A DNA stretch of 64,000 nt from Vitrella brassicaformis CCMP3155. Lineage: Eukaryota; Protista; Chromerida. The notes under the pieces are model-generated. The model was not told where the DNA came from. It was given only the letters and a program-made list of their open reading frames with translations, and searched no databases. The position numbers and the translations under genes are program-made. Position 1 is the first letter of the stretch, and each line of letters opens with the position of its first letter. The stretch covers positions 124,001-188,000 of the forward strand of contig CDMY01000738.1 of the NCBI GenBank assembly GCA_001179505.1, in the 5' to 3' direction. Shown in pieces: positions 1 to 64,000 of the stretch.

Positions 1-278
1 GAGGGACTGAGAGAGGGTGGATGGATGGATGGATGACCACATCGCTGCACATAAATAGAAAAAGACGCACGGAGGAACAATTTGCGGCCGCGCCACCGAC
101 TGGGCGGGCCGCCAATCCCTCACCTACCCAATAGCATGTATACCTGTAGGGGAAAGGGAGACAGACAGGCAGACAGACAGAGCCTGGCAATCAGGCAGGC
201 TGGGCGGCTGACGCATCCGTCAGTCAATCTCTCACAGCGGATACACGCAACACGCAACATGTAACTACACTTTTACGC

Positions 279-578
279 NNNNNNNNNNNNNNNNNNNNNN
301 NNNNNNNNNNNNNNNNNNNNNNNNNNNNNNNNNNNNNNNNNNNNNNNNNNNNNNNNNNNNNNNNNNNNNNNNNNNNNNNNNNNNNNNNNNNNNNNNNNNN
401 NNNNNNNNNNNNNNNNNNNNNNNNNNNNNNNNNNNNNNNNNNNNNNNNNNNNNNNNNNNNNNNNNNNNNNNNNNNNNNNNNNNNNNNNNNNNNNNNNNNN
501 NNNNNNNNNNNNNNNNNNNNNNNNNNNNNNNNNNNNNNNNNNNNNNNNNNNNNNNNNNNNNNNNNNNNNNNNNNNNNN
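279..578. other. Assembly gap (300 N)
   Basis: Run of N characters; ORFs spanning it are artefacts. Confidence 0.99.
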
Positions 579-1426
579 GCCCTTGAGCGAGTCTCACCGG
601 CACACACGTGTGTGCGCTGCCCTGTGACGCACCGACGCACGCAAAAAGACCGCCGAAACGGCGCTCTCGCCCTCCCCTCCTTCCCCGCACACAAACCCAC
701 CATTTCCCACCTTTGGGCGTGCCAGGCAGGCAGGCACCACACGCAGCCGGCGAAGACCAATTCGTTCTCTCATTTCATTTCATTCACCACCACACATGAG
801 TGAGGGAAAAAAGAGCGTGAGGAAAGACATGGATGGGGTCATCTCTCCGGAGGGAGAGAGAGAGAGAGAGAGAGGATGACCATGGCACGGCAGTCAGGCA
901 GCCACAGACGAGGCACGGCGAGCAATGCGGGCCGGGCTCTACCTGTCTGGGCGGCTCAAGGCAGCGGTAAGCTAGTATACATGAGCCAGGCCCCAGACGC
1001 ACACTCAATGACCCGCCCATCCGCCCACCGGCCCACCTCGCCAATTAATTGAAGTACTGGACTGACAAACAGCAGCGAAGAAAGTGAGTGGCTGACTCAC
1101 TCACAACAATACGCACCCACCCTCCCTCCCCCCCATCTGTCCATCCACCCACCCATGCCACGTCCAGGTCTCTCTGAGGCGGACGGGCGGCAAACGCCAC
1201 ACAACACAGCCGACAATACCCTCCCCCACCCCTCCCTCCCCGATATTGCTCATCGTTCCACAAGCCATCTGCCCTTCGTCAGCACGCCCACAGAGAGAGA
1301 TGTAGAGCACGATTGCAGCACGGCCCAGCAGCCACACCCGTAGCAAGATGCAGCCGGGACCGTGAGTGCATCGCAGCTCAGGTCTTTATGTGGACGGCTG
1401 TTAGCGACTGAATTCCTCCGACTCAA

Positions 1427-3317
1427 TTAGATATATAGAGTGGGTTGGTCTCTCCTCCTTGTTGATGGTGATGCTGACGTTGCTGTTGGGTGGCTGGCGG
1501 CTGGTGCTGGTGTGGGTGTTGGTGTAGGGTGGAATGGCTGGTCCATCGACGGGTAGTAAGCTCCACGTGTGTCGTTGAGGGGGATCATCCACCTGTTGCA
1601 ACACACACACACACACACACACAGATACAAGGGGACGGTGGGTACCGCTGTGTGGGTGAGGGCGTGTGTGTCGCTTACACATGGTCCATGTTGCCGATGA
1701 AGAGGTAGTTGTTGTTCCAGCCACCGAAAGACAAATTCGACACTTGAGCTGCCGTTCACACAAACCAATCACACAAACAGCACATGTGTGTGCAGATAGC
1801 AGATTGCGCGTCTCAGTGAGCTGCCGTTGCTCACTTCCAGTGTAGAATTTGCCGAGCAGCCGTCCGTCCGGTGCGAAGACCTGCACGCCATCGCCCGCCC
1901 CAACGTACAGCCGTCCCATGGTGTCGACCTTGATGCCGTCTGGGATGCCCCACTTGTTGTCAGGCGATTCCACTACACACACACACACGGCAGACAGGCA
2001 CGTGTGTGAAGGTTTCTGCCCTGGCTGCGAGTCTCTTGTGTGCGTACCGACAACGAGGACATCCCCGCCGATGAGCGTCCTGTTGTTGACGACGTCGAAC
2101 ACACGAATGTGGTGCGGCCGCTTTGGATCGATGGTCACGGGCGAGCAGTGAATCGCACCTGGAGGGAGACCACACAGACAGACGGGCACAGACAGTGGCA
2201 TTGGAGAAAGAGCCAGCCATGTGGCAGTACGCCAACGTACCCGAGTCGACAATGTACATCTTGGTGTAGTCCGGTGAGAAGGCCAGGCCGTTCGGGCGGT
2301 CGAAGTCGTCGGCCACCACGTGCATCTCGCCTGTCCTCGGGTCAAACCGGTACCTGATCCCATAAACACATATAGCGACCACCAGTCAGTCCATCTGTTG
2401 TTGGAATGTGCACGTGAGTGAGCCCTTACACGAAGTTCGGCAGCGCGGGGCAGTTTGCCTGTGGGAACTGCGCACACCCGTACTCAGGATCGGTGAACCT
2501 GACACACGCACACCCAGAGAGAGCGAACCGATAAGTATTGGAACGGCGGCAGCGCAGGTCAATGTGCCGTTGTCACCATATGGATCCGTCTGGATGCGCC
2601 ACCAGGTCATTTGGCGAGTTGAGGGGGAATCCTCGGTAGGAATCGACCAGCGTCTGCACATTCGTCGGGTCGTGCAGGGGCGCGTACGCTATCCTGCGAC
2701 CTGCACACACACACCCCGCCCACACAAAGCGCGAAAGGCCGCATCAACCACATCATCACACCCGCCCTCTCCACTCTCTGCCTCTCTTACCCGTTGTTTC
2801 AGCGGTGAGGAGGTAGGATCCCACAATGAGCTGCCCGTTGGCGTGTGACGAGGGCGACCTGAAGACGGAGAAGGTCTCGTCTGACCAGGGGGTGGGGAAG
2901 CTGATGATCGAGTCCAGCTGCCGCTGCGTGGGGCAGTTGCCGTCCGTCAGCAGCAGCCGGTCAAAATAGGGGTCGAAAACCAGACCCTCCGAACGCATGT
3001 CCTCCTCAAAGCCAACATGCCTGACACACACACAGGGACAGTCACAGTCACATCATCGATGGCGATGGTGTGCTTTCCTGCGCGTCTGGGTGGCTCTTTC
3101 CCCTTAAGCAGTGTATCTGTCTGGCTGTCCCCTTCCCTGTGATGCCCGTTGTGGCTCACCTCATGCACTCCTCGCCCACGATTTCCGAGAACTCGGGATC
3201 TATGGCGATCATCTTGCACAAACTACCGAACAAGGCGCTCTCACCGGCTGCCCACGCTGCCCTCAGCGCAACAGCGACCACCACATAGGGCAGCCAACGC
3301 CACACACATCTCTCCAT
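1427..3317 (-). CDS. Secreted SMP-30/gluconolactonase/LRE-family beta-propeller hydrolase, multi-exon
   Basis: Spliced translation gives N-terminal hydrophobic MERCVWRWLPYVVVAVALRAAWA, then SEGLVFD, LNSPNDLVAHPDGSIWFTDPEYG, YRFDPRTGEMHVVADDFDRPNGLAFSPD, GIPDGIKVDTMGRLYV, VSNLSFGG and a Pro/Thr tail. These match the metal-ligand motifs of the family. Confidence 0.92.
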
Positions 3318-3394
3318 CACTCACAGCGCTAATCTGAAAAGCTGACGCGTCAGACGTGCTTGGGGAAGCACAAATTCGATACTGTTCGAACGAT

Positions 3395-4286
3395 ATGGTG
3401 TCCGATGAGGACGATGCCGAGCCAACGAGACTCCGAAAGCGTTTCTCTCAAGGTAGAATCCAAGCTCGCGTGGGGGGTGTTCCCCTTTCATGGGGGGAGC
3501 CTCCCGTCTCACTCTTTCAGGTATGCACATTTTACATTTCCACATTGGCAGAGGTCCCTGATGCGCCACAGGAGACGGCGAGAATTGGGGACAGGAGACG
3601 GAGATATTTTTTTTCCACGCCAACGTGCGAATTCATCTTCCTCAGCTTCTCTGCAACCTCATTCAAGACGGATGGCTCCACTGTGAGTCCAGGCCACACC
3701 TGAGCACCCGCGTCCAGCCATCATATGGACGGCTGGAGGTGATGCCGCTGCTGTCGTGGCCAAGACGCTATCCGATGCGACATCAACGCCCTTCGCCGAG
3801 AGGAACTGTTGATGCTCAACAAGCACCTGAACGGCGACGGCACCATCAAGGACAAGGACACGCACAAGAAGGACTTCGCGGCGAGGCTCAGGCTCTATGG
3901 CTACTCCCAGAGGTACAGGTACACACTGTTGGTAGACCAGTGTGTGCATCCATGCGGTTGTGCTTTGTGTGTGGCATGGTGACACCCGACCATCGTAAAA
4001 TCTGTGAGAAGGATGACGAACGCAGTGGGTGCAGCCTGTGCTCGGCTTCCTGCCTATCTTGTTGGGCGGTGGCGGCGGTGGTCACAATGGGGGAAATGGT
4101 GGCGGTGCTGAGGACGCCGTCATGGATCGGTGAGAGAGAGTGAGGGATGCGGTCGCTGCGTGTGAGGGGAAATGCACCTGTGTGTGTTGGTGTTTGTGTT
4201 TCTGTATGCGTTGTTGGTGCAGTGAGGGTGGCGAGGAGGGCGGCGGTGATAACAATGAGGACACCGAGATGGAGGAGTGGGTGTGA
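3395..4286 (+). pseudogene. Hypothetical multi-exon gene with in-frame TGA (3559-3561), probably decayed
   Basis: Splice-phase-consistent exons MVSDEDDAEPTRLRKRFSQ / GMHILHFHIGRGP*CATGDG...DGWLH / YAIRCDINALRREELLMLNKHLNGDG...YGYSQ / Gly-acidic tail. One acceptor looks degenerate (AAG). Confidence 0.45.
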
Positions 4287-4589
4287 CGTAATGTCACTCG
4301 TGCACACAAGTCACTGTTTTGCGTTCGCCATGTGTGCGTATGTGTGTTAGCTGCTGCTGCGCACGAGGTGGGCCAGGCCGCGATACCAATATCTTACCTC
4401 CGCCTCTTTCCTATGTCGGCGGGAAAGCCGGCCTGACGGAGTGCGGCGATATCATTCAATCGGCAAAATACCTATCGGCGGAGAAAACATGGGAGTCATG
4501 ATGGGACCCCAGCCCTGAAATGGTCAGGAGAAAGGCGAGCACTTTATGCGCATCTGTCCATCTGCCGCTTCCATTTAGGAGGGGCTACC

Positions 4590-5210
4590 ACTACTCCTCA
4601 AAACATACGTGGAGCTTCACTCCCCAGACACAACGTCGACAGGCGTGACGAGGCTATCACCATCCTCCAAAGAAGGCATCTGAAGAAGTAAGGAGAGCAA
4701 AGGGGCTCCCTCGCCCTTCACAAGCGTTGCCGCTCTTTCTGTCGCTCTTGTCGTTTAGTCCGGCAAAGTTGCGTGCGTGGATGTTTGGGAGGGGTGATGT
4801 TAGCGACTCCAAGCTCGGCAGACACCTACAGACTCACAGAAAAAACAGAGAACCTCAGTGTCTGTGGGCCCTACTGGTGAATCACTGCTACGAAGACGTA
4901 TGCGCCATCATCGAAGGTGAAGGTGAGCAGGCTTTAAGTTTCATCGCGTTTGTGTTCACAGAATGGCCTTTTGTGTTTGCAGGGCCGATCACATTATTGA
5001 TATATAGAGTGAGACATCAGTAGGGTGGTGGTGTACTGCGTGGCGGCCGTCGGGCTATAGGACTTGAGGCGAGGAAGGCGTGGTTGCAGGTCAGCAGACG
5101 TCAAGCAACCATTCACCATCCACCTGCCTTGCTTGTGTCTCACAGCGCTACAAATCAGAGAACGCCTCGACGTGGCAGCAAGATGTTCTGGCCCTAATAG
5201 GGGACCAGCC
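4590..5210 (+). pseudogene. Degenerate exon remnants of an unknown gene
   Basis: Coding-like segments (NVDRRDEAITILQRRHLK; LWALLVNHCYEDVCAIIEGE; RYKSENASTWQQDVLALIGDQP) bounded by GT/AG, with an internal TAG. Confidence 0.3.
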
Positions 5211-6205
5211 TACGTAAGACCTGTAGCATAGTTATTCTCGTTTGCTTTGCATAGATACAAACCCTGTACCCTGGCAAATGTCTCCGATCTGCCACAGAAC
5301 AGGTAGGCCGAGAGAGGAGAGAAAGAGATAGCGCGCGCAGATTGCTTTGTCTGCCACAGCGACAACGGTTGACAGAGAAGCCGGCAGGAGATAGAGGAGG
5401 ATCTGTTTGGTGACAACCCGTGAGCAGAAACATACAAACGAATGCAGCCATCTACTGTGGTCTCTGTCAGGTTGCTAGTCCCTGATCCGTCGGCTCCAAA
5501 CCATCTGCCGACGCGCCGCTCGTCGCGCCGGCGCTCATCCAAGCGGTAGAGTGTCATCTACCGTAGACGCAGCAAACAGCCGCGCTCCAACATGCCCGAA
5601 GAAAGACTCGCGAGCAACCGACAGAGCAAAGGTGCGAGTGCGCAAGCATTTGCCACTCCATGTCTCGACTTCTCTCCCTTGTCATATCAGTCGCGTTTGG
5701 CGACAACGTCAGCCACGAGAGAGGGAGCGATCTTCTTGGTGGGTGATGCGTCTTCTTGTCAGATACAGATGAACGATCCGAATTCGCGTTCGTGAGTGCA
5801 CAACGGCGCGGTGTTTAATACGGCCCGGTAAGGAAGGAGCGCATGGAGAGATGAGAAGCAGCCATACTCTCGGTGCAATGGGCGGATGGGAGTGCCGTGT
5901 GTGCTGCAGACAGCTTGCAAAGCGCATGCTTGCCACCCAGACCAGGAGTGCTCCGCAATCGCCCGAAAGGCTCGGCACCACGACACTTTGCAGCGAGGTA
6001 GATAAAATCGATGCATGTGATGTGACGCCTTATGTATCTGTGTGTAAGTATCTGTGTAGGTCAGGCTCCGTCTCTGCGCCGCCCCACACAGGTACCTCAT
6101 GTCTGTGAGTGTCAACTTCCAAGTCGTCACACATATGCGTCATGGAACATGTTTGGCAGCGTGAGCTCAAGGGATCTCGAGGAAGAGCGGACGGGTTTTT
6201 CTCTC

Positions 6206-6226
6206 AATCGCCGCCTACATTTTATA
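6206..6226. promoter_or_regulatory. Copy 1 of local ~22-bp motif AAT[CG]GC[CT]GCCT[AT]CATT(T)TATAT
   Basis: aatcgccgcctacatttatat; near-identical copies at 7233 and 9001; reads ATATAAA(A)TG (TATA-like) on the minus strand. Confidence 0.4.
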
Positions 6227-6349
6227 TTTGTGGCTCGTGTCTCCGGCTGGCCCGCAACCGAAGCCTCACGAGCAGTATGTGATCATCAACGAGCCACGCG
6301 TATTCCCCGGCGCAGCGAGTGACAAGGGCCACAGAGGATGGCAGCCGAG

Positions 6350-6853
6350 GCGATTGGAAGCTTCTCCAAGCCACTGAGGGGCAAAGCACGCATTAAGGTG
6401 GTAGTGGAGGGGCAAAAAGGCCGTGGAATTGTTTGCACTCTGGGAGGTGGATCTGTGTGCAGAGCACTCCTTCACTGTGTGACGAGCGACGCCTCTTCAA
6501 GAAGATCGGAAAGCCAGGGACCGCCAAAGCACGGTACAATCTGAGCAGCAGAGCACCGTCGATGGCACTGAAGGCGACGACACCATACCCCGAACGAGAA
6601 GACCGAGAGGCACCGAGGGCGCCCCAAGAGGTTTGAGCTACCTGGACAACACCGGGCGCATCACCAACATCAAGAACTTCAAAGCTTGGGCGCAGAATGT
6701 CAGAGGCGACCAGGATCAGGTGAGGACAAAGGAAATGGGTGATATGGGTGGGACAGGGCGACGCTCACCGTTGTGTGTTTGCTTGTATGCAGATCTCGAA
6801 TCTGGTCACGGCGGAGCGAGGCAGGGGAGGAGGGAGACGAGGATAGTAAGTCC
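6350..6853 (+). pseudogene. Frameshifted remnant of an unknown gene
   Basis: Exon-like pieces LCDERRLFKKIGKPGTAKARYNLS and GLSYLDNTGRITNIKNFKAWAQNVRGDQDQ lie in different frames and have GT-AG boundaries. Confidence 0.3.
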
Positions 6854-7232
6854 CGTCTGCCATTCCGGCGGGCCTTTCCCTGGTACGCACGAACAAGAGA
6901 GAAAACCCAGTGAGAGAATGGACGGGCAGACATGACGGACGGGTGAGGGCCTGGCACCATACACGTGCTGCGTCTTTTCTTTGTTGTGTTCCAGTGACAC
7001 GTTTGATCCGCTCAGGGTACTACGCGTTCGACGCCCACACGAGATGTGTCAGCGAGACGGGAGAGGGACATGATGGGGGGCCGCTGGGGACGACCTGGCG
7101 ATGCGTGAACATCTGACTGCGTGTGCGTGCACGCTGGCTGGCGGTGTCCGCTGGTGTAGGAATGAGAGAGAACAAATCCAATGAGACATGGGGGCCTTTC
7201 GCATTGTCTGTGTCTCCTTTATCAGGCGCCCG

Positions 7233-7254
7233 AATCGCTGCCTTCATTTTATAT
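7233..7254. promoter_or_regulatory. Copy 2 of local ~22-bp motif
   Basis: aatcgctgccttcattttatat. Confidence 0.4.
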
Positions 7255-7313
7255 CGGCTGAGAGTGTAGAGAAGCGACGGACGTGTTGAGCGTGTTTCGT
7301 TTCCATCATCAAT

Positions 7314-8770
7314 TTGATGGCGGAGACACACGTATCCGATATCTTGAGCACGAAGTGGACCGTGAGCACACACACGATACACAACATACACATGGAGATA
7401 CTAACCTTTCCCTCTTTGTGTATCTGGTGTATGTGGTTCCTTTCTGTCTGTCAGTATGAGTGGCTGTGCATCCACACACTCATCCCCATCTGGGCCCCCC
7501 AGCTGTGCCCCGAGCTGCGCACTCCGCTGCACGTGTGGACCAAGTGCCGCATCGTGCCCATCTGCCGCCTCATCCAGGCCGCACCCGGCCAGCCGCTCAT
7601 CAACAACGGGGCCGTGAGCCTCTACCACTAAGGCGGCAGATAGCTGTTCGGCCTCACCAACGCGCAGCGGCAGGCATTGCTGCCGATGGGTATGGGTGCG
7701 TGACCCACACGCCCAATGCCCTGCAGCGACGCAATATGGCCACGGCACGGCTCGGTGGCAGTCAGGTGGACAACGCGTACAGGGCGTTCGTCCAGAATGT
7801 GATCAACACCTGCGCCCACCCGTAAGTGGCTGTGTTGCAGACACGGGGAGAGGGGAGGAAGGGCTGAGTGACGGCCACTCGTATAGTGTATGTGTGTGTA
7901 TGTGTGTGTGGATGCTTCAGGGGTCAGAGTTCGGTGTAGAAGTTGTGGACCAGGCGTACCTGCTGACGCACCCGGGGCAGTGTATGGGCCTCGTGTGTGC
8001 GCTGTTCGGGAAGCGCCGCATCAACGGCACCATCCCTGGCCAGCAAAACTTCACCGACGACCAGCTCGACTCCATCCTGGCCTAGTAAGCTCCCTGCACA
8101 CACACATCACCCTACAGCACAGCCCACCACACCGTATGGTGTGTGTATCATGATGTTCGTTGTCAGCCTGGAGGCGCACTGGCCGCCCGACCCGGATGGC
8201 GACCGTATCAGCCAGGCCATCGAGGTGTGTCACCAGGAGAGGCTGCGGCGCCCTCTTGGGCGGCTGCGGCTGTCCGACGACGTGAGGGAGACCGAGGTGA
8301 TAATGGGATACTAGTTGGTGCCAATCACCCCTTTGTAGTGCTGAAACACGGCACGGTCAGTGCACGTGCATACACACCCCTGATCGTATGGACGCACACG
8401 GCATGTGTGCTGTTTGCCTACACGTCAGCTGGCGTCATTTGGTGACCCGACCCTCCATCAGATCGTCCAAGGCCCCCCATTCGTCGGCGAGAGCAATCGC
8501 CAGAGGGCAGAGCGGTACTTCACTGGAAAAGTAAGTGCCAGCAGTGTCTCTATACTGTGTGTGTACTTCGTGTGTTGCGGGATGTCGACACGGCAGACGC
8601 GAGCGTTGAGAAGCTGACCTGCCCGTCCAATCGTACATTCGTCGAGCGGGACTGGCGTTCTTGGCGATGGAACTGGCAGTTTTGGCGATGGGATTGGGGC
8701 CTCTGGCTATGGGGGCATGATGACGTTCCATCCGTCGAGGCGGCTGTTTCACCAAGCAATATCGGTGGGT
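7314..8770 (+). pseudogene. Multi-exon pseudogene of unknown family with several in-frame stops
   Basis: GC3-rich exons (YEWLCIHTLIPIWAPQLCPELRTPLHVW...; GSEFGVEVVDQAYLLTHPGQCMG...; YLEAHWPPDPDGDRISQAIE...; LASFGDPTLHQIVQGPPFVGESNRQRAERYF) interrupted by TAA 7629, TAG 7641, TAG 8312, TAG 8336, TGA 8342. Phases around 7690-7920 are unresolved. Confidence 0.6.
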
Positions 8771-9000
8771 GACGAGTCTGGACCGGGGTTGGTAGGCGCA
8801 TTGGAGAGGCTGAGGCGGTCGGTCGGTTGCTTAGTTGGTCCGTCAGTGTACACAGATGTGTGTTAGGTGGGGGAGTAGATTGACTGGCTGGCATGAGTGG
8901 TTGGGATAAAAGAAGCGCTGTCAGTGCCTGTCACTCACCACCCACAGACAGACAGACAGGCCGATGGGGAGGAATGGCGAGGCGGCTGTGTCCGGCGTGA

Positions 9001-9022
9001 AATGGCTGCCTACATTTTATAT
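9001..9022. promoter_or_regulatory. Copy 3 of local ~22-bp motif
   Basis: aatggctgcctacattttatat. Confidence 0.4.
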
Positions 9023-9429
9023 TGGCCGATTTGTGTCTCAATCCTTCCGCCTGTATCTGATCTGATCTGCCTGTCTCTCCCGTCAAGTTGCCCAGCTTCG
9101 GCAGCGTACATCCTATGGTTCGCCGCATGTGAGGTGCCAAGAGAGTTTAGGGTATGCACATACGTACCACACGAGTGAATGGCCATGCGATGCGATGGTG
9201 CGTGTCTCTCATGCAGGGAATGTCGTAGGCGGATAGATTTGCAGTCAAGGATGAGCGCCAAGAAAGGAGGGCCCCAAAGCAAGGAAAAAAGAGAGGTCGC
9301 TCGCGCCGTGAGGACAATTTAGGAGACACACAAGAAGGGTAAGGTAGATGATACTTCACAAGTAAGTCCTCTGTTAGAGAGACACACTGTAACACACAAA
9401 ACGACAGACACTCTGTCCATGTGTCTAGG

Positions 9430-10856
9430 AAGGAAACCATTGGCGTGCTCAATCCGATGCTTCAGGGCGAGAATGGCAAGCCATGAAACTGGACTATGTG
9501 CCATGACGACCAGTGGGTGAATGGTGAACCAACGGATGAGCGACTAATCTGTTGTGTACATGTGTTCATGTCAATGGTGTGCAGTGTCAGATTTCTGTCC
9601 AGAATGCGGCATTTCCTCTACGACATAAAGTGTCGAGTGAAAGGAACAGGCGAGAGGGAGCACTTTGACAACTGGCAAGAGACGAGGTGAAGAGGTACCT
9701 GTCACCGTGTGGTCACCGCCATGCCTTGCATGCCCCTCATGTCTCCTCTTACTGTCAGGATGTTGACAATGGAGCAGGCCAGATGGATGTTAGACACCAA
9801 TGGTCAGACTCAGACAGGTGAGACGACCCACGGTCTCAGTCGTTGATCCTTCGGATACACGGATAGATCTATGTACGCCATTGGTGATCATGCCCTCATT
9901 GTTGTCTGCCTGTCTGCCTGCCTTCCTGCCTGTGCTGATTCAGCGAGTCGGAGCCGACACACCTGTACGGACAACGGAAAACGGCGGAAAACGGATCACC
10001 CGCGTTTTGTCTTCGGCGCCGAGGAGAACTCGTTTGAGGTTTTCTCGGCGTTTGAGCGTCGATTGAGGAGCTACCATCCGCCCTCTATCGGCCCACGGCC
10101 CCAGGGCCATCCAATAAGCGCATTCTTTGCACATTTTGCCGCCCCTGCCCCGTTGCTCGACGTCCGAGCCCCTTCCCCACCCCCCCTATGGCCCGCCTGC
10201 CGGCGGACGCCGGCAAGATAGCGGCCCGATGCCTGGCGAGGGTCGCCAACCATCCAGATGCCTTCCCGCATCTGGACATGGTGACCAGCACTGGGATACG
10301 GCTGACGCCGGGCATTGTGTTTAAGGACTTCCGGAAGGCCTACCACCACCTGCTGTGGTTCGAGACCATCACGAAAACCTCCACGAAGCCGGGAGGGTCG
10401 CACACAGGGATGGGAGGGAGGGTGGATGGGATGGTCCAGGATGCGTTTGATGCATCTGTGCATCTGCCAATGTGTCTCTGGTGTGTTTGTGTGTGGGTCT
10501 TGTGTGTGGTGCAGTACACCGTGCTGCCCGAGTACTACATTCCTATCGTCACGCAGTACCTCCAGATGACCAACGACGAGTTGCGCACCACAGCAGAGTG
10601 GAATGTAAGCGCAGAAACGACGCACCAGGTACACACATGAATGCACTCTGATCACTCCCTCTGTGTGTGTCTGCTGTGTGTGGTTCCTTTCTGTCTGTCA
10701 TACGTGGCTCGTGTGACAAAAGTTGGGCGTGTGGGTTGGCGCTTCTGTTTTGTCTCAAATCAGAGATTTGAGCAGCATGGCAATTGGCTAGAGGCGGCCA
10801 GGCAGGAGAATGCTTGGCCGCTGCTATCATATCGGCCAGCAAGGGGATGTGCGACT
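9430..10856 (+). pseudogene. Decayed multi-exon gene, truncated at the start of repeat block A
   Basis: Exons RMRHFLYDIKCRVKG..., RFVFGAEENSFEVFSAFERRLRSY..., MARLPADAGKIAARCLARVANHPDAF...WFETITK, YTVLPEYYIPIVTQYLQM. In-frame TGA at 9484 and an apparent frameshift at the C-run near 10180. Confidence 0.45.
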
Positions 10857-13071
10857 TATGAGCTGATTGTTTCCGATGTGCGACGCGTCTTGATCATTCG
10901 AAACTCAGACAAAGAGATCCTCGTGGATGTACAGCGACAACAGTCGATCTGTCCTCACACGCAGACGCGTACACACACATCAGACTGCGAGACACACAAT
11001 CAGCCGAACGTGTGAGGGTCGCCTGCGCACACACCACAACACACACAGACACACACTCACGACACGCATGTCCATCGATCGATCGATCTGACTCGTCTGT
11101 CTACCTTTCCTGAGTTTTGTGTTGAGTTGGGGTTCTCTGTAGTCGATGGCCGTCCTCTCCCTCATTCGCCTCGGCCGTCGCTCCTCTCCCCCTGTCCGAC
11201 CCCGACCATCACAGCTCGCCCCCTGCTGGTGCTGGTGCTGGCGTTGGTGTGTTGGGGCGGAGGATGACGGCGGTCTGTGTCGCTTGACGAAGAAGGGATA
11301 GAAGTCGAGCGGGCCGTCTGCATTTGAGCGGCGGCGCAGCTTGGCGGTGAGTTTGAGGGATAGTGGGCAGTAGTTGACGCCTCGGCTGTGGTTGCGCAAG
11401 TGATAGCGACATCCATCCACACACTCGCTGACCTCACGCTCATCCTCACCAACATCGTCTCTGCACACACACAAACTCACACACCCATAAGCACACACAC
11501 ACAATGTCTCGGTGTCTCACTTTTGGCTGACCTGTGCTGCGGTGAGTCTGCATTGTCATTGTTGCCGTGTGGGTGTTGTGGTGGGTCGGTGCGATGGTGG
11601 TCGGGAGTGTCATTGATGTGCTGTGGCGGCGTGTGTGGGGCCGGCTGCTGCTGCTGCTGCTGCTGTTCGTCTTCATCATCATTGTCATCATGTTCCTGCA
11701 TTCGGTTGGATGGGATGGGCGAGAGGGCGGGGCGATACCGACGGTGGGGATTGTGATTGTTGTTGGCGGTGAGTCGCCCCACACGAACACCGCTAGCCGT
11801 CAGACTGCCGAGACGATGATGGTGGGCAACAGGCAAAGGGGATGCCACACGAACCTGACACATACAAGAGACACGCAGTGAGTGCGCATCGGTGTCTTCG
11901 TGTGTGGTTGGTTGACGTGTGATTGATTGTGTTGTCCCCTTCGCTGCCGCAGCACATGATTCTCGACCACCTCACTTTGGGTGAGTGAGTGTTTGTCTGT
12001 GTCACGAGTCTGTTGATGGCGCTCCTCTGCGCGTCGATGATCCGCCTGGAGTAATCGATGTGAACCACACAGACACAAAGATGAGCTGTCAGGTGTGTCG
12101 GCTCCCCTGATTCACTCACTCGTAGTATTGTGCGATGCTGTCAATGTCGCGCGGCACGCCCGCCCGCCGCCAGCGATACTGAACTGCACCAGACGGCGGC
12201 AATGGCGGCCTCACACACCACTCATCATCACGATCATGCCACTTCCGAGACACACAACCGCGAACGGTCACAAATACTAGTCACTCGTCCAACGACAGAG
12301 AGGAATTGATTGTCCAAACGATCGATCGGTGTACATGTATAGTCGGCAATGCAACGGTCATCAACAAATGGGCTCAGTCAATCACACAGCCGGCAACACA
12401 GATCGCTCTCGTGATTCATGTTTCGTCAGCTGCCGCCTGTCGCTGCTGACCTGGCCCTCCCTCTCCATCTCACCTCGTGGCCGCCTCGACCCATGGCACT
12501 TCTGAGCGGCGATCTGCCGCAAAATTGAAGGGCAACAATACAATACCAGCAGACAATGAATGCGGCTGACTGCATAGTATTGTCACCTCACCTTCCCTTG
12601 GAGCCTTCGACCGCAGCCTCCAGTCGCCGCCGCCTGGCCGCCTCCTGAACAACGCATGAAGGACCATACAGACATAAGTAGCACCACCACAAAGAGGCTG
12701 CAGCCGACTGACCTTCTTGTTGAGAGCGGCTTCTCGGCTGACGAGTGCATCGAACAGTCGTGTGAAGTCATCGTCATTGTCGATGGCACTGCGGAGAGCA
12801 TCCTCGAAGGCCGACCGGACGGCTGAGGGAAGGGCCGGCAGGAGAGGAAGGATGCCGGGCACGTGATCCAGGCTCTGGCGGATGACCCCGGCCGTCAGAC
12901 GGATGACTCGGCTCTGAGCTGCGATGGATGCGGGGGTTATGGTGGTGAGCCTGCCGTCGAAGAGCTGTTTGAGCATGTCGTTTGTGTCCCGCTTGTCCCC
13001 GAGGATGGCCTTGAGGGTTGTCGTCTGGGCCTGTCGGGCATGGAGCGGTGTTTGCTGCTCGGTGAGGAGGG
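10857..13071 (+). repeat. Segmental duplication block A (direct repeat of 61745-63992)
   Basis: Near-identical sequence from atga(g/a)ctgattg(t/c)ttccgatgtgcgacgcgtc... to ...gaggagggaa, including non-coding DNA, with scattered substitutions and small indels. Confidence 0.95.
10980..12200 (-). CDS. Hypothetical low-complexity (His/Gln/Asp-rich) multi-exon gene within block A
   Basis: Exon-like segments YRWRRAGVPRDIDSIAQYYE, DYSRRIIDAQRSAINRL, CRYHLRNHSRGVNYCPLSLKLTAKLRRRSNADGPLDFYPFFVKR are conserved in both copies. This copy lacks 23 bp near 11971 that carry an apparent acceptor in the other copy. Confidence 0.35.
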
Positions 13072-13198
13072 AAGGCAGGGCCTTGGTGCTGCTGATGGCG
13101 GTGCTCTGGTGCCACGGGGAAAACATAAGGCCTCGTTGTGTCGAGCCCAGGGCCGACAGCGTCAAGGAGAAGGTGAAGACAAGCCACACAAACATCAC
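12382..13198 (-). CDS. Protein homologous to the C-terminal helical domain of the adjacent BTB proteins (no BTB domain seen)
   Basis: VPGILPLLPALPSAVRSAFEDALRSAIDNDDDFTRLFDALV aligns with VAAVLPIIPGLPAPVQTAFEDALKGAVDAQDDECFHQLYDAFV; last exon GSRRPRGEME resembles GTKRPREEME. Start uncertain. Confidence 0.55.
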
Positions 13199-13247
13199 AG
13201 TATAACTTGCGGACTATTGTTTTCTACGGACGAAATAGCGCGGCGAT

Positions 13248-15652
13248 ATGAGTGGTCTTGTCGAGCCGTCCATCAGTGTTCGCTTCGCTGGCGATGGCGA
13301 GGCAGATGAGCCGGTGGTCGTCAAGGAGAGCGTGGCACATTCCTTCACGTACTTCCTCCAGGTGGGCAATTTTTTTATATTCAAGTCAGACACACAGCAC
13401 CAGACGCAGCAGATGAGAGATGCACATCGGCCCGCTTCGTCTGTGTGTTCGTCACACAACATAGGTTCTTGATGGCGGCTTTCAGGAGGGCCAGCAGCGT
13501 GAGGTGCGCATCGAGCGGATCAGTCGGGCCGTCGGTGTGGTGGTGCTGCAGCACGAGCTGGACATCATCAAGTCGCTGACCAAGGACAACCTGCTGGACG
13601 CGATGATTGCACTCGACTATCTGCAGTTCGACACCGACAAGGTCTTCACACCGGGCAGCAGCGCGAGTCTTCTCTGGCGCATCCATCGCAACGTGCGCTA
13701 TAGGACGGCAGACAGGCACGTGAGCTGCGAGTTGATGTGTCCTTGGTCTGTCTGTTACAGGTAGTGGTGGAGGGGTGGCTGCGTGATTCTCAGCTCGCCA
13801 CCACTCTGCTGGACAGCTTCAGTCACTACGCCTTCATCGCCCGCTTCATCCACCAGCACCCCGACATTCGCACGGCCCTGCTGCCGGCGCTGTGCAAGAA
13901 GCCCGACGTCATCAGTGCTCAGTGGCGTCGGTGTGAGAGAGGGGAGGACGAGACGAACGACTCCATCGAGGCGGCCATCAGCCTGGTGGACAGCCTGGTG
14001 GATGGGCTATCCCATGGTCGCATCGATATTGGCAACCAGGAGGTCGCCCAGTTCATCACAAAGGCGACTGGCTCCGAATCACTGGCTGCTGCATATGGTA
14101 CGAGGGGAGGCAGCGGGCTGCAATGCCTACTTGGATCATTGCCCTGCTGTGTTGTGTCTGGATGCAGCGGCTGCCTTCGAGGCTGACGTGTTCGCCGACC
14201 GCGCAGTGATGACCACACAGCCCTTCGCTAACAACCAGCAGGGATCCGTGACGTGCCTCGGGTTCTCGGTCACAGTCGCGGGCCTTCCCCATCCCTACAC
14301 CCCTCCCAATTCCGGTCCCACATCCAGCAGTGACCCGCCCCCCAACGCCATACGCGACGGCGATGCGAAGGTTGCTGATATCGGCGGCTGGCGCGTGGTT
14401 TTCGAGAGGGCTGATGATGGCACACCAGTGGAGTCGCCCCCAACGTGCTTCGCCTCTGACGCCTCCCTGGAGATTGCCAGTGGTGGTGACAGCGATGGCA
14501 CAGTCCGGCTGCACGGGGACCCCGAGATGATAGGGAGGATCCACATGGGGGACGACGGCCCGTCTGTGCGTCGCTTCGCTCTACAGATACTGAGAGGCGG
14601 GATTGGGACCTGCCTCAACCGACGCAACATCTCGGCTGAGTCGCTCGCCCAGCAAGGGGCGGGAGAGGCGCGGCTCAAGGACGTCAAGATGACCATGACG
14701 GTGCGACATTTCCCGATGCGTGCTCTCGCCCTTCACTACCTCCGGCTGTGTGTCAAGGAGGGGCGATGGGATGACGTCAAACACATGGCCAGGTGAACAA
14801 CGAGGGAGCACAAACGCATTAATGCACAGACACATTGGTGGTGCATTGCTCGATTGTTTGTCTGCCTGTGCAGGTCGATTCGTCGTGAGGTCGCTCTTTA
14901 CATGCTGACGTGCCTGGCTCAAGTGCGCCACCATCGCCTCCGACTCATGCTGTGCTGGGCGGCAGCGGTCGGCGATCTGCCTGAGAAGCACAGCGAACGC
15001 ATCGTATCGAAGCTGACGACCGATCTCATTGAGGAAAATCCTGCTGATGTGGCCGCCGTCCTTCCCATCATACCCGGCCTCCCAGCACCAGTGCAGACGG
15101 CCTTCGAGGATGCTCTCAAGGGAGCTGTTGACGCACAAGATGACGAATGTTTCCACCAGCTGTACGATGCTTTTGTCGAGGTCAGCCGATGCCATTCAGT
15201 TGTCTGGCTGTCCCTCTGTGTCCTCTCACCCACTATTGCTCTGTGTGCTTGGATGTGTATCTGGCACACAGGAGGCGGCCGAGCGGCAGCGTTTCGAGGT
15301 CGAGAAGGAACAGCTGCGTCAGGAGAGAGATCAGGTGCGTCAAGTACCAGCCACACCTGTTCCTTTCTCTGCGCCACGGTCTGTTTGTGTGTACTTGTTT
15401 TGGCTATGCAGGAGAAGGCCGCTCGGCAGCGTTTGGAGGCCGAGGTCGAGCGCCTGCGGCAGGAGAATGATCAGGTACCCCCACAAAAGCCGATTGCTTG
15501 CCCGAGTGAAGCAACACAGTGGCTTCTTTTGTATCACTCAGCTACGTCGCGGAACGAAGCGGCCACGAGAGGAAATGGAGGGCCACCACCACCAGCACCA
15601 GAGGCAGCAGCAGCAGCAAGAGGGCGAGGCTGACCACGAGATGAAGTCGTGA
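13248..15652 (+). CDS. BTB/POZ-domain protein, lineage-expanded family, copy 1 (about 7 exons)
   Basis: HSFTYFLQ/VLDGGFQEGQQREVRIERISRAVGVVVLQH...LLDAMIALDYLQF fits the BTB signature (S.yF...l.g.f.E....v.i); followed by helical region, beta-rich middle region, coiled-coil and polyQ/H tail. Confidence 0.8.
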
Positions 15653-16536
15653 TGGGTGGGTGACATGCAGCCGGTGACCCAGTGGCGGCGGTGGCTGTGC
15701 TGCATATAGACATACTTATGAATGAGAGCCTCATGTGTGTGGTCCGTGCCGTGATGGATTCGATTTCGTCTTGTGTGCTCTATTGACTTGGGTGCTGCAT
15801 TATCACGGTCACCGGGAGGAGGGGCATTGATGGCAACACTGCTGCTGCTGTTCCTTCCTTGCCTACCTTACCTGCCTGCTGCCAGTGAGTGCTCGTCTGA
15901 CTGTCTCCCTGTCTGGCTGACTGTCTGCCTGCCTGCCTGGCGCCCAGCATTGAGTAGCTAGCTACCGGCACCACACTCTCATGTCAGTGCGCTTGTCGCA
16001 AGCACGAGTTTGAGTTGTTGACTGACATGAGTGCCTTCGTATTTGTGTCTGTCTTATCTGTCTGCCTGTCTGTATGGCTGCACAAATGTGTGAGCTCCTT
16101 TTTCCATTCATCCGATCCATCCGCCGTCGTGCTGCTGTGAGTGAGTGCGGTGGTGCCCGTACGTACGTGGGGCCGACAGACAGCTCTGTGACATTCGTTT
16201 GCTGTCGATTGATAAGTGAATCAAATCAATGAGGGTCATCAACGTCATCCATCCATCCAACACACACACAGACAGACAGAGCGTCCACACACACACGAAT
16301 GCCCCTCAAGCATCACAGCAATGGGCCGTCCACATCGTGATCCAGCCCCAATCGACGTGTGTGGACGGACACGCAAAGAAAAATCTCGTCGATCGTCCGT
16401 CGCATTCATCAAATGTCCGCAGGGTAATCGGACAGTCGACCGATCGACCACGTGCACTAGCCCACCTCATCAGCCCAAGCCGCACGAAAACCCAGCCAAG
16501 ACACCGACGGCCTCTCCAGAGAAATAAATGAGTCAG

Positions 16537-18069
16537 TCACGAAGAGGGGCCAAGCGTCGCATCTTCGAGACCATACCGCCTCAGCAGCTGCCGCACGGCC
16601 GGCGTGGTGATGGGGAACCGCTCGTCGAAACCCCACCCATCCACCGCCTCCACCTCGGTCGTCTTTACCGCAACGCGCCCGCCATCGCTGCCGTCGCCAT
16701 CGAGGTGTACAAAGGCCACCACAGACCCACCCCCCAGCATTAAGACCACCATGCGGCCCCCCCTCGAACATTCCTGTTGCCAATCGATGACGATGCAGGC
16801 TGCTTGAAGTTCGTCTGATTCAGTGGCCAAGGAGGACTCCTGCAGCAGAGACAGATACCCGGCATGGTACGAACCCACATCGGCAGAGATCACCGTCCTC
16901 AGGCCGGTGGCTTCCACTTGCAACAAGGTGGCGATTGCAAATGAGCTGAAAGAGGGATAGACATTATTACCACCGATGCGCCGGCCGCAGATGACGGGCG
17001 GATCGCCCTCATGATACATGTGGCTCCCAAACCACTCGTCCCTTTCGCCAATGCGGAACCGCTTACTGCCCCCGATGCGGAACCATCGCACCCGCCTCAA
17101 CCTTACAAGCGGCACGTGCGATACGACACAACCGAACACAAACGCGAAAACAGAGGCCGCCATGATGAAGCCGCCGTCCAGAATGAAACTGATAACGATG
17201 AAGCAATACCAATGCTCAACCACATCTACAAGATCGTCATAGCTCGGAGGCGGAGCAGTGGCATCCCACCAAAAGAGCAGGATTCGCACGGCCATCCACC
17301 CGCAGGCCACCACATAGACGGCGGAAACGGCTAAGGTCAGGAGAAAACTCAGGAGAAAATTCAGCGGCCAGGACGGCGCGACAATCATAAAAGTCCACCC
17401 CTTCTTGCCCTCCGTCAGCTGGAGGCCCTCATCCGAGCTGCCCGGGTGGGAGTCGTCACTGTGGAGCTGACCCCCGAGCGTCTTGTAGACGGCCATGGCA
17501 GCCGGCAGCCGCTGGAAGCTGGCCTTGTCGGGCACATGAGCCGCCACACTCTCAGCCGATAGCACCAGGGGCAGCTCGCCAGCAAAACCGCAGACACGCG
17601 CCAGCTTGATAAATGTGACCATCGTGGGCCACTGAGCCGCCTGCTCGATGACGTAGGCGCAGCGAGCGAGATACCCAAGCCGCGAGAGGGATGGCGGCAG
17701 TGGAGGGGCCGAGGGGTCGATGCCGCGGTTCCTCTCGACGTCGATGAGGCCGGTGAGCTGCTGCTGGGCGAGGGAGCTGTCGATGCGCCATAGGAAGGCC
17801 TCGTCAATCAGCTGAGAGCTGTATGCCTTGCCGACCGCCCGGGCCCTCACAGTCTCGTCCACAGGCAGCAAAGAGGCGAACACACGGCCCAGGACATCCG
17901 GCAGAAGGTCTTGACCGTCGCCAGCCCCATCAGCGATGACGATCTCGAGGTGCTGCTGAGTGTCGGAATCGCTGACGTCACCATCAGCAGTGGCTCCTGA
18001 TAGCAGCGGCCAACTGTCGGCGACTCTCCGATAATCAGCGGAGCGGCGTGTCCACGGCAGCCAGGCCAT
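16537..18069 (-). CDS. Intronless F-box-like protein with internal two-helix transmembrane hairpin, copy 1
   Basis: Single ORF of about 510 aa from MAWLPWTRR; F-box-like LLPDVLGRVFASLLPVDETVRARAVGKAY; hydrophobic LNFLLSFLLTLAVSAVYVVACGWMAVRILLFWW and WYCFIVISFILDGGFIMAASVFAFVFGCVV. Confidence 0.75.
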   Translation of the reverse strand: MAWLPWTRRSADYRRVADSWPLLSGATADGDVSDSDTQQHLEIVIADGAGDGQDLLPDVLGRVFASLLPVDETVRARAVGKAYSSQLIDEAFLWRIDSSLAQQQLTGLIDVERNRGIDPSAPPLPPSLSRLGYLARCAYVIEQAAQWPTMVTFIKLARVCGFAGELPLVLSAESVAAHVPDKASFQRLPAAMAVYKTLGGQLHSDDSHPGSSDEGLQLTEGKKGWTFMIVAPSWPLNFLLSFLLTLAVSAVYVVACGWMAVRILLFWWDATAPPPSYDDLVDVVEHWYCFIVISFILDGGFIMAASVFAFVFGCVVSHVPLVRLRRVRWFRIGGSKRFRIGERDEWFGSHMYHEGDPPVICGRRIGGNNVYPSFSSFAIATLLQVEATGLRTVISADVGSYHAGYLSLLQESSLATESDELQAACIVIDWQQECSRGGRMVVLMLGGGSVVAFVHLDGDGSDGGRVAVKTTEVEAVDGWGFDERFPITTPAVRQLLRRYGLEDATLGPSS

Positions 18070-18400
18070 CCACCAGCCACCACTGCAGCCACCACTGCAG
18101 CCACACAGATGCCACACAGATCAGCGTGGGGTCATGAGTGTTTTAAGTCGGTGTGTCTGGAAGTACTTGAGAGCTCGATGGTCAGCGGACAGCGGCTCCA
18201 GATCTAGGCAGATTTGCCAAGCTCGCAGTGTTCTGTCGAGTCAAGCAGGGTCTGTCGAGTCATCCCTTCTCTCTCCCCTTCCCTCTCCCAGGTGCGCGTG
18301 GATGTGCGAGGGAGAAACGTTTTGGAAAGCACGTTTGCTTACGTACTTCGTTTCGCTTCGGTTTCCTCTTCTCCCGCGTCAGATCTGGCGGCCGAGCTGC

Positions 18401-21400
18401 ATGAAGACAGTCATGAGTACTGCCCCGCCTCCATACGCTCCCGAGTGGTCTGCTGATGACGCCAAGCAAGTGAACGTGACGGTGCAGCCGGTGTCCAACC
18501 CTCACGTCTACGGACAGCCGCTCACAATGGATCCGGGCACTGCCCCGCCTCCATACGCTCCCGAGTGGTCTGCTGATGACGCCAAGCAAGTGAACGTGAC
18601 GGTGCAGCCGGTGTCCAACCCTCACGTCTACGGACAGCCGCTCACAATGGATCCGGGCAAGGACACAGCGGCCCTCGGGAAACCTGCCGCAACATCCTCG
18701 TCGGGGTGCTGGCGCTGCATCTTGGATGAGCATGGCAAGATCAGGCTGTGGGCGTGCTGCCTCATAGGCCTTCTGGTCATCTTGGTGATCGGTGGCATCG
18801 TCGGGGTCATCCTCGCGAAGACACTCGGGGGTGACGCGTTCGGCGGCGACACGGTCGACCTGGTCATACAGAGTGCCAACACCAAGGAGCTTTGGCTGCA
18901 GCGAATGGTATGCATGTCGTATGGACGAATGCAGCGGACGAGGCGATTTGTGAGGTCGTTTGCATCTGTATGTGTTATGGCTATGGCTGGCAGGTCGAGG
19001 ACTTCAACCGTGAGCAGGAAAAGCAGCACCGCCGCAGACGCCTCCAATCGGCCCCCGACAACGGGACCAACGACACCAAACGGATTGTGGCCAAGGTCAG
19101 TGGATGAGCGACTGACGCCGTGACCTTCCACACCTCCCGCTCTCCTCTCTGCGCATCGTTGCATCCGTCGATTGCATGAGCAGGTGCATCACACGGGCAG
19201 CACGTACGACGAGAGCCTCAAGCCCAACATCTGGTCGCCAGCCAACCGCCTGTGGGTGCGCCTCAAGAACGAGGAGACGGGGGCGGTGGCCATCGTGTCC
19301 GACATCGACAACCTGTGCTTCTCCACCACAACCATCCCGCTGGGCCTCGCCATCTGGAGGAAGCTCGCGACGGCACTCGGATGGCCTGATGCTGACATTG
19401 GCTGGAAAGACATCGCGGATTTGGCCAAGGTGGGGGAGAATATCGATCGGCGTGTAGGTATCTGCTCTTTGTTGTATTCGTCCATAGAATGAAAGCGGCT
19501 GGGGTGCGGTGGATCCATCCCTGGCGGTCCGCGGTCGGTTCTCGTACGGCCATGGGCATCCCGAGTCGTCCAACAGCGGCCGCCTTAGCTTCCTCGCATC
19601 CATATACGCATACCGAGGGGGGGAGGACCCGCTGCAAGCCGACGATCTGAAAGGTGTGTCGACTGGCCATACGAGCAGGGGTGTCTTTGGTTCGTGTGTC
19701 ATCTGCTTTGTGCTGGGACGGCAGATGCGGAGATTGTGGCGTCTATCCGGTCGCTGGCCAGATCGGTGACACACATGGGACATGTAAGTGAGAGCAGCGC
19801 ACCAGCGGTGGATCGATGGTGTGGATTTGTGTGTGTGTGTGTGTCGTGTCAGATTGACACCGACATCTTGGCAAGGTGGGTAGTTCATCGATCGATGTGC
19901 TCTGGTTGTTCGTCCATGTGTGTGTCGCTGCTCGAGTGTGCAGGATGGTCGAGCGAGGCCCCGGCTACCTCAACGCCGTCGTAAGCCGACATGCAGGACA
20001 GCACGATGCGCGCACGGCTGCGTATTCCTGCACAACCTGCAGGCCAACTATGAGTCCAACGTCATCAGCTGGAACAAAGACAAGGCCGCCGAACTGAGTG
20101 AGTGGGGCTGTAAAGGTCATCTACAGCACCGTCGGCTGTTTATGGATCCATCTTTTTCTGCTGCTGTCTGTTTTTCATTGTGCAGGTGCATGGGATGACG
20201 GTACACACACACATGGATGATGGAAAACGAACGCATCGATCGATATGTCAGAACCGGCGGCCGTTCTCTGTCTGTCGCACATGTCTGTCTGCAGACTTCG
20301 TCTTCATCTACCCATCGGACGGCACGTAAGCAGACAGAAATGACCACTGATTATGTGTTTCGTTCCCTGAAAGGACGTCACACGACGTCACACGACAGGT
20401 ACTGGATGGACCACCCGTTCTGTGTGGTCGACGGCGTTGAATGGACCACCGATGAACAGGTCCGCCCCTCAATCCATACTCACGGCGTGCCCGTGTCCTT
20501 CCCCATGGATCTGTGGCTGCGTCCTTCCCCGCTCGTTTAGGCTGAGGCTGCTCTGACGTTCATCCGCTATGTCACTGACAAGGACAGAAACGACATGCTG
20601 CTGGACTACGGCATCAGACCCTTCAGCGGGCGAAGGGAGGTCTCATCGGAAGGTAAGGTAACTCAGTGGCGTGCAGAGAGAGAGCACTGAACTGATGCTA
20701 GCTAGCATCACATCTCCCTCTCTCTCGTGTCTCCGTCTGCTTGGATAGGGTTTCCTCCGTTTACGCGAGAGAATGGCGTGATCCCGACCAAGAACCCCAC
20801 GAACGTGCCGCAGCTGCCCTTCCCCGACACCTCCGTCATCAGAGCCGTCATTGACACGTGGAAGGCCAACAAGAAGCCGGCCGTGGTCAGTGAGTGAGTC
20901 TGTCAGGCACCGCACCCATCCCACGATGATGATGATGATGGCCATCCTTGTCTTGTCTGCCTGCATACACACGCGTGTGTTGTGTTGTGTTGTGTTGTGT
21001 TGTGCAGGTGGTCCTGACTGTCGACACGTCTGGGTCGATGAGAGGCGGCAAACTGCAGGAAATGAAAGCAGGTACACTAGCTGCCATGGTGTGGTGGGCG
21101 AAAGCGCAGGAGCGACATGACGCCTGATGGTTGTTTCTGTGGTCGGTTCTGTCAGCTGTTGGCGAGTTCCTGAATGCCATGCAGCCGCATGACGAGGTGC
21201 GCACCCTCGGACGGCCGGATCGATCATCCCAACCATGTCTTTGTTTCTTTAATGTGTGTCTGTTGGCTGCTCGGTGTGCAGCTGTATCTGATCCGCTTCT
21301 CGGAGGATGTGCAGTTGCTCGAGCAGCAGTCTGGTGAGTGGTGGGTGGGTCAGCCACACGGACGAACGGCCAACACATTCGTATAGACAGTTGTTGCTGT

Positions 21401-22129
21401 CTTTCTGTGCTGTTGATGCAGGGCTGATTGGCGAGAAGAGGGACGAACTCCTGGCGGTCGTCGACAACTTTGTGGCCGGTGAATAAGATGCGATAAACAC
21501 ATCACACACAAGGCTGTGCGCTGATGGACGGATGCACTTGTCCGTGCGTGTCTTCTCCCTTTACCGCTCCATGCGTCGCGTCAGGTGGTGCGACGGCCCT
21601 GTACAACGCCACCCGTGACAGCCTGGAACTGATCGCCGCCATGCGGGCTGCTGCAAACGACACCTTCGACAAATCATGGGACGTCGTCATCATGACCGAC
21701 GGCATGGACGAAGGTGAGTTGAGTCAGTGAGTGGGGGAGGAGGGAGGCACGGACCCATCTCACTCCCTGACGTGTCTGGCTGCCTGCCTCCGTGTGTGCA
21801 GGTGAGAACCACATCAGCAAGGACGAGGTCTACTCGATGTTGCCTGGAAGCGAAGACCCCACTGGTATTTTCTGGATGGCATTGCACACACAGAAAGAGG
21901 GAGAGAGGAAAGGCCTTTCGATTTGTGGCCCTCCGTGTGTGTCGTTGTGTGTGTGTGTGCAGCTGTGCACATCTACAGTGTGGCGTTTGACTTCAACGAC
22001 AACTCGGCCCAGGCCCAGGCGGGCCGCGACTTCCTCCGAACCATAGCTGAGGACAGCAACGGCAAATACTTCGCCCCCGACGCACGCAGCCTCAGCCTCG
22101 TCTACAACCTCATCTCACAGGAATTCTGA
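18401..22129 (+). CDS. Type II membrane protein: PPPY repeats + TM + bacterial-type extracellular solute-binding domain + vWA domain (about 17 exons)
   Basis: TM LWACCLIGLLVILVIGGIVGVIL; SBP_bac_11-type motifs FSYGHGHPESSNSGRLSFLA, GPGYLNAV..YESNVISWN, IYPSDGTYWMDHPF, W..DEQAEAA..F; vWA MIDAS DTSGS, GGATALY, MTDG, and RTIAEDSNGKYF at the C-terminus. Confidence 0.88.
18419..18659 (+). repeat. Perfect 120-bp in-frame tandem duplication (2 x 40 aa)
   Basis: Sequence 18421-18538 is repeated exactly at 18541-18658; encodes TAPPPYAPEWSADDAKQVNVTVQPVSNPHVYGQPLTMDPG twice. Confidence 0.98.
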
Positions 22130-23018
22130 TCGACCGACCTGCCGTGTGTCCACGTGTGCGTGTGCCTGTGTGTGTGTGTGCCTGTGAGGGTGTCGTCGTC
22201 TGTCAATCGTCGATGGATTGGGCCCGGTGCATGTATGTGTTTCGTGTTGTGGGAATGAGTATGAGTGCATGTATGTGTATGTGTGGTGTCACCACAACCA
22301 AGGTCGGTCTGCTTTTTGCGACCACTTCATTCATGAGTCAGTCGATCTGCACTGAACTGAATGGGGTAACTGACAGAGTGAGTGGATTGTACCTTTCATG
22401 CGCTCTGCCCCACACCCCTGTATGTAGCATATCGGCCGCAGCCAGCCCAGCCGGTCCGACAGACATTACTCGTAGGCCATAAGTCAGTCAGTCGCCCTGC
22501 AAGTACGTTACGTGAGCCCTGTCTGCGTGCACTGACTGCATGGCATGTGTGTGGTTTTCTAGTCGATACCCCCACACACAAGGGAGCGACGAACGAGGCA
22601 AGGCGGGCTGCTTTGTTTGTTCAAACCAACCTTCTTTGCTCAAGTCGTCTGCCTGTCTGTCCTGTCAGATTTGTTTGTTCAAGTGACGCCTTTGTTTGCT
22701 CAAGTGTCTCGTAGAAGTGATGCTTCGACCAGTCGTCATGTGTCTGCCGTCGTCTGCACTTTTTGTGCGGGTATCAGTGAGGAGGGAGGGGGAGAGGGGG
22801 GATGGCCACACATTGCTACAGACGATTCTGTGATCGTACCCACGTACCCACAGAGGACTCAGACAAGGGGCGAAAACATGCTGACGCACACTATGGTTGT
22901 TCCGGTAACGTTGCCCAAGTGCACAAGGCCCAGAGCATTGATTCAATCAATCGCCATCTCCCTTTGTGCGAGCTTACAAATATCATATCCCCGCCATCTT
23001 CGAACGTTTTTCTCCAGG

Positions 23019-25253
23019 ATGATGCAGGCGCTCACCCGCTGCGTAGATCTCCGCTGTCCCGGCGTCGCGCGGCGGCTTTCAACTCTGGCTTCTACGCGCC
23101 CTGCAGCTCCTACTGCTTACGATGAGTCCGCAGCAAGCAAGGCGGCCTCACCCCTCCCTGCATTCCACCCTGCAAGGCCCCCTGCAAGGCCAGCCGACTC
23201 ATCCATGACGGTTGAATCCCTTCTCAAGGCGTCCGAGCTCATCCCTCACACACCCTCTTCACCCTCCCAGATGTCGCTCATCCAGCAGGCATCGGCTCTT
23301 CTCAGGCAGAACCAGTTCGCCGCAGAGAAGCTGGTGCGCTTCCTGCACCATCTGTCGTCTCAGCGTGCCAGGACTCCGCAAGAGACCCGCGCCTTCTTTG
23401 TGGCTGCTGGCGACTGGCTGGCCGATGGGCGAGTGGACGACCTGAAGAGTCTGGAGATGGTGCGCGTGTTGGTTGCTTATGGGAAGGTGCGGGTGCGGCA
23501 TCGGCTGGTGATGGGCCAGCTGGGGGAGAGGCTGACCAGACTGGTGCCCATATTCGACCGGCCAGTGCACCTCGGTACGCAGGCAGGCACATTGAGCCGT
23601 TCATCTTTTCAATCATTTGTGTGCTTTGCTGTCTTCCCTGGTTTCCAGCCAACATCGCGGGGACTTTCTCCACTCTGCGGCTCCCCTCCCCGGCTCTCTT
23701 CCACGCCATCGCTCAGCGGCTCCCGCACTTCCAGCCGACAGCCTTCGAGCCAGTGGACATCTCAGAGCTCCTGCAGGCCTTCACACGACTGCACACCAAC
23801 CCCCAGATCAGCCATTCGGCCACCGTGATGGACCACCTGGCCGATGTGGTCAGGGACAGGCGCGATTCCCTGGCTGGCGACCAGATTGCCCTGGTGATCA
23901 ACGCGTACGCGGCTGTTGGAGGGCGGAAGGATATCGTGAGGGACATGCAAGGGACTGTGGTGAAGCGATTGGGCGGGGATGGGCCTAGTGAGAGAGGGAG
24001 GGAGGGGGGAAGGCGGGCGTCGCGATTCTTCACCACAGCCAACCTGGCGCTGATCCTCAACTCATCTGCGAAAGCGGCCCCGCCAGACCCCTCACATGAA
24101 GTGAGAGAGAGGCAGGCAGCCAGGGGGCTGTGCTGTGCTGATCTGTGTCGATCCTATTGGTGCGTGCCTGTCAGTTCCTCGCATCCGTGGCCGGTGCGCT
24201 GAAGGGCTATGCCGCCGAGGACTTCAACGCGCAGTCCATCGCACTCACGTGAGGCTAATTAGCTAGGATGTTCCCAGAGCTGCCAATTGGAGTTTGCCTC
24301 TGTGTTCTTGTGTCAGATGTCATGCGCTGTCGAAGCTCCGCTTCTACCCTGCCGACCTCATAAGCTATCTCTGTGACATGGTGATCTTGCCCAGCGACCC
24401 CCGGCCGTCTCGCCCGTCAGCCAAATGGGGCCCTGTCCGGTCATTCCCGGCATCATCGTTTCCCCACCACCAAAGAGAAGAGGCCACATCACCCACCACG
24501 AGGGACCCGCTTCTGCAGAGCTTCCCATCGCAGGAGCTGTCCAACCTGGCCTGGGCCATCGCATCTTTCCCTCACCTCCACCAGCGGGTGATGGACGGCG
24601 TCGTCACTTATGTGGAGAGACACGCCGACAAGATGCCTCCACTGCACCTGGTAGGGTAGGAGGGATCGCATGGACAAATGCTGGCTCGTGTGGTGTGGTA
24701 TGCGTGTGTTTCTTTCCTGTGATGCATGTGCACAGGCGATGACGGTGAGTGCGATCGGTTTGTACAACAGCTTGGCTGCGGTAGAGCACCGGAGCACTGT
24801 CCCTGACACGTTTGCCGCCCGATGCCTGGAGAACTTCCGAGCCCAACCAGACCAATACGGTGGGCAACACAATCCAGATAAGATACACACACAGACAAAC
24901 AACCAACCAACCACAACAGCCCAGAAGAGGTCTGTTGCCGCTTGTGTGTGTTTCGTTCGCAAGACGGCCACACGGTTTCTCGCCTAAGTGCTGGCCTTCT
25001 CCGACTGGCCCTCGACCATCCATGCCCATCCACTTTCCTGCCACCAGCGAGCCGTGGAGACCTGACCGATATGATGCGCCACATCGCTGCGTTGGAGGCC
25101 AGGCTGCCCCTGTGTGACTGCCGACTGGCGCACCTGTTCTTTGCGAGATACGAGAGGTGCTTCGGGGCACTGCCAGTGGATGGCCATGGAGATGACTGCG
25201 GTGCAGTGGCTGCGCGGATTAGAGCCCGTGTGGAGGAGGGGAAGGACGATTAG
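23019..25253 (+). CDS. Helical-repeat (HPR/OPR/RAP-associated-like) putative organellar RNA-binding protein
   Basis: Arg/Ser/Ala-rich mitochondrial-like presequence MMQALTRCVDLRCPGVARRLSTLAS; repeats FEPVDISELLQAFTRL, GDQIALVINAYAAV, FTTANLALILNSSAK, FNAQSIALTCHALSKLRF, FPSQELSNLAWAIASF. Confidence 0.72.
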
Positions 25254-25950
25254 GTAGGGAGCCGTGATGCAGTCATAGTGCGTGAGTGAGATGAGCTGTC
25301 GAAGCTCATGGCCAATGGGGGAAGGTGTAGATAGTGCAGAACTGGTCGAGAGCAGTGGCTTTCAGTGTCTGCCAACGAATGGGTCTCACTCCCACTCGGT
25401 GTCTCATTCACATAATAATTATGTACACGGGCCAACACGGCCGCACGCACGCAGACAGACATCCACGCACATGCAATGTATCCCTCCTACTCTCTGCCCT
25501 CTCGGCAGCAACGCAATCAATCATGCCATCACTTGCTGTGTGTGTCGGTTAGTGTCGGTGTCGCACGGCCGTCCCGAATGGAATGGCATCGGCGGTCAAG
25601 GTGACAACCAGACCACTGACACCTTTCCATCGGGCCGCTCCACGACACCAACACGACCCACATCACACAGAAACACACGCCGTATTCACAAACTCGATCA
25701 GAGACTAGCACTAGCCCACCGACGAGACGAGACGAGACTTGGTCTCATGACGAACCCCCGTCCGTTCCATCCACACCACACATCTGTCTGTCTATCTGTC
25801 TTTCTATCGACCTGCGACGAGCAGCTCCCCTGATCAACACGCCGAACACCCACTCAGCGAAGGTACATCGACCGAAATGTACCTTCGCTGCATAAGTGTT
25901 TGGTTTGCCAACAGAGGACGCCGCTCGTTGCTGGCCACCAATCGAAGGCT

Positions 25951-26158
25951 TCACGCACGCCGTCTCAGACGACTCCCATGTCCCTCCGCCGCTTCACAAG
26001 TGGTCAGCTTGACCGTCACCTGGCACTCTGCACATGGCAACGACCCGTTTGTGGCGGTGGGCTGCAGCATGCGCCGGGCTGCACACGTCTTGATGGTCTC
26101 CGTGGACTGGTCCACCATCTGCGGCGCCAACAGAGACCACTGCACAGCATCAGACACA

Positions 26159-26193
<35 letters not shown>

Positions 26194-27188
26194 GAAGGGA
26201 AATCGTTGACGGCAGCTGCCCTGTTGAGGCTTGTTCGGATGTGTTGTAACTTACCGGCTGGTCGTCGACGGGCAGCCCCGCAGCGATCCACTGACTCATG
26301 CCGCCCAAGTCATAGATGTACTGCACACAACACAGCACAGCACAGCACAGCAGGACAAGGTGCCACGTATGTGCCTTGGTATGGTGGTGTGTGGTGGTGT
26401 GTGGTGTGGCATGAAGTGTCGTGTTGCGTGTTGCGAAAGGGCTCGCTGCCAAAGGAGAAGGCTGCCTACGAGCCTCGATACACACGCCTGCCTTCTCTGC
26501 ACTCGTTGCAGCGGCAGTCGCACAGGCCGCGCAAAGACCACTGGGTAGAGTGCACTCACTGGCTGGGCTGCAGGGACGGTGCGGTGCACGAGTCTGTGAA
26601 TACCTGGAAGCCCGCCTCTTGGCTGAGGAACGATGCCGCTATCGCCGATCGCCGCCCAGACTGGCAGTACAGGCCAATCTTGTACGCTTCACACCCTGCA
26701 TTGCAATGAGGAAACGGAGGACATGACTGATATGACTGCCTGTCGATCAACAGGCAGGCAGGCCAGCACGCGACTACCCACCCTTGAGCAGCGACGGGTC
26801 CCTTATGGATCCGAGCGACTCGACCAATGGCGCCTCGGGGACGTGACCGCTCTGTCATGACAATGGGCAGACAGAAGCGACGTACGTATGAGGATCGAGC
26901 GGAGCGGATGTGTGTGTCGACTCGACTTGCCGGCGTACGTACATCGTATTCGTTGAGCGTCCTGACATCCACCACGAGGTCGAAGCAGTCCCTGGTCCAG
27001 TCGTTGCCTATCGCGCTGTAGTTGCCGCTTGCCAGGTACACCGAACCACACACTGACAGCACAGCAAACAAGGAGAGCAGTCAACGCACATCACATGGCC
27101 TGACGTGCTCATCTCTGTTTGTTCTTCCTTCCCCACCAGATCTGCAGATCAGAGCACAGAGCAGGCAGACGAGGGTCAGCGACCACAT
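25951..27188 (-). CDS. Single-domain rhodanese with predicted signal peptide
   Basis: MWSLTLVCLLCALIC; LVVDVRTLNEYD; active-site loop IGLYCQSGRRSAIAASFL; VYDLGGMSQWIAAGLPV. Confidence 0.85.
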
Positions 27189-27349
27189 AGATCTGACACG
27201 CCTGGACGTCAAGAACAGCTCATTCTCAATGCAAGCCAGATCGCAAGTGGTTTAGGGCGCGTAAAACCCGAACGGCGGGATAAGTTGGAGTAGTGTGGTT
27301 TCCCACCCGTTTGCAGAGCTAGGCTGCCTCCGGCACCAGCAGCAGCAGG

Positions 27350-29291
27350 ATGAGGCCCATCCATTTGGCCCGGCAGCATGGCACCTCCGAGCAGTTGCTG
27401 CATCAGGTCAAGATGGCGTCCGGGTTAAGGTGCTGCACCAGCACAGCACACAGACGGAGGGAGGGAGGAAGGGAGAACGGGTGGATTTGCAGAGAGCTCT
27501 CCTGTGTGTGTTCTGTCTGTCCTCTTGTGGCGCAGGTCTTACCTGTATTTCGTCGCTGTAAGGATGCATGGAGGGTGGCTGGGTGCCAGAGGGTGGGGTG
27601 CTGCTAGAGGGGCCGCAACGCCACGATGCAGCTAGCTATGGAGCAGAACTGCACCTCTGCAATGGGGTGTTGCTCTGTCTGTGTGTGGGTGTGTGTGTGG
27701 TGCAGGGGTGCACGTGCAACTGCGTGTTGTGTTTGAAGTTGGAGGACATCATTAAATCCACCTATGTCAACGTGTATGAGACCAAACTGGTCAGCCAGCG
27801 GCACACTGCACTTACACCCATACTCATGAGTACCCGGCCCGTTCTGTGCGTGTGTGTGTATGTGCGTGTATGTATGTAGGAGGCCAACTATCCCTCGGTA
27901 GACTGTTGTTGCGGCGAGTATGACAACATCACCGTCATATACTACGACAGAGAATACCTCGACAGTGAGCCACACAGCCACACCCACACATCTATACCCT
28001 CTCCTACACGACGGCCTTGATGCACTCACTGCTGTGCGTTGTGGTGGCATGGATGGATGGATGGCTGGATGGATGGATGTGTCACATAGACATCGACCAG
28101 GCTGGCTGCTGCGTTCCGGCGTTCACCCACTGCCAGTGCTGCCCCACGTGTTTCGACATGGTACACACACACAAAGGCACAAAGGCACAAAGATACAAAG
28201 ACACAAAGGCACAAAGACACAACGGAATGGACAGACATCCTCGTATCTGTGTGTGCGTGTGTGTTGATGTGATATTTGTGCACTTCTTGATGTGATGTGT
28301 GGTGTGCAGTGTGGGAAGGCGTTGGTGCTGCACGGCCCCAACAAGTGCGCCTGTAGCAAGTGTTTCAACCCCGACAAACTGTCCAACAGTAAGCAGCCAG
28401 ACGCCACACAACACATTCAACACGCTTCGCTGCCGGCCTCCCTGCCTGCCGGCCTGCTTATTCTCTGTGTGTGTGTGATAATTATGTTGTGGGCTGCAGC
28501 TCCGGTGTCGGCCATGAACTGTTGCACTGCGTTCTGTTGCTGCTCCAAGCCCTTCATTATGGTAGGCAAGCCAATCCACATACCAAGAGGGAGGGAGAAA
28601 GGGGGCCGTCTGTGTATGTCTGTCAATCTATCTGTGTGTGTGTCTGGTGACAGTTGCCGGGCCTGGACGAGGTCGATGAGTTGAAGCGCGCCATCTGCAG
28701 GCAAGGAAGGCCGAGGGAGACAACAGACAAGAAATAAGATGAGAGCGGATGAATCTTTGCAAGATGTTTGTGATCTCTCTTGACTCAGTGCCCGCGATGC
28801 TGCCAAGTCTCGCATGGACGCCGGGCACCGGTAGGTAGCACACCACCGGCCACACCACGCCACACACACACACGCGCAAGAGACATGAACCTCCACATCC
28901 GTTCTCTCCGCTGTCTTTTCCGTCCCCCTGTTCAGTCCCGACATGGGCGGCCCGCCGGTCGAACGCACCAGAGAGAGAGAGGCAATTGGGGTCTCTCTCC
29001 TCGCGAACCATGTCTGTCTGTGTGTGTGTTGTGTGTGTTTGTCCACCAGGCGCAGCAGGTGATGGCGGCCCCGGTGGCCCACCAGCCCATGATGGTGGCG
29101 GCACCCCAGGCCGTCATGATGCAGCCCGCACAGCCCGCAGGAGTAGTGGTACGCATCGCATCCACACGCACACACACACGAAGGAAGGATACTTGCGAGG
29201 GTCGGTGTGCTGTGCCACCTCTCTCTCCTTTGGCATTCATTGTGTTGTGCAGGTGATGACGCAGCCCCAGCCGATGACCTATGGCCGCTGA
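27350..29291 (+). CDS. Cysteine-rich protein of unknown function with Gln/Pro/Met-rich tail (about 11 small exons)
   Basis: Spliced: MASGLRSYLYFVAGCTCNCVLCLKLEDIIKSTYVNVYETKLEANYPSVDCCCGEYDNITVIYYD...GCCVPAFTHCQCCPTCFDMCGKALVLHG...MNCCTAFCCCSKPFIMLPGLDEVDELKRAI...QPQPMTYGR*. Confidence 0.7.
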
Positions 29292-29895
29292 CTGACTGAG
29301 ACCCATAGCACTCACACCAACACACCAAGACAGACACGTGACGGACGACACCCATACGATAGACACATGACGATAGGATAGCGATGAATGATGCATTGCT
29401 GCCATGCGTCCATCTGTGACGTCGTAGCTGCCAGCACACACACGCCACACATGCCTCCGTGATGCACGCTTCACCAGAACCAGCGAGATTGTGCAGCACC
29501 ACCCCACCCCGGCCACGCACCCACACACGATTTTTGGATGGACGGGATGGATCGGTGGATTGGATGGCCGGCTGATTTGTTGCTCTTTTCCGTGTGTGCG
29601 TGTCCATCATGATGCTATCTATGCTGTTGGAGATGTCTGTCTGCCATGATGATGTTTGCTAGTGCACATGTGGATGGGCTGTCAGTGACCGTGGCCGGGT
29701 GCTGTGGATGACATTGTGTGCACACATGATCGATGCATTCGATGCGCTGTCTTGCCTGCATGGCCTGCCCGGACTGCTAGAAAGAACGTCGCGGCCGTTT
29801 GAAAGACGTTGGATTCCAAGCTCGCATTCACTCGACAAGCCGTTGTTGCCTCCCCTCACTGTGTTCAAGCCGTCATTCGAGTCTTCCCGCCTCAC

Positions 29896-32800
29896 ATGAG
29901 CAGCCCCTCAGAGGCATCCCCCAACCCAGAGGTGACCCTCCCTCTCCCATCGCACGCCAATGAAGACGAGCCGCCGCCTCCAGACACCGATCTGGCGGCC
30001 AGGAGAAAGAACAAATCCAAGAAGAAGACACGACACACACGAAAAGGCAGCTTCCGAGCGATGACGGAGGCCATTGAAAAGGCAGCTTCCGAGCGATGAC
30101 GGAGGCCATTGGGAGCCGACTTGTTGGGGGCGGTGCAGGGGAGGTCGGCAAGGACCAAGGACATGACCCAAGAGAGGCGACTTCAGCCCAGCGGCACAGC
30201 AGGGGGTCGGAGGCTGTCTTCTCGCCGATTGAGGCCGGCAGGAAGAGAAGCAAAAGCAAGGTCAGGCAATTAAGGGATCACACTGATCGAACAACGGCGT
30301 CAGCCCCTCTATTGCGCATCCCCCATGAGTGCATTCAATGCATGCAGGTCATGCAATACGTCGTCGGCGCTGCGGCTGACAACAGCACACCGGCCACATC
30401 ATCAGCAAAGAAGACGCCCCAAAACAGGCGCATCCGATTCAGCTTCGGCCTGTTCGGCAGAGGCAAGGAGCAGAGCACGGAGACCTTTCCCCTGCCAGCA
30501 CACACCGATGGATCCCCACAAGACGACACAGGACAGAAGCAGGCAGCCGAGAGAGAGAGGAGGAAACCTGTCGCCCTCATGGCCTTGGAGAAGCAGCTGA
30601 GCATCGACGAGAAGGAGAGGGAACAGCCAATGGACCCGAGCAAGATGACGCTCGGCCAGTGGAAGGCCTTCGCCACGCGGACGAAGCGGCAACAGAGTTT
30701 GCTCATGGGAGATCAGCCTATCAAGTGGATCAACACCACTCAGGCGAGCCTCGTCTTTGGCGGTTTCATCATTGCCAACGCCATCGTGCTGGGGTGAGGG
30801 ATGGATGGGATGAGACACACATGCCGTAAGAATGCACAAGAAGGCACAATGGGTCATTATGTTTCCTTTGGTCAGGTTGGAGTCCGACTATGGCGGAGGG
30901 GAGTCGAGACATTTGGGATGGTACCTCACGGTGGGTGGGTGAGACACGGCCAAAGGCACTTCACTCCTACCATACCAATCAATGTGGGTCGCTGCCTGTG
31001 TTGGTGCAGGAGAGCTTCTTTATAGTGATTTTCCTGCTCGAGATAATCCTGCGCGTCTTAGCAAATGGATGGAATACCTTCAAAGGTGGGTGGCTGCACG
31101 TAGAAAGAGCCACAAAAGACCTGGCTGTCATCATTGCATCTGTGTGCGCTCTCCAGATCCATGGAACGACTTTGATGCCAGTGAGGAATCCCTTGGTCAC
31201 TTACCTTTTCTTGCCGTGGCGTATCGCTTTTGTGTCCTCTTGCGTGCCACTTGCACAGTTTTGATCGTTCTGGCCATCCTCGACACTTGGATTCTGACTT
31301 GGGTGGTCGATCCAGCCGAATCAGGAGAGAGCAGTAGTGTCCTGGGAATCATCACACTGCTCAGGGTGAGGGGAGGGGAACACACTTTGAAGACTCGGCC
31401 ACAGAATGATCCTGTTGCGTGTTTGTCCACAGGTCCTTCGGCTGATGCGTCTTGCTCGGATTCTTCGCCTGTTTCGCGTCTTCAAAGAGCTCTTCATGCT
31501 GCTCAGAGGTACCCTGCAGCTGCCACCAGCCATTCACCCGGTTACAGCTTCCTTCTTTCACTCTGTCTTGGCGCAGGTTTGGTGAATGCTGCTCGTGCGC
31601 TGTCGTGGGTGGGGTTCCTCCTCACAATCATATTCTACGTGTGTGCCGTCTAGTGAGCAATATGTGCACACACTCACAGACGGGTGGATCAACACAGCAT
31701 AAGTACAGGTCTCTGCGTTTGTGTGTCTCTCAATCCTCTCGACGCAGCACAACTCGTACAATTGGCAGCAGCTCGGTTTTTTATGACGAGTACGAGGATG
31801 ACGTCTATGAGTGGTGGGCAGACAGGCAGACAGGCAGGCAGGCAGGCAGGCAGAGAGAGAAGGAGACAGCAAGCGGGTTACGCACCCGGTCTCTGTGTGG
31901 ACATGTGTAGGTTTGGTACGATGGGCAAGTCATTCCTCACTCTGTTTCAGCTCATGACGCTCGAAGGATGGCCGGACATCGGCAGTAAGCAACACGGATG
32001 CCCGCTACACGGCCCATTCAGATGAATGCAGAGACCAATTACCGCTGTGTGTCGCTCGCCTTGTGTGCAGGGGCTGTTGTCGAGAAATCGCCATGGCAGG
32101 CGTAAGCAAGAAAGCGACAGGCAAAGACATGGATGGTCCGCCTGATTTCCCTTGGACGGACATCCACATGCGCTCGTGCAGGGTCTTCATTGTGGTCTTC
32201 ATCCTCCTTACGCAGTACTGCATGCTCAACCTTGTCACTGGTATCATCGTCGAGAACTTCATGGACACGGCGAGGTCTCAGCAGACACAGATGCTCAAGC
32301 AGATAGAGGAGGAGAAGAAAAACGTCATCGAGGACCTCACCGCCATATTTGTGTTCGCCAACCACGGCGCAGAAGGGGAGATGACCGCTGAACGTACGGA
32401 AGACGCTCCGAGCCTTCTGCTCTGCTGCATTCTCCGTGTGATGAACGTCATGAATGTCATTCTTTCTGCCGCTTGTAGATTTTGCAAAGGCATTGGAGCA
32501 TGAGAGTGTGGTCAAGAAATGCCACCAGATGGACATCGCTGTGATCGATGCCGACGACATGTTCTCAGTACTTGACGTCAACGGCAATGGAACGCTATCA
32601 CTGGAGGAGTTCCTCGAGGGCATGCTCCGCATCAAGGGATCCGCCAAGTCGAGACACCTGCTCAATGTCCAGAACGACCTCCACCGGTAAAGAGGAACAC
32701 ACATCGATCGATGCAGAGTAGGCAGTCAGTGGTGCTCCGTCTCCTTATTTCAGTGTGGCGCGTAACATCAACTATCGTCTGAAGGATCTGGAGATCAGGA

Positions 32801-33573
32801 CGGAGCAGCGGCTGACTCAGCTGTCGGCTGACATCGCCGCGCAGATAGCCCGGCTGGAGGAGAACCTGGAGGTGTTGGTCAAGGGAGAGTCGGGAATGAC
32901 GTCGGTGTCATGCTTGGAGGCCTCCTCGCCCGTCGGCAGGAGGAAAAATGAACATGACGTGACGAAGGCCCCCGCGGCCAGTGAGGTCGCAGGAATCGAT
33001 GCCGCCAGCAAAGAAAGAAGTCCCAGCTCGTCTCCCAAGTCGCCCTCAAAGGGCCCTGTTCGCCTTGCCCCTGTCCACCTCGACGACTCACAGCTCTCCA
33101 GCTCGTGGCTTGGCAGGGCCTTCCACTCTCATTCGCAGCCATCCATCCCCCCCGCCGCCATCCCGTCCACGCGGTCGTCGCCATCCGTTTCTCCCACGAG
33201 CATCCTGCGGACCGGCGACAGCAGCAAAGGTGGCAACAAGTACAAGAAAAAACTCTCCATCACTGAGGTCTCGCGACTCCCCGGAGCCACGTATAGCCCC
33301 AGCAGTAGCAGCGCCGAGGGCGAGACAGACGATGACCATCGCCGGCGGATGGCGCAAGTGTCTCTGTCTCAGTCGTATGATTCGACTCGGCTGAGGGAAG
33401 CCTCACAAGGGATGGGGGAAGCGGGGTCGCAGTCGAGCGCTCAGCTGGGTGGCGGAGGGGCGGGTGGCATGACGGCGACGATTCCCTTGCCCGCCCGGCC
33501 AATCGTGTATCCCAAACCAATGGAAGGCAGGACAGCGGGCGGAAAAGACAAGAGCAGAGGGGCCAAGAAATGA
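29896..33573 (+). CDS. Single-domain (6TM) voltage-gated cation channel with EF-hand; BacNav/EukCat-like
   Basis: S1-S3 helices; S4 RVLRLMRLARILRLFRVFKEL; pore FGTMGKSFLTLFQLMTLEGWPDI; S6 YCMLNLVTGIIVENF; EF-hand DVNGNGTLSLEEF; coiled-coil and disordered tail. Exon 1 is frameshifted by a 35-bp duplication. Confidence 0.9.
30041..30110 (+). repeat. Perfect 35-bp tandem duplication causing a frameshift
   Basis: gaaaaggcagcttccgagcgatgacggaggccatt occurs twice in tandem. Confidence 0.97.
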
Positions 33574-33785
33574 GTCGGGGAGGGAGGCAGGGATGGGGAG
33601 AGGGAGGGAGGGGTGTGTGAATATCGCAGCCAGAGATTGTCGAATGGAGATTGAGTGTCTGAATCCACTGATGTCCTCCACCGATGTCCTCCGTGCATGG
33701 AGACACATCCATTTGTCATACCTTCATGCAGCCAGTACATGCACACTCGGTCGATGATGGCTCTGCCAAAGGACGCCCTTTTCGC

Positions 33786-34290
33786 CTATTTGCCGCCTCT
33801 CGGTGTCGGTTGTATGTCGTTTTCCGGCCGTCTCCGGCCGTAATGATTGATCCCAAACCTGAACACGGGGGCACCGAGAGAGAGCCCCATGAAAGACGCC
33901 GGGGCCGACGTCCGTCTGACTTGCCGTCACTAGGTATTCCATACCTTTCAATGTTGGTGTATCTGGAGGCGGGCTGTGCGGCTTGCTGCGTAGTGATAGT
34001 CGTGAATGTGATCTTGCGCGGTGAGCGCTGTCGGACCCATTCCAGCTCGTGCTCCACATCAGTAATCTGGAGACCCCAATCAGCCACTGCATCAGCCAGG
34101 AGAGAACGTATGTCATCGACAGGGAAGCACCCCTCTCTCTGTCAGCTCGCTGACCTTGAGGCCGTTGCTTTAGCAGGAGGTTTCCCCATCTCTCCGTCCA
34201 TTCGCGTGAGCTCGCCGCCTCCTTCTTGCAGACCGTAGTCCAGAAGGCGTTTCGATGCACCTCATTCACCGGGTTGCGCGGCGTCTCCAT
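33786..34290 (-). CDS. Small 3-exon protein resembling C20orf85/CIMIP1 (LLC1-family ciliary microtubule inner protein)
   Basis: Spliced ~116 aa: METPRNPVNEVHRNAFWTTVCKKEAASSREWTERWGNLLL...ERFGINHYGRR. The N.V.....W.....KE......W...WG.L pattern recalls that family. Confidence 0.55.
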
Positions 34291-34327
34291 TCGGGGAGGA
34301 GCAGAGGGAAAAGACGATCGCGAACTT

Positions 34328-34344
34328 CCCTAAACCCTAACCCT
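34328..34344. promoter_or_regulatory. Telomere-like/telobox motif ccctaaaccctaaccct
   Basis: About 2.5 telomeric-type units 38 bp upstream of the CIMIP1-like ATG. Confidence 0.35.
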
Positions 34345-34903
34345 TGAGAGTCGCGAAAGTAACCACCGCGGTTGTTCACATCATTTTAGGGGAGATCAGG
34401 CGATTGACACCATAACACAAGGCACGCACAGCCACACGTGGTACGATATCACCGCATGAAGATGAACCACCTCACTCAACCGGCGGCCCGGCCGGACAGC
34501 CGAGTCGTGTCTCACTCAGTGTTGTCGCATTGTACACGTAGCAAGGACGACATCTTAAATTCAAACACTGCTCCCGCACGAGAGAAAATCAGCCGTCCGT
34601 AAGATCGCGCACCATCCAACTCATTAACTGACTACAGGCAAAAAAGCACACGTGTACTTGCATCTCCATCTCATCTCATCTCATCTGTGTGCGTGTGTGT
34701 GTGAAGGTTGAAAAGGCCTCCCTCCCTCTTCCGTAGGCCGCCCAAACCAACTTAACTTGACACAAACAACAGAGTCACTCACTCCCTCCCTCCGCACATG
34801 GCTTGGCACCACGACGTATATGAGCGCACCATCAGGCGAGGGGCCCGTGAACACACATGTGGTATGGTCACGTATCGATCTGTCCATCCATCCGCTTGTT
34901 CGT

Positions 34904-37091
34904 CTACTTGGTGACCAACTCTGTGAGCAGTCTCACCGCATACCCCGTGCCCACATTCTCCTTCCAATCCCACGCTGGACCAGCCGCATCTGATGGATGC
35001 ACGGGGCAGACAGACCAACCAGAGAGAGCAGCCAACACATGAACATATATTGTGCGCCTTCCGTCATGTAGATGCCTGCTTCCTTTTGTTTGTGAGAGTC
35101 GGTGTCTTTCTCACGCACCTATGTGTGCCCACGACGCCTTGTCAACAAACTCCTTTAGAAACGTCGCTGCCGTGATCGCACCGCCCCAGCGGCCGCCAAC
35201 GTTCTGAGACAGACCATATATGAACACAACACGCACCCCAACATGCAAACACGCATGCCATTCATCCGTCCATCCATCCACCCATCTGTATGGGCCTCAC
35301 CCACCTTGAGGTCGCTGATGGTGCCCTTGAGCTCCTCAGCAGCGTCGGGCAGCAGGGGCAGGCGCCACAGGGACTCGCCCGACACCTTGGCGGCCTCCAG
35401 CAGCGCCTCGCTGAGGGTATCGTCGGGTGTGAACAGCCCGGCGCACTTTGTGCCGAGCGCCACGATGCAGGCGCCGGTGAGGGTGGCGATGTCGATGATG
35501 GTCGTCGCCTGCACGGTCTTCTCGGCGTAGACCAGGGAGTCGTTGAGGATCAACCGGCCCTCGGCATCGGTGTTGCCAACCTGAATGAATGAATGGACGG
35601 ACGGACGGCGTGCAGAAAGAAACAGAGAGAAGGGTATCGCATCATCGAGTTCGCAGGGTGATTGATTTGTCCTCTTCTGTAAGTACCTCGATGGTTTTGC
35701 CGTTAGATGCTGTGAGCACATCGCCGGGCAGGTAGGCGTTGTGGGAGATAAGGTTCAGCACAGCCTGCAAGCAGAGAGAAGAACACGGATGCCATCCATT
35801 CATTCAGCCAGCCGCCCGTGTGTTGTGTTGGTTTGCCTCACTCACCGGCACGATGAAGTGCACCTCGACATTCTTGGGTTTGAGCGCGCCGATGGCCTTG
35901 GCCACGCCCAACACAGCCGCACCTCCACCCCTGCACACAGACACCCAGCAAGCCGATCAGATCAACAGGGCATGAATGTAGCCTGCTCTGCGTCAATATC
36001 TCCCTTACATGTCGAACTTCATCATTTCGATCATGCTGCCGACCTTGAGGTTGTACCCGCCAGTATCGTGACACACGCCCTTGCCAACCAACGCTACCTG
36101 CACACAACACAACACACAGACAGCGCGCTAGACACACGACCAGGAAAGGTCCCAAGCTGAATGGCTGATGTACCTTCTTCTTGGGGCTCTCTCCCTTCCA
36201 GCAGAGATGGATAAACCTGGGCGCGATCTCTGCCCCCTTGCCGACGGCCAGGTAGCTGCCCATGCCCAAGGCCCTGCACTCGTCCACACTCAGGATCTTG
36301 CCCTCCAGCCCACCCTCCTGCGCCATCTTGATCGCCGCATCCGCCAGCGACGCCGGATGACAGTAGTTGGGCGGCATCGACACCAAATCCTTGGCAAACA
36401 GCACCCCGGCGGCCATCGCCCGGCTCTCCGTGATGCACTTGTCGATATCGCCGGCCGTGAGGCCTGACGGGGGGATGATGGTCAGGGCCTCGAGCAGTGG
36501 CAGGGGGGCGATCCTGTCGCCCGTCTTGAGGCGATTCTTGTGGGCGTCGTCACTCAGGGTGAGGAGCAGCGACTCCAGCACCGACTGCAGGATGCGCACC
36601 GGGCACGATGGCGGCAGCGCGAGGGTGGCCGCCTTGGCCTTCTCGCCCTTGATGGTCTTCCCGATGCACGCGCCGATCTTGCAGCCTGCGGCGGCGTCGA
36701 GGGCGCTCATCTTGCCGAAGCCGAAGAGCGCGACGGACCGCACCTTGCCTGCCACTCGCGTGGTCATGGTGGACGCGGCCGCACCCTTGTACTCATGCAG
36801 CTCGATGCCCTCCTGCAACGCGCCCCCAAACACCTTGTCCAGATCACCTGCACACGTCCAAACACACACAAAATCCTCCCTATGGTTCGGCTCTCAGCAG
36901 CATGTTTTCCTCCCTCACTGACCATAGTCGTGCTCCATCTTGGCGGACTTGTCGGTTGATTCGTTCTGGCAGCACGGCAGCAGCAGGAGGTCCGCTGCCA
37001 CGTCGGTGAGCGGCGTGGCCTCCACTGTGATCTTGAGCGCCGAGGCCGCGGGATCCTTCGTGAGCGGGATCTGGTCGAAGAGCGTCGTCAT
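34904..37091 (-). CDS. LAP: Leucine aminopeptidase, M17 family
   Basis: [83 protein letters not shown]; metal-binding K/D/D/D/E and catalytic K/R are present. Confidence 0.97.
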
Positions 37092-37220
37092 GATGACTGT
37101 AAGGATAGCCTTTAAGCACCAAAACCCTCGGAGGTTTTCCTCTGCAAGCCAAGCTCGCAAGGATTTCCTAGGATATTGCGTGAAACTGTTCGTCATCACC
37201 AAGGGATGATTGTCGTTGGT

Positions 37221-37289
37221 TGATTGTATTGTATTGTATTGTATTGATTGTATTGTATTGATTGTATTGTATTGATTGTATTGTATTGT
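37221..37289. repeat. (TTGTA)n-type pentanucleotide microsatellite upstream of LAP
   Basis: tgattgtattgtattgtatt... imperfect array. Confidence 0.9.
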
Positions 37290-37879
37290 CCGTCGCAAGT
37301 GTGAGGGCCTTGTCTCCCGAACGATCCCGCTGCGAATCATCTGAGATCACCAATGGCGGCGAATTCCACCGACAAGACCGAGGAGGAGATCCGGTGGTCT
37401 AAGCATCAGTTCGTACCAACCAAGCGGAGGGGAAGAACACACGCAGAAACAATGAACAACGCTCGTTGACTGCGAAAACATGTCGCACACTACAAACAAG
37501 CGTGAGACATGCAACATGACACACATTCACGGTTGGGATGGACGGGATGCTTACGAATGGTATACGGTCGGATAATCACTCCGTTTATGACAGAGCGACA
37601 AGTGCTGTCATCAATTCCCATCATCACATGCTCCCATCTATATCACATGAGTCAGGTAAAGTACACTCTCGCCTCTTCCCTCCCCGACTTTCATTGCATA
37701 TGGGCCTGTAGATCTGAGACTGACCTACTGACTGACCGCTCGGCATCAAACGTACACTCGCATCGTCTCACACTTAGTCTCGCATCAAGAATGTGGGAGA
37801 TGCCTGGCCTCACCGGCGATGTCTCCTAGCATACATGCCCAAAGATCTGATCACAGCTGCTGCCATTGACGTGGGTATA

Positions 37880-40352
37880 TTAAGTGGTATAATACGGATG
37901 AGCAAAGAAGGGACAGAGCTCTGTCAGCCGGACATTATCATACACGGCAGGCTGCAGCGCGCGCAGGACGAACAGGGTGATGTAGGGCGCCCACACTGCT
38001 GTGAACACAGCAGTCGCGGCTAACAGTGTTGTCAGCCTGAACGTCAGGACTCCAGGCTCATCCTCGGATCGCAGAATGGGCAGATTGTGCAGCCGCGTCG
38101 ATACCTGCAGACATCCACAGCACAATCAGGGGAAGGACAGTACGGCCGCGCATGTCTAAAGGCTGCCATCGTATATGTCTCCCTTCGCTATTCCCCCACT
38201 GACCATATAGAGGATGACTTCGCATGCCATCTCGACAGCGACCAGGAGACACAGCCCGCCCAGCCTCTCGAACAGCCGGGACAGCGAGAAGGGAGACAGC
38301 AGTTGCTCCATCAATATAAGTGATAGATTGATGAAAATCAGAATCAGGCTCTCGGCCTGGTTGTAGGCGTGCTGCTGGTCGCTCAAAGCTCTGAGATACC
38401 TTGGGCGGACGTCATACGCCATGAAATTGCTCTGCAGATGGATCACGGATGTCATGGACGACAGTCCGCTCGAGCTGGACCGCATGCGCCGTCCCGCTCG
38501 CACCACACTCTGATAGATCTCACTCGACGACCGCCGCGGTTCCCCACTGCCGGATCCATTGATGAACAGCGCTGGCTCTTTGTTGGTTGTTGCCTGTGTG
38601 CTGACTGTCTCGCTGCTGCCTGAAGCCCCAGAAAGACCATGGCGGCTAGCAGTGTCTCTCGGTTTGCTGCGCCTATCATCGGTCGGCTTGGCCGATCGGC
38701 CGTCGCGTGTGCGCATGAGCGCTCGGATGACGTTGGCATTGAACATGTCAACGTAGGGCACCGCCAGGTCACCCAGGAGGTCGTAGAGGGCGAAGAGCAG
38801 AGACGACTTGATCTTGTAGCTGAGGGCAGCCATTTCAGCCTGTATAAGGAAAATGCGTTTCGACATTCATGCGTTGAGAAGTGTTCATACTGACTTGCAA
38901 GAGGCGAGGTACGACTAGCGAGATCAAAGCGATTGGGAAGATGACGCAGTAGTTGAATAGAGGAGGGCCGTCTCGCATCTTACGGGCTGTTCCGTTCACA
39001 ATTGCCACCAAAGGAAAGCAGCTTAACAAACAGACGAATGCCAGTCGTGTCTTCTCGGTGTCCGTTGTGGCCCCCTCAGCTTTTGGCAGAAGGAGCCTCC
39101 CCCACAAATGCGAGGCAGCCCATGGTGTATACACAAGGAAGGTCATCTGAATCGTGTACAGCACCCGCCTCTTGACCACTCCCGTCATGTCTCTCGACAC
39201 GTGCCAAAAGAACCAGGGGACCATCACGGTGTACACTGCCCTTTCCAATCTGTGAGAAGGAAGCAGAAAGTACCCATTGACAGAAGCAGATGCAGCCAGC
39301 GTCACAGGGCACATAGCTGCCAAACTGCATGTCTCACTTACGCAAAGGAAATCCAAGTATATGGTGTCAGCTGGGGGGATATGGCCAAGCTGCGGGCGAT
39401 AGCATGAGCTGCTACGGTGATCGCCAAAAGAATCCACAACTCGCGGATGCGCCGGAGTATCCGACGTGGGCGGCACCCCTCAACCAGTGCGACAAACCAA
39501 ACAAGAAATGCCGACCAGCCGATCGCAATGCGCGTGAAGTCAATAGCAACGCCCGCCATGTTGGACTCGCAAGTCTTCCATACCAGCGGCGCCGTCAAGA
39601 CCAGCGGCACCGCTAGAACAAGTGCGAATACCACTTGTAATATAACCACTTGCATCACTCGCCGCAATGATCGCATAAAAGGCTCAGGGGAAAAACGTGC
39701 GCCAATCAGCACCTCCCTCACGTGGATTGTCTCTCCATCATCCACAACATTCTGCTCGTAGACGAGGTGCGATTCGAACTCCTCGAAGGCCGCCGGGTAT
39801 CCTGCAGACACCGGTGCGGACAGGTCAAGAGATGCAGCATTTGTGCTGTTGTGCCAAAGCCCGTTCCCATGATTCACCGGCAGCCTTCTCGAATTCCAAT
39901 TTCATTGCCTGGATGGCCACCTCTTCGGCCCTGTTGGCTGACGGCTCTGGCGCTCCCACCTCCGAGATGTCCGGCAGAGTGGTCGACTGTGACGCCGCGT
40001 GATGACAGGCGCTCCGGAAACCGTTAGTTTGACACGAAGGACTCCTCTCTCGTTCAAGATCAAGGTCCAGGGGGCACTTGCTGCTGTGCATTTCTTTGCC
40101 GAGCCCTCCTTCGGTCGTGAGCTCTTGGGGCCTTCCCTGCTGGACGTGTGGCTGCGTTACGCACGTGTCCTCGCAGCTGGGGCCGAGGAAGTCGTGCACG
40201 TCCTCCCGAAGACCACATTCATGCAGCTCCTCACCGCCGTTCACCGGGCCGGGCTGTGGTGACTCATCGTCGCGGTGGCTGACACGTGGGCTGGCAGCAT
40301 CACCATTGAGTGGGGGAAGGAAGATTTGTACTGCGTTCTCATGGAGCGCCAT
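37880..40352 (-). CDS. Multi-pass membrane protein of unknown function (about 5 exons)
   Basis: Adjacent ORFs join via GT-AG introns (near 39810-39890, 39260-39350, 38840-38895, 38110-38200); disordered N-terminus followed by many hydrophobic segments (VMQVVILQVVFALVLAVPLVL; IAIGWSAFLVWFVAL; LAFVCLLSCFPLVAIV; LLAATAVFTAVWAPYITLFVL). Confidence 0.7.
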
Positions 40353-40977
40353 TGTGCCGCCGGATAGCGGCCCCCCGAACAATCAGTGGGAACCGGAGAG
40401 TTCGCGATCCAATCGCCACGAGAATGGCGAACGAAGATGTCGCATCGATGGTTCTGCACCGATCTGCTCTGTACTTAGTTGTTTCGGTTGACCCTGTACT
40501 TAGTTGACTGACCGTTTACGGGTCAACAATTGAAGTATCTAGGGTTTTGGTCCGTGATCATAGCAGGGTGCGGTGACCTTCTTTCTTGGGTGTCTAGACG
40601 TGTGGAATGGAACACCGCAAGTGCCTTATCAAACGAACACAAATATCAGTCAACACCGGTCATTCCATCCATCCAACACTGACTGTCCCAGTGCCTCTAC
40701 ACTAGACCCCCGATGACATGACCGTCGCACGCCATTCAAAGCCCTCAACCCACAACAACGCGGCACGCGCAGGCACTCATGCAGCAATGCACCCACAGCG
40801 CATGGCCACCCCATCAACACACAGCCGGCCATTCGTCCATTCCTACATGCAGGCAGGCAGGCAACCGCGGAACCAACCGACTCAAGTCCATCCAGACACT
40901 GCTATGCTCACAGAAACTCAGAATGCCTGTGTGGGTGCGTGTGGGTGGTGAGATAGTACACAGCCAACCTCCCTCCC

Positions 40978-41740
40978 TCATCTGCCGCTCTTCTCCTGTG
41001 CGTGTGCGGCCGCCTTGAGCAGGGCCTCCTCGATGCGCTGCTTGGCGTCCGGCGCCGCGGTCAGCTCCTCCTCCTTGCAGGCCGCTGAGGCATCCCGGAA
41101 CACGCGGCCCATCTCTATCAAACCCTCCGCACGACGCCGACGCACCGACTCGTCAACCGCCATGTCCTTCAAAACCTGACACACCGATGAATGAATGGAT
41201 CGATGGGCAGAGGGCAATCATATATCGGATTGTGTGTGTGGATGTGGTGTCTCGGTAGTCTGACTTTCTTGGCGGCCTGTCTGACGGTGGACTCGATGTC
41301 CATGACGGAGAGGCCCCACATGGTCTCCACAAACATGGGCAAGGTCTCCTCCATCTGCTTGAGCTGTCACCACACACACACACACACACAAGACACAAAG
41401 AGATGCACACACAGAGGTGAATGGATGGACGGACACACCACATGAGGCCCACCATACATACCTCCTCAGGCGTCGGCTGAAACGGGACGTCCTCCTCACT
41501 CTGTTGCTGCTGCGGCTGCTGTTGCTGCTGTGTCTCATGCCCCCCAGCAGCAGCCGGCTGGCCCTGCTGCTGCTGCTGCTGCTGCCGCTGCTGCGGTGGC
41601 GGTGGCGGTACCTCACTCCTGTCCGCCCCTGCACCCTCCTGGGCCTCGTTGGCCTCCCCCTCTGTCTTGCCCTCCTGCCTGGCACGCTGGGGGCTCTTGA
41701 CGCGCTCCTGGAACTGACCTCGCAGCTTAGATGCCGCCTG

Positions 41741-41786
<46 letters not shown>

Positions 41787-44445
41787 GCGTGGGTGGTGTG
41801 ATGTGTTGTGGGGTGAGAGGCGTGTGTTGTGTGTGGTGCCTGCCATGGCTACCGCGAGAGTGCGGACGCCTGAGTGAGCGAGTTTGAATGTGTTACTCGT
41901 GGCGCGGACGTTGGAGTGCCACTTGGCGAATCGACCCTCCAGACCCAGGAAACCCTCCTTGCCTACACACACACGTGATGGTTTGTTGGGTTGGCTTGGT
42001 GCGCTGCTGCGTGTTGTCTGTCTGTCTGTCTCCCTCCCTCACCAAGGAATTGTTTGGCCCTGTTCTCGTACGTCCAGCCGATGGCCTCCACCATGGTCGC
42101 ACCAAACGATTGCTGAAGACACCACAGGAAGAGACACAAAGAAGGCGCGATGCGATGGATGTCAGTCAGGTCAACAAACACAGACAGCAACCACAGTTAG
42201 TTGCATACATACTGGCTGACTGACCTCGCAGAGCTCCTTGGCTTCCTTCTTGATGTCCTCCTTCCACGTGACGGGGTCGCCGGTGACGTACCCCTCGACG
42301 CGGTCACGCAGCTTGACAGCCAGGTCCACCTCGCGCCTCGTCTGCTTCCACTCCAAGGCCTTCTCAGCCTTGACACTCGGCAACGCCCCGGCCTGACACA
42401 CACACACACACACACACACAGAGGGAGAGAGAGAGGGGGAGGGACAGAGTGGTCTTTGTGTGGTGGGGTGGTGGGTGTGTACCTCTGCGGCTGATTTGTC
42501 GACGAGGTCGACCATTGCGGCTAGTTTGAGAGTGCCGACGTAGGGCTCGAGCCGTTCGCTGCCGAAGAGCATGGTGAAGAACAGACCGGGGTCCATGAAC
42601 TCCATCCGACTCGCAGCCTCCTGCACACACACACGCACACACGAGAGGAGAGGATGCTGTCTGTGCTGTGCTGCTGTGTCGTGTGTTGTGTGGGGGTCGG
42701 CCGACAGACCTTGCCGTATTCGTCGTACTGCTTGCGGCGCTCCTCATCCCCCAGCACCTGATACGCGGCGCCGAGCGCCTGCAGGAAGGAGACACACACG
42801 GCGACACACAGAAAGGCAGAGTACGTGTTGTGATGCAGACAGACAGACAGCTCCATCCATTCATCCATCCAGGCCTTCGCTGCTTGGCTGGCTGCCCGGC
42901 TGGCTGGCTGGCTGACCTGGAACTTCTCCTTGGCCTCAGGGTCATCGGGGTTCTTGTCAGGGTGACACTGCCGAGCCAACTTGTAGTACTGCTTCCTGCA
43001 CACACACGCGCGCAAACGATGCCGCCCCTCTCTCGACCCCGCCATTCTGTCACCCAGCCACCCACCGGATTTCTGCTGGTGTGGCTGTGGTGGGTACGCC
43101 CAGCAGGTCATAGTATGCCGTGTCCTTGACCGTGCGGGGCTCCCGCGGCGCATCGGGGTTGTCGCGGGGGGGTGGCGGCGGCGGCGAGGGGGGCCCCTCG
43201 TCGGACTTCTTCGTCGGGGACGAGTCCGACTGTTCAAACAACCACAATCAGACAGACAGACAGACAGATAGACACCATCAGGAGTCATGTGGGTGTGGGC
43301 ATCCAGTGGCCTGTCTGCAGCTGCCTCACCTCTGTTGTTTCGGTGTAGGTTGGTTCCTCTGGCTGGCCGCCTTGGCCCTGCTGTGGCTCGGTGGTGTCGC
43401 CAGGGGGCACTGGGGGCGGCTGTGAGGTGTCTGGCGGGGGGGCGCCCTTTGCTGCGCGGCTGCGGAGGTCGGAGAGGCTCTTGAGCTTGGCGTCGGCCTC
43501 TTCTGGCGTGGATGAGTTGAGCACGCAATCGGCCTCCTCGGGCAAACTGTACCAACGATCTACCCACTCCTGATTGCGACACACAACACATGTGTCACGC
43601 GGAGAGAGGGAATGTGTGTGTTCGCTTGGTCCCTCACCCGTTTCTTCTTGTCCCATTTGCGGCCCTGTGTCCTCTCGGCGATGCACTCGGGCGTGTTGAT
43701 GATCCCACGGCCTATCTGGTAACACGCGACACCCACACCTGAATCCAGCAATGCATCAAGGGACGCCCACACACCCACACACACACTCACTCACACGCAC
43801 ACAGTCATTTAAGCTCCTTTTGCCACGTGTGTGCTACTCATACCTGTGACCGGCAGTATGACTGCCGACGCCACGCCGGCCGCACAGCCCTTGAAAAACC
43901 CCGACACACCCTCCTCACGGGCACCTATAGCGAGCGACACACGCACTAGTGCATGAGGTATATCGTCCCTCTCTCCTTGTCTCCCTGTCTATCTGGCTCG
44001 CTCACCCATGATAGGGTTGGCGACGAGGCTCGCGACGCCCGCCAGCACGCCCTTGCCCACAGACTTCACCCCGCTGGCAACACCAGCTATCGCATCCCTA
44101 CACACAACACAACACAACACAACACAGCACACCGAAGACACACCAAGTCTGTCTGTCTGTCAGCAACCAGACTCACTTGGGTTTTCTCGTCGAGAAGAGT
44201 TCATTGAACATCCGTCGGGCGTCCTCCTCCGACAGCTCAGCAGGCATTCCAGGAGGCCGTCGCTGCTCAACTATCTCGTGATTGGGGGCACCCTCACCAG
44301 CCGGCGTCGGAGCCCCTTCAGCAGCACCCGACGCGCTCGGCTGGGCAGGAGGTGCAGGAGGGGGATCCATGGAGGCCGATGGAGACCCAGACGCCTGCAT
44401 GGGCCTCTTCACCGTGCGAGGGCGGCCGGACGGCGAGTCACTCAT
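40978..44445 (-). CDS. DnaJ protein with ATG_C-like Gly-rich N-terminal region, J-domain and DnaJ-X domain (about 14 exons)
   Basis: [65 protein letters not shown] (HPD intact); DPGLFFTMLFGSERLEPYVG, REVDLAVKLRDRVE, SFGATMVEAIGWTY, DIESTVRQAAKKVLKD...RRRAEGLIEMGRVF (X-domain). Confidence 0.93.
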
Positions 44446-44734
44446 CGTCAGTCACAACAATCACGAGGGGAAGGAGAGGGACTCGGAAACACGAATGAAA
44501 GGATTCTCCGAAACACTTGCGAGCTTTGTGCGAGCTTCGCGAATGGATCTGCCCCCGCCTTGCTCCACGATCCTGGATCTGGAGCCGCTGTCCGCTGACC
44601 ATCGAGCTCTCAAGTACTTCCAGACACACCGACTCAAAACACTCATGACCCCACGCTGATCTGTGTGGCATCGGTGTGTCTGCAGTAGGCTGCAGTGGTG
44701 GCTGCAGTGGTGGCTGCAGTGGTGGCTGCGGTGG

Positions 44735-46240
44735 ATGGCCTGGCTGCCGTGGACACGCCGTTCCGCTGATTATCGGAGAGTCGCCGACAGTCAGCCGCTG
44801 CTATCAGGAGCCACTGCTGATGGTGACGTCAGCGATTCCGACACTCAGCAGCACCTCGACATCGTCATCGCTGGTGGGGCTGGTGACGGTCAAGACCTGC
44901 TGCCGGATGTCCTGGGCCGTGTGTTCGCCTCATTGCTGCCTGTGGACGAGTCGGTGAGGGCCCGGGCGGTCGGCAAGACATACAGCTCTCAGCTGATTGA
45001 CGAGGCCTTCCTATGGCGCATCGACAGCTCCCTCGCCCAGCAGCAGCTCACCGGCCTCATCGACGTGGAGAGGGACCGCGGCGTCGACCCCTCGGCCCCT
45101 CCACTGCCGCCGTCTCTCTCGCGGCTTGGGTACCTCTCTCGCTGTGCCTATGTCATCGAGCAGGCGGCTCAGTGGCCCACGATGGTCACATTCATCAAGC
45201 TGGCGCGTGTCTGCGGTTTTGCTGGCCAGCTGCCGCTGGTGCTATCGGCTGAGAGTGTGGCGGCTCATGTGCCCGACAAGGTCAGCTTCCAGCGGCTGCC
45301 GGCTACCATGGCCGTCTACAAGACGCTCGGGGGTCAGCTCCACAGTGACGACTCCCACCCCAGCAGCTCGGATGAGGGCCTCCAGCTGACGGAGGGCAAG
45401 AAGGGGTGGACTTTCTTGATTGTAAAGCCGATTTGGCCGCTGAATTTTCTCCTGAGTTTTCTCCTGACCTTAGTCTTTTCCGCCGTCTATGTGGTGGCCT
45501 GCGGGTGGGTGGTCGTGAGAATCCTGCGATGGACTTACAATGACACTTTTGGGCATGACGACAATCTTGGCGATCTCTTTGTGGATTGGCTGGTCTTCAT
45601 CTTTGTTGGCGGCATCCTGAACATCTGCTTCCTTATAGGGGCCTCTGCTTTCGGGTTTGTGTTCGGTTTGCACGTATGGCACCTGCCGCTTGTGAGGTTG
45701 AGGCGACTGCGATGGTTCCGCATCGGGAAGCAGCACCGTTTCCGCCTTGGCGAAAGGGACGAGTCGTTTGGGAGCTATCACGAGTGCGATCCGCCCGTCA
45801 AGTGCGGCCGGCGCACCTTTCCCTCTTTCAGCTCATTCGCAATGGCCTCGTTGATGAAGCGAGCGGAACAACCCGGATCTTCCATGAGGACGGTGGTCTC
45901 TGCCGATCTCGGCCGGAACCATGTCGGCTATCTGTCACTCCTGCGCGGCTCCTCCTTGGCCGCTGAATCAGACGCAGCCCGCATCGTCATCGATTGGCAA
46001 CAGGACTGCGTGAGGGGGGGCCGCATGGTGGTCTTAATGCTGGGGGGTGGGACTGTGGTGGCCTTTGTACACCTCGATGGTGACGGCAGCGATGGCGGGC
46101 GCGTTGCCGTAAAGACGACCGAGGTGGAGGCGGCGGATGGGGGCGGGCTCGACGAGCGGTTCCCCATCACTACGCTCGCCGTGCGGCAGCTGCTGCGGCG
46201 GTATGCTCTCGAAAATGAGACGCTTGGCCCCTCGTCATGA
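44735..46240 (+). CDS. Intronless TM-F-box-like protein, copy 2
   Basis: Paralog of 16537-18069; 12 differences counted by eye in the first ~228 aa, then a highly divergent TM loop. A 12-bp repeat ggctgcagtggt precedes the ATG. Confidence 0.75.
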   Translation: MAWLPWTRRSADYRRVADSQPLLSGATADGDVSDSDTQQHLDIVIAGGAGDGQDLLPDVLGRVFASLLPVDESVRARAVGKTYSSQLIDEAFLWRIDSSLAQQQLTGLIDVERDRGVDPSAPPLPPSLSRLGYLSRCAYVIEQAAQWPTMVTFIKLARVCGFAGQLPLVLSAESVAAHVPDKVSFQRLPATMAVYKTLGGQLHSDDSHPSSSDEGLQLTEGKKGWTFLIVKPIWPLNFLLSFLLTLVFSAVYVVACGWVVVRILRWTYNDTFGHDDNLGDLFVDWLVFIFVGGILNICFLIGASAFGFVFGLHVWHLPLVRLRRLRWFRIGKQHRFRLGERDESFGSYHECDPPVKCGRRTFPSFSSFAMASLMKRAEQPGSSMRTVVSADLGRNHVGYLSLLRGSSLAAESDAARIVIDWQQDCVRGGRMVVLMLGGGTVVAFVHLDGDGSDGGRVAVKTTEVEAADGGGLDERFPITTLAVRQLLRRYALENETLGPSS

Positions 46241-47207
46241 CTGACTCATTCATTTCTCTGGAGAGGCTGTCGGTGTCCTGGTTGGGTTTCCGTGCGGTTT
46301 GGGCTGTAATGGGGTGGGTGGGCCAGTGCACGTGGTCGATCGAATGTCCGATTACCCTGCGGACATTCGATGACTGCGACGGACGATCGACGAGATTTTT
46401 CTTTGCGTGTCCGTCCACACGAGTCGATTGGGGCTGGATCACATCATGGACGGCCCATTGCTGTGATGGTTGAGGGGCATTCGTGTGTGTGTGGACGGCT
46501 CTGTCTGTGCTGGTGGCTGATGGATGGATGGATGGATGACGTTGATGACCCTCATTGATTGATTCACTTATCAATCGACAGCAAACGAATGTCACAGAGC
46601 TGTCTGTCGGCCCCACGTACGTACGGGCACCACCGCACTCACTCACAGCAGCACGACAGCCAATGGATCGGATGAAATGGAAAAAGGAGCTCACACATTT
46701 GTGTAGCCAGGCAGGCAGGCAGACAGATAAGATAGACACAAATACAAAGGCACCCATGTCAGTCAACAACTCAAACTCGTGCTTGCGAGCGTGAAGTGAC
46801 ATGTGTGTGCATGCACAAAGCTACTGACCTGAGAGTATGGTGCCGGTAGCTGGCTACTCAATGCTGGCCGCCCAGCTGCATGATCGATTCTTCCTCGTGC
46901 ATTAAAGCGGCATGACAGGCAGACAGTCAGACAGTCAGACAGTCAGACGGGCAGGCACTCACTGGCTGCAGACAGGTAAGGTAGGCCAGGGAGGAACAGC
47001 AGCAGCAGTGTTGCCATCAATGCCCCTCCTCCAGGTGACCGTGATAGTGATAATACAGCACCCGAGTGAATAGAGCACACAAGCCGAAATCGAATCCATC
47101 ACGGCACGGACCACACACATGAGGCTCTCACTCATAAGTTTGTCCATATGCAGCACAGCCGCCACTGCCGGTGGGTCAGCCGCCGCATGTCACCCACCAC
47201 ACATACA

Positions 47208-49588
47208 TCACGACTTCATCTCGTGGTCGGCCTCGCCCTCTTGCTCCTGCTGCTGCTGGTGGCCCTCCATCTCTTCTCGTGGCCGCTTCGTTCCGCGACG
47301 TAGCTGAGTGATACAGAAGAAGCAAGCCACTGTGTTTGGTTCACTCGGGCAAGCAATCGGGTTTTGTGGGGGTACCTGATCATTCTCCTGCCGCAGGCGC
47401 TCGACCTTGGCCTCCAAACGCTGCCGAGCGTCCTTCTCCTGCATAGCCAAAACAAGTACACACAAACAGACCGTGGGAGGGCACAGAGAAAGGAACAGGT
47501 GTGGCTGGTACTTGACGCACCTGATCTCTCTCCTGACGCAGCTGTTCCTTTTCGGCCCCGAAACGCTGCCGCTCGGCTTCATGAGCCTTCTGCCGATCAG
47601 TCGCCTCCTGTGTGCCAGAGACACATCCAAGCACACAGAGCAATAGTGGGTGAGAGGGCACAGAGGGAATATCAGACCGCCGAATGGGATCGGCTAACCT
47701 TGACAAGAGCATCGTACAGCTGATGGAAACGTTTGTCTCCTCGTCCGTCGAAGGCCTCCTCGACGGCCTCCGTGACTGCGGTGTCGAAGGCCGTGCGCAC
47801 TGCTGCTGGGAGCGTGGGCAGGACGGGGAGGACAGCAGCCACATCAGCAGGATTCTTCTCAATGAAGCCGGCCGTCAGCTTCGAAACGATGATGTCACAG
47901 CTCTTCTCCGGCAGATCACCGACCGCCGCCGCCCAGCACAGCATGAGTCGGAGGGGGTGATCGCGCACCTTGATCAGGTACTTCAGTATGCGAAGAGCGA
48001 CCTCACGACGAATCGACCTGAAAAGGCGGACACCAATCGAGCCATGCACCACCAGTGTATCTGCAGCTGTGCATTAATGCGTTTGTGTTCCCTCTTTGCT
48101 CACCTGGCCATGTGTGTGACGTCATCCCACCGCCCCTCCTTGACACACAGCCGGAGGTAGTGAAGGGCAAGAGCGCGCATCGGGAAGTGTCGCACCGTCA
48201 CTGCCATGATGACGTCCTTGAGCCGCGCCTCTCCCGCCCCTTGCTGGGCAAGCGACTCGCGCGAGATGTTGCGTCGGTTGATGAACGTCGTGCCCCTGCC
48301 TCCCCCCAGCACCTGCACAATGAAGCGACGCACAGACGGGCCGCCGTCCCTCATGCGGATCTCCCTACTGGCCGCCTCGTGTAGCTCGATGACCTTCCGG
48401 CCGGCACCGCTGTGTGCTGCTCGCGCCGCTGCCGCCGTGCCATCGCCATCAGCACCACCGCCGGCGATCTCCAGAGAGCCGTCAGCAGCGAAGCACCTCA
48501 CGAACGACTCCCCCTCCGCGCCGTCATCGACACTGTTGAAGGCGATGTCCCAGCCGCCGACGTCTGCAATTTTCGCATTGCCGTCGCCTATGGCGTTGGG
48601 GGGCGGGTCACGAGATGTGGGAGCGGAATTGGGAAGGGTGTAGGGATGGGGAAGACCCGCGAGCGTCATCGAGAACCCGAGGCACGTCACGGATCCCTGC
48701 TGGTTGTTGGCGAAGGGCTGTGCGGTCACTGAAGAGGGCTCAATGAACACGTCAGCCTCGAAGGCAGCCGCTGCAGCAGACACAACACAGCAGGGCAATC
48801 ATCCAAGTAGGCATTGCAGCCCGCTGCCTCCCCTCGTACCATATGCGGCAGCTAATGATTCAGAACCGGTGGCCATCGTGATGAACTGGGCGACCTCCTG
48901 GTGGCCAACATCGATGCGACCATGGGATAGCCCATCCACCAGGCTGTCCACCAAGCTGATGGCTGCTTCGATGGCGTCATTCGTCTCGTCCTCGCGTTTC
49001 TCACGCCGACGCCACTGGGCACTGATAACCTCGGGCTTCTTGCGCAGCGCCGGCAGCAGGGCCGTGCGAATGTCCTTGTGCTGGTGGATGAGGCGGGCGA
49101 CGAAGGCGTAGCGGCTGAAGCTGTCCAGCAGACTGGTGGCGAGCTGATTGTCATGCAGCCAGCCTCCCACCACCACCTGTAGCACACAGACCAAGGACAC
49201 ATCAACTCGCAGCTCACGTGACCCTCTTAACTTGTTTAGCGCACCTTGCGATGGATGCCCCAGAGCAGGCTTTGGTTGCTGCCCGGTGTGAAGATCTTGT
49301 CGGTATCGAACTGCAGGTAGTCGAGTGCAATCATCACATCCAGCAGGTTGTCATTGCTCAGCGAATCGATGATGTCCAGCTCATGCTGCAGCACCACCAC
49401 ACCGACGGCTCGGCTGATCCGCTCGATGCGCACTTCACGCTGCTGGCCCTCCTGGAATTCGCCATCAAGGACCTGCACGGACGCACACAGAGATGAGGAA
49501 TGGCCACGGGCATTTCTGATCTGCTGCGTCCGGTGCTGTGTCTGACCTGCTGGAAGTACTTGATGGACTGCTCGACGAGAGCACTCAT
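47208..49588 (-). CDS. BTB/POZ-family protein, copy 2, with 24-aa deletion in exon 1
   Basis: MSALVEQSIKYFQQ/VLDGEFQEGQQREVRIERISRAV... co-linear with copy 1 through ...EADHEMKS*. Confidence 0.75.
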
Positions 49589-50164
49589 CGCAGCAGGACT
49601 CGCCGACAGATAGCTACCAGCTCGGGCGGCAAACGCGGTTTGTTTGACGGGCCTTCGCGCCTCGAGGAGATCAGACGTTCTTAGTCGGCGCTATCAAATG
49701 CGGTGAAGAATGCGCGCACAGCCACACAAAACAGTGCGGACTGTCATTCCCGCTCACTCGTGTCCATCTTTGTGTGTGTGCTGTCCTACCTCAGGTACTC
49801 GTTGTTCGGTGAGGAGCCTCAGGCTGGCCGTCTGTTTGTCTGTCTGAAGCACACCTCTGGTGGCGTCTGCCCGGCCACTTCTCGTCCTTGCTCAAGAGCA
49901 GCTTGAAGGGCAGGTGCACAAACGCATGCACATGCATGGCCAGATGCTTGGCCATAGCAGACAGACAGACAGACAGGCACAAGATGGATCGGATGCATGA
50001 TGCGGCACATGCGCCGCCACTCTCACTCTGTATATGTACCCACGGCACATGACATGTGTTGTATCCCTCTCTCTGTGTGCATGCTGGCTGTCGTTCGTTA
50101 TGTAGGTGTGGCTGTCTGTCGTTGAGGGGAGCAACTCACTCTCCCTGCCTGCCCGTCGCGCACG

Positions 50165-51898
50165 ATGTCTGACCTGCCCAGCAGCAGCAGCTGCAGGCTC
50201 AGCTTCTGCGTCCACAGATCAGCGCCGAACCCCTACCACGACTACAGCGGCTACAACTACGACCCCAACAGCAAGCCGTACAACGACTATCAGTACTACG
50301 TGGTGCTGCCTGTGGGCGCGAGTGTGGCGACGTTTGAGCTGACCGAGGGCGTCGTCAGCCGCACCATCACGCCCACGCGGGCACGGCAGCTCATCGCCAA
50401 TAACGGAGCCGACCCATGCGTACGGGTCACCGTGGTGTGGGGCTACAAGCGTACGTCGTCATTCATGGGCTACGGAAGACACCCGCCGCAGGTGGCCGAG
50501 TATCCTCTCATGGATCTGGCCATCGACCACGACCTCGACAGCCTGGTCAATGGAGAGGACGTCATGTACGGCGTGCGCTGGCCGGACCATCCAGACGGCG
50601 TGAGTGTGGTCATGGCCATGCTTGAGGGCGGAGCGGACGTCGGCATGGCCCTCGGCATCGCTGTCGAGCGCATCAATGAAGCCGTCGTGGACGCGGCCCT
50701 GCAGCACCGCCCCGACCCGAATGCGTCGACGGCCGTCGGCATCCAAGGCTGCGTCGGCCGCATGCTCGAGAAGGGACGGCGCAGCGATGCCCGTGCTGCC
50801 ACGTGCACACGCATCTTCCTCAAGCTCGTGAAGCGCAACCCGACATTGGTGAGCGACGACACGCGAGTGGGCGGCATCTGTGGCCGCCTCGCCGGCAGTC
50901 CGGGACAAGAGCCGGCAGCAAGTGTGGACGAAGCCTTCTGTGACACACTCTTCGACACCCCCCGCCCGCTGCAGGCCACCTCCTTCGCCTCCCTCGTCCA
51001 CGCAGCCATTGAGAGCGGGTCTGTCGCTGCCTTCAAGTGGCTGTGCCGCAAGAACCGAGCTGCGACAATGACCTACATCAATTCGCCAAGGGGGGGAGTA
51101 GCCGGAGGAACGCCTCTCCACTGCATTGCGTTTGGTCGTGGGCGGCTGCCGGCATCCCAGGCGATCAAGAATATGCAGTTCATCCGCCAGATGCTCGTGC
51201 TCGGGGCGTCCTTCGAGTCGGCTGTGGGCCAAGGACTGCAGCGTATGGACCTCGTGCGCGACGTCTGAGGTTTGCATCTGAGGACGCTGTCAGACATGCG
51301 TCAGGTGCAGACGGTCATCAACGGCTCACTCGAATTCATGGCGCATCTGGCAGCGGAGCTCACTGACATCCTCGACACAGCGACGGCCCGGCAGCAGCAC
51401 CAGCAGCAGCACCAGACGGCCGTCATCGCCCCCCCTCAGCAGATGGGTCCGTTCGCCAGGCGCGTTGCCGCCTTCTGTGTGCCCATCCCCGACCAGGAAA
51501 TTGAGGACCAGACACGCCTCGGTCAGCGTGTCAATGCGGCCATCCGTCGGTTCACCGCCGCGGCTGCGCATGCCTTTGCCGCGAGCGATGGCGAGGCGCC
51601 GGCGAGCGTGTCGTCGCTCATGTGCTTCGTGCTGGGGCAGCCGGGCGGCCCGCAGGTGGGCGTGCGGGAGGTGGTCGTCAAGTCGATAGCGGACGAGGCG
51701 GCCCGACATGGCCTGACGATAGCAGGGCTGCCGACTCTTGTGCCGACGTTCGACCTGCGCGACGTGGGGTATGTGCGAAGGGTGGGCGGCAGCGAGGCGT
51801 TTGAGCCGATGCATCTCGAGTCGCTGACAGACAGGCAGCCGGGCGAGTCGCCGGGTCTGGCCAATGTGCCGCCCTTGTGGGTACTTAACTGGCTTTGA
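50165..51898 (+). pseudogene. Intronless ankyrin-like repeat protein split by a single in-frame TGA (51266-51268)
   Basis: LIANNGADP, MLEGGADV, SLVHAAIESGS, GGTPLHCIA, MLVLGASF. ORF 50165-51268 continues in frame as GLHLRTLSDMRQ... to 51898 with the same coding-like composition. Confidence 0.65.
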
Positions 51899-53379
51899 CC
51901 TTTGTAAGTGTATATCTGCCGTCCTTCCTTTTTGGTACGTACGGTTTTCTTCCTTCCTTATCAAGCAAGCGCCCGGCGTGTGTTTGTGCTCCATTGTCTG
52001 CCTGTCTGCTGCGGTAGACTCACTGACCGACTCCATGGATGGATGGAAGAAAGTATGCAGTACACTGACTGACCAGTATATGTGGAGTGTGTGGTGGGTG
52101 GTGCGATCGGTCGATCATGAAGTGGTTGTGTGCTCTAGTGTCACGGTGACGGAGGGGGGTTTTGATGGCCTGCTGCCTGCCTTCCCCTCACCGTCCTGCA
52201 TGCCTACCTGCCCGTCTGTCTGTCTATCTGTCGCCCGCCAGTCATGTCGTTTTAATGCACAGCTGGGCGGAAGCAGAGACAGGGCAGCCAGCCTCACTCG
52301 CGGCGCATTGATTGCATGGCCTTATCGCTGTCGTGCTGCCTGTCTGTCTGTCTGTCTGTCTGTCTGTCTGCCGCCCCTTCCTGTTATCTGTCGATAGCTT
52401 AGTAGCCACAGCCATGGCTGCCTCTCTCTCTCTCTCTCTGTTTTGATGGGACGACACACATGCCTCGCTTCTCCTTTCCATCCATCCATCCATCCATCCA
52501 TCCATGTCTGTGTGTGTTTCACACTCGTCGTCCATTCACACACACACACAGACACACACCATCATACCAGACAGACAGACAGCTCCGATGCAGTCAGTCA
52601 TTTTTGCCAGCCCCTTTGTACACGGCGTTGATGCCGTGCCGAGGGGGCGGGTGGGTGTTTGGGTTCCCTTCCTGTGTGTGTCGTCCTGCATTCACATCGG
52701 TTTGCGTCCCCCTCCTGCATGGCGCTCGGTCACGACTCGAGGCTCTCTTGCTGAACGTTTCCATGTACATACGTACACAACGCACATTGATGCAGTTGGA
52801 TCCGTCCATTGTGCATGATGGATGGTATGTGGTGGGTGGGGTGCGATGCGTGTCAGTCATGTGCCCGTGGTCCGTCTCTGCTGCCTTGCCTGGTACCTGT
52901 GGACGTCCGTACGTACGTATTTGTCTCTCTGTCTGTCTGTCTTTCTGTCTGTCTCTAGACAGAGCTATGTACATACATATACTGAGTGTGCACATCAAGT
53001 GCACATTGGGCCCTCCCTAAGCTTGCTTCTCTCTGTCCGAATGTGTTGCCCGGTGGCTGACTTGGTGATGCCTGGGCGGTCGCAGATAGACAGTGCGGCC
53101 GTGGAGGTGTGTGAGGACGTGTGAGTGAACAAAAAGCGCTGCAGCTCGAGCCGCCGGTTTAACGCATTTTCTGTTTCGCCTGGGCCACTGCAGCAGCAGC
53201 AGTGCGTCAGAAACATGCATTCAATCATCTCGCTCCCTCGCCATTTGCGAGCTAATTTGCGAAAGGGGTGAGTCACTCTTCTCGGGGTTGGTGAGTCACT
53301 CGGCAAACTCTTGACGACTTCCTGGTCTGCATAAGCTGCTCTACAGGCCTCTTCTTGCGCTTATCGTTCACACGTCGAG

Positions 53380-55007
53380 ATGTCGGCGCCTCCAGCAGCA
53401 GCAGCAGCGGCTTCATCATTCTCCCCATCTCTCGACTCCAACATGAGCCCTTCATCGATAGGCCGCATCATGACTGTCAAGGACGTCGTGGGCGAGGCCA
53501 TGCAGTACCTCCAGTACGCCGACGTGCGCTCACTGATCATCTCCCTGGGGCGAATGACGCCTCAAGAGGTAGGCAGGGGAGAAGCAATCACGGAAAGCAC
53601 AACGGTTTGCTTGCGTCCAGGTCGATGTGTTTTATGAGCCCCTCTGCCGCGCCCGCAATGTGCTGCCCGCCTCCCCGACTCCTCCCACGTCGTCCCGTCC
53701 ACCGTTCAGGCCGCTCTTTTTCCGCCGAATCTACGGCAGATACTGCGATGAGTGCAGCCAGCCGCTCATCGCGGCACCAGCAGCAGGGGCAGGGCACTCG
53801 AGCGCATCGTCGCCAGGGCCTTCGTCGCGCGGCAACGTGTTCTTCTGCCGCACGGTGGTGTTTTGTTTCCGCTGCAAGGCCAAGTTCCACCGGCGGCGGG
53901 CGCTGGGCGCCGCGCTGAGGGACATGGCGAAGTCCAAGGCGTCGCTGGTGAGGCTGGGGGTGCCATGGGAGGAGGTGCCGTTCGCGCATGGGGGACTGGT
54001 GAGGGATGGAGAGCAGGGAGGCGGCTTGTGCTGCCGTCATGTGACATGATGTGAAGCATCTCTTGTCGGCAGGTGGTTGAGAAAGCGGCGTGGTCGCGCA
54101 TCCGCGAGACCTACCGGCGTCGCGTGTGTGCGGTGATGCGTGAGATGAGCAGGACGTTCGAGTCTTCACTTGTTCGGCAGTTCGGCCTCCCGCTGTTCCA
54201 GCGGGTCATCGCCCCTGTGTTCCCGCCTGAGAGATGTGCTCACAGGGGGCAGGGCAGGGCCAGACAGCCGTCACTCATCGTCAGGTGAGACTCATACACA
54301 CACACACATGGAAGAGAGAATGGATGGATGGATGCATGGATACATACATCCCTCTGTGTTTGTGTGTGTTGTCAGGACTGTGATGTCGTGTTTGAAGGCG
54401 CCGTACGCTCAGTACAACGCCGCTGGGGACGACGTGACCCGCTTTGTGGAGGCCATGGACGAAATCAAGGCCATACTGAAAAAGGTGAGGCCTAGCCAAA
54501 CTCACTCGACCAAACCAACCCACTCCATCTTCCTGTCTCATGGCTTTATCCATGATGGTCAGTATGTGGAAATCGCCACCCACGAGCATTTTGACCTCAT
54601 GAACCAGCTCGTCTCTCAGCGGATACAGAGATACCAAGTACGAACTCAGACCGCCCAGACAGACAGAGCGTCCACACCCTCTTATGCGCCTCATCTCATT
54701 CTGACCTGCCCCTGTGTATTCCGTCAGATTGACGAGAGCCCCCTGGTGCCGCTGTACCTGAATCTGGCGCACGGCATCCTCTTCCCACCCATCCCGGCCC
54801 CACTACCACCCACCCGCCGACACACACACGGCTGGACCGACACACAGGACGGCAACAGCGGCAGCAAACGGGGCAAGAGGGCGGGCGACAAAGCGACGGA
54901 GACCACCGTCAAGTCTGACGTCAAGAAGATGCTCGCACCGGTAAGTGAGCCAGGGAGGGAGGGAGGAGGGAGTGGATCACTTGGTGGGTGCATGGATCAG
55001 CCCCCCC

Positions 55008-55040
<33 letters not shown>

Positions 55041-55188
55041 GACCTAGTACATGCCGGGCACGAGCAAGGCGTCGTTGCAGCGTGAGGGCTACATCAGCAG
55101 CGGCAGCAGCCCGTCACTGGCCGTCCCTTCCCCCCTGCGGCCGTCGCCCGCTTCCTCGCCACCACCCTCACCCAGATCTATGCCGTGA
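53380..55188 (+). CDS. Hypothetical protein with F-box-like N-terminus and CxxC...CxxC putative zinc-binding motif (about 7 exons)
   Basis: IMTVKDVVGEAMQYLQYADVRSL; RYCDEC...VFCFRC; KAPYAQYNAAGDDVTRFVEAMDEIKAILKK; Ser/Pro tail. Confidence 0.6.
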
Positions 55189-55568
55189 TGGATGGATGGA
55201 TGCATGGCCGCTTGTACTATAGGCAGACAGAGAGGGAGGGAGGGAGGCAGGGAGGGAGAGAGGGACAGGGGAGTTTTCTCTCTGGCTTGTTTGGCTGGCT
55301 GGCCCATGATGGAATGCCCACGGCTCACATGGCATTGGGCAGGTGAAGCCATCGGCTGTCCCAGCCCCTTTGTGGAAGGTTAGGTGTGCACACAGACTGG
55401 CTGTACATCTGCGCTTGCAATTGAGAAGGAGGCAGAGAATATGCATTTGTGGTGCTGCCTGTTGCTGCCGGTGGTGGAGGGGGGGAACAAGTGCGTTGGG
55501 CGGCTGACATGACACTTGCGTGTATACATGGGAAGACGCAAGCAAAGGGTCTGGTCTGAATGGTCTAT

Positions 55569-56830
55569 CTATCCCTCAGTGAGGTCATCGTTGAAGTAAA
55601 GATGTATCACTGGCACATGGTCGTCGGGGTCAAGACCAATGCTCTGCAACTCCTGAAGATACACACAAACACACACACACCCATCGAATCGACACACAAA
55701 TATAGAGGAAGTGCGGAGAAGTGCCTGACCTCGCTGTCATCGGGCATCCCGTTCTCATCCAGCGTCTTGCTCATATCTGCATCCACACCCACGCACATGT
55801 GTCTCCCTCCCTCCCTCCCTCCCTCCCTCACGCCCCCACTCACTGACCCACCGAGAGGCACAGCGAGTCTCTTCCAGGTGTATGACGCAGCCTGGAAGTT
55901 GTAAGGCAGATACCGCTCCTGGATCTCCTCCAGAGTCTCCTCACTGCACACCTGCACCCACACCGGTGCCGTCTGTCAGCACGCATCTATGGCTTACCAC
56001 CAGGTCGGTGGTCTGCCGTGTGAGCAGGTTGAGCAGCCGAACTGTCCTGGTCTTACGCGTCAGGTCGCCAATCTGATACCTCTCGTCACGCCACCATCTA
56101 CACACACAATCACATTCGTGTCTCTCTCCATGTGTGTCTCATGGCGTATAGTCTGCTTATTACGGCGTGCCGAAGTCTGTGGCCCAGGCCGAGTCGGGGT
56201 AGATTGGCCCCACGTGGATGAATCGGCCCTGAGGGCAGTACACGCCCTCGAGACACGATTGGGGATCGACGTACCGTCTCGCCTGCAACCAACCACATAG
56301 AATGGGGTGCTGGAAGAAGGAAGACATCCGTGTGTGCAATCCATCGTACAGACCTCCTTTGTTTCTGGGTCGAACCAGTGCGTCACGTCACCCCCCGCAG
56401 CCTCGGTTATGGGACTTGCCAGCGGGCCTGATAGATAGACAGACACACGAACAAACGGACAGTCACCGGAAAAGATGGATACATGTGTGTCGGTCTCTTC
56501 TTTCTGGCCAGCCGTGACGGTCACCTTTGTACTGCGCCAGGAGGTGCGTGAGGTCAAACACCTTGCCGAACAGCGTCACCCAGCAGTCATGCCCGCTGCA
56601 GTGGCGTGCGACATCGTCTGGCGTGTAATACCTGAAAGACAAGCAGCAAACATCGATGCAGTGAGCCAATGTGGGTATCGTCGTTGCCCTGCCTCCATCC
56701 TGTCAGGCTGTTGCGTGGCCGTCTCCCTCTCCCCCTCTCTCTCTTTTTCTCACCTCCTTCTGGCGTATGGCTTCGGCACATCACCAGGGCCGCTCACAGG
56801 CTGCCCGCCACTCGCTCCATTGCCCTCCAT
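55569..56830 (-). CDS. CYB5D1: Cytochrome b5 domain-containing protein 1 (ciliary)
   Basis: [31 protein letters not shown]; [11 protein letters not shown]; GRFIHV; [26 protein letters not shown]; [27 protein letters not shown]; MSKTLDENG; [11 protein letters not shown]. Confidence 0.93.
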
Positions 56831-56963
56831 TGCCTCTACTCCCTCTGTTTTTCTCTTCTGAAAGGTATCGTTTTAACTTTGAGCTCGCAGCTAAGCTTGC
56901 AGACCTCGAGCAATTTCTCGTGCAGATCTCAGAGCGTTTTGGCATCTACTGCAGCTGCTGACG

Positions 56964-58182
56964 ATGTCCCGTCTGTGCGGCAGCTGCACTGAGGACGAGC
57001 ATCAGTCGGAGATCTTGGAGGACACTGCCGGCAGCAGCATCATACAGCTGCCCATCCAGACCGACAATGAAGTAAAAGACCAGGCCAATCAACACTCAAA
57101 TGGTGCGGGCACACATCGTGATGCCGCACACAAGTGGCTGTCGTGAAATACCTTCACACGCACACTCACGTGTGTGTGCACATCTCTCTCTGTGTGTCTG
57201 TGATGGTGTGGCTGTCTGTGGGCAGATGATGGGAATGCGGCGGCCAAGCCTGGTGCAGTGGCGGCCATGTGCAGCTGCTGCGAATACGTCGAGGAGCAGG
57301 GCAAGCTGAAGCTGCAAGGTGCGCACACACACACTTCCACTCACAGCTGCTGTGTTGATCCTATCCTTCACCATCCACGCGTCCGTCAGAGTCGCTCCGA
57401 TTGGTACTGGAGTCTCCCGAGTTCAAGGCCTCGCCCCGCGCCGGGATGCACAAGGTGTTCTTCGAGGACAGCACATCCATGTGGTCGCAGGTCAGTGCGC
57501 GGGGCGGGCAGCTGTGTACGAAAGGCGGACACATTGCTGGCTGTGTGGTGTGTGGTGTGATGATGTGTGGTGGGTGGGTCAGACCGTCACAAGAAGCCTG
57601 GCTAGCCGCAGCCAAGGTCACTTGACGGTCACTCTTCCTCTCTCTCGCTGTATATGCAGATCTTCGCGTGTGCAGGTTTGGCGGGCATTGTGCTGCTTTC
57701 GGGGCTGCAGCAGCAGCAGAAGGAGTCATCTGGCAAGACTAAGGAAGAGGTACACATCTACGTGCAGGTGTAGCTATGGGTGTGCGGAATTGCCTACATG
57801 CGTGTGTCTGTGTGTGTGTGTACAGGCTTCGACTGCTCCCAAGGTGAACGGATGTCTTATCAAGGGAGACACTGACAATGGTACGCACATCATGCCCACG
57901 CCTTGATGGGTCGATTATGAATACCCATCACCCTCGACGGCATGTGCGCGCGTGTGCGTGTCCTGCAGCGCCGAAACAGAAAGGAGATATCGGTAGGCGC
58001 CTTGCACACATAAACAACCACAACCGGCACTCTCCTCTCCATGTAAGGTCTGGTGTCTGCCCGCCTACCTGTGCTGTGCACTGACTGCACTGACTGCAGC
58101 CGTCCCCGTGGCCTCGCCTCCACCGTCGGACCGCCAGGCACCCTCAAGCAGACCTGCCCTCTTCAAAAAGTCCAAAATGTGC
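56964..58182 (+). CDS. Hypothetical multi-exon region; either a separate gene or the N-terminal half of the YHS gene
   Basis: Exons MSRLCGSC..., MCSCCEYVEEQGKLKLQ, ESLRLVLESPEFKASPRAGMHKVFFEDSTSMWSQ, IFACAGLAGIVLLSGL are phase-consistent; they splice in frame into the YHS TM exon via the donor at 58183. Confidence 0.55.
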
Positions 58183-59360
58183 GTAAGTAAACAGTATTCG
58201 CTTCTCATGGATTTGTATGTGTGCGTGTGTGTGTGCGTGTGTAGGAGGCTCTTCGTTGCCGTGGCTGGGGTAGCGGTTTTGATCGCCGCCGCGATTGTGC
58301 TCGGCCTCATGCTGCCATACTCCTTCTCACACACATGTAAGGACACCTACCTTCACACACAAAGACATCACCACCCTTCCCTCCCTCCCTCCCTGCATGT
58401 CATGTGCAGCCCCTATAGTGCCGGTGGGTATCGAGGGCGCCGTTGTGGCCGCCAAAAGGACCTTCTATGCCCCAGGTAGGTAGGTAGGTAGGTAGGTGGG
58501 GGCGGCGGGGATAGGACACAAACGTCTCATGTCCATCACACCTGTGGTGTGCGTGTGTGTCTGTTGCTCGCTGCGAGTGCAGGTGGCTACATTTTGGATG
58601 GCCGTGACCCAGTGGCGTACCGGAAGCTCGAAAGAAATGCTGAGGTATCCATCCATCCATCCACACAAATGGAGAGGTGGAGTGCATCGCATGGGATCTC
58701 GTGTGTGTGTGTGTGTGTGTGTGTGTGCAGCCAGTGATGGGCAGGAAAGGCGATTCGACGCTCGAGAGCGACTACAAGGGGCTCTTCAAGGTACGCATCG
58801 ACGTTGCTTAGGTCGTGAATCGACAAGTTGTGTGTGTGAGTCTGTTCTGTTGCCCAGGTTGCCTTTGCCAGCAAGGAGCACAAGGAGATGTTTGATACCA
58901 ACCCGCGTAAGCAAGCATCGATTCCACACACGTGTGGTGTGCATACCCATTTGTGTGTGTTGTGGGTGCAGGTGCGTATCTGCCCAAGTACGGGGCCTGG
59001 TGTGCCTGCGTCATTGCTCACGGAGGTCAGTAAGTGCACACACACACACACACACACACATACGAAGACACATTGCGTTGATATATTCACTCAGAGTACC
59101 GGCCGGCCGACCCGACAATGTGGGAGGTCCACGAGGGGGAACTTTATGTCGCCCACGGCCAGCGGGAGCTGGTCAGTGGAGCACTTGCAACTGCACATGG
59201 CTGTGATGCACACTTCAAACGCACACAGAGAGAAATGCATCTGAGTGTGTCCGCTCCGCGTGTGTGTGAGTATGGTGTGCAGGAGGTGTGGCGTGCCGAC
59301 CGTTCTGGTTTCATCACGGAGGGCAACCGCTTTTGGGCGGCTCAGGGGTGGGCCAACTAG
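58177..59360 (+). CDS. Membrane-anchored bacterial-type YHS-domain (seleno)protein family member, Cys form
   Basis: TM RLFVAVAGVAVLIAAAIVLGLML; ILDGRDPVAY...PVMG...FASKEHKEMFDTNPRAYLPKYGAWCA...ADPTMWEVHEGELYV...W..D..GFITEGNRFW matches the GYDPVAY...F.S......F..NP..Y.P.YGG.CA...DP..W.I..G.LY pattern. Confidence 0.85.
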
Positions 59361-60781
59361 CGGACGTACTTACATGTACTCACTCACTGATATACTCAGT
59401 CCGTATGTGTGTACCATGATGTCTGGATGGTACATTCGTCTCTGGCTGGTGTCACGTCACAGTGGTTGGTGTTTTTGTTTGTGGCTGCATGTGTGTGTAT
59501 TAGTGTGTGTGTGTATGTGTGGGGGCGGCCGGTCTGATCGATCCTATCCATGACACGTGGTGCATGCGCATCACGGATACTTTATTGTGTAGTTCCCCCT
59601 CTCCCTCTCTCCCTTCCTCCCGCCCTCTTGTCTGTCTGTCTGTCTGTCTGTCTGCTCTCTGTGTCTCCCTCCCTCTTGCCAGCCGTGTATGTATGTGATT
59701 TATTCGTTCCCTCCAGCAAGCAGGACAAGACACTCATAGACACATGGGGCGGGGGCGGCCATACATACATACGTACGTGCAGGTGTGTGTCACTAGTGTT
59801 TTTGGTCCTTCTGTGTCTCTTGTCTGCGAGCTGCGATGTGTATCCTCCGTCCCTGCCTCCATCCATCCATCCATCCATTGTTTTTCTGCTCGCTTGGTGT
59901 TTTTCACTCTCTTGCTGTGGGGGTGGAATCCTGCCTGCCTCCTGTGTCTTGAACTGGTGAGAGGATGTGGCATGAGTAGCTAGGTGATTGTCTGTGTGGA
60001 TAGTACATGCAGTGCCTGTGTGGCGTCTGCGGGTGGCCATGTGCAGAATTAACAATGGTGTGTAAGACTCGTTAAGACTCGTCTGCTCCAGTAGATCACA
60101 TGCGCAGTGCCCCCCCCCCCTCCCTCCCTCCCTCCCTCTCTGCACACACAGCCCACCCCTGCGCACATCCCTGTGTGTGGGAAGGTGCCTGTCTGCCTGC
60201 TGCGCACTCCTGCACACCAACAGTCGACCGGTGGATGGATGAACGTACCGCAAAGACCGATGACTGATTTGACTAGCCATCACGCTCCCCCCCACACACA
60301 TACACGCACTTGAGAGCTCACGCGACGACGCCGATCCCATCGGAGCAGAGAAGTGCTGTCTTCAAAGACTTTTGCACGGGCAGCATCGATACCCATCAAG
60401 TCTGGCAGAGCAGCAGACAGATAGACAGACAGGCACTTAGACAGAACATACTGCCAGAATCAGCCACACCACACTACACCCTCTCTTGCTTCTTGTCTCA
60501 CTAGCAAAGGACGACCAGATATGATATGTACATGTGTGTGCATAATCGACAGACACGTGGATGGGATGGATCATACCAATGGCATCCATCCAGTCACTTG
60601 AGGCAAACACACACCAGCCACCCTCTACGCCCACCCACTTGATGTTATCCATACCTCTACACGTACGGTGCTCGTGCTTAAACAAAGACGCGCGAGCCTT
60701 TACACATTCACCCATCCTATACTATGTGTGTGCGCCAAGGCACTCACCCACACACGCACCCACACATGTGTTGTGGTGTGT

Positions 60782-61414
60782 CTACCAGTAACCGCCGTAG
60801 CCACCGCCGTAGCCACGGCCATACCCACGGCCGTAGCCACCGCCACCATACTTCTTGTTCTTGTAGCCATACCACTTCTGCTTGAGCTTGTTCTTGTAGT
60901 ACTTGAGCTTGTCCCAGAAGTCCGGGCCCAGCCTCCGCTCTGTGGGACTCGATGACTCCTCCACAGCCTCCAGGCCACTGGGCTCATCTTCATCTTCATC
61001 TGCACACACACCACACACACATACAGTACGTGGCCAAAATAATCTATGACGTGTGTGGTTGCGGGGGATGTCTGTCTGCACACCCACCTGTCGGTGCCGC
61101 CGTCGGCTCATCAGCCGCGACCTCATCGTCTGCTGCCGCTGGCTCCGTCACAAGAGCATCAGACACACCACCTACTTACAAGCACACAGACAGGTACACA
61201 CGAAAGGCGTACCTGTGGCTGCGAGGCATCTATGTCACTTCGTGTGTGCGTAAGTACCATCGGATGTCACTTCGTCGGTGTCATCAGCTTCCCCGCCTCG
61301 CAAACGCCGGGCCGCCGCAGACGGAGCATCGGCATTTGCAGCCCGCCGCTTCTGATCATCAGCGCAGACCAGTGCGATGCCGAGCAGGCACACCAGCAGG
61401 GAAAGGAGCTTCAT
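60782..61414 (-). CDS. Secreted prepro-peptide (3 exons, ~152 aa): signal peptide, acidic propiece, RRL sites, cationic Lys/Tyr/Gly-rich C-terminal peptide
   Basis: MKLLSLLVCLLGIALVCA-DDQKRRAANADAPSAAARRLRGGEADDTDEVTSD/GGVSDALVTEPAAADDEVAADEPTAAPT/DEDEDEPSGLEAVEESSSPTERRL-GPDFWDKLKYYKNKLKQKWYGYKNKKYGGGGYGRGYGRGYGGGYGGYW*; both introns are phase 1 GT-AG. Confidence 0.88.
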
Positions 61415-61744
61415 CGGTCGTGGAGCGGACGGACGACGGGTGGAAACGCAGACGAGCAGCGGGCAGGTGAAGAGACGACAACAACAACAACAACAACAAG
61501 GGGCTGGCTGAAGAGAATAATGAGGAGAGAGAGACTCGGAGTCAAAAGCGATGAGAGTGGAGGGAGTCGAGGGATGCTGCAGATGAGAGGACAGAAAGGG
61601 GAGAGGAGGAGAGAGGATCTCTCTCTGTCGTCGCACGGCTAACGCAGAGAGAGGAGGAGAGCGCGGGAACTGCAACGGCCGCGAATTATGTAAACGCTCT
61701 CATGTGGGATTGCACGAAAACTTTCGAGGATGTCTGTTCATATC

Positions 61745-63992
61745 ATGAACTGATTGCTTCCGATGTGCGACGCGTCTTGATCATTCGAAACTCAGACAAA
61801 GAGATCCTCGTGGATGTACAGCGACAACAGTCGATCTGTCCTCACACGCAGACGCGTACACACACATCAGACTGCGAGACACACAATCAGCCGAACGTGT
61901 GATGGTCGCCTGCGCACACACCACAACACACACAGACACACACTCACGACACGCATCTCCATCGATCGATCGATCTGACTCGTCTGTCTACCTTTCCTGA
62001 GTTTTGTGGTGAGTTTGGGTTCTCTGTAGTCGATGGCCGTCCTCTCCCTCATTCGCCTCGGCCCTCGCTCCTCTCCCCCTGTCCGCCCCCGACCATCGCT
62101 GCTCGCCCCCTGCTGGTGCTGGTGCTGGTGGTGCTGCTGTTGGTGTTGTTGGTGTGTTGGTGCGGAGGATGACGGCGGCCTGTGTCGCTTGACGAAGAAG
62201 GGATAGAAGTCGAGCGGGCCGTCTGCATTTGAGCGGCGGCGCAGCTTGGCAGTGAGTTTGAGCGATGGTGGGCAGTAGTTGACTCCTCGGCTGTGGTTGC
62301 GCAAGTGATAGCGACATCCATTCACACACTCGCTGACCTCACGCTCACCCTCACACTCATCACCCCTGACAGACACAAACTCACACACACACACACACAC
62401 ACACAATGTCTCGCTGTCTCACTTCTTGCTGACCTGTGCTGCGGTGTGTCTCCATTGTCATTGTTGCCGTGTGGGTGTTGTGGTGGGTCGGTGCGATGGT
62501 GGTCGGGAGTGTCATTGATGTGCTGCGGTGGAGTGTGTGGGCCCGGCTGCTTCTGCTGCTCTTGGTGTTCGTCATCGTTGTCATCATGTTCCTGCATGCA
62601 ATTGGATGGGATGGGCGAGAGGGCGGGGCGATACCGACGGTGGGGATTGTGATTGTTGTTGTTGGCAGTGGGGCGACCCACACGAACACCGCTAGCCGTC
62701 ACACTGCCAAGACGGTGATGGTGGGCAACAGGCAAAGGGGATGCCACACGAACCTGACACATGCACACAAACAGTGAGTGCGCATCGAGTCTGATTTTCG
62801 TGTGTGGTTGGTTGACGTGTGATTGATTGTGCTGTCCCCTTCGCTGCCGCAGCACGTGATTCTCGACCACCTGACGACAGACAAACACACTATCTCACTT
62901 TGGGTGAGTGAGTGTTTGTTTGTGTCACGAGTCTGTTGATGGCGCTCCTCTGTGCGTCGATGATCCGCCTGGAGTGATCGATGTAAACCACACAGACACA
63001 AAGATGAGCTGTCATGTGTGTCGGCTTGCCTGATTCACTCACTCGTAGTATTGTGCGATGCTGTCAATGTCGCGCGGCACGCCCGCCCGCCGCCAGCGAT
63101 ACTGAACCGCACCAGACGGCGGCAATGGCTGCCTCACACCACTCATCATCACGATCATGCCACTTCCGACACACACGACCAAGAACGCTCTCAAATACTT
63201 GTCACTCACTCAATGACCGAGGCGAATTCGTTTTGTCCAAACGACCGATCGGTGTACATGTACAGTCGCCATCCAACGGTCAATCAACAAATGGGCTCAG
63301 TCAATCACACAGCCGACAACACAGACCGCTCTCGTGACCCATGTTTGGTCAGCTGCCGCCTGTCGCTGTTGACCTGGCCTTCCCTCTCCATCTCACCTCG
63401 TGGCCGCCTCGGCCCATGGCACTTCTGAGCGGCGACCTGCCGCTAAAATTGAAGGGCAACAATACATACCAGCAGACGATGGATGCGGCTGACTGCACAG
63501 TGTTGTCACCTGCCCCTTGAAAGTTCGACCTCAGCCTCCAGTCGCCGCCGCCTGGCCGCCTCCTGAACAACACATGATGGACCATACAGAGATAAGTAGT
63601 ACCACCACGAAGAGGCTGCGGCCGACTGACCTTTTTGTTGCGAGCGGCTTCTCGGCTGACGAGTGCATCGAACAGCCGTGTGAAGTCATCGTCATTCTCG
63701 ACGGCGCTGCGGAGAGCATCCTTGAAGGCCGACCGGACGGCTGAGGGAAGGGCCGGCAGGAGAGGAAGGATGCCGGGCACGTGATCCAGGCTCTGGCGGA
63801 TGACCCCGGCCGTCAGACGGATGACTCGGCTCTGAGCTGCGACGGATGCGGGGGTTATGGTGGTAAGCCTGCCGTCGAAGAGCTGTTTGAGCATGTCATT
63901 TGTGTCCCGCTTGTCCTCGAGGATGGTCTTGAGGGTTGTTGTCTGGGTCTGTCGGGCGTGGAGCTGTGTCTGCTGCTGTTTGGCGAGGAGGG
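61745..63992 (+). repeat. Segmental duplication block A' (direct copy of 10857-13071; may continue beyond the window)
   Basis: Co-linear high-identity match to block A. Confidence 0.95.
61867..63140 (-). CDS. Hypothetical low-complexity gene, second copy (block A')
   Basis: Paralog of 10980-12200 with altered polyQ/H lengths. Confidence 0.35.
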
Positions 63993-64000
63993 AATAATTA
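63305..64000 (-). CDS. BTB-family C-terminal-domain paralog, second copy, 5' part beyond the window or divergent
   Basis: MLKQLFDGRLTTITPASVAAQSRVIRLTAGVIRQSLDHVPGILPLLPALPSAVRSAFKDAL... matches 12382-13198. Confidence 0.55.

What the first reader, a model, noticed from the sequence alone, without database searches (positions are those of the whole stretch)
16537..18069. F-box-like protein with a membrane hairpin whose inter-helix loop is hypervariable between paralogues
Seen: the two copies differ at about 12 of the first ~228 aa, but the loop is almost unalignable: ILLFWWDATAPPPSYDDLVDVVEHWYCF (17209-17286) versus ILRWTYNDTFGHDDNLGDLFVDWLVF (45518-45589). The second helix and the next ~100 aa are also divergent, while the last ~60 aa are again nearly identical. 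Inference: a cytosolic F-box coupled to a diversifying lumenal or extracellular loop resembles a receptor-like SCF adaptor (recognition outside, ubiquitination inside). TM-anchored F-box proteins with this layout are not familiar to me.
Basis: partly seen in the sequence, partly recalled or inferred. Interest (0 to 1): 0.7.

Follow-up and report, generated by a model that had tools for sequence, protein, structure and literature searches.

The report
Membrane-hairpin F-box-like gene pair, Vitrella
Two inverted copies of a gene from a large family found only in the alga Vitrella encode a probable divergent F-box protein with a fast-evolving two-helix membrane hairpin inserted in its main domain; this is unusual, but its function is untested.

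Summary
Copy A (16537-18069, minus strand, 510 aa) and copy B (44735-46240, plus strand, 501 aa) lie in an inverted segmental duplication of Vitrella brassicaformis. They differ at 12 of the first 226 residues. They diverge strongly across a hydrophobic hairpin and the next ~100 residues, then converge again.

- **F-box:** the motif is probably a divergent F-box, but A and B themselves match no Pfam family. Support comes from relatives: 7 of 37 motif segments hit Pfam F-box-like, and the only PDB hit is the cyclin F F-box at E 0.12.
- **Family:** at least 89 clusters of relatives, and all 20 checked are from Vitrella. Most lack the hairpin, which is an insertion into a permissive loop of a domain with no structural neighbour in the PDB.
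- **Two causes of the contrast:** gene conversion homogenises the N-terminal module (synonymous divergence 0.08 there against 0.21 in the middle). The hairpin also evolves with dN/dS above 1 (2.2 pooled over five sister pairs, P = 5e-5).
- **Where the excess lies:** in the second helix (2.8) and the loop (about 2.4, not significant alone), not in the loop only.

A MARCH-like role, with recognition inside the membrane, fits better than an external receptor. SKP1 binding, topology and location are untested.

The parts
16537..18069 (-). Copy A coding sequence: 510 codons plus the stop at 16537-16539, single exon.
   Evidence: ORF list. An identical product is annotated on CDMY01000738.1 as a 1533-nt single-exon gene.
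18022..18069 (-). Conserved N-terminal peptide (residues 1-16, MAWLPWTRRSADYRRV). It ends in a YxxPhi-like motif (DYRRV, 18022-18036).
   Evidence: The motif [SD]Y[RGCE][RK][VI] is present in 15 of 17 full-length hairpin-bearing members plus P0018, and in none of about 80 hairpin-less relatives. This stretch is disordered in the AlphaFold2 model. A sorting-signal role is an inference.
17758..17910 (-). F-box-like motif (residues 54-104, LLPDVLGRVFASLLPVDETVRARAVGKAYSSQLIDEAFLWRID...).
   Evidence: AlphaFold2 helices 57-65, 70-79, 84-87 and 90-102. Homologous segments of relatives hit Pfam F-box-like and F-box, and a motif profile hits the cyclin F F-box. A itself has no Pfam hit.
17380..17757 (-). 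N-terminal part of the family-specific domain (residues 105-230). It is strongly conserved and homogenised among paralogues.
   Evidence: Alignments A1 and A2. pLDDT is 88-96. Together with the F-box-like motif, dN/dS is 0.30 between A and B. Synonymous divergence is far lower here than downstream.
17110..17379 (-). Inserted hydrophobic helical hairpin (residues 231-320). Helix 1 is about 234-270, the acidic loop about 269-286 (17212-17265), and helix 2 about 278-318 with its hydrophobic core at 287-322.
   Evidence: Kyte-Doolittle peaks of 2.41 and 2.17. AlphaFold2 gives two long helices at pLDDT 76-88. Hairpin-less relatives have nothing here. The loop is acidic and the flank after helix 2 is basic. 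Pooled dN/dS is 2.2.
16540..17109 (-). C-terminal part of the family-specific domain (residues 321-510). It is rich in beta strands and pairs with strand 218-230.
   Evidence: AlphaFold2 secondary structure and pTM 0.79. It is found without the N-terminal F-box-like motif in many relatives. Pooled dN/dS is 0.50.
44735..46240 (+). Copy B coding sequence: 501 codons plus stop, intact. No gene with this product is on record.
   Evidence: ORF, tblastn, exact look-up negative.
45425..45688 (+). Hairpin of copy B (residues 231-318).
   Evidence: Alignment and hydropathy.
13382..18208 (.). Arm 1 of the inverted segmental duplication that carries copy A and a neighbouring gene.
   Evidence: blastn gives 84% identity over 5053 columns. 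Identity per 100 nt is patchy, from 0.70 to 1.00.
44572..49549 (.). Arm 2 of the inverted segmental duplication that carries copy B.

Best explanation
A and B are young inverted duplicates in a large, Vitrella-only family of probable divergent F-box proteins. The family body plan is an N-terminal F-box-like three-helix motif followed by a family-specific alpha/beta domain of about 300 residues with no structural neighbour in the PDB.

**Shown**
- A subfamily of about 17 mostly single-exon genes, some in tandem or inverted arrays, carries an insertion of about 90 residues in a permissive beta-hairpin turn of that domain.
- The insertion forms two long hydrophobic helices joined by a short acidic loop.
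- The N-terminal module is kept alike among neighbouring paralogues by gene conversion.
- The hairpin accumulates amino-acid changes faster than synonymous changes.

**Inferred**
- The hairpin spans a membrane. The F-box-like motif and both halves of the domain sit on the cytosolic side, and the loop faces the lumen or the outside.
- The protein works as a membrane-embedded SCF substrate adaptor. The hairpin gives each paralogue its own specificity, most likely through helix-helix contacts with membrane-protein partners or substrates in the plane of the membrane. This is how MARCH-type two-helix E3 ligases choose substrates.
- The globular domain and the F-box-like motif then couple the partner to cytosolic ubiquitination.
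For: **Family and origin**
- The word search found 12 relatives at 36-47% identity. Ten carry Vitrella brassicaformis names; the other two are a JGI sequence and an MMETSP transcript with no organism given.
- The profile search of 1.84 billion representatives found 89 clusters at E <= 1e-3. All 20 checked are V. brassicaformis.

**Architecture**
- Most relatives lack hydrophobic segments and join the two halves directly.
- The junction is an insertion hot spot. It holds a 5-6 aa turn, acidic tracts or TPR repeats in other members.
- AlphaFold2 with 87 sequences gave pLDDT 83.9 and pTM 0.79. Strand 218-230 is followed by helices 234-270 and 278-318, then strand 321-332.

**F-box**
-, plus the UniRef names.
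- The N-terminal module is also fused to TPR and TLDc domains, as F-boxes typically are.

**Membrane topology**
- Hydropathy peaks of 2.2-2.8 occur in all subfamily members.
- The loops are net acidic and the 15 residues after helix 2 are strongly basic (A: 7 K/R and 0 D/E).

**The hairpin is exonic**
- Gene models are single exon.
- Two transcript-derived sequences contain the hairpin (P0012 from MMETSP; P0005 on a 1.9-kb JGI contig).

**Selection**
- GY94 maximum likelihood pooled over five non-overlapping sister pairs gives hairpin omega 2.20, with LRT 16.4 against omega = 1 (P = 5e-5). The N-terminal module gives 0.54 and the C-terminal part 0.50.
- All five pairs have hairpin omega above 1.
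- Third-position changes make up only 25% of hairpin differences, against 44-46% elsewhere.
- Hairpin dN between A and B (0.33) is three times the divergence of the 3' non-coding flank (0.11).

**Gene conversion**
- The proportion of synonymous differences is 0.03-0.11 in the N-terminal module against 0.56-0.62 downstream among the three tandem copies in L005 (P <= 1e-21).
- Between A and B it is 0.08 against 0.21 (P = 9e-4).
Against: - A and B reach no Pfam threshold. The best family-level F-box E-values are marginal (4.6e-4 and 0.12).
- Foldseek returned no F-box protein and nothing significant at all.
- No dedicated transmembrane predictor or experiment was available. The hydrophobic stretches are 30-39 residues long, more than a standard span. 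A monotopic or wedge-like hairpin cannot be excluded.
- The omega estimate rests on pairwise one-ratio models on short segments chosen after seeing the pattern. One pair includes a frameshifted copy, and removing it leaves omega 2.47 at the same P. P0005 may be an allele from another strain rather than a paralogue.
- The insertion site tolerates unrelated inserts, so low constraint explains much of the variability.
- No substrate, SKP1 interaction or localisation is known.
Confidence: 0.55

Rival explanations
1. The inter-helix loop is an external or lumenal sensor. Each paralogue's loop binds a different outside ligand, and the cytosolic F-box then triggers ubiquitination.
For: The loop is the most divergent stretch between A and B (dN 0.75, omega 2.2 over 17 codons). 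The loops are acidic and flanked by aromatic residues, which fits an exposed exoplasmic position. The layout has a precedent in the Plasmodium 2TM families, where diversity is confined to a proposed surface loop (PMC1751529).
Against: The loop is only about 9-29 residues and has no fold of its own. Loop omega alone is not significant (P = 0.10-0.15). Helix 2 has the higher and significant excess (2.8, P = 0.007), and in P3/P4 helix 1 also exceeds 1. No signal peptide or ectodomain is present.
Confidence: 0.12
2. The hairpin is only an anchor or a tolerated insert. It needs nothing beyond hydrophobicity and drifts almost freely. The A/B contrast comes mainly from gene conversion keeping the ends alike, and the apparent omega above 1 is a model artefact.
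For: Synonymous divergence is 2.6 times higher in the middle than in the N-terminal module. Identity along the whole duplication is patchy, including outside the gene. The same site carries unrelated inserts in other members. For A/B alone, omega is not significantly above 1 (P = 0.16). Some members are decaying: there is a frameshift in P0008 and a truncated P0013.
Against: Pooled omega is 2.2, with omega = 1 rejected at P = 5e-5, and all five pairs exceed 1. The two pairs without gaps give the strongest signal: P9/P5 has 3.5 synonymous against 31.5 non-synonymous differences, and P2/L5a has 0 against 10. Conversion raises dS and dN together, so it cannot raise their ratio.
Confidence: 0.2
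3. This is not a ubiquitin-system protein. The N-terminal helices only resemble an F-box, and the family is a novel Vitrella domain with an unrelated role. Its two-helix insert might act on membranes directly.
For: No Pfam, PDB-sequence or Foldseek match reaches significance for A. The weak Foldseek rows include two-transmembrane beta-rich effectors (Cap15, E 0.22; a 'SMODS-associating 2TM' protein, E 1.2) and START-like folds.
Against: F-box is the only Pfam family hit repeatedly, by 7 of 37 motif segments. P0088's match lies at the homologous position. The one PDB hit is an F-box aligned at the LP dipeptide. The motif sits N-terminal to varied domains, as F-boxes do. The Cap15-type rows are far from significant.
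Confidence: 0.2

Closest known systems
F-box proteins (SCF substrate adaptors), especially lineage-specific expansions with positive selection outside the F-box, as in Caenorhabditis and plants
   Same: An N-terminal LP-x-[DE]-[VL] three-helix motif is followed by a variable domain. The family is a large species-specific expansion in arrays. The adaptor end is conserved and another part diversifies. Strong positive selection in C. elegans F-box genes is reported in PMC8120010. The older nematode and plant work is recalled from my own knowledge.
   Different: The motif is below Pfam thresholds in A and B. The domain after it has no known relative. The diversifying part is a hydrophobic hairpin inserted inside that domain, not a soluble binding surface. 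SKP1 binding is untested.
Plasmodium falciparum 2TM superfamilies (Pfmc-2TM, STEVOR, RIFIN)
   Same: Both are alveolate multigene families with two hydrophobic helices around a short hypervariable loop. In both, amplified loci of high nucleotide identity make the local divergence stand out (PMC1751529).
   Different: There is no sequence relationship, since all family hits are from Vitrella. There is no signal peptide or export motif. Here the hairpin is internal, between two halves of a cytosolic domain. Variation extends into the helices. Vitrella is a free-living phototroph, so host immunity cannot be the driver.
MARCH / viral K3-K5 membrane-associated RING-CH E3 ligases
   Same: A cytosolic ubiquitin-ligase module is joined to a two-helix hairpin with a short lumenal loop. 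Substrates are chosen largely through transmembrane-region contacts (PMC3436574, PMC8319528).
   Different: There is no RING-CH domain (Pfam negative). The ligase link here would be indirect, through SKP1 and cullin. The hairpin lies in the middle of the protein.

Membership tests
F-box (Pfam PF00646 / PF12937) | Sequence match to the F-box profile at or above the curated threshold | tested here: not met
   A and B have no Pfam family at E <= 10, whether scanned whole or as the motif alone. Among relatives, 7 of 37 motif segments hit PF12937 (best E 4.6e-4) and 3 hit PF00646 (best E 4e-3). P0088 scores 15.6 bits against a cutoff of 24.3.
F-box (Pfam PF00646 / PF12937) | Three-helix fold of about 45 residues starting at the LP dipeptide | tested here: inconclusive
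   AlphaFold2 gives helices 57-65, 70-79 and 84-102 directly after L56-P57, at pLDDT 69-88. Foldseek returned no F-box protein, and no coordinates were available for a direct superposition. A motif profile hits the cyclin F F-box (residues 34-67) as the only PDB sequence, at E 0.12.
F-box (Pfam PF00646 / PF12937) | Binding to SKP1 | not testable with these tools
   No multimer prediction or experiment was available.
F-box (Pfam PF00646 / PF12937) | N-terminal motif combined with varied C-terminal interaction domains | tested here: met
   The same N-terminal module precedes the family domain, TPR repeats (P0038) or a TLDc domain (P0071).
Plasmodium 2TM superfamily | Two transmembrane helices flanking a hypervariable loop in a multigene family | tested here: met
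Plasmodium 2TM superfamily | Sequence homology, and an N-terminal signal sequence with an export motif | tested here: not met
   The profile search finds only Vitrella proteins among the 20 checked. There is no N-terminal hydrophobic segment.
MARCH-type membrane E3 ligases | RING-CH zinc finger | tested here: not met
   No Pfam hit of any kind in A or B.
MARCH-type membrane E3 ligases | Two-helix membrane hairpin with a short lumenal loop and cytosolic termini | tested here: inconclusive
   Hydropathy, AlphaFold2 helices and the charge distribution fit. No topology predictor or experiment was available.

The most novel reading that the evidence does not exclude
Vitrella has evolved a family of membrane-embedded SCF adaptors in which the transmembrane hairpin itself is the specificity element, under diversifying selection. 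Each paralogue would pick a different membrane-protein partner, or avoid cross-pairing with its sisters, through intramembrane helix packing. That would be an F-box-based counterpart of MARCH ligases. It would also be a free-living precedent for the '2TM with a hypervariable centre' gene families of apicomplexan parasites.
Probability: 0.2. Interest if true: 0.75.

Novelty: new variant of a known kind. Interest (0 to 1): 0.55.

Why it matters
F-box proteins are hard to recognise in alveolates from sequence alone, as PMC11570480 notes. This uncharacterised family of at least 89 clusters would add greatly to the chromerid repertoire. A hydrophobic hairpin that is both inserted inside a folded domain and evolving with dN/dS above 1 is rare. 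It offers a test case for how specificity can be encoded within the membrane. It also shows that the pattern seen in parasite surface-antigen families, where conserved duplicated loci carry a hypervariable two-helix core, can arise in a free-living relative. In that setting immune evasion cannot be the cause. The family domain has no structural neighbour in the PDB, so it is also a candidate new fold.

Tried and rejected
- **Pfam on whole proteins:** nothing for A, B and 12 paralogues.
- **PDB sequence profiles:** nothing with the full-length alignments A1 and A2.
- **AlphaFold2 with the shallow 14-sequence alignment:** unusable (pLDDT 49.7), and its Foldseek search was meaningless. The 87-sequence model is confident, but Foldseek against PDB and BFVD gave no match at E <= 1e-3.
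- **'Loop is an unspliced in-frame intron':** rejected. Gene models are single exon, two transcript-derived sequences contain the hairpin, and about 17 genes keep it open and hydrophobic.
- **Third transmembrane segment at residues 438-458:** rejected. It corresponds to conserved beta strands (around 435-457) of the C-terminal part in the AlphaFold2 model.
- **GTG start at 18117:** rejected in favour of the ATG at 18069. The upstream stretch differs by a 12-nt repeat between the copies, and relatives start at the ATG.
- **Pooled hairpin fit:** it had not converged (omega 1.01). It was redone with several starting points.
- **More copies in the window:** none beyond A and B.
- **Frameshifted copy P0008:** it was compared only at the DNA level, in the frame of its intact partner and skipping gapped codons. 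The spliced models of P0008 and P0014 were not rebuilt.
Full report
**1. What is there**

The window is 55-63% G+C over most of its length, has few long ORFs and is eukaryotic. An exact look-up places copy A on Vitrella brassicaformis CCMP3155 contig CDMY01000738.1 (record position = window + 124000). There it is annotated as a single-exon gene of 510 codons.

Copy A is 16537-18069 on the minus strand. Copy B is 44735-46240 on the plus strand, with an intact ORF of 501 codons, but no gene with that product is on record. The two lie in an inverted segmental duplication, 13382-18208 against 44572-49549. It is 84% identical over about 5 kb. tblastn finds no further copy in the window.

**2. The observation**

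- There are 12 amino-acid differences in the first 226 residues.
- The loop is very divergent, with one 2-codon gap.
- The second helix and about 100 following residues are divergent, with three indels.
- The C-terminal ~90 residues are much more alike.

The quoted loop coordinates are right to within a few codons.

**3. The family**

The word search found 12 relatives at 36-47% identity. Ten carry Vitrella names; the other two are a JGI sequence and an MMETSP transcript with no organism given. Pfam scans left the protein open, so I ran the one large profile search. It found 89 representative clusters at E <= 1e-3 and 26 at E <= 1e-30. All 20 clusters I looked up are V. brassicaformis 'unnamed' or 'uncharacterized' proteins.

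The hits show two modules. An N-terminal module covers profile positions ~40-210 and a C-terminal module covers ~305-481. They occur together or apart.

Most relatives of 340-420 residues have no hydrophobic segment at all. In them the two modules join directly. Only a subfamily carries the two hydrophobic helices: A, B, P0002-P0015 and P0018.

In the 87-sequence alignment, the hairpin sits between a conserved 'LxL' strand and a 'YRIG' strand. Other members have a 5-6 residue turn, acidic low-complexity tracts of 17-74 residues, or even TPR repeats at that site. The hairpin is therefore an insertion into a permissive surface turn.

Most subfamily genes are single exon. Some sit in arrays, for example three tandem copies in L005. 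A few are decaying:
- P0008 has a 2-nt deletion inside the hairpin, which the annotators bridged with a 127-nt 'intron'.
- P0014 has a similar 124-nt 'intron' model.
- P0013 lacks the C-terminal end.

**4. Structure**

With only the 14 close paralogues, AlphaFold2 failed (pLDDT 49.7). With 87 family members the model is confident, at mean pLDDT 83.9 and pTM 0.79.
- Residues 1-48 are disordered.
- Helices lie at 57-65, 70-79, 84-87 and 90-102.
- A mixed alpha/beta body is built from residues 105-230 and 321-510.
- Strand 218-230 leads into helix 234-270, a turn, helix 278-318, and strand 321-332.

Foldseek against the PDB and BFVD found nothing at E <= 1e-3. The best rows were START-like folds at E 0.05-0.06, and no F-box protein appeared. 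Within the libraries on hand, the body of the protein has no recognisable structural relative.

**5. Is it an F-box?**

A and B hit no Pfam model, even at E <= 10. Family-level evidence nevertheless converges.
- I cut out the motif (A residues 52-104) from 37 relatives. Seven hit PF12937 (best E 4.6e-4) and three hit PF00646 (best E 4e-3). No other Pfam family was hit more than once.
- A profile of these segments finds exactly one of 177,635 PDB sequences. It is cyclin F residues 34-67, which is its F-box, aligned at the LP dipeptide at E 0.12.
- P0088's Pfam match lies at the homologous position.
- UniRef names six relatives 'F-box domain-containing'.
- The module is also found in front of TPR and TLDc domains.
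- The predicted helices start right after L56-P57.

I rate a true but divergent F-box at about 0.65. SKP1 binding is untested.

**6. Is it a membrane hairpin?**

Kyte-Doolittle 19-residue means peak at 2.41 (residues 233-268) and 2.17 (residues 287-325) in A. Every subfamily member has equivalent peaks, and the hairpin-less relatives have none.

The loops are about 9-29 residues long and net acidic. The 15 residues after helix 2 are strongly basic: A has 7 K/R and no D/E. By the positive-inside rule, this puts both halves of the domain in the cytosol and the loop on the far side. That also fits the AlphaFold2 model, in which the two halves form one body.

The hydrophobic stretches are longer than a standard span. 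A monotopic or wedge-type insertion therefore cannot be excluded. No dedicated predictor was available.

A conserved N-terminal peptide ends in a YxxPhi-like motif (DYRRV or SYRRV). It occurs in 15 of 17 full-length hairpin-bearing members plus P0018, and in none of about 80 other relatives. A role as a sorting signal is an inference.

**7. Why the copies differ where they do**

Two processes are superimposed.

*Gene conversion.* Between A and B, the proportion of synonymous differences is 0.081 in residues 1-226, 0.214 in residues 227-420 (Fisher P = 9e-4), and 0.137 at the C-terminal end. Among the three tandem genes of L005 the contrast is extreme: 0.03-0.11 in the N-terminal module against 0.56-0.62 downstream (P <= 1e-21). 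The N-terminal module evolves in concert, while the rest keeps an older divergence. Nucleotide identity along the whole A/B duplication is also patchy, from 0.70 to 1.00 per 100 nt, including outside the gene.

*Excess amino-acid change in the hairpin.* The table gives Nei-Gojobori dN/dS for the five sister pairs.

| Pair | Hairpin dN/dS | Note |
|---|---|---|
| A/B | 1.49 | |
| P0003/P0004 | 1.39 | |
| P0009/P0005 | 3.45 | helix 2: 0.5 synonymous against 17.5 non-synonymous differences |
| P0002/L005 copy a | undefined | 0 synonymous against 10 non-synonymous differences |
| P0007/P0008 | 1.51 | P0008 is frameshifted |

The flanking modules are mostly below 1; the exceptions are the N-module of P0007/P0008 (1.18) and the C-terminal end of P0009/P0005 (1.81).

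A pairwise GY94-F3x4 likelihood model with one omega shared across the five pairs gave these results.

| Region | Pooled omega | Test against omega = 1 |
|---|---|---|
| Hairpin | 2.20 | LRT 16.4, P = 5e-5 |
| Hairpin, without the frameshifted pair | 2.47 | LRT 16.3, P = 5e-5 |
| N-terminal module | 0.54 | |
| C-terminal part | 0.50 | |

By sub-region, from the first three pairs only:

| Sub-region | Pooled omega | P |
|---|---|---|
| Helix 1 | 1.4-1.7 | not significant |
| Loop | 2.3-2.4 | 0.10-0.15 |
| Helix 2 | 2.7-2.8 | 0.007-0.01 |

Differences in the hairpin fall 69:60:44 on codon positions 1, 2 and 3. Elsewhere the third position dominates. Codon alignments are in register, without compensated frameshifts. 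Hairpin dN between A and B (0.33) is three times the divergence of the 3' non-coding flank (0.11).

*Caveats.*
- I chose the regions after seeing the pattern.
- The models are pairwise and use a single ratio.
- P0005 comes from a transcript-like JGI contig and may be an allele from another strain.

**8. Mechanism**

*Shown:* the architecture, the insertion, the concerted evolution of the N-terminal module, and dN/dS above 1 in the hairpin.

*Inferred:* this is a membrane-embedded SCF adaptor whose specificity partly resides in the hairpin. The excess change lies in the helices at least as much as in the 9-29-residue loop. Recognition in the plane of the membrane therefore fits better than an external receptor. 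MARCH and viral K3/K5 ligases choose substrates this way (PMC3436574, PMC8319528).

The layout is also analogous to the Plasmodium 2TM families. There, a conserved duplicated locus carries a hypervariable centre between two helices (PMC1751529). There is no homology to those families, and a free-living alga has no host immune system to evade.

Lineage-specific F-box expansions with positive selection are known from nematodes (PMC8120010).

The main rivals are these:
- a freely drifting anchor, with the contrast due to conversion;
- a protein outside the ubiquitin system altogether.

**9. Verdict**

The 'outside receptor' reading is not supported, and part of the contrast is due to gene conversion.

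It is a new variant of a known kind. Interest is moderate to high for alveolate and ubiquitin specialists, pending SKP1-binding and topology tests. Nothing here concerns human sequence, toxins, or viruses of animals, people or crops.

Noticed in passing
window 10858-12887 and 61745-63805: A second segmental duplication, in direct orientation about 50.9 kb apart. It is 88-98% identical in blocks and lies next to the inverted duplication.
   Followed up: no
window 12470-13198 (-), 14854-15633 (+), 47672-48052 (-); annotated gene at about 13248-15652 (+): A second multi-copy family has been co-amplified with the F-box-like genes. It has no Pfam hit and shares a '...LP..P.LP..V..AFEDAL...' region. 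It is 39% identical over 107 aa to the C-terminal part of P0042, whose gene model begins with the F-box-like motif. P0042 is therefore either a fusion or a merged gene model.
   Followed up: partly
window 18419-18659: A perfect 120-nt x 2 tandem repeat. It encodes a duplicated 40-residue unit inside the neighbouring VWA-domain gene, at about 18178-22129 on the plus strand.
   Followed up: no
window 44688-44739: A 12-nt repeat (GGCTGCAGTGGT, 4.2 copies) overlapping copy B's ATG (44735). Copy A is 24 nt shorter at this point.
   Followed up: no
window 44735-46240: Copy B has an intact 501-codon ORF. Both of its conserved modules differ from A with dN/dS below 1. Even so, no gene with this product is on record in the public annotation.
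   Followed up: partly
window 18022-18036 (A residues 12-16) and homologous sites in relatives: A YxxPhi-like N-terminal motif (DYRRV / SYRRV) co-occurs almost perfectly with the hairpin insertion across the family. It is in 15 of 17 full-length hairpin-bearing members plus P0018, and in none of about 80 others.
   Followed up: partly
L004:6001-7480, L010:6001-7453, L009:6001-7353: Some subfamily members look degraded. P0008 has a 2-nt deletion in the hairpin that was bridged by an annotated 127-nt 'intron'. P0014 has a similar 124-nt 'intron' model. P0013 is truncated at the C-terminus.
   Followed up: partly
L005:1658-7479: Three tandem family genes have near-identical N-terminal modules (proportion of synonymous differences 0.03-0.11). 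Their hairpins and C-terminal parts are saturated (0.45-0.62). This is a clear case of concerted evolution limited to one module.
   Followed up: yes
model md06e06411446 (whole protein A): Among the non-significant Foldseek rows are two-transmembrane, beta-rich bacterial and phage effectors: Cap15 (7n34, E 0.22) and a 'SMODS-associating 2TM' protein (E 1.2). They probably reflect only the shared helices-plus-strands layout.
   Followed up: no

What the first reader, a model, noticed from the sequence alone, without database searches (positions are those of the whole stretch)
60782..61414. Prepro-peptide gene predicted to release a 48-aa cationic Lys/Tyr/Gly-rich peptide (antimicrobial-like or wall/adhesive peptide)
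Seen: signal peptide, a strongly acidic spacer, an RRL at 60929-60937, then GPDFWDKLKYYKNKLKQKWYGYKNKKYGGGGYGRGYGRGYGGGYGGYW (48 aa; 9 K, 2 R, 2 D, net about +9; 10 Y, 3 W, 15 G). The first half could form an amphipathic helix; the second half is a GYG(R/G) repeat. Known: signal + anionic propiece + basic cleavage site + cationic mature peptide is the classic layout of animal antimicrobial-peptide precursors, and Gly-rich cationic AMPs exist. Tyr-rich peptides processed from precursors also build dityrosine-crosslinked coccidian oocyst walls. Inference: a processed defence or wall peptide in a free-living apicomplexan relative; I do not recognise it as a described family.
Basis: partly seen in the sequence, partly recalled or inferred. 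Interest (0 to 1): 0.78.

Follow-up and report, generated by a model that had tools for sequence, protein, structure and literature searches.

The report
Algal secreted cationic peptide precursor gene
This is a real three-exon gene of the alga Vitrella brassicaformis, one of 12 species-private genes for small secreted precursors in which a conserved acidic leader ends at an Arg-Arg-Leu site just before a fast-changing, positively charged peptide; this is the build of antimicrobial-peptide and silaffin precursors, but neither cutting nor activity has been shown.

Summary
A minus-strand gene (61414..60782) with two canonical GT-AG introns encodes 152 aa. It is identical to the annotated Vitrella brassicaformis protein CEM31907.1, which UniRef auto-names 'RxLR effector protein'.

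The layout is a signal peptide, an invariant ARRLRGG motif, a propiece of net charge -18, ERRL, and a 48-aa peptide of net charge +9 rich in Lys, Tyr and Gly.

The gene belongs to a 12-gene family found only in Vitrella: no Pfam, PDB or outside hit among 1.84 billion representative proteins. All members share the signal peptide and propiece, but their C-terminal cationic peptides differ widely:
- Lys/Tyr/Gly-tailed peptides, as here
- a Lys/Trp-only peptide
- magainin-like helical peptides with a C-terminal Cys loop
- one gene with two tandem 'spacer-RRL-peptide' units

Among the 8 close paralogs, the segment just before RRL is the most conserved piece (95.7% nucleotide identity). The peptide-coding part is the least conserved (79%, 35% gaps), below the introns. 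Family transcripts exist in MMETSP. The genome also encodes a plasmepsin V/ASP5-like protease, a candidate RRL-cutting enzyme.

Best reading: a processed secreted cationic peptide, most likely for defence. Wall or adhesive roles remain open. The helix is predicted, but its amphipathicity is not significant in this member. The scan had already described this family from another piece of the genome (s1-205551).

The parts
60782..61414 (-). Whole coding span of the gene (3 exons, 2 introns). The product is 152 aa = CEM31907.1 / UniProt A0A0G4GNP5.
61258..61414 (-). Exon 1 (157 nt, ends after the first base of a codon): signal peptide plus the start of the propiece.
   Evidence: translation; GT donor at 61257
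61361..61414 (-). Predicted signal peptide, residues 1-18 (MK, a 14-residue hydrophobic core, then V-C-A before DD).
   Evidence: Read from the sequence (-3/-1 rule). Helix 2-26 in the AF2 model. 94% nucleotide identity among paralogs. SignalP was not available.
61298..61309 (-). RRLR (residues 36-39) inside ARRLRGG, which is invariant in all 9 aligned family proteins. It fits both an RxLR-like and a TEXEL-like (RRLxx) motif.
   Evidence: Alignment A1 invariant columns A35-G41; all 8 close paralogs
61172..61257 (-). Intron 1 (GT..AG).
   Evidence: The junction TSDG|GVSD is seen in MMETSP transcript P0004.
61088..61171 (-). Exon 2 (84 nt): acidic, Ala-rich propiece.
61000..61087 (-). Intron 2 (GT..AG).
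60929..60999 (-). First part of exon 3: the end of the acidic propiece (DEDEDEPSGLEAVEESSSPTE) and RRL (60929-60937). This is the most conserved segment of the gene among paralogs (95.7% nt identity).
60785..60928 (-). Putative released peptide, residues 105-152 (48 aa, net +9; K 9, R 2, Y 10, W 3, F 1, G 15). This is the least conserved segment among paralogs (79% identity, 35% gaps).
60851..60925 (-). Lys/aromatic half of the peptide, predicted as a helix (residues 106-130).
   Evidence: AF2, pLDDT 65-78. Amphipathicity not above shuffles.
60785..60850 (-). Gly/Tyr(/Arg) repeat tail (residues 131-152), predicted disordered. Its repeat number varies among paralogs, and it is absent in the C366 paralog and in subfamily B.
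60670..60697 (-). Conserved 8-bp-stem hairpin, 85-114 nt after the stop codon, present in all 8 close paralogs. It may be a 3' UTR element.
   Evidence: no covariation; the C-A mismatch occurs in this copy and in the C582 paralog
61625..61650 (-). Conserved upstream block (GCGTTAGCCGTGCGACGACAG) about 215-230 nt before the ATG, shared by the close paralogs. It may be a promoter or 5' UTR element.

Best explanation
The gene encodes a prepropeptide.

1. The signal peptide takes it into the ER. This is inferred from the sequence.
2. The long anionic propiece (net -18) neutralises the cationic C-terminus (+9) during transit. This is inferred by analogy with antimicrobial-peptide (AMP) precursors.
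3. An endoprotease cuts at the conserved E-R-R-L site and releases a roughly 48-aa Lys/Tyr/Trp/Gly-rich peptide outside the cell. Cutting is inferred, not shown.

The likeliest enzyme is the plasmepsin V/ASP5-type aspartyl protease encoded in the same genome. It would cut after Leu, giving GPDFW... at the new N-terminus. A dibasic-specific protease cutting after RR, giving LGPDFW..., is the alternative.

The released peptide most likely acts on surfaces or membranes of other microbes, as a defence or allelopathic peptide. The 12-gene family would be a diversifying arsenal built on one conserved export-and-processing cassette.
For: Gene and product:
- The gene model equals the annotated protein.
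- Paralog transcripts carry the same junctions.

Family pattern:
- There are 12 loci, all in Vitrella.
- The first 55 aa are 79-92% identical within subfamilies and 50% identical between them. The peptide part is 42-44% identical within subfamilies and 20% (unalignable) between them.
- At nucleotide level, the propiece next to RRL is 95.7% identical and the signal peptide 94.4%. Introns are 82-85% and the peptide part 79.1% with 35% gaps.
- pN is 0.158 in the peptide part against 0.059 in the prepro part. Some pairs between different peptide types have pN above pS.

Charge and form of the peptides:
- In every subfamily-A member the propiece is -14 to -18 and the peptide +8 to +13.
- Other members carry textbook AMP-like peptides: a 28-aa Lys/Trp peptide, and helical peptides starting GEFLGKVKQF with a C-terminal Cys loop. 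Their helical moments are significant.
- One paralog has two tandem 'LE.VEE.SSPTERRL + cationic peptide' units in a single exon, the mark of a cleaved polyprotein.

Processing site and enzyme:
- RRL precedes the peptide in 11 of 12 genes. ARRLRGG is invariant.
- ASP5 of Toxoplasma strictly needs R-R-L at P3-P1 and also cuts near C-termini (PMC4764566).
- Vitrella encodes a close plasmepsin V relative (E 4e-39 to 4zl4; the next-best family scores 3e-7).
- No kexin/furin P domain was found.
Against: - There is no direct evidence of cleavage, secretion or any activity.
- No transcript of exactly this paralog was found in the collection.
- This member's helix is not significantly amphipathic. The AF2 model is weak overall (mean pLDDT 53).
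- Pooled dN/dS in the peptide part is 0.59, so positive selection is not demonstrated. Its higher pS (0.25 against 0.12) may reflect gene conversion of the 5' part or alignment noise in repeats.
- One subfamily-B gene has RRGL rather than RRL. That fits a dibasic site better than a strict TEXEL.
- The P1' residues here (Gly, and Arg at the first site) were not tested for ASP5 in the paper read.
- A composition of about 21% Tyr, 19% Lys and 31% Gly fits adhesive, coacervate or wall peptides equally well.
Confidence: 0.5

Rival explanations
1. Structural, adhesive or wall peptide. The released Lys/Tyr/Gly-rich peptide would be built into the thick sporangial wall or an attachment pad. It would be cross-linked through Tyr (dityrosine/DOPA) or form a cation-pi coacervate. 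This resembles coccidian oocyst-wall Tyr-rich peptides, mussel foot proteins or diatom silaffins, which come from a precursor with the same signal / RXL / acidic domain / basic RRxL-ended peptide layout.
For: - Composition: 10 Y, 9 K and 15 G in 48 aa, with a GYG(R/G) repeat tail predicted disordered.
- In-frame gain and loss of KNK(I/L)K and GGGY units, typical of low-complexity structural repeats.
- Silaffin Sil1p has a signal peptide, an RXL motif after it, an acidic N-domain and basic Lys-rich repeats ending in RRIL/RRNL that are trimmed off (PMC4557024). That is the same order of parts as here.
Against: - The Gly/Tyr tail is not family-wide. The C366 paralog has a pure Lys/Trp peptide, and the four subfamily-B genes have Ala/Gly/Val-rich helical peptides with few Tyr.
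- The mature peptide has no Ser or Thr, unlike silaffins, whose Ser residues are phosphorylated.
- There is no sequence similarity to any wall, adhesive or silica protein.
- To my knowledge, Vitrella is not known to silicify.
Confidence: 0.22
2. RxLR/PEXEL-type delivered effector, as the UniRef auto-name says. The N-terminal RRLR plus acidic stretch would be a host-targeting signal, and the Lys-rich tail would act inside a partner (coral) cell, for example as a cell-penetrating or nuclear-targeting segment.
For: - There is a signal peptide, then RRLR at residues 36-39 followed by an acidic run. ARRLRGG is invariant in both subfamilies.
- UniRef names the proteins 'RxLR effector protein'.
- A plasmepsin V-like protease is present.
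Against: - No RXLR-family or WY-domain Pfam match.
- No folded effector domain in the AF2 model.
- No oomycete or apicomplexan relatives.
- No EER motif follows the RRLR.
- Vitrella is free-living, with no demonstrated intracellular stage (my knowledge). No paper in the library links Vitrella and RxLR.
- The variable part is a 28-62-aa low-complexity cationic peptide, not a domain.
Confidence: 0.1
3. Signalling peptide or cargo of a secretory organelle. The precursor would yield a pheromone- or hormone-like peptide, or a condensed basic core protein of an extrusive or dense-granule-like organelle, with the acidic propiece serving packaging.
For: - The prohormone-like layout and the tandem-unit paralog.
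- ASP5 substrates in Toxoplasma are dense-granule cargo (PMC4764566).
Against: - Signalling peptides are normally conserved among paralogs and orthologs. Here the released part is the fastest-changing piece, and it is absent outside one species.
- No receptor or organelle evidence is available.
Confidence: 0.1
4. Not processed at all. The whole 134-aa acidic-basic protein would be the working unit, a charge-blocked disordered polyampholyte, and RRL would be conserved for another reason.
For: - No cleavage data exist.
- The protein is predicted largely disordered.
Against: - The tandem duplication of exactly 'spacer-RRL-peptide'.
- The stretch ending in RRL is the most conserved part of the gene.
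- RRL, or at least RR, sits at the acidic/basic boundary in all 12 genes.
Confidence: 0.08

Closest known systems
Frog dermaseptin-superfamily AMP precursors (preprodermaseptins)
   Same: The order of parts is the same: a conserved signal peptide (Cys at the last position in frogs, at the second-to-last here), an acidic propiece ending in a basic processing site, and a single C-terminal cationic peptide that differs widely between paralogs built on one conserved prepro cassette (PMC3742671).
   Different: There is no sequence homology. The site is RRL, not KR. The propiece is 86 aa rather than 24-26. There is no C-terminal Gly amide donor. The source is an alga, not an animal gland. Activity is untested.
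Diatom silaffin precursor Sil1p and other RXL-processed diatom wall proteins
   Same: Signal peptide, RXL motif shortly after it, an acidic N-terminal domain, then strongly basic Lys-rich peptides bounded by RRxL (RRIL/RRNL). RXL has been proposed as a general endopeptidase signal (PMC4557024). The two-unit paralog mirrors the repeat plan.
   Different: There is no homology. The peptide here has no Ser (silaffins are Ser-rich and phosphorylated) and is rich in Tyr, Trp and Gly. Most genes carry one unit. No silica biology is known for Vitrella.
TEXEL/PEXEL substrates of Toxoplasma ASP5 / Plasmodium plasmepsin V
   Same: These are secretory proteins carrying RRL, the strict P3-P1 requirement of ASP5. 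The site can lie far from the N-terminus (PMC4764566). A plasmepsin V-like enzyme is encoded in the same genome.
   Different: There is no host cell to export into. The downstream residues are G-P, G-K or G-L rather than A/S-E/D. The released part is a small peptide, not a folded effector. Cleavage is untested.
C. elegans NLP-29 cluster / caenacin Gly- and Tyr-rich antimicrobial peptides
   Same: Small secreted Gly/Tyr-rich peptides encoded by clustered, recently duplicated, rapidly diversifying genes (PMC2453101). Five of the 12 genes here sit within 140 kb of contig C748.
   Different: There is no homology. The worm peptides lack the long acidic propiece and the Lys-rich helical half. Induction by infection is unknown here.
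Oomycete RxLR effectors (the UniRef auto-name)
   Same: Signal peptide followed by R-x-L-R (RRLR, residues 36-39) and an acidic stretch.
   Different: No RXLR or WY-domain family match, no EER, no folded C-terminal domain and no relatives in oomycetes. The name is an automatic motif-based label.
Mussel foot proteins mfp-3/mfp-5 (composition only; recalled from memory, not tested)
   Same: Short, cationic, Tyr/Lys/Gly-rich secreted peptides about 45-75 aa long.
   Different: There is no homology. No evidence for DOPA. Family members without Tyr/Gly tails argue against a shared adhesive role.

Membership tests
Dermaseptin-type AMP precursor (works-like comparison) | Signal peptide + acidic propiece + basic site + single C-terminal cationic peptide | tested here: met
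   signal peptide residues 1-18, propiece net -18, ERRL, 48-aa peptide of +9.
Dermaseptin-type AMP precursor (works-like comparison) | Conserved prepro region with a hypervariable mature peptide across paralogs | tested here: met
   propiece next to RRL 95.7% and signal peptide 94.4% nt identity, against 79.1% in the peptide part. Protein identity is 79-92% against 42-44%.
Dermaseptin-type AMP precursor (works-like comparison) | Sequence homology to preprodermaseptin; Lys-Arg processing site | tested here: not met
   No hit outside Vitrella. The site is RRL, not KR.
Dermaseptin-type AMP precursor (works-like comparison) | Antimicrobial activity of the released peptide | not testable with these tools
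   Needs a synthetic peptide and MIC assays.
ASP5/plasmepsin V (TEXEL/PEXEL) substrate | Entry into the secretory pathway | tested here: inconclusive
   A classic signal-peptide pattern can be read from the sequence, and AF2 gives helix 2-26. No SignalP run or experiment.
ASP5/plasmepsin V (TEXEL/PEXEL) substrate | R-R-L at P3-P1 (TEXEL RRLxx) | tested here: met
   RRL occurs at residues 36-38 and 102-104. The first site is invariant in all 9 aligned proteins and all 8 close gene models; the second is kept in 11 of 12 genes. The rule is from PMC4764566.
ASP5/plasmepsin V (TEXEL/PEXEL) substrate | A clade-D (PMV/ASP5-type) aspartyl protease in the same organism | tested here: met
   The G000:C688 ORF matches P. 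vivax plasmepsin V at E 4e-39 against 3e-7 for saccharopepsin. The DTGS and DSG motifs and the Cys-rich insert are present. No phylogeny was done.
ASP5/plasmepsin V (TEXEL/PEXEL) substrate | Actual cleavage after Leu | not testable with these tools
   Needs N-terminomics or an in-vitro protease assay.
Oomycete RxLR effector | Signal peptide and RxLR within about 60 aa of the N-terminus | tested here: met
   RRLR at residues 36-39.
Oomycete RxLR effector | dEER motif after RxLR | tested here: inconclusive
   An acidic run (GGEADDTDEVTSD) follows, but there is no EER.
Oomycete RxLR effector | Match to RXLR/WY-domain families, or a folded C-terminal effector domain | tested here: not met
   Pfam gives 0 families for P0001 and no RXLR family for any member. 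AF2 shows only one helix and disorder. No oomycete hits.
Silaffin (Sil1p-type) precursor | Signal peptide, RXL after it, acidic N-domain, basic Lys-rich peptide(s) bounded by RRxL | tested here: met
   compared with PMC4557024.
Silaffin (Sil1p-type) precursor | Ser-rich peptides (phosphorylated) with modified Lys clusters; association with biosilica | tested here: not met
   The mature peptide has no Ser or Thr. Modification and silica association cannot be tested here.
C. elegans NLP/CNC Gly/Tyr-rich AMPs | Homology to the nlp-29/cnc families | tested here: not met
   No nematode hit in the word or profile searches. Only the composition and the clustered, diversifying genes resemble them.
Coccidian oocyst-wall Tyr-rich proteins (GAM56/82 type) | Sequence relatives in Apicomplexa | tested here: not met
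   The profile search of 1.84 billion representatives returned only Vitrella family members.

The most novel reading that the evidence does not exclude
These genes may be natural substrates of a plasmepsin V/ASP5-type protease in a free-living alga. If so, the RRL/RxL 'export element' that malaria and Toxoplasma parasites use for host-cell effectors would have begun as an ordinary propeptide-maturation site for secreted defence or wall peptides. It would then be the same ancient processing signal as diatom RXL and perhaps oomycete RxLR. Vitrella would in addition hold the first ribosomal, gene-encoded AMP arsenal described in a chromerid.
Probability: 0.3. Interest if true: 0.8.

Novelty: new variant of a known kind. 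Interest (0 to 1): 0.6.

Why it matters
Gene-encoded cationic defence peptides are well known in animals and plants but hardly described in photosynthetic protists. No paper in the searched library describes this family.

A species-private, diversifying peptide family built on one conserved export cassette would show that the 'conserved prepro, hypervariable peptide' strategy arose independently in an alveolate alga.

The wider point concerns the processing site. The Arg-Arg-Leu site lies at the exact acidic/basic boundary, and a plasmepsin V-like protease is encoded in the same genome. Together they offer a simple, testable substrate-enzyme pair in a free-living relative of Apicomplexa. That bears on how the PEXEL/TEXEL export pathway of parasites originated, and on whether it shares roots with diatom RXL processing.

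Tried and rejected
- Pfam on each exon piece and on all nine family proteins gave no family; only chance hits well above significance.
- The PDB sequence search with P0001 and P0009 gave nothing below E 0.3.
- The ESM Atlas look-alike search of the 48-mer gave no usable hit.
- Two word searches and one full profile search of 1.84 billion representatives found only Vitrella proteins. The one exception was a spurious repeat protein (P0011, 832 aa, E 8e-6), rejected on inspection.
- A kexin/furin P domain (PF01483) was sought in the genome and not found. This is a weak negative, because the search works exon by exon.
- Helical hydrophobic moment on three scales is not significant for this member. 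I therefore do not claim amphipathicity for it.
- dN/dS does not demonstrate positive selection: pooled 0.59 in the peptide part, with only some pairs above 1, on about 30-48 codons.
- The 3' hairpin shows no covariation, so no RNA-structure claim is made.
- I recalled that subfamily-B peptides after RRR begin LLGEFF.., much like human LL-37. The PDB search did not pick this up, so I treat it as convergence or coincidence.
- The weak exon-1 hit on C305 (E 0.002) has no family features and was dropped.

Method note: the spliced model was never typed or sent joined to any search. Searches used exon references or the database's own protein ids. Exons of paralogs were joined only inside local scripts, for charge and dN/dS arithmetic.
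Full report
**1. What is in the sequence.**
The finding lies on the minus strand.
- The ATG is at 61414 and opens a classic signal sequence (MK, a 14-residue hydrophobic core, V-C-A, then DD).
- The open frame runs into a GT at 61257.
- A second coding piece (61171-61088) follows, then a third (60999-60782, TAG stop). Both come after AG acceptors, and both junctions split a codon after its first base.
- The three exons total 459 nt and encode 152 aa.

I searched exon by exon, by reference, and never sent a self-joined model to a search tool. The word search returned a database protein of 152 aa that is 100% identical over exon 3. Its full sequence equals the three-exon model letter for letter. 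It is CEM31907.1 / UniProt A0A0G4GNP5, an 'unnamed protein product' of Vitrella brassicaformis CCMP3155, auto-named 'RxLR effector protein' by UniRef. The window is G000:C738:124001-188000 of a 72.7-Mb, 1064-contig assembly.

- RRL is at 60929-60937.
- The tail is 48 aa with 11 K+R, 2 D, net charge +9, 10 Y, 3 W, 1 F and 15 G.
- The propiece between signal peptide and RRL has net charge -18.

**2. It is one of a family, and the family is the real evidence.**
Exon 3 finds eight close copies in the same genome. Exon 1 finds those eight plus four distant copies. A profile of nine family proteins finds the same 12 loci and no more:
- C738: this gene
- C582
- C366
- C748: five genes within about 140 kb
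- C342: two genes
- C338: two genes

All eight close genes are intact and share the same three-exon plan. MMETSP transcripts of two paralogs exist, and one shows both modelled junctions. No transcript of exactly this copy was found in the collection.

The four distant genes (P0006-P0009) keep the signal peptide, an invariant ARRLRGG, an acidic region and a D/E-R-R-(R)-L boundary. Their C-terminal peptides are entirely different: Ala/Gly/Val/Lys-rich helical peptides such as LGEFLGKVKQFVGSVKKGIANV..., ending in a small Cys loop.

Among the close genes the released part also varies:
- Lys/Tyr plus a GGGY-repeat tail, as here
- a Lys/Trp/Ile helical peptide with only GGGGYY
- a 28-aa Lys/Trp peptide with no Gly/Tyr tail at all (C366)
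- one gene (C748, 31 kb) carrying two tandem units of 'LE.VEE.SSPTERRL + cationic peptide' in a single exon

**3. Pattern of conservation.**
Gene regions of the eight close paralogs were aligned with 300-nt flanks. Mean pairwise nucleotide identity by segment:

| Segment | Identity |
|---|---|
| Signal peptide | 94.4% |
| Propiece ending in RRL | 95.7% |
| Exon 2 | 91.8% |
| Introns | 82-85% |
| Flanks | 83% |
| Peptide-coding part | 79.1%, with 35% gaps |

The piece just before the presumed cut is the most constrained part of the gene. The piece after it changes faster than introns yet never loses its frame or its positive charge.

Nei-Gojobori counts give pN 0.059 / pS 0.123 for the prepro part and pN 0.158 / pS 0.249 for the peptide part. 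Some pairs between different peptide types have pN above pS (0.33 / 0.22). Positive selection is not established on so few codons, and gene conversion of the 5' part could contribute.

At protein level, the first 55 residues are 79-92% identical within subfamilies and 50% between them. The peptides are 42-44% identical within subfamilies and 20% between them.

In every close member the propiece is -14 to -18 and the peptide +8 to +13.

**4. Structure.**
AlphaFold2, run with the nine-sequence alignment, gives a weak model (mean pLDDT 53). It has two helices: the signal peptide, and residues 106-130 (PDFWDKLKYYKNKLKQKWYGYKNKK, pLDDT 65-78). The propiece and the Gly/Tyr tail are disordered.

The helical hydrophobic moment of this member does not exceed that of shuffled versions (p 0.48 Eisenberg, 0.13 binary, 0.21 Wimley-White). 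Several paralogs and most subfamily-B peptides are significantly amphipathic (p 0.0004-0.05).

**5. No relatives, no known family.**
- Pfam: nothing.
- PDB sequences: nothing.
- ESM Atlas: nothing usable.
- Two word searches of 5.8 billion clusters: only Vitrella.
- Full HMMER profile search of 1.84 billion representatives: only family members, plus one spurious repeat protein.

The sister chromerid Chromera did not appear. The library has no paper linking Vitrella with RxLR. None of the five that mention Vitrella together with antimicrobial peptides is, by title or abstract, about a Vitrella peptide family.

**6. How it most likely works.**

*Shown:* the gene, its splicing plan, the family, the conservation pattern, the charge partition and the invariant motifs.

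*Inferred:* ER entry, cleavage at ERRL, and release of the cationic peptide.

Two enzymes are conceivable. The first is a plasmepsin V/ASP5-type protease.
- Toxoplasma ASP5 strictly requires R-R-L at P3-P1, cuts after Leu, tolerates variation at P1', and also works at sites near C-termini (PMC4764566).
- I searched the genome for pepsin-family genes. One exon ORF on C688 matches Plasmodium vivax plasmepsin V at E 4e-39, against 3e-7 for the next family. It has the DTGS and DSG motifs and the Cys-rich insert.
- A plasmepsin V/ASP5-type enzyme is therefore present.

The second is a dibasic-specific convertase.
- No kexin/furin P domain was found (a weak negative).
- One subfamily-B gene reads RRGL, which keeps RR but not RRL. 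That leaves dibasic cleavage open.

For function, the family-wide features are those of host-defence peptide gene families: one conserved export-and-processing cassette, rapidly diversifying cationic peptides of unrelated types, a charge-neutralising propiece, clustered recent duplicates and a polyprotein variant. The frog dermaseptin superfamily is the model case (PMC3742671), and the C. elegans Gly/Tyr-rich NLP/CNC clusters are another (PMC2453101). I put this reading at about 0.5.

**7. Rivals.**
The composition of this copy (21% Tyr, 19% Lys, 31% Gly) also suits an adhesive, coacervate or cross-linked wall peptide. The diatom silaffin precursor has a strikingly similar order of parts: a signal peptide, an RXL motif after it, an acidic N-domain, and basic Lys-rich peptides bounded by RRIL/RRNL that are trimmed off (PMC4557024).

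Against this rival: the Gly/Tyr tail is not shared by the whole family, the peptide has no Ser, and there is no homology. I give it about 0.2.

The 'RxLR effector' label is a motif-level auto-annotation. The RxLR pattern is there (RRLR, residues 36-39), but there is no RXLR/WY family match, no folded domain, no EER and no host (about 0.1). Signalling or granule cargo, and 'not processed at all', take the remainder.

**8. Earlier notes of this scan.**
I reached the 12-gene census independently. I then found that a follow-up on another piece of this genome (s1-205551) had already described the same 12-gene family, with the same AMP/silaffin comparison and the protease idea. The scan has therefore seen this family before. 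This window adds the singleton copy on C738.

The silaffin lead came from that note, and I checked it in the literature. Other notes report further RxL-fenced secreted peptide precursors in this genome. I did not test those, except for a glance at the neighbour 18 kb beyond the window end, where ORF pieces with AARRLDEGDDEDD occur.

**9. Verdict.**
A processed secreted cationic peptide is likely. Defence is the best guess but is not shown.
- It is a new, species-private family of a known architectural kind, with an RRL site that ties it to the PEXEL/TEXEL/RXL processing theme.
- Interest 0.6.

Noticed in passing
G000:C688:131100-134591 (L033; ORF L033:1468-2631:-): Vitrella encodes a plasmepsin V/ASP5-like aspartyl protease. 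Its best PDB match is P. vivax plasmepsin V (E 4e-39) against 3e-7 for saccharopepsin. The DTGS and DSG motifs and a Cys-rich insert are present. About a dozen other pepsin-family loci exist in the genome.
   Followed up: partly
window 60670-60697 (minus strand, 85-114 nt after the stop codon): An 8-bp-stem hairpin (GCTCGYGC, a loop of 5-15 nt, GCACGAGC) is conserved in the 3' flank of all 8 close paralogs. There is no covariation, and this copy and the C582 paralog have a C-A mismatch. It may be a 3' UTR or 3'-end element.
   Followed up: partly
window 61625-61700 (minus strand, about 215-290 nt upstream of the ATG): Two upstream blocks (GCGTTTACAT..TTCGCGGCCGTTGC and GCGTTAGCCGTGCGACGACAG) are conserved among the paralogs' 5' flanks. 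The whole 300-nt flanks are about 83% identical, so the duplicated unit includes the regulatory DNA.
   Followed up: no
window 61474-61494: A (CAA)7 / (TTG)7 microsatellite lies in the presumed 5' UTR. It is shorter in the C582 paralog and absent in the others.
   Followed up: no
G000:C748:31204-31994 (L006/L016): This paralog has two tandem 'LE.VEE.SSPTERRL + cationic peptide' units in one exon (213 aa), a polyprotein form of the family.
   Followed up: yes
G000:C342:49240-52570 and G000:C338:108162-111496 (L020-L023; P0006-P0010): Four distant family members lie in two tandem pairs. They share the same signal peptide and ARRLRGG cassette but carry magainin-like helical peptides ending in a CGGPC(Y) or CGYNQYC loop. 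After RRR, P0009's peptide starts LLGEFFRK, much like human LL-37 (from memory; probably convergence). P0010 looks like a mis-annotated intron read-through of one of them.
   Followed up: partly
G000:C738:206628-207073 (L050:2628-3073:+), about 18 kb beyond the window end: ORF pieces here carry repeated AARRLDEGDDEDD and DRRAL motifs. This is the neighbouring 'RRLDE polyprotein' noted earlier by the scan, another possible RRL-processed secreted protein.
   Followed up: partly
P0004 (MMETSP Transcript_52073): This transcript combines exon-1, exon-2 and exon-3 sequences that best match three different genomic paralogs. It may be a chimeric assembly of paralog reads or a different strain's copy. 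It still documents both splice junctions.
   Followed up: no
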